Assembly: GCA_001655205.1 (NCBI GenBank)
Contig: LPNZ01007846.1
Span: 1-41,306, forward strand
Direction: 5' to 3'
Length of the DNA stretch: 41,306 nucleotides
DNA from: Lenisia limosa
Taxonomy: Eukaryota; Protista; Breviatea
How positions within the stretch are numbered: the first letter of the stretch is position 1; each line of letters starts with the position of its first letter. Shown piece by piece: positions 1 through 41,306 of this stretch. The translations under genes were made by a program, and so were the position numbers. Below the pieces are notes generated by a model, which saw nothing but the letters and a program-made list of their open reading frames with translations, did not search any database and had not been told where the DNA came from.

Positions 1-501
<501 letters not shown>

Positions 502-521
502 TTTTTTTTTTTTTTTTTTTT

Positions 522-610
522 NNNNNNNNNNNNNNNNNNNNNNNNNNNNNNNNNNNNNNNNNNNNNNNNNNNNNNNNNNNNNNNNNNNNNNNNNNNNNNN
601 NNNNNNNNNN
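522..610. other. Assembly gap
   Basis: N run preceded by a T20 tract (502-521) that starts directly after the DPM1 stop codon. Confidence 1.
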
Positions 611-693
611 AAAAGGCTGTTTTGGAAATATGCTCAAATTGGAAGTGTTTACGCAGGTATGTGGTGTGCTGGAATAGTTGCATTACAAAAGCT

Positions 694-3570
694 CTACATG
701 AACTCCTTAATGGTCAAGTCGTGAAGAAGTCTCAGACCGTACCCATTGCTGCCTTTGGGACGATAACCGATCTGGATAGTAAAGGGGGGAGAAAATGATC
801 ATTTGCAATGCAATTCGATAATTTTATTCGACACTTTGAGGGAAAATTTTTACCATTTTTGTATTTGCCTCGATTTTGGTGAAGAAGTGTTCAAATTGAC
901 CCCCCAACATCTCTGCCGACAGCCTCGGGCGCCAGGTCCAAATGAGCCCATCGCGTTTCAGGCTTCACAAAGCATGACAAGAAGGCGGCAGCGTTGCAGC
1001 ACCCCCCCTCTCCGCCATGACTCCCCATGTTGCCCATGTCGGCGTGACAGCTGGCTTTCTGGTAAAATGGTCATTTGTGGGAATATTCAAGACACACCAG
1101 GGTCGCAGCGGTAACAACGTGGTGCTGCCCGTTTCCTCACTCACTTTGACTTCCTTCACGAATTCCTCGAAAAGTGGCAGGCGCCAGCATCTGTCACCGT
1201 TGGCCTTTCCAATATCTAAGCATTGTTAGAATTTTGGTAACTCAGAAAATAACAGACAAAACACCATAACGAAATGCGCCCAATACCAGTGATAATGTCG
1301 GCGAGATCATCGTGATGCGTGAAGAGTGCGGCAGCGTAGGATCCCAGGGCACCGACAGCGGATCCGGTCAGCGTCGCAATGTTGACCATGAGGTCGGGGG
1401 TGTAAGTGTCCTCGATGTAAGCTAAATGCGTCAGTGACTGTCAAGACCATTGTGGAAACAACATACAGAGAGCGTCAGCAAGGACCAGGCGGCCCTCTGC
1501 GTCGGTGTTTAGAATCTCCACAGTATGACCTGGATGGTCAATACTTTTAACGTAGTAGTAGTGCTACAGGGCCATAAACAGACCTCTGTAACTTTTGAAG
1601 ATATCTCCAGGATGCATTGATGTGGAGTCAATGGAATTCTCAGCCTGTTGTATGACCAAAAAGGATTTGTAAATAGTGCTGCAGGGGGGGGGGGGGGGTT
1701 GNNNNNNNNNNNNNNNNNNNNNNNNNNNNNNNNNNNNNNNNNNNNNNNNNNNNNNNNNNNNNNNNNNNNNNNNNNNNNNNNNNNNNNNNNNNNNNNNNNN
1801 NNNNNNNNNNNNNNNACGTTGACCTTCTGCTTGCCTTCCGCAAGAGATAAGAAGGATCCAAACACATTTGCACTTCCACTCCTGCCAAGAGTAATTCAAC
1901 AGTTAAATACTAAGTTAACAAGCACAGGATTACCCCGTCATCAAAGCCTACATATCCATATGCATGCTTGCATGTGAGGCGCCACGGGGTTTCAGAAACA
2001 GTCCACCTGTGTCAAATGTAATACCTTTGCCAACTAGTGCAACCTAGATACGTTATTATTTTCTTTGGCCCAGATAAAATCAAGCAATTCGACAGGTTAT
2101 CCTTGGGGCTGAGACCAAGAAACACAGACCTTCTTCTTCGAGTCCTTGTTTCCATTGTACTCCAGAATAATTAGCCTGAAAGATTAGTGTGAATGCTGTA
2201 CTATCATAAATGATTTTCTGCTGCTATTGTAACACACCTGGGGTGAACAGTTGCGGCCTGACCAACGGCATTCAGCAAATTCATACCCAGCTCTTTCAAT
2301 TTTGCAGAATCCAAAACTGTCACCTGGTGGTTAGAAATTTGAAAAAGCTGAGTTCACAGAGTTGTGAGGCAAAAAAAAAAATACTATACGATAATTAGCA
2401 TTCCAACGATTTTGCTTAACCCCGCCTTTAATTATTTGAAAAGCGAACCGAAACATTTTCAGTAGACTCAGCCAAAGCACGGGCCTCGGCTTCAATGTAG
2501 GCGGGGTCGACGTAGGATGCTCTTTGGTTGCCAAGAAAACGGGCTTTCTTGAGTCCCGCCACCACAGCTCTTTTCCTCTCAATAGCTTCAAAGTTATCAT
2601 GTTGTAAAATGGGAAAGTAATGGGTATGTTTGTAAGCTTATATGTGTATCATTATTCCCCCACCCACTACAACTGAACAACGACCTACCAGTAGTCGGAA
2701 CATCAGTTATGATGGTGATGGTCTTTGACCCAAAAGCTAATCAGTAAAAGTGGGCTTGGTATCAAAGAATAAACAAGACATTTCAAGTCATCAAGGATTC
2801 AAACCTTTTTCAGTGAGATGGAAGTCGAAGCTATCTTGTCCGAGCTCAAAATACATAGCAAACTCTGATACAACTTCCTGTGAATGGTAAAAGGAAGACA
2901 TATAGTAACTGAGTACCACATTAAATAACCCACAAACCTGTGTATCCAGTACAAGAAGAGGATCAATGAAAATGACAGCAGTATCCTTCTTCATCTTCTG
3001 GATCTGCCAACAATTAAACCTACAGGCTCAAGTGGTCCCCACGTTGCAGACAAGAGCCAGCTCACCTGCTTGGCACATGAGTTGGCAGCCAGCCTGATTG
3101 CCTCAAAAGTGACCTTTTCACGCGGACCGAGTCCGGATACTACGGCCTTCTTGCCTTGATTGTAGAGTTTAACGGATCCCTTACCATCCTATGTGTAATA
3201 AGAGAAGTGATCCGCAGACACTTCAATCAATACCACTTCTTTCTTACCTCTAATTCCTCTTTCACTGCCTCTTCACCAAGATTGTTAACGATCCACTCCG
3301 GAATCTTTAATCTATATTTGTTATCTCAAATAAAAAGCTGCAACACTATCATCATATCCGTCAGGCAAAAGTTTCCAATCGATAACATTCCAACTCCCCC
3401 GTACACTGATGTATCTTTAAGTGTTTCAGCTGACAGGAAGCAGACAACAAGATTGTCTGTCTCCTTGAAACAAGGCTCAAGAACAACCTAATGGTGTTAT
3501 ATGATTAAGAGTTTAGAACAAGATGCTGTGAAGAAAAAGAAGGCAGTTCCCTGACCAAGCGAACCTCCAT
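694..3570 (-). CDS. Cytosolic leucyl aminopeptidase, peptidase family M17 (multi-exon; a few codons fall in gap 1702-1815)
   Basis: Spliced minus-strand translation gives ALVGKGITFDTGGLFLKP (~2040-1990), [56 protein letters not shown] (~1650-1470), IATLTG, CWRLPL, WAHLDLA and a C-terminal PKGSNGYGLRLL...EFM* (stop 694-696). All M17 metal-binding and catalytic K/D/K/D/D/E/R residues are present. Probable start MEVVLEP at 3570. Confidence 0.93.
1702..1815. other. Assembly gap inside the M17 peptidase gene
   Basis: N run next to a G15 tract (1684-1698). Confidence 1.
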
Positions 3571-3645
3571 TGTATTTGGAGGCTAAATGCTACTAACGTG
3601 TTCAACAGTTACTTAAGCGTTTAAAAACAGCAAGAAATCACTTAA

Positions 3646-6600
3646 ATGGCGGCTTGTACCCGCAAAAGCCCAAAAAAATGGCCAAGCCAAACCTTGAGCC
3701 AAACCAAAGAAACCACGCCAAAAAGCCCAAGAAGAAGCTGTGTTTTCTTTAATATCAATTGAGAAAATGGGTCTTGCGGCCTTTGACCGACATAAACTCT
3801 AACTGTTTGGGATTCCTCACGATGCAGTCGTTTGCCCCGTCTATTCGCCTGCTTAGACAGCCTGTATGTTCTGAATGTAGATATTGTGATACAATATACG
3901 GTGATAGTTTGCGTCCTTCCCCCATTTCTCTTGGATTCCCTTTTGAGCAGTTTTTATTTTTGTGAAACAACAACAAAGTTTCTTCAACCTCAAGAACAAT
4001 AGGAGAAGTTTTTCGCTTCTTTAATGAATGCTCTCCAAATGTAGATTATTTTGAAAAGCCTTGGAGTTTTGACAATCCATGACCTATACAGATTGGCTTC
4101 TTTGAGGCATCGCCAGTGGCTAAAAACATGCTGAGACCTTCAATTGTGGGGGGGGGGGGGGCTNNNNNNNNNNNNNNNNNNNNNNNNNNNNNNNNNNNNN
4201 NNNNNNNNNNNNNNNNNNNNNNNNNNNNNNNNNNNNNNNNNNNNNNNNNNNNNNNNNNNNNNNNNNNNNNNNNNNNNNNNNNNNNNNNNNNNNNNNNNNN
4301 NNNNNNNNNNNNNNNNNNNNNNNNNNNNNNNNCGTGACATGGGACCGCCGGTACCCCGAACTCCCTTCAGACCTCTCCAGGTAGGCGACTGACGGAAACT
4401 CATGCTTTGGATTGTGTACTCAGCCTTTAGGAGCCTCACATCACGCCAGACAAAAGAGAAATGGCAACGTCGCCTTTTCAGTTTACGTAGGCAAAGCTTG
4501 ACATGGTATTGGATTGGATTGTTTATCACATTTAGGCCGACCGTCACCCCTTCACAAGGCTCTTTGTTCTCCCCAATGGTGGGGGGGGGGGGGNNNNNNN
4601 NNNNNNNNNNNNNNNNNNNNNNNNNNNNNNNNNNNNNNNNNNNNNNNNNNNNNNNNNNNNNNNNNNNNNNNNNNNNNNNNNNNNNNNNNNNNNNNNNNNN
4701 NNNATTGTGTTGGTAATAGACGAAGGTACTTAGGGTAGAAGCCAACTTATTGTACAGGCGGAAGGGACTCCTGATAAGTTCGCTACGTTCCTCCCGGCTT
4801 CGGAAGCATTCAGGTTTGATGAGGACGCCTTCAGCCAGATACAACCTTGTTTATATTTCTCATTTCTTTTGAATGTTATGAGAGTGTAAAGGATGGTGGT
4901 TGACCTTTCTTAGGGCTATGTCAGTGCCACTTTCAAAACCCATTCCCCCACAGCAAAATACGCTCTCTTCCAGTGTCTTTGTAGGCGAAGAATATTAGCA
5001 TTCCATTGGTACCTGTCTTCTTTCCGACTATTTCTTCCTTCACACACAGGAGTACAATGACCCCGTTCCACCAGTCCCAACCGCCTTTCTTCAGCCGCCT
5101 GTAGTGTAAGCAATGAGTGCATCGAAGCTTTGGAAGAGATAAATTGATAAAAGACTTGTATTGGAGTTGTAATTGAGCGTTATTGACCAAGTAGGCCTCC
5201 TGAGCCACATATATTTTCCCCACCCTCACGACTCCGACACCCCATCTCACAGTATGTAGTATTGAAGTTGTCGCAGTATTTTGTCAAAACAGCATTTTGA
5301 ATATTGTCTTGTTCAATCCGTTATTGGAAATGGATTTCTCTTATTTCGAATGTATTTGTTCTTTATCTGCTAGTTTGTGCATGGGACATAACCCTCCAGG
5401 CCATCATCAGCAACTAAGGTCTCTGTCGGCTCCACCCCGGCCCGCAACGCCGTGTCCAACCAGCTAAAGAACGTGTCGGAAATTCAAACCATCTTCAAGC
5501 AAATACTGGTTGGAGGATTGATGATACAAATTGAAAAAAATGACAATGGGGCTCTTTTAGAATAACTCTACAGAACCACGAGAAGAGACTGGAAAAGCTG
5601 CTCACCCAACGTCGGCATTTGAAGAACACAGAGCCCAAGCTGGTTCGAGGAAAGGAGCGGAAGCGCCACCTCACTGATGGCTCAGATGATGACGTTGAAG
5701 AGCTAGATTCCTTCGCTGACGCTCGGCGCGCAACGTCACTGGCCAACATCGAACAGCAGGTGACTTAGACTTACATGGAATGGTCAAAAAGAATAATTGT
5801 CAGATTAGGTTAACTTTTTAGGTCCGTCTTGCCTTCAACGAACTGCACCATTTGACAGACATCCTTGGTCCAAGCGTGACAGCACTTTCCCCCTTGAAAA
5901 CCAGTGACATTCCGTCGTCATCTCAGAGTACTTCCCTTCTATCACTCCACACGATGCCCTCCCCACACTCCATGAAAAAGAACCCCTTGTCTGCCTCCTC
6001 CCCATCGCTAACCAATGTCCATGGGTCTGCTCTCCACACCCAGCATCGAGTCTCTTTTTCTGACCTCAGGTATGGTCGCCCAATGACTTTCTAACCTGCA
6101 GGTCAAACACACCGCCCGGGTCTGCACACGGGCATCCCTTCACTCCCACTCGAAGGTTTGACAATGCTACTATTCCTCTTCTGGTTGATTTGTTCAATAA
6201 AATCATTGATTTCAATGGGGTGCTTCCCTTGACTGACACCTCAGCACCTCACAAAGACCACGGGTTGTTAGAGGTACAAAGCTGCAGTTCACCTCACCCA
6301 GTGAGCCTATATCTCCTACAGTATAACTTAATCTTCAGGAAAGGAAAAAGAAAGACAGCATCAAAAGCTGGAGTATTCCATTCTTGACTCGGAGTTGACT
6401 GAATACACAACAGAGGAGGATGGAGCGACCCTTGGTCAAAATGGCTGGGAGGGCTTGTCCGGATCTTTTGCTTCTGAAAGAGGTTAGTGTCATACAATAT
6501 AACCGCCTGCTTCCGCACGTGATTGACTTTTTAGGAGAGAAATCAAAGTTGTCCCTTTCTGAGATAGCAAGCCACCCCGCAAAGTCACGAAGAGGACACG

Positions 6601-9600
6601 TGCAGTCTTCGTCAGCTCAGGTCGGTGCCAATTTACCGGTTCCTCGCTGAATGCTTGTTTATTTCTTTAGACTGAAGCTGAAGAGTACAATCAAAACAGA
6701 GAACAATTGTGAGCTTCTGACTTATTTTTGGATTTTGATCACTGGTCATTAACAAAGTAGAATTGAGATGCTTCGAGCCGATATTGCCAAGCAAGCTGAA
6801 GTGGCTGTCGACTTACAATCAAGTTGGACAAACCAAGGTTTATTCTCACCTTTCAGCCTCGGACTTCCAACTGACACAACTGCGATCAAGTGAAGCATCA
6901 GTGTTGTGTTTGCAGACAAGACTCTCCAGTGCCCAAGCAACCGAAGCCGATCTGAGGGCCACCATTGCTGTCACATCGCAGTCGCTCGGTGCGTGTAACT
7001 CGGTCTAAACAGAATACTCATTGTTGTATTTCACTCATTTTCTCCAGATTGAAACCCATAGTCCTTACTGTTTCCAGAATCCACTGTAGAGGAAATGCAA
7101 CGACAGAACCAGAAGCTTAGCAAGGCGGAGGAAGAGCTAGTTAATGCTCGACAAGAATCCGAGCAGCTTCGAAAGCTTGCAGATGAGTGTAAGCTATTGT
7201 CGGGATAAACCTGGTGCAAGAAGACTTGGGTGACAATTCAGCGGTTGAACTCAAGGCTGCCAATGACAGAATTGCAGACTTAGAGGCCCAGTTGACCGGT
7301 TTGAGGGATGAAAGGGTATATGAAGGGTATTGTCATGATTGCACTGACATGATAGTCCCAACTGAGCTTGAAGCCAAACTCAGTCAGGCCGAAGCGAAAC
7401 AGTTGGAAGCCGAAAGCACAGCCGACTCTCTTCGCACTCAGCTGGCCAGTATGCTGCTTGCATCCACGACTGACCATTCAGGCATTGCAGATCTCGGTGA
7501 CCCCTTGAAGCTCACTCAGGTGGAAGAGAAGTTGGAAGCATCAGAGGAGGAAGCATCCTTCCTTCGAAGCCAAATCGACAGCTTGCGAGACACCTGCACT
7601 GACATCAGCCTGAAACTGAAGACTGCTGAGGCGACAAATGTCGAAAGTGCTACGTTGATAGCTGAACAATCGGCCAAATTAGCGGCTGCACAGTCGGAGC
7701 TTGACAGTTTTCCTGATATTAAGGACCGCCTTCAGCTGACAATTGATGAGAACAACGCGCTTAAAGAAGATCACCAGAACCTGGTAACACGTTTCACTAC
7801 TGCCACTACAGAGCTGGATGATCTGCACTCTGACAAGCTAGAGGCTGACAGTCGGATTGAGGAGCTTCAGCAACGTCTGGATGAAATCACCCGGACCGGT
7901 GAGATGCTGGACTCGAAAGAGGAAACTATCCAGTCTCTACAGAGCCGTCTCCACGCTGTGCAGGATCGCGCTTTGTCTGCAGAGGAGCTAGCAACCAATC
8001 TCGAGGCTGAGTTCTGCTCAGCTCAGGAGGACATTGCTTCATTCCTAACCACGAAGCAGCAGCTGATCTCTGGTCACAATGAGACTGTCAGCGGCCTCGA
8101 ACAGACTATTGAGAACCTTCGAGCCGCAAATACCGCTGAACTTTGCGATCTCAGAGATCAGTTATCGGTTCGCAACACCAAATTAGACACTGCGGCGGCG
8201 GAGATTCGAATGGCCAAATCCTCGGTTGATGCTCTTGAATCGGCGTTGACGCAAAACAACGCTCACTGTGCGCAGTTTGAAAAAGAACATAGGGAGGAGT
8301 ACAAAGCCCTTCAGGAAGCAAGTTTAGAGGCAGTTAACAATGTCAAGGCGGACCATAAGAACTGCCAGTCTGAGCTGACTAAGGCAAAACAAACCATCCA
8401 GAGCCTGGAGCAAGACAAGGTTTCCTTGACAGAAACCCAGAAGACACTGGAGTCCACACTAACGAAGCTGGCGCATCAACTTGAAGAACTCGATGACAAG
8501 TTCATCAAGGTCAAGTGCGAGGTTTGCTCAAAAGGATCATAATTTGTTCCCTGTTCAAATATGTAATATAATATGCTCATCTCTTTTAGGCTGAGACTCT
8601 TCATAATGAAGTTGTGTCTTTGAGGGGTGACAACGTATCTCTACGAAAAGACCAGAATAACCTGCTTCAAGGCGTAAGCGTATCAGATGTACTGATTGGG
8701 TCTTATCATACAGGTAACTTCCAGTGAGCAGTCAGCCATTTCCGCTCTCCAGCAGTCTAGAGAAGCGGAAGAGAGTATCCTGGCTAAAGAGAAAGAAATT
8801 TCTGACCTCAGAAGCAAAATTCATTCCTTAGAAGAGGTCTGCTTTTTCGTTTCTCAAATTCACTTCGGTGTTGTTCAGTGATCATAAGATCATATTATAT
8901 CCTTTATAAGGGTGATGGATGATAAATACATGAACCTTTTTTTATCATCTCATCATGAGCACTTGTACTGACGAGCTTAGTCCCACGCTGCATCCAACCT
9001 CGAGGCATCCCTTCGCAGTGCCTCCGACGGCAGTGGCAAGGTGTCAGCCATGCGTGCCAAGGTGGCGCTTCTCGAGGCAAACATTGAAGTACGCAACAAA
9101 AAGACCAACATGAATTCACCTTACAGACGTTGATATTGGAGAAGTCAAAGATGACTGAAGAAGTCCAGGACAAGGACCAGACCATTTCGGACCTACGAAT
9201 CGTCTTGGATAACTCTCTTGCAGGGGCAAAGTAGGTAAAGGGCATGCATAACGAAGGTAAACGATTAACTCACCTATTAGCCCAAAAGACGTGCAGCCCC
9301 CTCTGACTCTCAAATTGCCAGAAGTTGCACCGGAGGTAGTGTTGCCTCTTTTGAACGACGACAACTCACAATGTCAGAACCCGATAACAACAGTCTTACC
9401 AATGCTGCAAGACCTGAGCAAAACACTTTCCATTCTCCTTGTCATGTGCCAGAAGAAGAAGGACATCACCGTCAACCTCAAGGCTCTCAGGACCAAAGTC
9501 AAGGTCCGACCCGGCCGTTGTTTCGTATTTACTCTCCACAGACCACAATTGGTGATATCAAAGGAACGCCAACATCCACACCTTTGACGTCCCCTGTCGC

Positions 9601-10119
9601 AAAGTTCAGTTCTCGGCTTCACACCAGAACGTGGGGAATTGGTTGAATTTGATTATTATACCTCCATGCACATGACCCACCCAGACCCACACCAACAACG
9701 CCGCTTTCAGTTTCGCGATCAGAGCCGAAGCTAACCGAGTCGGTGAAGGAGCAGAAGGAGAACTCTGTGACTCCGCAATGGTTTGGACAACAGCATTGTG
9801 ATGCGTCTTATGGTATTAGTCGCACGCCATCCCCGCAGAAGCCCAAGGTTCCCCAGAAGTTCACTTCATCAACAGGCGGCAAAGTAGGCTCCACAGCTAT
9901 TCAGAGTGTCTCCTTCGTAAGCAGTGTCCATTACCACATCAGGTGACAGCATCTGCTAGCAAGCCCTCCGCCTCTCAAAGAAAAGGTTATTTCCCAGTTA
10001 AGAGAATGATAATAGAGCTATCTGATTCCTTGATAACAGTGCAGGCCGCCCCGTTCCTACCCTCCTCAGGTCCCACCCATCAGCTCCGGTTTCACGATCC
10101 TCCCGTATCTAATGTTTGA
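3646..10119 (+). CDS. Large coiled-coil protein with S/T-P-rich N- and C-terminal regions; family not recognised
   Basis: A chain of in-frame exons includes the ~1.3-kb heptad-rich, E/L/A/K/Q-rich exon in ORF 7214-8542 (LEAKLSQAEAKQLEAESTADSLRTQL...). It is flanked by low-complexity exons (RDMGPPVPRTPFRPLQ, TPTSTPLTSPVAK, RTPSPQKPK). Two N gaps interrupt the 5' part. The start (3646 or ~3679) and the stop (10112 or 10119) are uncertain. Confidence 0.72.
4164..4332. other. Assembly gap
   Basis: N run next to a G14 tract (4148-4161). Confidence 1.
4594..4703. other. Assembly gap
   Basis: N run directly after a G13 tract (4581-4593). Confidence 1.
4823..4870 (+). repeat. Copy of a short dispersed repeat (partner at 38611-38658 on the opposite strand)
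   Basis: ggacgccttcagccagatacaaccttgtttatatttctcatttctttt against the reverse complement of 38611-38658: 41/48 identical, including the exact 15-mer gccagatacaacctt. Confidence 0.7.
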
Positions 10120-10224
10120 CAGTTCTTTTATTTCTTAAATTGTTTCCCCGTTAGTTCTATTTCTTGTACATTAGTTGGCATCCACACATAATATCAATAC
10201 ATATATTTCCACTTCAGCGAGAAG

Positions 10225-12854
10225 CTATTCATAGTCGACCCAACACCTGTGCCGCGTTGCGGACCTCTTGGTCCTGCCGTTCAGCCATTTGAAGCAGGCC
10301 TGCCACATCAATCAAGTCTCATTTAAAAGCAGCCCGTTGTCCCGGAATAACCCACCTTCCTCCCAGGCGTCAATACGTTGCCGGAAGCCCGGGGTGGGTG
10401 GAGGAGACGGAGGGGATAGCGGCAACTGGTATGTTATGAGGGGAAGATCCTACGTTGAGAGGCTTGCCCAGAACATCAAAGTGAAGACCATGGTACGATT
10501 TGAGCTTTCGTAGTTTACTTCCACTGTAACTTTCTACTTAGTTAATAAACGCAAGCTGCCACCGTTCTTCTTGGAATCTTGCGCAATGTGTAACAGTCTT
10601 CTCCTCTGTATGTGAATTCTTTCCCAGCCTAAGCCAAGCGAGACAGCACTGAATACGCTCCACCTGATGCATTAGCTGAAACAAAACTCACCAAATAACA
10701 CCGGGGAGCAAAACTGTTGACCATGGGATGGTGGTGTCTCCGTCCTCCAGTTTCATAGCAATCAGGACCTAGATTTGTGAGGAAGGTAGCCTCTAACCTT
10801 AATTAAGACACTGTGAATTGTGTAAGCCAGCACACAAGTGGCCATTCCAAGCCACCATAATGCATTTGGGGAACTCTTGAGGGTAAGCATCAGTCGGTCT
10901 TCTTACCATTCTGACATCATCGTTATGCATAATGTTGATATTATTACGAACCACTGCGTTGAAGGCGTTCCGGCTGAAAATGACCTTGACATGGAACAAA
11001 CCGATTGGGAAGGTCTGGGTTGAGAATGAAGTGATTGTCAATTTCATGTCGTGCTGCATGTAAAGCATTGTCGTCGAGGGGCTACAGATTGATTGCGACA
11101 GGCGTGACTTACCTCTCCAAACAAAATAATCAGGTATACTGAAGCCACGAAAATGACAAGAAGCAGATCGATTGCGAACATGGGTGAGAACACTGCGTAC
11201 CAAGTCCATGTTTCCATCTTGCCATCCATCTGCAAATATCATTCATTGGTTCCAAACAACTCCATTGCTCATTTTGACAAACCTTGTTAGCAATCAGAGC
11301 CTCAAAGATCCAGAAAGGGAACACAATGGCGTAGTAATCCGATGTCGTCGTCAGGGCTGTGACTCCCTAATTGTTAATAAAAGTGGTAACTCTGTTTACC
11401 CATGCTTGATTGGCAACTGGCCAAGTGGTGCAATTGCAGTACACCTAAACCTTGAGACCTGTGATCCTATTTATACCTTAAACACAATAGCCACAAGGAA
11501 GACAGCCCAATGGGAACTGAAAACGACAATCCAAGGAATTTCAATCCATCTTAACGCCCGAAGCATCGTGATTAATACGCACAAAACGGGGGTGATATGC
11601 GCAGCAACTGCCTGAAAAATCATGAATGGACAATCTACCAGCAGACCTCAGATATCTTTGACATCAAGGGGACTTCTGATCTTCGAGTTTTGACGAAGAC
11701 GTCCCATCCAATGAACAATAGAAGCAGGTCTAAATGGTAACCGAATTCAGCATTAAGGTTTTACTCCATTAGGTTCTAACTCGTCCTCTACAACTGAATT
11801 TTATTCACCCACCAAGAATACAGGCAATGGCAATGGGCAGACTAACAACCGCCTCGTTACTGAAGGGACTGCAAAGTCAAACACGACACTTGGTCTCTTA
11901 CCTGTCAAGATGAATGCCTGTTAAGCAAATGGTTGACGCTCTAAAGGGTATAAAGTCACATGAGCAACGGTCTTACCCTGTTGCCGCCCACACAATAATA
12001 GTTAAAATTCTCAAAAGGCTTCGTTTATAGTTTCCACACAGCATCTTGTTTGTATCACTACTTGTTTTTTTGTCAACACTATAAAGTTAAACATATCATA
12101 TCATATTCAGTGTATTCATCCTTACGATACGATAAATTTGGCAGCCTCAAAGTAACATTGACGAGGGTTGGTCGCAAAGTAATCTGAACAAAGTGAAGTT
12201 CTTCTCGTATATTTCCAACCTAGTAATATATGGTAAGTTGCATTTTCATTAGTGATGTTGAAAACAAAGAAATAGGCTTACTTGATGTGCACAGGGCATT
12301 TTGCTGAGACTGTCACATGTGAGAAATGGGAACAAATGTGACATTACCTTTGTGTCAATGAGGTCGATTTCAAAGTCTTGCTCGACAAGCTTTCTCCAAA
12401 TTACATAACCTGTGGAATAAAATACCCAACTATAATACTACATACATTTTGAAATTTGATGTAATCTTCTTGACACAAATGATAGTTTCAAAACATGTTT
12501 AGAGTCATTGAGACACTGCTCATGTTAGAAAGAAACCGTTTTTATAACCTAACCATAAAAACTTTTGCAAGAGCTTCGTTAGACAGTTTCAGGAGACAAT
12601 TATTTGAGTCTTTTTCAGTGTCGTCGTCATTTCTTGGGGTAATGTTTTGAAATGGGCTTACTCAATATTCTGACATCGAGGAGAAGGACTTGGAGGGATC
12701 TTTGGGAGAGTGTGGACATCTGGGAACAGAAAATGCCATGTACGTGTTGTACTAGCTACGAAGTAAATCTAATTCAACGCCCCTTACGATTTTCAAACTG
12801 AGATACTCTACGTCTTTGCCTTCTTACAAGGGGGGACGCGAGGAGTGGAATCAT
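10225..12854 (-). CDS. N-terminal F-box followed by four TMEM185/TMEM203-like (Tmemb_185A-type) membrane repeats
   Basis: In-frame spliced F-box: CLLKLSNEALAKVFMCLNDSKHVLKLSFVSRRLHQISKCYVIWRKLVEQDF (~12600-12360). Repeats: LTGIHLDSPFSNEAVVSLP, LRALRWIEIPWIVVFSSHW, LIANKMDGKMETWTWYAVFSPMF and LIAMKLEDGDTTIPWSTVLLP. These match the recalled TMEM185 repeat L.LKLD...W.W..VF.P.W. Both gene ends are approximate. Confidence 0.72.
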
Positions 12855-12931
12855 GGGGCCTACGACCAATGACACATTACCATTCACAACTGAATATTTC
12901 GTTTGGCATTCACTCTACAAATGCGCAACCC

Positions 12932-13462
12932 ATGCCCAATGTTACAAAAACCTACACTATTTGTGAAGCATGTCAAGTTGAAGATTTGACAGATGACCCC
13001 CGACAACTGAGGTATTCAGAAGGGATTTGGGTATTTCCCCTGGATAAATGGATAAAGTCACTAAATAATAAGTAGTAAAGCGCAATTAGTGAGACTAAGA
13101 GCGTTAGTTGTGGTTTTGTGCAGAAGTTGTACGTTGATAGATTTATTACCGAAATAGGAAAGTAATTTTCAATCATAATCAATCAAAACCAATCAAAGCT
13201 AGTAAACTATGTCTAACTGTGTCAATTTCAAGACTTGAAGTGGACGTTGCCGGGATCAATTTCCCCAATCCAGGGTTCTCGTAAACTTCTTGACGCTTGG
13301 GTGGCCAGTAAGCTTTTGATGGCTTTTTGGGATACTTATTCTCCAACCTCACTCAAAAGGTGTGTAACATCAAGAAAGATTCCGCAGCAAAACGGTCAAT
13401 CACAAATAAATAGAAAGAACATGAAACCTATCAAAATATCAAAACAGAAAGAAATACCATAA
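12932..13462 (+). CDS. Possible small spliced hypothetical gene
   Basis: Open frames with splice-like boundaries (MPNVTKTYTICEACQVEDL..., LYVDRFITEIGK, LLMAFWDTYSPTSLK) lie between two better-supported genes. No recognisable motif, and no unique exon chain. Confidence 0.25.
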
Positions 13463-13464
13463 CA

Positions 13465-16400
13465 TTAGTACATTTGATGCTGACTGTAAGGAGGCGGCGG
13501 GGTGTTATAATGAGCATCACCTTGAGAGGGTCAGAAAATCCAAGGGCAAGGACAAACCATATTGCTGTGGGGTACTATGTTGCGCGGTTGTTGGACCTGA
13601 GTCGTATCCCTGACTAGTCCTTTGGTTGTGGTAGCCCTGGCTATAGCGCTGGTCCTGATGCTCAACATGATTGGGAGCGGAGGGACCTAATGGTTAGAAC
13701 CTTGGAACAAGAGCAATCATAGATGGGTGAGTGGAGAAACGGAGTATTACCTGGACGGCTATGTCGCCTTGGAGACGCATGTGAATAACTGTAGCTCTCT
13801 GGAGTGTCAAAATTGCTAGATTACAGCATACAAACCCTCGATTTGCACTTCTTCAAAGTGTGGAGTTTCAAGTCCACAGTTGGAGTCTGGGGCCTGGGGT
13901 GTTAATGAACCGGATATTCAATATGCCCAGTAATCCACATACACAAACACCCATGTCGGTGCTGGTTGGCCCTCCAGCTGCTGCTGTCTTCCGTCGCTTC
14001 GACCTCGTTTTTGCCTTCTTCACAAAGATCAGCATCATTACGAAGAGGAAAAACCACCTAAAGAGTCAGACGCAAACCCTGAAAGAGTCTGACTAACCCA
14101 ATCAGGAGATATATGAACGGTCGTTCGTCCTTGGTGTCGTTGAGACTCACTAAGTGGACATGAGAAAGGCCATTCTCAGCCGAAGCCACAGTGAGTATAG
14201 TCCATCCCAAGGTAGGTCCTACCTGCAAAGAGGGCACATATAGCGGATAAACCAGCACTGAGGTAAAGTGTACTTCTCACAACGTTTGCCCATTCTAAGA
14301 AAATATTATGCCAGTCGTACACACTGCCTACCAATAGAACATGGGCGAGACACTGTGCAGTATGTGCCGAGAATGGAGGTCAGCCCCAGGATGAAAGAAA
14401 GATACACCTTCTGTTGGACCGCAAAGAGACTTGTGGCAAGAACAAGAAGGTACTGAAGGGTGAGAAAGTTCCAATATATCCAGCAAGAAGTCACAAACTG
14501 AAGCCGCTCACTTTTACGAGAGACGTCCCAACGAGGAAAAGAGGCTCATTTCGGAAGTTCAACGTAGCCGGAGCGAGTTCCTGCCAAAGGCCCTGAAAAG
14601 TCACGTGAGTAATGAAAGGGGTGAACAAACCTGTGACCGCACAGCCACTGGCACAAAGAGCGGCAGGATTATGAGGGTGGCAATAGGAACTAAAAAGGTC
14701 AGTAAAGCCATTAATCTAAACAAGTGGAGCTCAACCCTCAAACAGAAGCTTCCTCCCCAGCTGAATTGCGAGTCGGTCAGGTCCAAACAACTCCATCCGT
14801 TGTAGCGATCATGTTGATAAGCTATTGCATCTCCGTTGTCTTTGATCAGGGTGCAGGATATAAACATGAACACCGCGTTGAGTAAGGGGATCAAAAAGAT
14901 TGTACTGTGTTGTGAGAAGCTTCAGCGTGACCAAGCAAACCTGATGAGGGGCAAGAAACGAACAACTCCACAGAAGCACATCCAGCTGCATCCTCGTTTG
15001 ATGAGGAAGTATGTCAGCGTGAAGTACGCCTAGCTGAATGTAAGGTACGTCAACTGGTTACACGTGGTAAACACACAACAAACCATGATGGCCAGTGCGG
15101 CTGTGCTGAGGTAGAGCGAGCCTGTTGGAGTGGGGAACAGGGTGCCAAAGTCCAAATGAACATATCGCGCATAGTCGGTCACGCTTTGGGCAGACTAAAG
15201 GTCAAGATCAAGGTTTAACAAACCTCGCTCCACGGGACATACTGACCAAAAGAGAAGGCCACAAGCTGCATCCATTCAATTAAGAGATTCAGCATGTACA
15301 TGAGATTGCGGAAGGAGAAACCGGAAACCATAGACCGGGGCTGCAATGGATCAGAAGAAGCCCATTGAAGATTGAAACACCCACATGTGAGTGCTTATCG
15401 AAGGGTGTGATATTGGTTGCAATCCACATGATCGTCATTACCGTTGTGCCAAGGACAATGCCCCAAATGCTAAACTGCATGAGCAATATCATTCCTTACA
15501 TGGAAGCTTGGAGAACAACATTCGAAGTTTTTTCAGCAGTGAAATCAAGTCCGACCACCTGGGACGTGAGGAAACCCCAAGATAAGGAACTAACCAATAT
15601 CCTCTTCTTCATTCCTCTCGATGAGGCTTCAATGAGTTCAGTGGCCTTTTCTGCTGTCACGCCATCCACACGGCTGATGAGGTCCTGAATGGTCACCGGA
15701 ATAGATAAACATTGGTGTTACTTAAGCCCCTATAAGCCCCGCACGGATTTGGAATAGAGGTAAGAAAAGTCCTCTTCGCTGGTGCCACTCGAGGGAATTT
15801 CTACACGATGAGTATAGATCAGATGTAGGCAAAGGACGTGGCAACTTTGACAAAGTTGCCCAACCTATGACAGCAATGGCGATGTGACTGTCTTCGTTGT
15901 AGGCGTATGCAGGCATTGATTGCACCCTGAAAATGGTAAACACTTTAAGACGTGAAAGTGCCTACAGAAGATCATCGAAGGGCTGCGGCCGTTCATCAAC
16001 AAACACCAAGTCTTGACCCAGGGTTGTCTATGGGGTGACCAGGAAAAGACCAGCTTACAGGAATATAGGCCATTTCAAGGTGTTCCGATGAGGGACTCCA
16101 CGAAACCAAAATACGGTTCGACCTAGAATGTTACTGCAATCATTGAAGCAAGTTGACACCCCATTCCATACAATTTTGAGGGATTTGTGTGAACCCCGTA
16201 AACAGCCTTCGTGAAATGAGCCTGAAAGATAAGAGTTTACTGTCGATGGGGACCATCAACCTACCATGATGGGGGGATTGGCTAATTCGATTTGGTCTAA
16301 GAACGGCCAAACTGAAGATCCCCTTTGCTCCTAAAACAGTCAAACAAGGGGAGACGAAAGGCCCCATTACCCATCCCTAACCTACCTGTAAATCAAACGT

Positions 16401-19400
16401 CTTGGGGAAGGGAACTTCGTCAAATGTTGTTTGTTCCTGTGGGGTGAAATAATAATTTACTGAAAGAAGAGTAACACTCCAAACACAACATGCACGAGAG
16501 TTTGAAAATAACAAAAAGCAGTCATCGTGCAGCTTAAAAAACTTGACCCCCTCCAACCTGTCGTGGATATGAGTACATCATGCCGTTATAGATGGGCGAC
16601 AGTCTTAAGGAGCCGGCAACGCCCTCATCAGAGTCCGGGGCCGGGAGTGATGACGTCAGCGGCAAGACGAAGCTAAGAAAGTGAGACGTCGTGGCTGGTG
16701 CTCACCTTGCCTCTGCAGTAGAACAGTCTACTTCCAGGAGGGAGTATAGCTTGTTGTTATCCACAACTCCAAAAGAAACATGGAGAAACACTACATGGTT
16801 GGTTACGAATGTTCAAGGGCGAAGCTCACAGGATGAACCTGACATGATAGCCGAATCAAAGTGTACGGTTTGGGATTCCAAGGCTGATAAGTCCTTGCAA
16901 GCAGGCTGAATAGTTAGTAAGCAATTTAGGACTCACAAGGTTGTCGCTGGTACTATCACCGGTAATGGAATCAGTAGGGGAATTGGGCATGACCCCCGTG
17001 CAAGGGTACTTCGCATAACGTCTGCTTGTGAGCAGTGGGCAACAGTCCTACCTAGCATTGATGTTACTCTGGTCAACACAACTGGCAAGATAACCGGTGT
17101 TGCATATCCAAACAGAGGGCTAAAAGATAAATAAAGCTCCATACATTCTCACTCTAGAGTACTGCTCATGGGGACACGACGATATAATGACAAAGGTATC
17201 AGTAACAGCGTTGTGGTATACGCGTTGGGGACATAATCCAAACAGCGAGTGGTCTTGGTCTGGTGGGACCGTCTATAGAGTCAAAGAGCAGCGTCAAGGA
17301 AATTGTGCTTACGCTGGTGAAGTTTTGATGATACTCCTCGGTTATATTGAGCCCTAAAACGTTACCATCATCGCGGGGCCTCACCAGTTGGATTGAACAT
17401 TGCAATGGAAAAGCTGACATCCTCCCCTGAACTGACTTGTTCGGGAACTGACATCAGGAGCTAAATGGTAAAATAACAAAGGAAAAATAATTGGAGAAAA
17501 CGAAGGTGGAAAGACATTAATCAAAGAGATAATTCCTCGCTATGAAGGGAACATACCAGGTTGCCAGTTAAGGAGTTGAGGACCATGAGAGGTTTCGGCA
17601 TTGAACTGTTATGCGACGTACCCGCACCAGTGTACTGTTCTGCGGGGTTATCTTGGTCCAAACAGGAACCATTTAATATTGTCCAGAGTACCATTGAATA
17701 TCGAGAACTGCTCATGCTGGTTAAACTTGGTTGAATACTCCACTTCCCCATCGTCAGTTGTGGATTCCTGTCGGTTAGTTACAGCTTGCAATATTTTGTA
17801 TGCTATGAATTGGAGAATAACAGGAATGCAGAAGAGCTAACCTCAACGACATAACTGTGCTTTGTCATTGTATACGAACGGGGGAAGCCCTTAAAAGTGG
17901 TCGTTACATCGAGGCCTTAAAGTCAAATGAAGTCATATTTATCATTTGTATTATTTATTATTCCAATCCGAGCCTTGTCATATGTATGATTGGTCCAGGC
18001 CTCACCATCGATGTTAGTCAAAGTAGTGGCCTGAGCCACGAAGAATGACGCAGTCAACTGGTCAACAGCGGTGGCGTATCGCGTCTAGACAGTCAACGTC
18101 AGCCTCTAACTCGAAGACTCACCTGGATATCCCAAGGGAAGGCTGAAGCGTCAAGCTGGCTGTCCACAGTGGGTATTCTGCGGTCAGACGGAAGACTCCA
18201 GTCCCCCATTACACTGGAGGGTCAACTTTCACTCTGGCACAAGGAAGGATAAGTATGTCAAATTCAATTGTCAGCCTCAAGCTCTGATACCCCTCAGACA
18301 GATCATCGTAGCTTAGGATCTCATGGGTCACAAGAACCTAAAAGGTCAATAATACGTCCCAGTGCAATGCGTGGCTTACATTCATATCCGGATGAACCAG
18401 CGCCTTGGGGTAGACATTGAGTGTCACTGCAACGGCGAGAGCAACTCCAACAAGAACAATTGAGACCTTCTTGCAAAAGCGAAGTTGCTTCAAATTTTGA
18501 GCCAGAGGAGCAATCTGAACAAATGAGCATAGGTAACGTCAACAAAGACCTACAGTAGCACCTTGAGATGGATCCTGCCCCCTCCTGCCACGAAGTAGGT
18601 CAGCGATCTGTTTGCGTTTTGACTGCTTCTAAAAGTATATAAGCACAAAAAAAAAACGTTTTTTCACCAGAAGAACCATACTTTTGGCTTTTGCACTTCC
18701 TCAGCCCCAGTCGGTGGTTTAACTTTCTTGAGAGAAGGGTCTCTTTGCTGCGGAGATTATGCATATTAAAAAAATGAAAGGGAAAGCAGGCATACCATTG
18801 CGCGTCTTTCGCGTCTTTCACGCCTTTTTCGCGCACAACGCCGAATGCAATAGATAAACAGAATAAAGATAATGATTAAAACGCCAATGAGGTTGAAGAT
18901 TGAGCTTTTCTGGGTGAGTGTGTCTTCTGATTTCGAGAGAAGATTAACTGGATTGTGAGGGAACACTGCTGCATTTGAAATACCAATAGACCGGCTATCC
19001 ATGATTGAAGCTGCAACTCTCAGAAGTTCCGTATTGTCCAAGACGTGGTCAACAGCGAATATGTCAAGCAGCCTTGTTTTCACCCCTGAATGGTGATAAA
19101 CGTAGAGGTTACAAACCATGACGGTCATCAACGCTTCCAATGACCGTGGGGGTGATGTCAGACGGCACATCAATGGCCGTCGCGCTCGTGATCATAAGCC
19201 GTCCTAAGAACATCAGATACTCTTCCGTGCATGAGTGTGATAGAACCCCCGAGACCGTTGAGGTAGAGATCCACCCCGCTGGGACTGATTCTCAAAATGA
19301 TGAGTAGCCGCGCGCCGTATTCGGCAATGTTCGTCACTGCTTCTTTGTGGTGCATGGCCTTGCCGTTGGAGGTGAAGGAAAAGTAAATCTGGAGGAGGTA

Positions 19401-20399
19401 AGCACACACAAGGGCCTACGTCATCCTTGAATAAATAGAGGCTCATTTGCTCCTCCAGGAACACTAAAACCAGTAATGCAAAAAAAGAGACAGAATTCAA
19501 GGGTTATGACCCACAAACATCCATCTTTGTCATAAGTGGCAGCAATGATGCTTTGTTTCGTCCACATGTCAGTTGGAGTGGTGAGGGTAATGAAGGCCGT
19601 TACACCATTCGTTATCTACGCAGTTATGGTGTAAACCGGTGATAATTCGTTCTGATCAGGAAAAGCTGGTAAAAAAATGAGGAATATTTGGAAATTATGT
19701 CCTTTTAAGTAACTACCTAAATCCACCTTCTTGAAAGTATAAACAGAGAATTTGACACCCAATCCGCTTTTTTCTATTCAGAGGCCTATTGACAGCCAGA
19801 TGCAAAGACAAACCCAGCCGACCCTCAAACGACCAAACATGGAGCCTTCATTGTTGGCTACAAAGATGCCAGTTGTCTCGTCAAGAACAACACCCTGTAA
19901 TGGTTAGTCCCCTCACAGACGGCCCACCTTCTCCTCGCCTTCAATGACCACAATTTCGGGCTCGGTCATCGTGAACGGGTAGGCCTGATGGGGTAAACTA
20001 TCGTAGTTGTGCTGGTTCAATGCTTCCACTAAATGCCTTGAAACTCTCCATCCCGGATTTTGTCGAAAACACCGGGTGGAGGTTTACCACCCTCCTACAA
20101 AGCCACGATCGAGACGCCCGACCCATCCTGTTGTGAAGTTGCCTGGTAAGCTTTCTGACTCCAGCTCAATGAAGACTCCTTTATAAGAAGTAAATAGTAA
20201 TCAAAAGATTGGACTTGATTGGACAGATATCTTGGCCTCAAGACCCACCATCCGTATCAGCAATCGACTGGCTCTGTTCTGAAAGGGTAAATCGAGCAAT
20301 GAACAGAAAAAATAAATCCAAACCTGCAAATATGGTACTTAATAGTACACATATCAATAGAGTAATAAGGTGCAGGGAAGGAGGGCTCTTCAGAGACAT
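13465..20399 (-). CDS. Very large multi-pass membrane protein (signal peptide, ectodomain 1, TM, basic loop, TM, ectodomain 2, C-terminal ~8-TM block, PY-motif tail); putative receptor or channel
   Basis: Signal-peptide-like start MSLKSPPSLHLITLLICVLLSTIFAG (ATG 20399). TM1 IFNLIGVLIIIFILFIYCI is followed by RRCARKRRERRERR; TM2 is VSIVLVGVALAVAVTLNV. I traced frame-preserving GT-AG junctions from ~18900 to ~15100 and more patchily to the stop. C-terminal block: FSIWGIVLGTTVMTIMWI, LMYMLNLLIEWMQLVAFSFGQYVPWSE, IPLLNAVFMFISC, LVPIATLIILPLFVPVAV, YLLVLATSLFAV, WFFLFVMMLIFV. Tail ends TPPPPYSQHQMY* (stop 13465-13467). Confidence 0.8.
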
Positions 20400-20748
20400 A
20401 TCGAATACCCTCTGTGAGAGGATTACCTCTTTGTGTGTCAAAATATAGCTTTAATTATAGTAAATAAATACAAATCTTAGGTTGGAATGGTATGGAAGCA
20501 TTTTTTCTTCAGGGTTTTTGCGAAAAGCGTTATATGCGACGCCATGTATACGCCAAAGTGGTCTTTCATTTTCAAACTTTTGTTCATGTTTCACATTTTC
20601 CAGACATTTTAATCGCATTGTATATGAAATAAAAAAGTGCTATAAGTATTTAGATATAGGATTTCTCACTCTTTTATCAGTTTTCTTGGAATATCTCCGT
20701 TTCTAGTTGTACTGGCTTGTATGTAGTTAGCTACTGAAGGTTTTACCA

Positions 20749-22452
20749 ATGGAAGTGAAGTGTCCGCGCTGTACAGAGCCAGTGTATGCGCTTGAGCGGT
20801 CTGAAGCCAACCAAAATGTTTGTCCTTACTCCCCTCCTTCTTCTCTAATCCTTTTAGTACCATCAGCATTGTTATACATGCAACGGGGTAGGGTATTTAA
20901 ACCATGTTTTTTGTTACCTTCTCTTTTAGTGTGATGTTGATTTCGAAGCCAACCAGGCCAACTTTACACATGAAGGCGAAATATATTGTCGAAAATGCAT
21001 TGAAGAGTAAGTGGTTTGATTGATTTGTATCATTTTATCATAAACACTGCCTATTTCTAACAATATAGGTTTTGCGTATGTTGGGAGATTCGGCTGTGTT
21101 GACTTCATTCTAGCCTCTTATTATCTCATCTCTAGGTTTTTTATCTCGAGATTATTGGAGCGGGATTTGTTGATTGTTTAAAGATAGTGATCAGGCAATC
21201 ATACTTGCTCATAGTTTCCTTTGACTCATTTATCACTCTGCTATATTCACCTGCTCGTCTTTCTGTTCTTATATTGTTGCAGCCGTCTTTCAAATGTAGC
21301 TACTGTGGGACTGACACATGGCTAGACTATATTGAGTTTGAAAAGAAGAAGTGGTGTCCTTGTATGGGGGTTATTTACAAGCTGACAGGTGTACACTTCC
21401 CTAGAATTTGCTTTTCAGTCATTTACATCACGCCACAGGCCATTTCAATTGCAGTGAGCACAACTGCGGAACGACTCTTTCCCTGGAAACCGCTCATTCG
21501 TATTACGGACTTCCATACTGGTTAGTTAGTCAAGGCTGTGGTCCTGTTTGACCTAATTGCGTACCGTTTGGCTTATCTTTCTGTTTTGGTATCTTTAATC
21601 CGCCCAGTTTGCATCACTTTGAGATCAACACCGGGGTGAAAGTCGCCGTGGAGTCTGAAAGCCATATCTCTCTTGCTTCAGAGGTGAGTGCTGGTTTTTG
21701 AAATGAATATTGTGTCTGGTTCTCTTTGTCCGCCCGTAAAAGTTGAAATGTTTCAGTAAAACATCAACTATTTTCTCTTTTAGTGACTTATGTGATATTA
21801 GGTTGAATTAGGCTCAGAAGAAGAAGATGAGGGGAACCTCGAAGGGCTTTTAGACAAACAGGGCGGCTCACAAGGATCTCTATTTGGCCGGTTCTCTTGG
21901 CGAGCCCGACACTTTAGTTGGTCAAATTGCTGCTTTCATAACGCAACAAAACACTATTTTGTTTCACCTTCACAGTTCTTTGTCCGAACAGTTTGGAATA
22001 TTACAAGCCTGCTAAAGACGAGGTCTATACGAGAGAATCACCGAATTTCAAAGGGGCAATTGACTTCAAAACTGCTTATGGCGTGGCAAATGTAGGCCCT
22101 TGGGTAGTTTGTAGGATTTTGTCATTGCAAGACCACATTCTTTGGCCTCTCACCAAAAGGTAAAAATTCTTGAAAGCCCCCCACCAAAGGCCCCAAAGAA
22201 CTTCTTTTATTTTGTGGTTTGTGGGCTTTTTTCAGAACACAAATGTAGTTTGGCTGACGATTCAAGTAAAGAGGGCTGTCATGTTGCTCTTTTTTTTGGG
22301 CTGTTGTCTCCATTGCATGACATCTTACAGTGTAGATGGTGACACCTTTGGCAGACTCGAAAGTGCGAAGAGTTATTCTGCGAGCAAGTGACGTAAGTGT
22401 CCGACAAAAATGGGTAAACAAAATCGAAAACTTCCTCCAGGTCCTTAGATAG
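20749..22452 (+). CDS. LIM-LIM-PH domain protein
   Basis: LIM1: MEVKCPRCTEPVYALE...HQHCYTCNGCDVDF...FTHEGEIYCRKC. LIM2: CSYCGTDTWLDYIEFEKKKWCPCHFNCSEHNCGTTL...YYGLPYCLHH. PH: EGLLDKQGGSQGSLFGR...VLCPNSLEYYKP...FKGAIDF...RRVILRASDVSVRQKWVNKIENFLQVLR* (stop 22450-22452). Confidence 0.85.
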
Positions 22453-22645
22453 CTTTTTTTTGGGTGGGTATTATAATGCAGGTGTTTGTTCACCTCGTAA
22501 TTTTATTGTTTATCGTATGTACTATGTAGTTATGGATGGTGAAATGATAATGTATTGTGTTGTACATTCTGTTTGGTGCTCCTCTGGTATTCAGAGCAAA
22601 AAATTAAATAATACAAAACCGAAACAAATATCAAAAAGAACACTA

Positions 22646-23158
22646 TTACTCCTCGATTGGAGGGTACATCATACCAATAAACAGGAAGATAAAAGGCATG
22701 ATCAGGGAGAACTTGACAGAAAATGGCTGAGACATAAAATCCCTTTTGCTGTACATGAATATTGCTGACAATAAGCAACTTGAAAGCAAGAGTTGCTGTG
22801 ACTTGAAGACCGTACCTTCAAACGTTAGAAATGTGCCCCTTTCTTCACACAATCACAAAGAAAAAAAAATAAGGGGGGTTCTTTCATATTTTCAAGGTAT
22901 CTAACTATAAATTCAATGTTTCCAATATATAAATATTTCATACTCATACAATGAAATCCGCTCAAGAGGACAAGTGACATATGATTGTGAAAACGCCTTA
23001 CCTGCAAAAGAGAGACTCATGACGAGAAAGTTGAAAAGCTCCCATGTGTTGTCCGTTTTCTCAATAGTCTTCTCAATTCCTTTGTCGGGAGACTCAGAGG
23101 GCTCAACAGACTTGTCTTTGTCGACCTTACTTGATTCCTTGTTGACTTTCTTTGCCAT
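22646..23158 (-). CDS. Small hypothetical membrane protein
   Basis: Charged N-terminus MAKKVNKESSKVDKDKSVEPSESPDK, then hydrophobic segments WELFNFLVMSLSFA and (after splicing) GTFLTFEAIFMY and FSVKFSLIMPFIFLFIGMMYPPIEE*. The middle junction is ambiguous. Confidence 0.45.
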
Positions 23159-23432
23159 TTTCCCTTGTCAAGATTTTAATATACAAAAATACAGTATTTA
23201 AACAACCAAAAAGGGCTTTTTGTTTTCTTACTCGCTCATAAAGGGCATTTTAGATTAAAGATCGTTTGTATTTACCCTTTTCCCACTTCTTTTTGCCCTG
23301 TCTTTGCCAGGTCTTTGCCTATTAAAAAGAGCAACATATTATTGTATACGACGAATTGGGGATTACCGGATTATTGGGCTCTTAGCTCACCCTCGACAGT
23401 GGCCACTCGCACCTCTCTTTCGGACCTGAAAG

Positions 23433-26400
23433 ATGTCCAACAAGAGCATTGTTTGTGACCTCAATAGCCGAACAGAGCAGGTGCTGATATCCATTGTTGC
23501 AGCATCACACAAGGTAAGACAATATTGGCTTTGACCGTCAGGCCTTTGGAGCGACGTCGACAGCGGTGAGCGTTCCCCCCGCCACTAAAGTCTCGCCGGT
23601 CAAACTCAGGAAGTTCTGGGAGAGTCTTAGGTACGGGGACAATTAATGGTAATTTAAAAAGAAGAGTTAATAAATGAAGAAAGCAAGTTGTGTCACATTG
23701 ATTAACGATTTAGCGAGTTTGGATTTAGGGAGTCGGTTATTGAGAAATGCTTTACTGCCCATCCATGTGTGGATCTGAGATTCGCAATATTATGGTAGGC
23801 CTCTTGTCGCTTCAGGAACATTTGATGCTCGGAAGAATTCATCAGAAATTTGGTGAATATCAATATTAGCATTGCCATGGCATAACAGGCTATTCATAGT
23901 TCCCAGGATCCTTCAAAATGAAGCGCCAAGCCGTGTACCGCTTGGCCTGCAGGCAAAGAGAGATGACGACTTGGGCGTGAACCACCCCCGTATTTTGGCC
24001 AAGCTTGTCCCTCATGAGGCTGAATCCTTGTATGTGAAGGAGGTCAAAGAAGCCGAAGAAAACAACAAAAGGAAAGTTGTGACATCCAAGATTAAGAGGA
24101 ATACCCGAAGCTCTAAGCCCAAAGGTTGGTGGGGAACTCCCCCCTGAAAATATTGCTTTTATTATGAACGATATTTCATTTATTCTCAAAGAAAGTGAGA
24201 TTGAATTTTCGAAAGGAGGAGGAAAGAAGTATAGTCAGCCTAAAGAGCCTGAAGTTCAATTCAATTCTGTCCAGCAAAAGTAGGCACACTACTAGTATGT
24301 GGTCCCAAACTCACTTTTAGGCTTATCAACTATGGATTTGGTAAACAAACAGTTTTAGCCCAACCAATTAGCGACACGTATGAAACGCTAAAATTGAGAC
24401 TTTCTGAAGGTGCGGGGGGTTTGCAGTCTTGAAACGCATAATTAAAGGGAAACAAACAAGTCTTATTTTCATTTTAGAAGGTAGTATTTTTGTCGGAAAA
24501 CAGCACCCGCCTGAAGAGTTAGACGACTTGATCCCTGTAGAGGTCGGCAGTTAAATCTGATGACATCTTAGGAAGAGCTAGAGTCCCTTAGAGCCATATA
24601 CGGAGATGATGAAGTGCTCTTTGATTCACCGATAGTGGCATCTGGTATTCAGGCCTGGACTTTGTGGATGCTTCTCGTCAGCTTGTTATTGACACTTCAG
24701 GCGAATTCTGTAGCATCAAAGTCGCAGGCTTGGTTCTACATTTCTCTCACCAAGAGAAAACACCGTATCCCTCCGCTGTAAATGGGTCAAATATGATTCA
24801 TGATATATTGGAGATGTTAGTGATAATGAGAGTATAACCATGTCAAAACTTAACCTTCATCTAGCTCCCAGTTATTACGATTTCCAAAGGTAATCCTTTC
24901 AAACAAGGTGCTGTCGCCCCTTTCAAGGTTTGCTCTTCTCTTGAATAACTATACCATATACGTGTATGATATATTCTTCGAGTCACATTTCACCTCACAC
25001 CAGGCTATTATGAACGCGCTTAGTGATGCTGCACCCAGCCTTGGAATGTCGTGTCTTTTTTCAAGTGGGAAGTGGAATGCCGGACTTGAACTTGTGCTGC
25101 AATGTTTATTGTTCACCAGGATCCCATGAAGACCGCATTTCTTGATAAAATCTTTATCAATAGCGACATTTTAATTTCGGCTGTTTGTGAAAGGAATCCC
25201 TAATTACTACACGTATTGTCCATTTCACCCGTTAGTTGTGGCGTCACTGGAGTCGGAGGCCAACGATAATGGAATAGCTGTCCAAGCTGCCGCACAAATC
25301 AAAGCTACTGAGCCCAAAACCCAAAAGAAGGAGAAGCCCACCGCCACGCCAATTCCTAAAGTTTGTTGACCCATCCTACTCATATCCAAGACCCAAGGCA
25401 AGCCTGCACGAATGCCAGAGGTCAATGGCATCGGCGAGGTGAGGGGCTGAGTGGGGTGTTAGTATCCCATCCATCTCAATCACACACTCACTCTTTGCTG
25501 CATCAGTCATCTTTTTTTGGATAATTTGCTGTAGTTAATGCTGTCAAAAAGGAAGCAGAAGTACCTACCCAAGGTGAGTTCCCTCCAGAGATTTACCTGG
25601 TGTAGGCTGAGAAAGACGTTAACGTGTCTCAATGGAAACAAAAGGCTAAGGCTGCAAAAGAGGAAAAGAAGGCCACCATTGAGGACAAGCCTGACCAGAA
25701 TGAAAGTGACGCGCCTCCCGACCATGTAAGCCACTCCAGTGCCTTAGGCCAATTGACCATTAGCCTCCTGATATGAGAGATTGGCGTGGCCGGACCCCCA
25801 TGGTTCTGGTCCAACAATACACCCAGAAAAGGAAGCTAGGTAAACCCGAGTATTTGAAGGTTTGCAAATCTGTAACCATCTTGATTTTGCAGTCACGTAA
25901 GGGCAAGAATATGTTTGACTTGCGTATTGAAGGTACTATTTACAAAGACCTTTCGGGGAGATCCTCTTATGACGACCCTTTTGCAGGAAAACAAATGGTA
26001 CGTTGTTGGACACCTATCTTCCATTCGTTCCGCTTGATTACGTTCTAGGTTGGGCTTTATGCTCTTCTTGTTCTTCAGGAAGGCTTCAACCTACAATCCA
26101 TGTTCCACCCGTTCTTCAAGTAAGGGGCGCGTTTCATTATTTGTTCTTACTTTCGTTTTTTGCCAAGATTCACCATCAGGGCTTTGTGGGTCAAAGAAGC
26201 AGCAAAGCGAAAAGAAATGAAATCGCAAGTGAGTTCCTTGTTGCATCTCACTTCCACAGGATTCCACCAATATGAAGCAGAGGAGGAAGAACGCTATTAC
26301 AAATTTACTTTCAACTGAGTCACCTAAACCATCACCCCCGCCAGTCAAGCAAACGTCACCAGCCCCTGTCAAGATTGACCCAACGTAAGATAATCGTGAA

Positions 26401-29400
26401 CTTTGAAGCCAACTCAGTACTAAGCATAAATCTCCATGATACAAAGGGTTTACCTTCAGGCCTTCGGTCCAGAAAGTGGATGATTTGGACGATTGGGAGG
26501 CGGCAGCGGACAATTTATTGGGGCCCAAGGTCGACTGTGTTGGAGGGTCTGGACTAACGTTTTCTGTACAACTCGTTATTATTTTATCATCACTTTTGGA
26601 GTTGTTGTCACACTTGTAAACTATATAATTTCCGACGCAGCATAATGTACAGCAGAAAAATCCACTCATGCGATTATTGACCAAAAATCCTCAATGATAC
26701 TTCATCATTTTGACCCGAAAGCCTGTCGAGTGATCACATCACTAATCGATATGGGACAACATCCGGAGGTCCAGTCCTTTGGGGTATCTAAATGACGAAG
26801 TTAGGCTGCTGCCGTGTGGACAACCGACAAAACACCGTCAGAAGAGGATCTCAACCTGAAGTCTGCGCTGGAGGAGCGAAATGAGACCCCAGTCTACGTC
26901 AACAGGCTGCAGTCACGGGAAGTCTTACCGGTTTGTAACAGTGGTTTGGCTGGTGGCTTTGTTCGGTTTACTGTCTAGGTGTACCAATTTGATGCCGAAG
27001 TGATCAGTAGAGTCAACACCCACAATATCAACATTATTCAGGGCCAAACTGGATCCGGCAAAACCACGCAAAGTACGGCGTTTTGCTGACTTCCCTTCTC
27101 ACTCTCCCAGTTCCTCAGCTTCTTTTGGACTATGAAATCATGAGTGGTCGTGGCGCTGCAGCCAAGTTCATTTGCACCCAGCCAAGACGAGTGGGTCCAC
27201 TTGGCAGATCTTATATACCCTGTTTGAGTGTTAATTAATACTTGTAGCTTGCCGCCATTTCAGTAGCGGACCGTGTGGCTTATGAAAGAGGCTATTCAGA
27301 TATCAAGGATAGCGACATTGGATACAGGGTGGGTTTATATCTAAGACGTTGCTTTCTTTGATGTAACTACAAAAAAATTTCTCTCATAGATTCCCAATTC
27401 ACCCTTAAGGTCCGACTTGAAAAGGTCCAGACTGCTTCAACAAAGCTGTCGTTTTTGACTACTGGTATCATTCTTCAACAAATCCTGGTTTGACATTGGG
27501 TGGACACTTGAAATTATGATCTTTGTTTTACGATTGCTTGATAACCCAGTAGAGTGACCCGAACCTCTCTGATGTGACTCATTTAATTATTGATGAAGTG
27601 CATGAGAGAAGGTCAGAAGGGGTCAGAAAGGGCAACTTGCATCATCAGTTTTCAACATTTCTTTGACGATTTAGTGTTGATACAGATCTGTTGCTGACAT
27701 TCCTCAAAACGGTTCTCCTCAAAAAGCGCCCAGTTTGAGGAGGGTACTCCCTGAATGAACCTATGGCCAATAACCACCCAGGATCTAAGAGTTATTCTGA
27801 TGTCGGCCACTGCAGATACCGAGACGCTTTCAGCCTACTTTGACAACGCACCAATCCTCAAAATCCCTGGCAGGTTGGCTGCTCCTTGAGATGGCCTTTC
27901 ATCTTTGATAGGACGTACCCCGTGGAACCCTTCTTTTTGGAAGATATCTTGGAAACTACAGGGTATGCTGATGAGGGCAATTGTGGATTATTTATAATAA
28001 CATCACATTTATCAGGTATGTTGTGGAGCCGGACTCGTATTATTCGATTCGATGGAGTGATGCTTGCCCCCAGGTTGGGCTTGGAGCTTCAGTCCGTCGC
28101 TCACCACACTGTAGGCTACGGTCACCGTCCGAGGTCAGACCCAAAAAGTGGATCTGCGAACATGGGACTCAAATGAAGCGTCTAACGGCATTGTCCTTCC
28201 AAAGCACTTCTCGTAAGTCGGCTTCCCTACGTGACAGTTCTGACACAATAGGGACAAGACGAAGAAGATCATCAACCGGATGAACCTCGATGTCGTCAAC
28301 CCGGAGTTGGTTCTGGCACTTCTCTTTCGAATCATTGACACATCTCCTTCCGACCACTCAATTCTCATCTTCCTTCCTGGTGAGCTCTACGTTGTTCTCA
28401 AGACAAGTTCCAAATTGAGCAGTCTATCTCATTCCCGTTTTATGATGCCTATTAGGAATGGGTGCCATTAAGAGCCTTGAAAGTCTGCTGAACTCTACTC
28501 AACCCTTTTCACATTCCAATTTCCGCATCCACACGCTTCACTCCTCAATCCCGGCATCGGAGCAGAAAGCCATTTTCCCTCCGCCCAAGCCCGGAGTCAG
28601 AAAAGTGAGATACTCAATAGTGGTTTCACCTTTTTAGATTATTCTGTCCACAAACATTGCAGAAACATCTATTACGGTAAGAGAGACGGAGACGATATTT
28701 GTCGAAGTTTATTGGACTTTTATTTTTGGAAACGGAAATAAGCCCAATAATCAAACTACAGGTCAATGACGTCAGCATTGTAATTGACACGTGTCGTGCC
28801 CGTGTGGCACGGTTCTCAACCCAGGCTGGCCTCACAACCCTCAATGATGCCCTCATTTCCAGAGGTTGGATACCCCCACGTATTTAAGAATCTCTCTCGC
28901 CAAACCGAGCTCCCCAACATGTTTCTCAAAAATTGTGATTATGGTACCTGCGAGTCCCTTGACGATTCAGCTGAGGCAATGCAGCGTCGTGGTCGAAGTG
29001 GGCGAACCAGGCCTGGAATCTGCTACCACACTGTGCCTAAGGTCATGTTTGAAGTGAGCATCAATGCACTACCAAGGGGCTAGAAGGGCGACACATCTTT
29101 GTTGTTTTCTATGGAAAAATATATTCGTAGTACTGAAGCCAACTTCCCTGTTGTGCTAAAATGGAACCAGTTGTGTGCAGGAGCTGACACTTACTACAGG
29201 GTATGGTAGATACGCCGCGACCGGAGATGCAAAGAACCGCCTTGGACGATGTCGTGCTTTTGTCACTTATTTATCAGCCAAATGTCCATCCAAGAGAGTT
29301 CCTCCAAATGGTAGGTGAAATTCATGTCGCATGTAGTCACTCCGCAGTGTCTGTCCCCTCCGAACCTCTCAGCCATCAACTCGTCGCTCTCCACTCTCTA

Positions 29401-30967
29401 TGACCTCGGAGCTGTCGACGCCGACAACCAAATCACTCCGCTGGGTTTGTTTTGGATTCTTCTTATGAGCATTTGGAACTCACAAAGCAGGGTGCATTCT
29501 GACGCGGCTCCCGGTGGACGTTCGAAGCGGCAAGGGCCTTGTGTTGGCCTCGTTGTTCGGCTGTTTGGGAGCTACTGCCACAATAGCCGCGGCCTCTGCA
29601 CTCAAGTAATTGGAGTATTACAGGGGATGCTTAAATATGATGCACACAACAGAATAGCGTGCTTTGGATATCCGAGTCAACGTTCCCATTTGAAACCCTG
29701 CGTTAAGCCATTAGGAGGGGGGGTCTTTAAGGTACTGACTGTTGTAGGTCACCCTTGTCCTTCCCCAAAGGCAAACAGGAGGAAGCGGCAGTAGCGCACC
29801 TCAAGTTCCAAGGTTGGCGTTGGTTCGGTCCAAAAAGACTGTATAATATTGAAATTTATCTGACCCCCAGGACACGGCTCAGACTTACTCCGAACCTTGA
29901 AGGTCTTCGAGGCCTGGACGGAAGCTTGTGGTGATGGCTCGGAGTTAAGTGTGAGTCACCCCGACGAACTCGTGTTTTCTGACAGTTCAGTTCTGCCGCC
30001 GCTATTTTGTGTCAATGCAAACAATGCGTCTCATTCGGCAACTCAGAAACCAGCTCGTCAAATCAGCAAGAGACGCCAGAATCTCCTTCCCAGGTATGCT
30101 GCACTATATGGAGCAGATGCAGAGTTCCTTCTTCTTACAACCCAGGGCAAAACGGTTTCTTGGACCCGCAAAGGAACGATCACGATCTTAACCTGGCGCT
30201 TGGTCTCACTGCTGCCTCGTTTTCACCCAATTTTGCACTCTCTCAAAGAACCACGCTCACAGGTGCTTATCAGAGCGAACAAAATACTTGGATTGTTTTC
30301 ATTATTTCTGACCTTTTAGCGCCTCAGCAATTTGTCATCAAAGCAGGTTCATGCTTGCCCGAAAAGAATTCATGTGCATTGACCGGTTTGTGGTTCACTG
30401 CTGTTGTCATATTCCCCTACAACGCAGGAACATATCCTGACCCGCACAGCACGCCCTGCTACCCCTGGGCCGCACCTTTGGGCGTTTTCATCCGCCACGT
30501 CAACTGGTCGGGCCACTTTGTCCAACCTCTGCCCACTGTCCCCTTCTGTTCTGATGCTGTTTTCGGGTCGCGCAGACGCCAACTTTGCGGTTCTTCCCGG
30601 GCAACTTGTGGGCTGACTATGGTCTTATGTTTAGCATCTTGCTGTTTGAATCTGCATTTTGACACTCTAGAGCTCTCGAGGAGTGGTTTCTGAAGTCAAG
30701 ATAGATGGATGGGTTTCTTGTTCACTGGTTTGTGTTTGTCTGATTGTAACGGTTCAGTCTGGGGAGCACGTGGGTTTAGTTCTTGAATCACGAAGAGTGG
30801 TGGTTGCGTTGCTGGAACATCTGCTTCATGGTTTGGGTGAAATGCATCGTTAGGTTCACTATTTAGGCAGTAAAAGTTCGGCCAATCTGACAGCGTCTGT
30901 TCAAGATCTTGGAGGATGGGTGTCAAGAGAAATGCAAACTGCTTTACACACCCCTAAGGGAAGATAG
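23433..30967 (+). CDS. DEAH-box RNA helicase of the DHX29/DHX57 (Ucp12/YLR419W) type, with UBA-like, RWD and dsRBD-like N-terminal modules
   Basis: Motifs: I QGQTGSGKTTQIPQ (~27040), Ia CTQPRRLAAISVA, II IIDEVHER (~27590), III LMSAT, IV ILIFLPG, V STNIAETSIT, VI QRRGRSGR (~28985). HA2: GAVDADNQITPLG..LTRLPVD. OB region: SDLL and IDGW. RWD: EELESLRAIYGDD...TPYPS (~24570-24780). Also VQQKLINYGF (UBA-like) and DWRGRTP (dsRBD-like). Stop 30965-30967. The start at 23433 is inferred from in-frame splicing. Confidence 0.92.
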
Positions 30968-31780
30968 GTATTAGATAAGTGTGGAAGAATGGTTTTATTG
31001 TTTAATGTATCAATGTATAAAAAACAAAAAAAAATGAGACGTCCTTCACCCAAGACCAGCTTAGGACGCGATTAATATTACTATTTCATATTATCATATT
31101 ATAAATGAACCAGATAGGTTCTGGAGGTTACAGAAGAAGGACGAAAGGAGGAATATATGCATTTTTTATTTTATATCTATATCCCTCCTAGCCGTGACCG
31201 TTTCGCCTCTTTTCTGTTCGGTTGTACCATTCCTCCAAGTCCTCGGCCTCGGCTCGACCGCGGTCGGTCCGCCGAACTTGGCTTGTCTAAATATGAGGTG
31301 CACTTGCTTTTGAACGTAGATGGATGACCCTGGAAGACCCCTCTATTTTACAAATAACTTGACGCCTGGGTGGCCCAGGGAACTCTTACCAATTCTCTGT
31401 ACGCCACCTCGCGCAAACTTCACGCCACTTTTTCGGTTAGTTTAGACCAAGAGCTCGGAGGAATACGCCCGTACCGGGGACTAACCAACGTTACAGCACA
31501 GGTTTTTTCCTTTTTTGGTAAGTTAACATCCTCCTCAACCTGAACCTGAAACTGCCCCCTGCCTCCACTGTTTCTTGTGAATATATTATAACAAAATACA
31601 GTTTCATCAAGGGAAAGAACAGCTTCACCCTTTTCACCACCGTTACCTGCCCCCACCTCTCTTGTTCTTGAACCTGAGGGACTGGGGCTCCACCTTGAGG
31701 CTAGTATCTTACTGTCTGGTTTGGAAGTAAATATCCACTATCTCTTGACATTTTTACAACTAACGTAACCATAAAACACC

Positions 31781-34700
31781 ATGGACATTCAGCTCAACTC
31801 ACCATTGGAATCTGAGACGTATTCTCCTCGTAACCTCCCGAAATTGGTATTCGTTTCGTGAACTTCTTTTTTTGACTTGTATTTTCAGGACACTGGACTC
31901 GATGATTACAGCAAACTTGTAAGCGGTGTCTTCTAAAATCCAAACTTATGCAGAGTGCAGAGATGAGAAAATAGTGTGTTCATAAATGTTATTTCATAAA
32001 CACAAACGGTAGTATCACTAAAGAAGTCAAGAATTGTATTTCCACCAGTTACATTTAGGATGAACTAGTAGGCTCCCCAGAAATATCAAGCCCTTCAAAA
32101 ACCAAAGTGGGTACTCTTCAATACGGTTGCGTGGTACACTGTGTTTGATGCCACTGATACGCAACAGAATCTCTCAGCACGCCATCGGACGTTTAATAGT
32201 CCTGGAGGAACTTTGAGGAGGCTCAGCGCCTCCCCTGCAAGATCACTGTTTGTCATATAATCTTTTAACTTTTTAGATTATCCAAATCTTCGCGTACAAC
32301 AAGCCGTAATCCCAGCTGGAAATTAAATACGTTGGTCAGATCTCGATTTACAACCTTAAGCAGCCCCGAATCCAGAGTGTCAGATACCGTCATTAAAGCG
32401 CTTTTGGAAGTTGAGACCAAACACAAGTTTGCCGAGTGGAAAATGAACATCTTTAACTACATAGACTCGAAAAAGCGAGGAACGCTCTGACTTTCAGTTT
32501 TCCAACAATTCTTCTTTTGATTAGTGCTATGTGTAGGAATTCAAACACTGGTTAATGTTCAGGCCTTATTGTTATTGGATTGTTCATCTCACGTTCATCC
32601 AAAATGGCCTCGGTTTGTTGTCAACGCGTTATTACCCTTAAGTTTTCTCCGATCTTCATGCCCCTCATTTTATTCTGTGATGCAATTAGTTTCTCAACTC
32701 TGCTCGCTACCTTTGGTGAGAAAGCCTGTTTTATAACTTGTTAGGAATTGAAGTTATGGAACAGCAAGTATGGGCGGCAAGACATCATCTTTGTATTTCA
32801 ACAATCATTCGCCTTTTCATGAGATGCATTCGAATGTTATATGTCTACAGGTATTGAAAATCCATATTACATTACTCTGTAGCCCATTTATCTTTGGATC
32901 TCAATGGGGACTTGTTCCGTATTTGATACTAGTAAGACACATTCATTTTGCATTATTGTTACATTTCAGGCGCAATGTGGCGTACGTTCGTTTTCATCAA
33001 AAGTTTTGAGTCAACCAGTTGTCAAAAAGAAGGAGGCTGTACCAAGAGGTTTGTGCCAGCATCCAACTGTTGTATCATTTTATTCTCTTTTATAAAACAG
33101 AAATTCCACAAAAGGCAAGTTTCTTTGATAGCCCTCCGGAGAGTTTACCCAGACCTGCTTCCCATTATAGTACGCTTTGCGTCAAGTAGTAACTCAAAAA
33201 TGCCAGAAGTAGTACATGTTCATTTTAGAATTGTCGAAAGTAAACTAATCACATCAGCTTCCACCCTGACTCCTTCCATCACTGAACTTACCAAAGCCAA
33301 GTTGGCAACATTCTTTCAGCAAGTTCCTGCCAAGTATTTGGGCATTCTGCATTATTCACTATTAACATTGCAGTCGGCAGTACCTTATTGCCCTGATTAT
33401 GTTTTTTCTCAATACCACTCTGGTGTGTCCCATCTTTGCATGGTGGAATCCTTCCTGTATGTTTTTAAACGAATTTTATTGTTTAGCAATTGTGCTTCAT
33501 GCACTTCCATTTGTGGGAGTTGCATTATCCATTTATCTACATGTGTTTTCATTTCAATATCGATATAAAAACAACCTATGTCAGAATATGGTGTTTACCA
33601 CAGTTACTCTTGAAGTAAGTCAAACTTTTGACTCCTCATTTTTAGTTCTTTGAATGTCTCGCAGCCCTCTGTCTTCCTACAATAATGCCTTCGTCTACTA
33701 TCGCTGTGGTGGCCTGTGTCAATATGTTGAGGAGTTTTACTATAGCAGTTCCTCATCTTGTCCTGTCATTTAAAAGACAAAGCCGTCTTACTGAGCAGGT
33801 GTGGTAATGACAATATTGAATGCGACTTGCCTTTCAGGGTAATACAATTTAGATTGAAATCCGCTCCCTGGTCACGCAGCAGCAGTTCAAGGACTTGAAT
33901 AAGACCAAAATTGCTGCCTCTGAGACACTTAAAGAATCCAAAACTAATACATCGCTTTTGGAAAAGAGGTCAAGTCTTTTGGTATGTTCGGAAAGTGGTG
34001 TGTAAATTTGAGTAAATTACCATAACTATAAAGGTCCATATGGGAGAGGAAGTCCGAAGTACCCTTGAACAAGGTTAGTTGTGTTGTCATCTGCATTTTA
34101 CCTATCTATAATATATGACAGGAATACCAAAAGAGCAATTTACTTTTCAGTTTTGAACATCATAAGCTTTCTTCATGATACGCCTCTCCTTGCTGAACAG
34201 CACAATTACCTTCAAGGGGTTGAAGCATGCTCTGGTCAGTCTTTGGTTGACATCGCAACTGCACTTTACTAACCATTTCAGAGCGTATTTTGAGTCTCAT
34301 AGACGATGTGATTGTGTTTCATTCAGCTGATGTCGGAGATGTGAGGCAGAACGCTCTTATTATTGACTATTTAGCTAACATCAGAAAACGTGATGTTTAA
34401 CACTACCGGTCTTATTGAAGAGGCTGTTTCCTTGATAGCACCTTTGTCCAGTGTTTGTCAATTGTCTACAATGCATGTCACTTGTGTATTATTTATCACA
34501 CCATAACACTCACGCTCCAGCAAAAACTTGTTGACATAGGCTGGCTTGTTGATTCTAATGTACCGCCAGCTATGATCGGCGATGCTGCAAAGGTAATTGT
34601 CATTTTTTCACTTCTAAAAATACCAAAGCCGTTACCCTCTTAGCTTCGAGCGTGTTTGGAAGCCCTAATCAATAACGCTGTGCAATTCAGTCCAGAAGGG

Positions 34701-37700
34701 GGTCGTATTTTGGTGAGATTTTGCAATCTTAACTCTGGAGATTCATGTCAAAATCGGTTCGGCACCAAAGGAACCTTTACAAGTCATCATAGACATCGCA
34801 GATGAAGGACCTGGCATTCCTCATGAAGAGACCAAGGTATTAGTGTTTAGTTTAAGTAACAGTTTAGACAATTTTTGAGCCCTTTTCAAAAGGCCGTGAG
34901 AATCATCTGCAGGTTTGCTGCTTGTTTGTCTAAAATGTACAGACTGGCCATGGGTTGGGTCTTGCTATCTGCGACCAGTTTATGAAGATCATGAAGGGTA
35001 ATTTGAAGTAGGCTATTTATCTTGTTAATTCTTAGGGTGTGGACACATTTGGGATGCGGTTCCATATTCTCACTAAGCGTTCCTCTCACTGAACATGAAA
35101 GAGTAAGCCACTGTTGTGTTTGACTTTTAGGGGCAAGCGGAATGGAACAATTCGATGAGACGAGATCGAAGGAAAATGGAAGGGTAAGAGGCAAGGTTTT
35201 ATTATCCTACAGAACGAGCGTTTTCATTGTTACCAATTGGACGGACCTCTATGCTCAATACGAATCCATTCTCTCAGAAGTTGGATGTCGGTATGTGTGA
35301 AATGAAGGTTGCTGATGTAACTAGCGTGGCCGGAGCCTCAACAGTTCAAGAAGCTTACTGTGCCATTGGCTCAACTCTTACCAATTCACCGTAGGCAAGT
35401 TGGTGTTATTGTAAGAGTGCTAAGCATTCAAAAAATCTCACTTAGAAGAAATTACACTGTCCTCATCATTGACATTAATCCCTTGACCGCGACGAGTTAC
35501 CCGGGTAGGAATTAATTCTCTTTCCTTTTAATGACAATGTTCAGAAACCCAGAGTCTAGTATCCAACATTGAAGCCATGATGCACGACCCTGGAATGAAG
35601 CGTTTACACATCGTGGTGTCTGGTCCAAGTTCAACGTGCAACAACATCCACCGCGCAGGGATTCGTAAGTCGTTTATCTTACATCGGCATTCTAACTGAT
35701 CAGCCTTCCTTGTCAAGCCTTGCACTAGGTCGCAGCTCTTAACATGTGTATTTGAGTCCTCGCAGAGGAATCGAAATGTTGGTTGGACATCCAACTGACC
35801 TGTCTTTGGTTGTATTTTGGATTGAAATGATTGTTTAGATTGGACTGAAGCCTAAAGCCGATTTTAAGACATCAAAGCTCTGGGGGTCTGGAGTGTCCCC
35901 AATTGTACCAGTCCTCTCATCAGGGTTGGTTTACCATTCAACTTTTCTCATTCGAGTCTAACTTATTAGAAGTTACCCCGTTACTCCACATGAGCTGTTG
36001 CAACGTAAGCTGGTTTGGTATGACAACTAACTATCTTCAGAGCCCAAAGCAGCAGAAGACACCCCAACGTTTTTGGGTCTTCCTCCAACTCCTGTTGCAG
36101 TAAATGTGGGCTGGGCACGAGTTTCTCTCATCGAAGACAAGTTTCACCCATGCTTAGATCGCCACTGCCCCTGCCCCGAGTTCATACTACAAGAGATCCT
36201 TCCGGACAAGCACTACGTGAGGAGAGTTTAATTTGTCTTGCATTTGGGCATTTATTGTTACTATTCAGCTCATCTGTCAATACGTCACCATCTTATGAGG
36301 CTGGTTCAGGGAAGTTCAAAGCAAAACAGCTGTCACTTTCAGAAGAGGTGGTGAAACTCTTGATGTGATTATTCTTTAGATTCATAGACTAAATTCCCCG
36401 TTCTCGGTTTGAAGTGGTGTATTACTCATGTACTATTAACTTTAAAACAACTTCCTCCATTATGTATTAGCTATCAGGAGAGGATGCTTTAGTGGCCGTG
36501 TCAATACCAGATTACGCTGAAAGCTCTGAAACCTTCCAGGAAATAAAGAAGCTCATCAATAGCGTAAGGTATTCTCTCACTTTAACGTTCAGTGCGGGCG
36601 CAAATGCAAGTTCTTCAAGTCCCATATTGCTGCAATTCACCAAAACTTCTCTGCTACAGTATTTGTAAGTGGAGGCTAGTCATAAATCTGTTACAAAGCA
36701 CATGTCTTTTATTGATTATTGTTTGAATAACCCTTTCAGGTTGGAGTGGAAATATTGACTAGAGGTCAGCTGATTGAACTTGCTGGTAAGGCATTGCTAG
36801 TGGATTTGAAGCTTCAGGTGAGGCCTCCCAAGCCGGACGAGACGGAGTGCGAATTGCCATCACGCTGACAAACCACGTGCCACAAGAGGTCGTAGCTGCA
36901 AATGCCTTGTAGGCTCTTACCTATTTTCACTCTTCAGCCATGAGATTCTTCCGTGGCCAGTTGACACCAATGTGTTCCATGCAGCTTTAGTGTATGCCAC
37001 CCTCTTGCCAAATTACACTGTAGTGTTGCTGCTAATACCGATTCAAAAGAGAGAAAACTCTCCAACTCATCATTTTCATCGGGTTGGTCTGGATTAAGCT
37101 TTTCATGAGATAACCAACATAGGCCGGGGGAAATCCAGTCAAAGTGATGAGGTTGGTTAACGCGGTTTATATATTATTTGACTATTTAGCTTGAAAGAGA
37201 ACACGTGTTACTTGTGGAGGATAACCAGGTGCGAGATTGTGTAACTGACTTGATGATAGTTTCATGAAACCACGTTACTATTCAGATCAACTCAAGAATA
37301 GGCGCAGCAGTTCTACAGCGCCAAGGTCTCCAGGTAACAGTCTTGGAATCTGATTGTCTAGGTCGAAACCGCAAGAAATGGGAAGGAAGCCCTTGCACTT
37401 CTCACTAACCAGAACAACAAATACCTGTGTGTCCTCATGGTGAGAGACTTGTAATTGTAACGCTCAAGGACGTTCATATGCCAGTCATGGACGGCCTGAC
37501 ATGTACACAGAAGCTCCGTGAATACGAAAGAAACAACGGACTCCAACCCACCAGTGTTGTGGCCTTGACAGGTACGGTTTTTTTATGGTACTGTGAACTA
37601 ACTCTGTTTAGCAAACAATGTGCCTGGTCAAAAGAGCTTATGTCTCCAAGCGGGGTGTGATGACTTCATGAGCAAACCGCTCGACTACTCCAAACTACTC

Positions 37701-38397
37701 ATTGTGGGTGTTTGTTTAACGTTTGAGTAATATACAATAGTTGTACGGATTAACACGCTTGTAGGTGGTGAAGAACATTGAGGAAAGGCGACTGCGAACA
37801 CACATTGTGCCCTTTGACCAGGATATTCTCAACAAACTCTCACCACCAACCAAATCCGCTGATAACCCGATCTCAATCAAAACAATGGTTAACAAGTGGG
37901 TGAAGTTGTCCGTTACATTCTAGACAATTGGGCAGAAGAGGCAGTCTGCCGATCCTGTCATCAGACAACAGGAAAATGTCACTTTCGCCTTTGTCAAGGG
38001 ACAGTACCCACCCGCTCAAACAGTAAGTAGCCCATTCGCCTTACTCTCAAGAATGTCTCCTCATTCGTCCAAACGCTCATCACCGCTAAATCCATAGTGG
38101 GCGACGGGGGGGGGGGGGNNNNNNNNNNNNNNNNNNNNNNNNNNNNNNNNNNNNNNNNNNNNNNNNNNNNNNNNNNNNNNNNNNNNNNNNNNNNNNNNNN
38201 CTTCAATGTCACCAAAGAATCAACCAATAATTGTGAGCCCAACTGACATACTAACATGCAGGGCTCACCGCTTGGTCATGCCATGTCACGAAGGAACTCC
38301 GTCTTGACCGGTTGGCTGTGGTTTTTGGTGCTCTTATTCAGTAGTTACTCGATCTCCATTGGAGGGCACCACCCTGCAACATTCGACTTCGGAGTAG
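31781..38397 (+). CDS. Membrane-bound hybrid histidine-kinase-like protein (multi-TM, degenerate HisKA, HATPase_c, degenerate receiver(s), canonical receiver); probable pseudo-histidine kinase
   Basis: HisKA-like RSSLLVHMGEEVRSTLEQ and EQHNYLQ...ILSLIDDVI. HATPase: GDAAKLRACLEALINNAVQFSPEGG (N box), DIADEGPGIP (G1), IFEPF (F), TGHGLGLAIC (G2), GCGSIF. Terminal receiver: VLLVEDNQIN...VLMDVHMPVMDG...VVALTA...GCDDFMSKP. The true 5' end may lie upstream (~31.1-31.7 kb), and the 3' end crosses gap 38119-38200. Confidence 0.9.
38119..38200. other. Assembly gap near the 3' end of the histidine-kinase-like gene
   Basis: N run directly after a G13 tract (38106-38118). Confidence 1.
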
Positions 38398-38610
38398 TTA
38401 TGTTTTGTCAAAACCCTTTGAACCTATTGTAAACTTAAATTACCTTAACGTATACTAATATACAAGAAGACCGAAAGAACTAAAGAACAGGGAACAAAGC
38501 TAAAGCTTTCTTGGCTTGTATGCTAGCCTAGCTGTAGGGCGAGGGGGTGTAGATGATGCCGGTGTTTGTTGCTGAATTACACTAGAGAGAAAACTTGACA
38601 AACAAATAAA

Positions 38611-38664
38611 AAAAAACAATGAGAAATAAAAAAAGGTTGTATCTGGCCAAAGCCGTCCACACCA
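38611..38664 (-). repeat. Dispersed repeat copy; its right part is also the first copy of an 18-bp direct repeat
   Basis: Matches 4823-4870 in inverted orientation. It contains ccaaagccgtccacacca (38647-38664), which recurs exactly at 39643-39660. Confidence 0.75.
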
Positions 38665-38799
38665 TCACGCTTGTTAGAGATATTGAATTATAAGATTCAC
38701 TCAATCATATGCCTACCAGCTTTCTGTGTGCCTCTCCCCAGCATATTACCTCATGTTTGAACACGCACTGGGAAGTCTTTAATCAAAGCCTGAACGCCG

Positions 38800-39640
38800 C
38801 TATTCTTGGTAGTTTAGGTACTGGCTAAATTTCTGAAGAGGTCAGAGACTAAAGAGTCCTCACCTGGGCCTTGATGATGGTCAGGGCTGCCTTCATGGAG
38901 AGGTCCGAAAGTGTCTCTACCGGGAAATATTCATCAATTAGTCTGATGAGGCAGAGCTAAGAGGTTCATATCATCAACCAGTTTGATGAGACAGAGCTAG
39001 GAGGATAAAATAATCACTCAAAAAACAAACGTTCCTTTGACCAGGTATTGGGTTTTGAATGTCAGCACGACCTTTCAACTGTTGTCCCCATACCAAGAAG
39101 AAGCTTCATCTTTTCGGCCTCCAAGATACTCATGTTCTCCAGAGCCAGACACAGACGAGAAATATCTACAAATCGGTTTTCTGTAAGTTTATTTAGAAGA
39201 TAATGAGCAAATATCCCACTGAACCCCTTCTTACCACCGGAGATAAATGGTATGCGGTGAAGGTAGAATCTGGCTGGAGGAGCCAGAACCACACAGACTC
39301 GGCAGAATCAGCCATGTTTGACATTGCCTGTCTGGTCAATATCGTATACTATCATCCTCAAATAATAATAATAATAAGGGATAATTCAGACTTTTGAGAG
39401 AGTTTTAGTAACTGAGAGGGAAGCCTTCTTCGTTCTCTTCATGAAGTCCAAGTACGCCCTTCCAAAGGGCCTTACAGGGCTTGTGGTATATCTGTTGGGT
39501 ATTTCAGGCACAGCTGAGGGGGAATTAGTGGTAACGAGTTCCAACTTTTGAGATTGTGAGTTCCTTTGTAGCGCTTGGGGGATCCTGAATAGTTAGAACA
39601 TCACCATTGAACAGAGTACTGTTGTGAATAAAGTGTACTA
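38800..39640 (-). CDS. Hypothetical orphan protein, multi-exon
   Basis: Several splice-bounded open exons: VLAPPARFYLHRIPFISG/ENRFVDISRLCLALENMSILEAEKMKLLL, LCLIRLIDEYFPVETLSDLSMKAALTIIKAQ/KFSQYLNYQE* (stop 38800-38802). The 5' exons and start are unresolved. No known motif. Confidence 0.38.
38931..38999. repeat. Imperfect tandem duplication, 29-bp units with a 40-bp period
   Basis: tcatcaattagtctgatgaggcagagcta (38931-38959) versus tcatcaaccagtttgatgagacagagcta (38971-38999): 25/29 identical. Confidence 0.85.
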
Positions 39641-39642
39641 GA

Positions 39643-39660
39643 CCAAAGCCGTCCACACCA
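39643..39660. repeat. Second copy of the 18-bp perfect direct repeat ccaaagccgtccacacca
   Basis: Identical to 38647-38664 (period 996 bp). Imperfect similarity extends a further ~15 bp to the left. Confidence 0.85.
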
Positions 39661-39693
39661 CGATTATAATTAAAAATAAATATAGGTTGGTGG

Positions 39694-39726
39694 TTAAAAC
39701 CGCGAACATGATTAAAACCGCGAACA
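39694..39726. repeat. Direct repeat of ttaaaaccgcgaaca (15 bp, period 18)
   Basis: Exact copies at 39694-39708 and 39712-39726. Confidence 0.85.
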
Positions 39727-40029
39727 AGCCAAAAATCGACATAAATCGCTTCAATAACACCCTTTTTAGTGTGAAATTCGGTAGTTTTGAGTACTAGACT
39801 ATCAATAACATCAAAACAAAGAAATTATGGGCAAAAAGAAGAAAAAAAAGAGGAGATACTGGAACAATAGCAGCAACTTTCGTTTTTATGTACAATGCTG
39901 TAAACTGGCAACATATTGTCATGTTGCCATATTGCAGGTACGCAGGTTCCTCTTGTGGATAACTTAGAAACACTTCATATAGACTACAGAAACAAATACG
40001 GGAAACAAAAAAATAATAAATGAATGAGA

Positions 40030-41100
40030 CTACCATTTCTTGGAAGAGAAGTTTGTTGGCGTTTTGAAGTTCTTCGGGGTTTGGAAGTTGTTTGACCTGA
40101 TGTCCAAGCCAGCACAGTTGCCGAACGCGTCACCGCTGCCATCAAGAATGCGCGAGGCACCAACGCGACTCTGTGGTGCATAAATCAATGGTCAATGGGC
40201 CACAAATCAATAAGAAACAAATCAATAAGCTGCAAATCAACGAGCATTCCCTGGGGCCACAAACCTGCTTCTTAGCAATGTACTCCTTGCCCTTGGCGCG
40301 GCCGAGGCGGAGTTCCGCGTTGCCGATGGCGGTTCCGATGTTGACTCCGGCCGGCTCGTGGGCCGCAACGTTGCCGAGGTTGTTGCGCTTGGCCACACCC
40401 TCCAGTAATGAACGGTAACGTCTGATGGATTAGGGGCTGCCTCAAAAAGACCCATGAAATATTGAGAGGTTTTCGAGGACTTGTTGAGAAGTTCATTTGA
40501 AATATTGAGGTTTTTGAAGATTTATTAAGAACTTCTTTTTGTTTTCGGAGTCAGAAAGAAACCCCCATCCTTGGACGCAACCTACGCATAATCAGGGACG
40601 CCGTTTGGAGGGAGCGACCTAAGGTGAGTGAGGATTTCGCTGAAGTCCGACGGCAACTTGCGGCAGATCCGGTCTATGGGGCACTTCGCCTTGGCGCTGG
40701 CAACTATTTTGGCTCTCCTTCGCTCCTCTTGAAGGGCTGAAAGCTGGACTCCTTCGGCTGAAATAGTCAATACTGCAGGGAAGAAAGGGAGGAAGCTCAC
40801 AAGTAATGGGGGAGATGTTTTCGTGATATCGCGACCACGGCAGTTTGCCCTTCATCAGGAAAATGATCAAAAAGATCAAGGCTTCAAGGTCGTCCATGCG
40901 CGTGTACTAGGAAGTAAGAGCACTATTTTGGATACCATACACATGACGTCTCTCCTCCCTCTCCAAAGGCTACTCTTTTTTTGACTTCCACCCCGCAGCC
41001 TACGGGGTTGCCTTGCGAACTTGAAACGGACTGGAAAGGAGAGAGTTTGCCGGCAAAAGGCCGTTTGTCCACTTTGCCGTCGGTTGAGATCATTTGCGCC
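40030..41100 (-). CDS. Divergent casein kinase 1 superfamily (CK1/TTBK/VRK-like) kinase, C-lobe and tail only (5' part lies outside the window)
   Basis: Spliced translation: FAGKLSPFQSVSSSQGNP/YTRMDDLEALIFLIIFLMKGKLPW...KCPIDRICRKLPSDFSEILTHLRSLPPNGVPDYA/RYRSLLEGVAKRNNL. This aligns with the CK1 consensus GTARYASINAHLG.EQSRRDDLES..Y...G.LPW...LC...P.EF..YL.Y.R.L.F...PDY. Confidence 0.82.
40456..40535. repeat. Imperfect ~38-bp tandem repeat in the long intron of the CK1-like gene
   Basis: gaaatattgagaggttttcgaggacttgttgagaagttc (40456-40494) versus gaaatattgaggtttttgaagatttattaagaacttc (40499-40535): one 2-bp gap and six substitutions. Confidence 0.75.
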
Positions 41101-41127
41101 CTTAGGTATGAGATCATGGGTTGTGAT

Positions 41128-41247
41128 TAGGGCTTCCCTAAGGTCCCAAAAAGACTGAATTTCTCGATAAAATCTCGATAGATATATACATTCTATATGA
41201 ATATATCCATATTTTGCCGGTCTTTTTCGGACTTTAGGGGAACCCTA
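41128..41247. mobile_element. 120-bp non-autonomous hAT-type MITE in an intron of the CK1-like gene
   Basis: 28-bp terminal inverted repeats at 41128-41155 (tagggcttccctaaggtcccaaaaagac) and 41220-41247 match at 24/28. A perfect 8-bp target-site duplication gttgtgat sits at 41120-41127 and 41248-41255. TAGGG ends plus an 8-bp TSD are hAT hallmarks. Confidence 0.88.
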
Positions 41248-41306
41248 GTTGTGATGGAACCTCAATATTCCTCTTCAAAATCCCTTCGTTTCACCCCCCC
41301 CCCCCC

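Follow-up and report, generated by a model that had tools for sequence, protein, structure and literature searches.

A putative pseudo-histidine kinase of Lenisia limosa with glutamate in place of the phospho-acceptor histidine

The breviate Lenisia limosa carries a gene for a histidine kinase-like protein in which the H-box has glutamate at the position of the phospho-acceptor histidine. The gene cannot encode the canonical phospho-acceptor histidine, and a canonical His-to-Asp relay cannot start from the glutamate position. Judged from its sequence, the product is probably a functional kinase-like protein devoid of this histidine. The explanation considered best, with a rough probability of 0.55, is that this is a real and transcribed gene for a membrane-anchored HisKA-type kinase-like protein which would work as a pseudo-histidine kinase, the DHp/CA part acting as a binding or conformational module. 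The window (the whole stretch of DNA that was analysed, 41,306 nucleotides of a Lenisia limosa contig) is of eukaryotic type, its introns being very short, and it contains one kinase core and one receiver. The features of the gene are as follows.

32465 to 33798, + strand: predicted N-terminal polytopic membrane (sensor) region, from an ab initio splice path
33853 to 33981, + strand: coiled-coil signalling helix and, continuous with it, the first H-box residues (...LEKRSSLL), with a phase 0 end; the HMM alignment begins here
34034 to 34073, + strand: H-box exon VHMGEEVRSTLEQ(+g), from sequence, HMM alignment and splice-path scoring
34046 to 34048, + strand: Glu codon gag in the column of the phospho-acceptor His, from the HMM alignment
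34037 to 34039, + strand: His codon cat, three residues before the acceptor position, from sequence
34151 to 34234, + strand: remainder of DHp helix 1 and hairpin, (V)LNIISFLHDTPLLAEQHNYLQGVEACS, from the HMM alignment
34282 to 34340 and 34375 to 34452, + strand: DHp helix 2 / X-box and the first part of the CA domain, on two exons with an intron of 34 nt between them
34521 to 34592, + strand: CA domain ahead of the N box, exon QKLVDIGWLVDSNVPPAMIGDAAK, from the HMM alignment
34644 to 34746, + strand: N-box exon LRACLEALINNAVQFSPEGGRILVRFCNLNSGDS, HATPase_c profile positions 6-31, with the Mg-ATP Asn at 34674-76
34784 to 34836, + strand: G1-box exon, DEGPGI at 34801-34818, from Pfam and the HMM alignment
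34868 to 34912, + strand: F-box exon TIFEPFSKGRENHLQ, from the HMM alignment
34943 to 35102, + strand: G2-box exon with GHGLGL at 34946-34963, then an intron of 28 nt and the last CA exon (35036-35102)
35131 to 35777, + strand: about 150 residues past the CA domain with no assigned fold and partly RNA-supported introns
35778 to 37023, + strand: linker, predicted as a continuous ORF path, from an ab initio splice path
37190 to 37730, + strand: canonical receiver in 5 exons, from the REC HMM, with the first in-frame stop at 37728-30

Since the exons are too short for family scans, two routes were followed, namely Pfam applied to each exon and home-built E. coli profiles. For the second route the exons were concatenated from the window sequence and scored against HMMs built for this analysis; the DHp+CA HMM was made from the cores of ten E. 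coli HisKA kinases, and the comparison set consisted of these ten kinases, RcsD and eight response regulators. A gene model obtained by stop-free dynamic programming was dropped as too greedy because it reads through the H-box region, and homology-guided curation was used instead. The signal of a codon-usage frame scan was too weak to help. The kinase core obtained in this way comprises eleven exons (33853-35102) which form a single open reading frame with GT-AG introns of 28-77 nt, and the acceptor is AG in all 23 introns curated for the gene.

The H-box exon (34034-34073) reads gtc cat atg gga gag gaa gtc cga agt acc ctt gaa caa g and is translated as V-H-M-G-E-E-V-R-S-T-L-E-Q plus one base. 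The preceding exon, whose last codons are tca agt ctt ttg before gtatgt, reaches to 33981 with a phase 0 end and is separated from it by an intron of 52 nt (33982-34033, GTATGT..AAG). An intron of 77 nt follows (34074-34150, GTTAGT..CAG), and the split codon g|tt is completed by the exon starting at 34151. Phases and split codon thus agree with the preliminary description, in which this exon had been placed in frame with both neighbours. As the exon is 40 nt long, its skipping breaks the frame.

Scored against the DHp+CA HMM, the spliced core reaches 138.6 bits (E 1e-44 at Z=1) over profile positions 17-247 of 251, and the gapless H-box alignment proposed earlier is reproduced, with the profile line kseflatvSHelRtPL standing above RSSLLVHMGEEVRSTL. 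The glutamate (gag, 34046-34048) occupies the column of the invariant, phosphorylated histidine, and Ser at +4 with Thr at +5 replaces the Thr-Pro pair; both substitutions had been read correctly from the letters, as had the codon coordinates. The H-box consensus S-H-E-x-R-T-P-L-N becomes here G-E-E-V-R-S-T-L-E, so that five positions are non-consensus (G for S at -1, E for H, S for T, T for P and E for N), and the acidic residue at +1 is retained. None of 2000 shuffles of the 13 exon residues reaches the observed H-box score and one in 2000 random 13-mers reaches that of the exon, the removal of which costs 14 bits against the DHp+CA HMM. Directly after the histidine, E/D-x-x-T/N constitutes the HisKA phosphatase motif (PMC12963549); the Lenisia protein has E-V-R-S, in which Ser replaces Thr/Asn, and does not conform to it. 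Pfam gave no match for the stop-free stretch of 20 residues surrounding the H-box exon, which is too short a query.

It could be argued that the missing histidine is an artefact of the gene model or of the assembly, and that the true mRNA or genome holds a His-bearing H-box. The H-box exon has no RNA contig over it (34034-34073, in a single polyA RNA run inspected as contigs only), and the window may itself derive from the sole DNA contig that agrees with it. Against this, 3633 stop-free in-frame splice paths through 33930-34200 were scored, with TG, GG and CG acceptors allowed, and none of the twelve best-scoring ones, non-AG acceptors included, places His at the acceptor position. The splice model of the preliminary description ranks second of the 3633 paths, 1 bit below the top one, which uses poor signals (GTCTTT..GAG) and merely deletes SLLVHMGE. 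An alternative exon with a canonical H-box was sought as well, and the pattern H-[ED]-[ILVMFT]-[RKS] is absent from every + frame between 31000 and 38110. The change of CAY to GAR requires two substitutions, so a single-base error is no explanation, and the H-box region is free of gaps and low-quality runs, with the closest run of N at 38119. An artefact is hence regarded as very improbable.

The histidine codon cat at 34037-34039 was also placed correctly in the preliminary description, three residues before the acceptor position. At -3 the seven E. coli H-boxes compared have N, G, T or A, and His is found here next to an intact CA domain. This residue, about one helical turn upstream, might be phosphorylated in place of the canonical one, in which case the protein would still be a histidine kinase. 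According to helix geometry, however, a residue at -3 is rotated by some 60 degrees from the normal site and shifted about 4.5 A along the helix, and the acidic general base would then stand at +4 instead of +1. No natural HisKA domain with a shifted acceptor is known to us, and there is very little to be said for such a shift in this protein.

The degeneration of the H-box is not shared by the ATP-binding part of the core. All four ATP boxes, claimed earlier to be intact, are in place and align to the corresponding profile positions: INNAVQF (N), DEGPGI (G1), FEPF (F) and GHGLGL (G2). Pfam HATPase_c is matched by three consecutive exons in collinear order (profile 6-31, 37-54 and 72-90, with 12.6, 13.5 and 15.4 bits respectively). 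In leave-one-out profiles the core obtains 131-144 bits, to be compared with 141.6 for EnvZ and 151.9 for AtoS, and RcsD obtains 58-73 bits, about half of the core's score. With the ATP boxes intact and the core scoring like genuine kinases, degeneration is confined to the H-box. A HisKA-type DHp followed by HATPase_c is thus recognised by the E. coli-derived HMM and Pfam, and the kinase fold has a residue other than His at the acceptor position, which is what places the protein among pseudo-histidine kinases. The first model of the junction between the N-box and G1 exons (34712|34771) was replaced by 34746|34784, which scores 9 bits better against the DHp+CA HMM; from the sequence both splice choices are possible, the alternative donor being 34712.

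Such a core could also belong to an enzyme whose chemistry has been switched, that is, a CA domain which uses ATP and phosphorylates Ser, Thr or Tyr on the protein itself or on a substrate. The intact ATP boxes and a core preserved as in genuine kinases are consistent with this, and several Ser/Thr residues adjoin the acceptor site (R-S-T). The chloroplast sensor kinase CSK of land plants keeps the kinase fold with Glu at the phospho-His site (the site is Tyr in green algae and Glu in mosses and higher plants), which is the identical His-to-Glu change, and its phosphoryl-group chemistry is altered (PMC2677595). The opposite is indicated by PsmA of Streptomyces venezuelae (SCO4009 family), a hybrid histidine pseudokinase with Glu at the H-box His as well, which is without autokinase activity and functions independently of its receiver Asp and of the restoration of His (PMC12963549). 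DivL of Caulobacter crescentus, with Tyr at the site, is likewise inactive although all of its boxes are kept, and binds ATP weakly (PMC4211667). Intact boxes do not in themselves prove nucleotide binding, for which DivL provides the precedent (PMC4211667). The +5 Pro makes a functional bend in the DHp helix (PMC4211667), and its loss in the Lenisia protein may therefore matter. On balance a switch of chemistry is unlikely. Still less probable is the broader proposition that this breviate independently made a different enzyme, either a Ser/Thr/Tyr autokinase (compare CSK and the ethylene receptors) or a kinase using the His at -3 as acceptor.

Upstream of the core, the ab initio path of the membrane region contains approximately 6-8 hydrophobic segments of 19 residues, and no Pfam family was matched by this N-terminal region. 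Downstream of it, a canonical receiver is found at 37190-37730, with 86.9 bits against the E. coli REC HMM (E 5e-29). Its functional residues are in place, namely the acidic pair E-D, the phospho-Asp (37469-71), Thr and Lys (37674-76); LLVEDN, VLMDVHMP, VVALTA and MSKP fall on the corresponding positions of the E. coli REC profile, Pfam Response_reg matches the exon 37469-37570, and four receiver introns are RNA-confirmed. A pseudo-receiver directly after the CA domain (35131-35777, with TN for DD) was considered and rejected, the REC HMM giving -4.4 bits and hhalign a probability of 3%. Pfam found no match on the exon 35547-35663 of the same region.

The protein had been called a hybrid kinase in the preliminary description. 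This designation gains a canonical receiver about 2 kb downstream of the core and an open reading frame path that joins the two, with 11 introns, YAG acceptors in all 11 of them and GTNNG donors in 9 of the 11; the path finds the RNA-confirmed 32-nt intron 36992-37023 unaided. As no RNA contig spans 35743 to 36944, and core and receiver are therefore not bridged by a transcript contig, the hybrid arrangement is probable rather than shown. That kinase core and receiver lie on one polypeptide is thus the probable reading of the sequence.

A single study of 2016 comprises a polyA metatranscriptome as well as a DNA-like assembly in which the window is complete. The RNA contigs over 32300-38100, from the polyA RNA run, are spliced with GT..AG introns of 32-57 nt. 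Within the gene they cover 35408-35743 and 36944-37335 only, at a very low depth (2-6). The first of them confirms the introns 35505-35544 and 35665-35703, RNA joints confirm 37083-37122, 37152-37189 and 37229-37285, and a further intron of 28 nt (37334-37361) is revealed by a loose contig end. The first contig keeps 35408-35445 as sequence, which makes the exon model 35103-35445 uncertain. Downstream exons of the gene are accordingly present and correctly spliced in the polyA RNA.

Relatives of the protein were searched for by several means. Word searches with the 210-aa ORF 32936-33565 and the 95-aa ORF 33366-33650 returned only the window's own ORF (P0001) or nothing, and metagenome scans with a membrane exon, or with a relaxed H-box pattern in which the site could be H, Q, D or E, found nothing. 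The 34-residue N-box exon gave 133 matches which were rejected, being large repeat proteins aligned only at residues ~11-24; in a motif scan none of the 133 had an H-box and two had a G2-like motif. A short histidine-kinase exon is in general a poor query for exhaustive protein search. The contig record ENA ERZ3820729 NODE_92 has ORF calls of prokaryote style only, and for this reason the spliced protein of the gene is absent from that collection. Neither protein searches nor metagenome scans retrieved an orthologue or paralogue.

The absence of an orthologue showing constraint, together with the very low RNA depth and the five non-consensus H-box positions, could be taken as signs that this paralogue is decaying or no longer functional, the gene being an expressed pseudogene which has recently lost its catalytic His and now drifts. 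Neither a stop nor a frameshift, however, interrupts the eleven exons of the core or the five of the receiver, and their splice signals are kept. Conservation is complete at the CA motifs and at the residues of the receiver, and the leave-one-out score is on a par with genuine kinases. Decay is given a low probability. Core and receiver look fully constrained, and a functional protein lacking the histidine fits better than either pseudogene decay or an artefact.

In the preferred reading, that of a pseudo-histidine kinase, the protein would have lost the phospho-acceptor His (to Glu), the Thr at +4 and the helix-kinking Pro at +5 of the H-box, and would have retained the DHp fold, the acidic residue at +1 and the complete ATP-binding CA domain. 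The dimeric DHp/CA module may then provide a binding or conformational platform, in the manner of DivL and PsmA, whose partner would be another kinase, a phosphotransfer protein or a response regulator. The receiver, if carried on the same polypeptide, would accept phosphoryl groups coming from other cellular kinases, and the protein with its receiver could thus be a target or modulator of a phosphorelay, not its source. A non-catalytic role of the DivL/PsmA type is ranked as the most likely on present analysis, and a CSK-like switch to other phospho-acceptors is put second. Four mechanisms had been offered in the preliminary description (scaffold or heterodimer partner, phosphomimetic-like locked site, Ser/Thr kinase activity and shifted acceptor at -3), and the sequence evidence does not discriminate among them.

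Kinases that lack the histidine are already familiar from other systems. Ethylene receptors of subfamily II and phytochromes are His-less kinases for which Ser/Thr/Tyr phosphorylation has been reported, and RcsD is a known degenerate pseudo-kinase which signals through its HPt domain. RcsD resembles the Lenisia protein as a membrane histidine kinase-like protein without phospho-His inside a phosphorelay; it differs in its strongly degenerate core and in its HPt domain, which is not seen in the Lenisia protein. PsmA shares Glu for His and the lack of the E/DxxT/N motif, and, if the Lenisia receiver belongs to the same protein, also the hybrid layout and a receiver with conserved Asp. It is, however, a bacterial, cytoplasmic and polar protein whose N-terminus binds DivIVA, whereas the Lenisia protein is eukaryotic, with a predicted polytopic membrane N-terminus and E-x-x-S after the site. 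The similarity to CSK lies in eukaryotic descent from a bacterial-type kinase, Glu for His and a kept kinase domain. CSK is in turn plastid-targeted, descends from cyanobacterial Hik2, has no receiver and acts on partners that are not response regulators, and the likeness implies no kinship. DivL has a DHp without His and keeps the other histidine kinase boxes, serving as a binding or sensor module for a phosphorylated response regulator; in contrast to the Lenisia protein it has Tyr instead of Glu, retains the helix-bending Pro at +5 (Thr in Lenisia), contains PAS sensors and has no receiver. Sensor, coiled coil, HisKA, HATPase_c and C-terminal receiver would follow one another as in canonical eukaryotic hybrid kinases (PMC6324907), which differ in having a phosphorylatable His; the Lenisia receiver is unusually far from the core, about 600 residues if there is one gene.

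The organism is a free-living breviate, and breviates form a deep branch near animals and fungi. Histidine kinases without the histidine are not previously described in this lineage. Breviates are absent from a eukaryote-wide histidine kinase survey, in which the nearest sampled lineage is Apusozoa with 11 kinases (PMC6324907). Pseudo-histidine kinases are already known in plants and bacteria, and the Lenisia protein is therefore a new example and not a new kind. If functional, it would be a protist example, outside plants, among the few kinases with the whole fold but no His. The recurrence of Glu in CSK, PsmA and the Lenisia protein hints at a preferred replacement, which can be tested. The protein also illustrates that two-component repertoires counted by domain matches in protist genomes include non-canonical members. 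The protein establishes no new mechanism by itself, and its practical use would be in biochemical work that compares it with CSK, PsmA and DivL.

The histidine kinase-like gene was read as far as position 37730, its 3' end and whatever lies beyond being obscured by a G run followed by an 82-base N gap (38100-38200, directly 3' of the gene). The parts concerned here are the following:
33853-37730, + strand, curated part of a multi-exon, probably hybrid-type histidine kinase-like gene
34034-34073, + strand, H-box exon, with Glu in the phospho-His column
34644-34746, + strand, N-box exon, part of the ATP-binding domain

The 23 curated introns of this gene are short (28-77 nt, median about 38); all 23 end in an AG acceptor and 18 of them begin with a GTNNG donor. 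Exons of the surrounding region are mostly below 150 nt, and the longest stop-free stretch of the whole window (7193-8539, + strand, 449 codons) is of a length out of keeping with them; its predicted product looks like a coiled-coil protein.

The exon model and the RNA disagree at one place, where 38 bases (35408-35445) are retained in an RNA contig and the model puts them inside a 55-nt intron (35391-35445). The same contig begins with 24 loose bases, mostly a repeat of 35489-35504. The mismatch is due to either intron retention, an assembly artefact or a wrong exon model.

At the end of the H-box exon (34061-34073) a frame moved by one base reads ccc ttg aac aag, that is P-L-N-K, and the P-L-N of the canonical H-box coincides in position with T-L-E-Q of the frame in use. 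This may be chance or what remains of an ancient frameshift that was compensated. As the gene now stands, no join leads from the shifted frame into the exon that follows.

The peptide encoded by 34644-34745 in the N-box exon was used as the query of an exhaustive protein search. Its residues 11-24 (NAVQFSPEGGRILV) found matches in 133 large proteins (249-2411 aa), with up to six matches within a single protein. The H-box motif occurred in none of these 133 proteins and a G2-like motif in only two, and because of this they are probably a repeat family without relationship to kinases.
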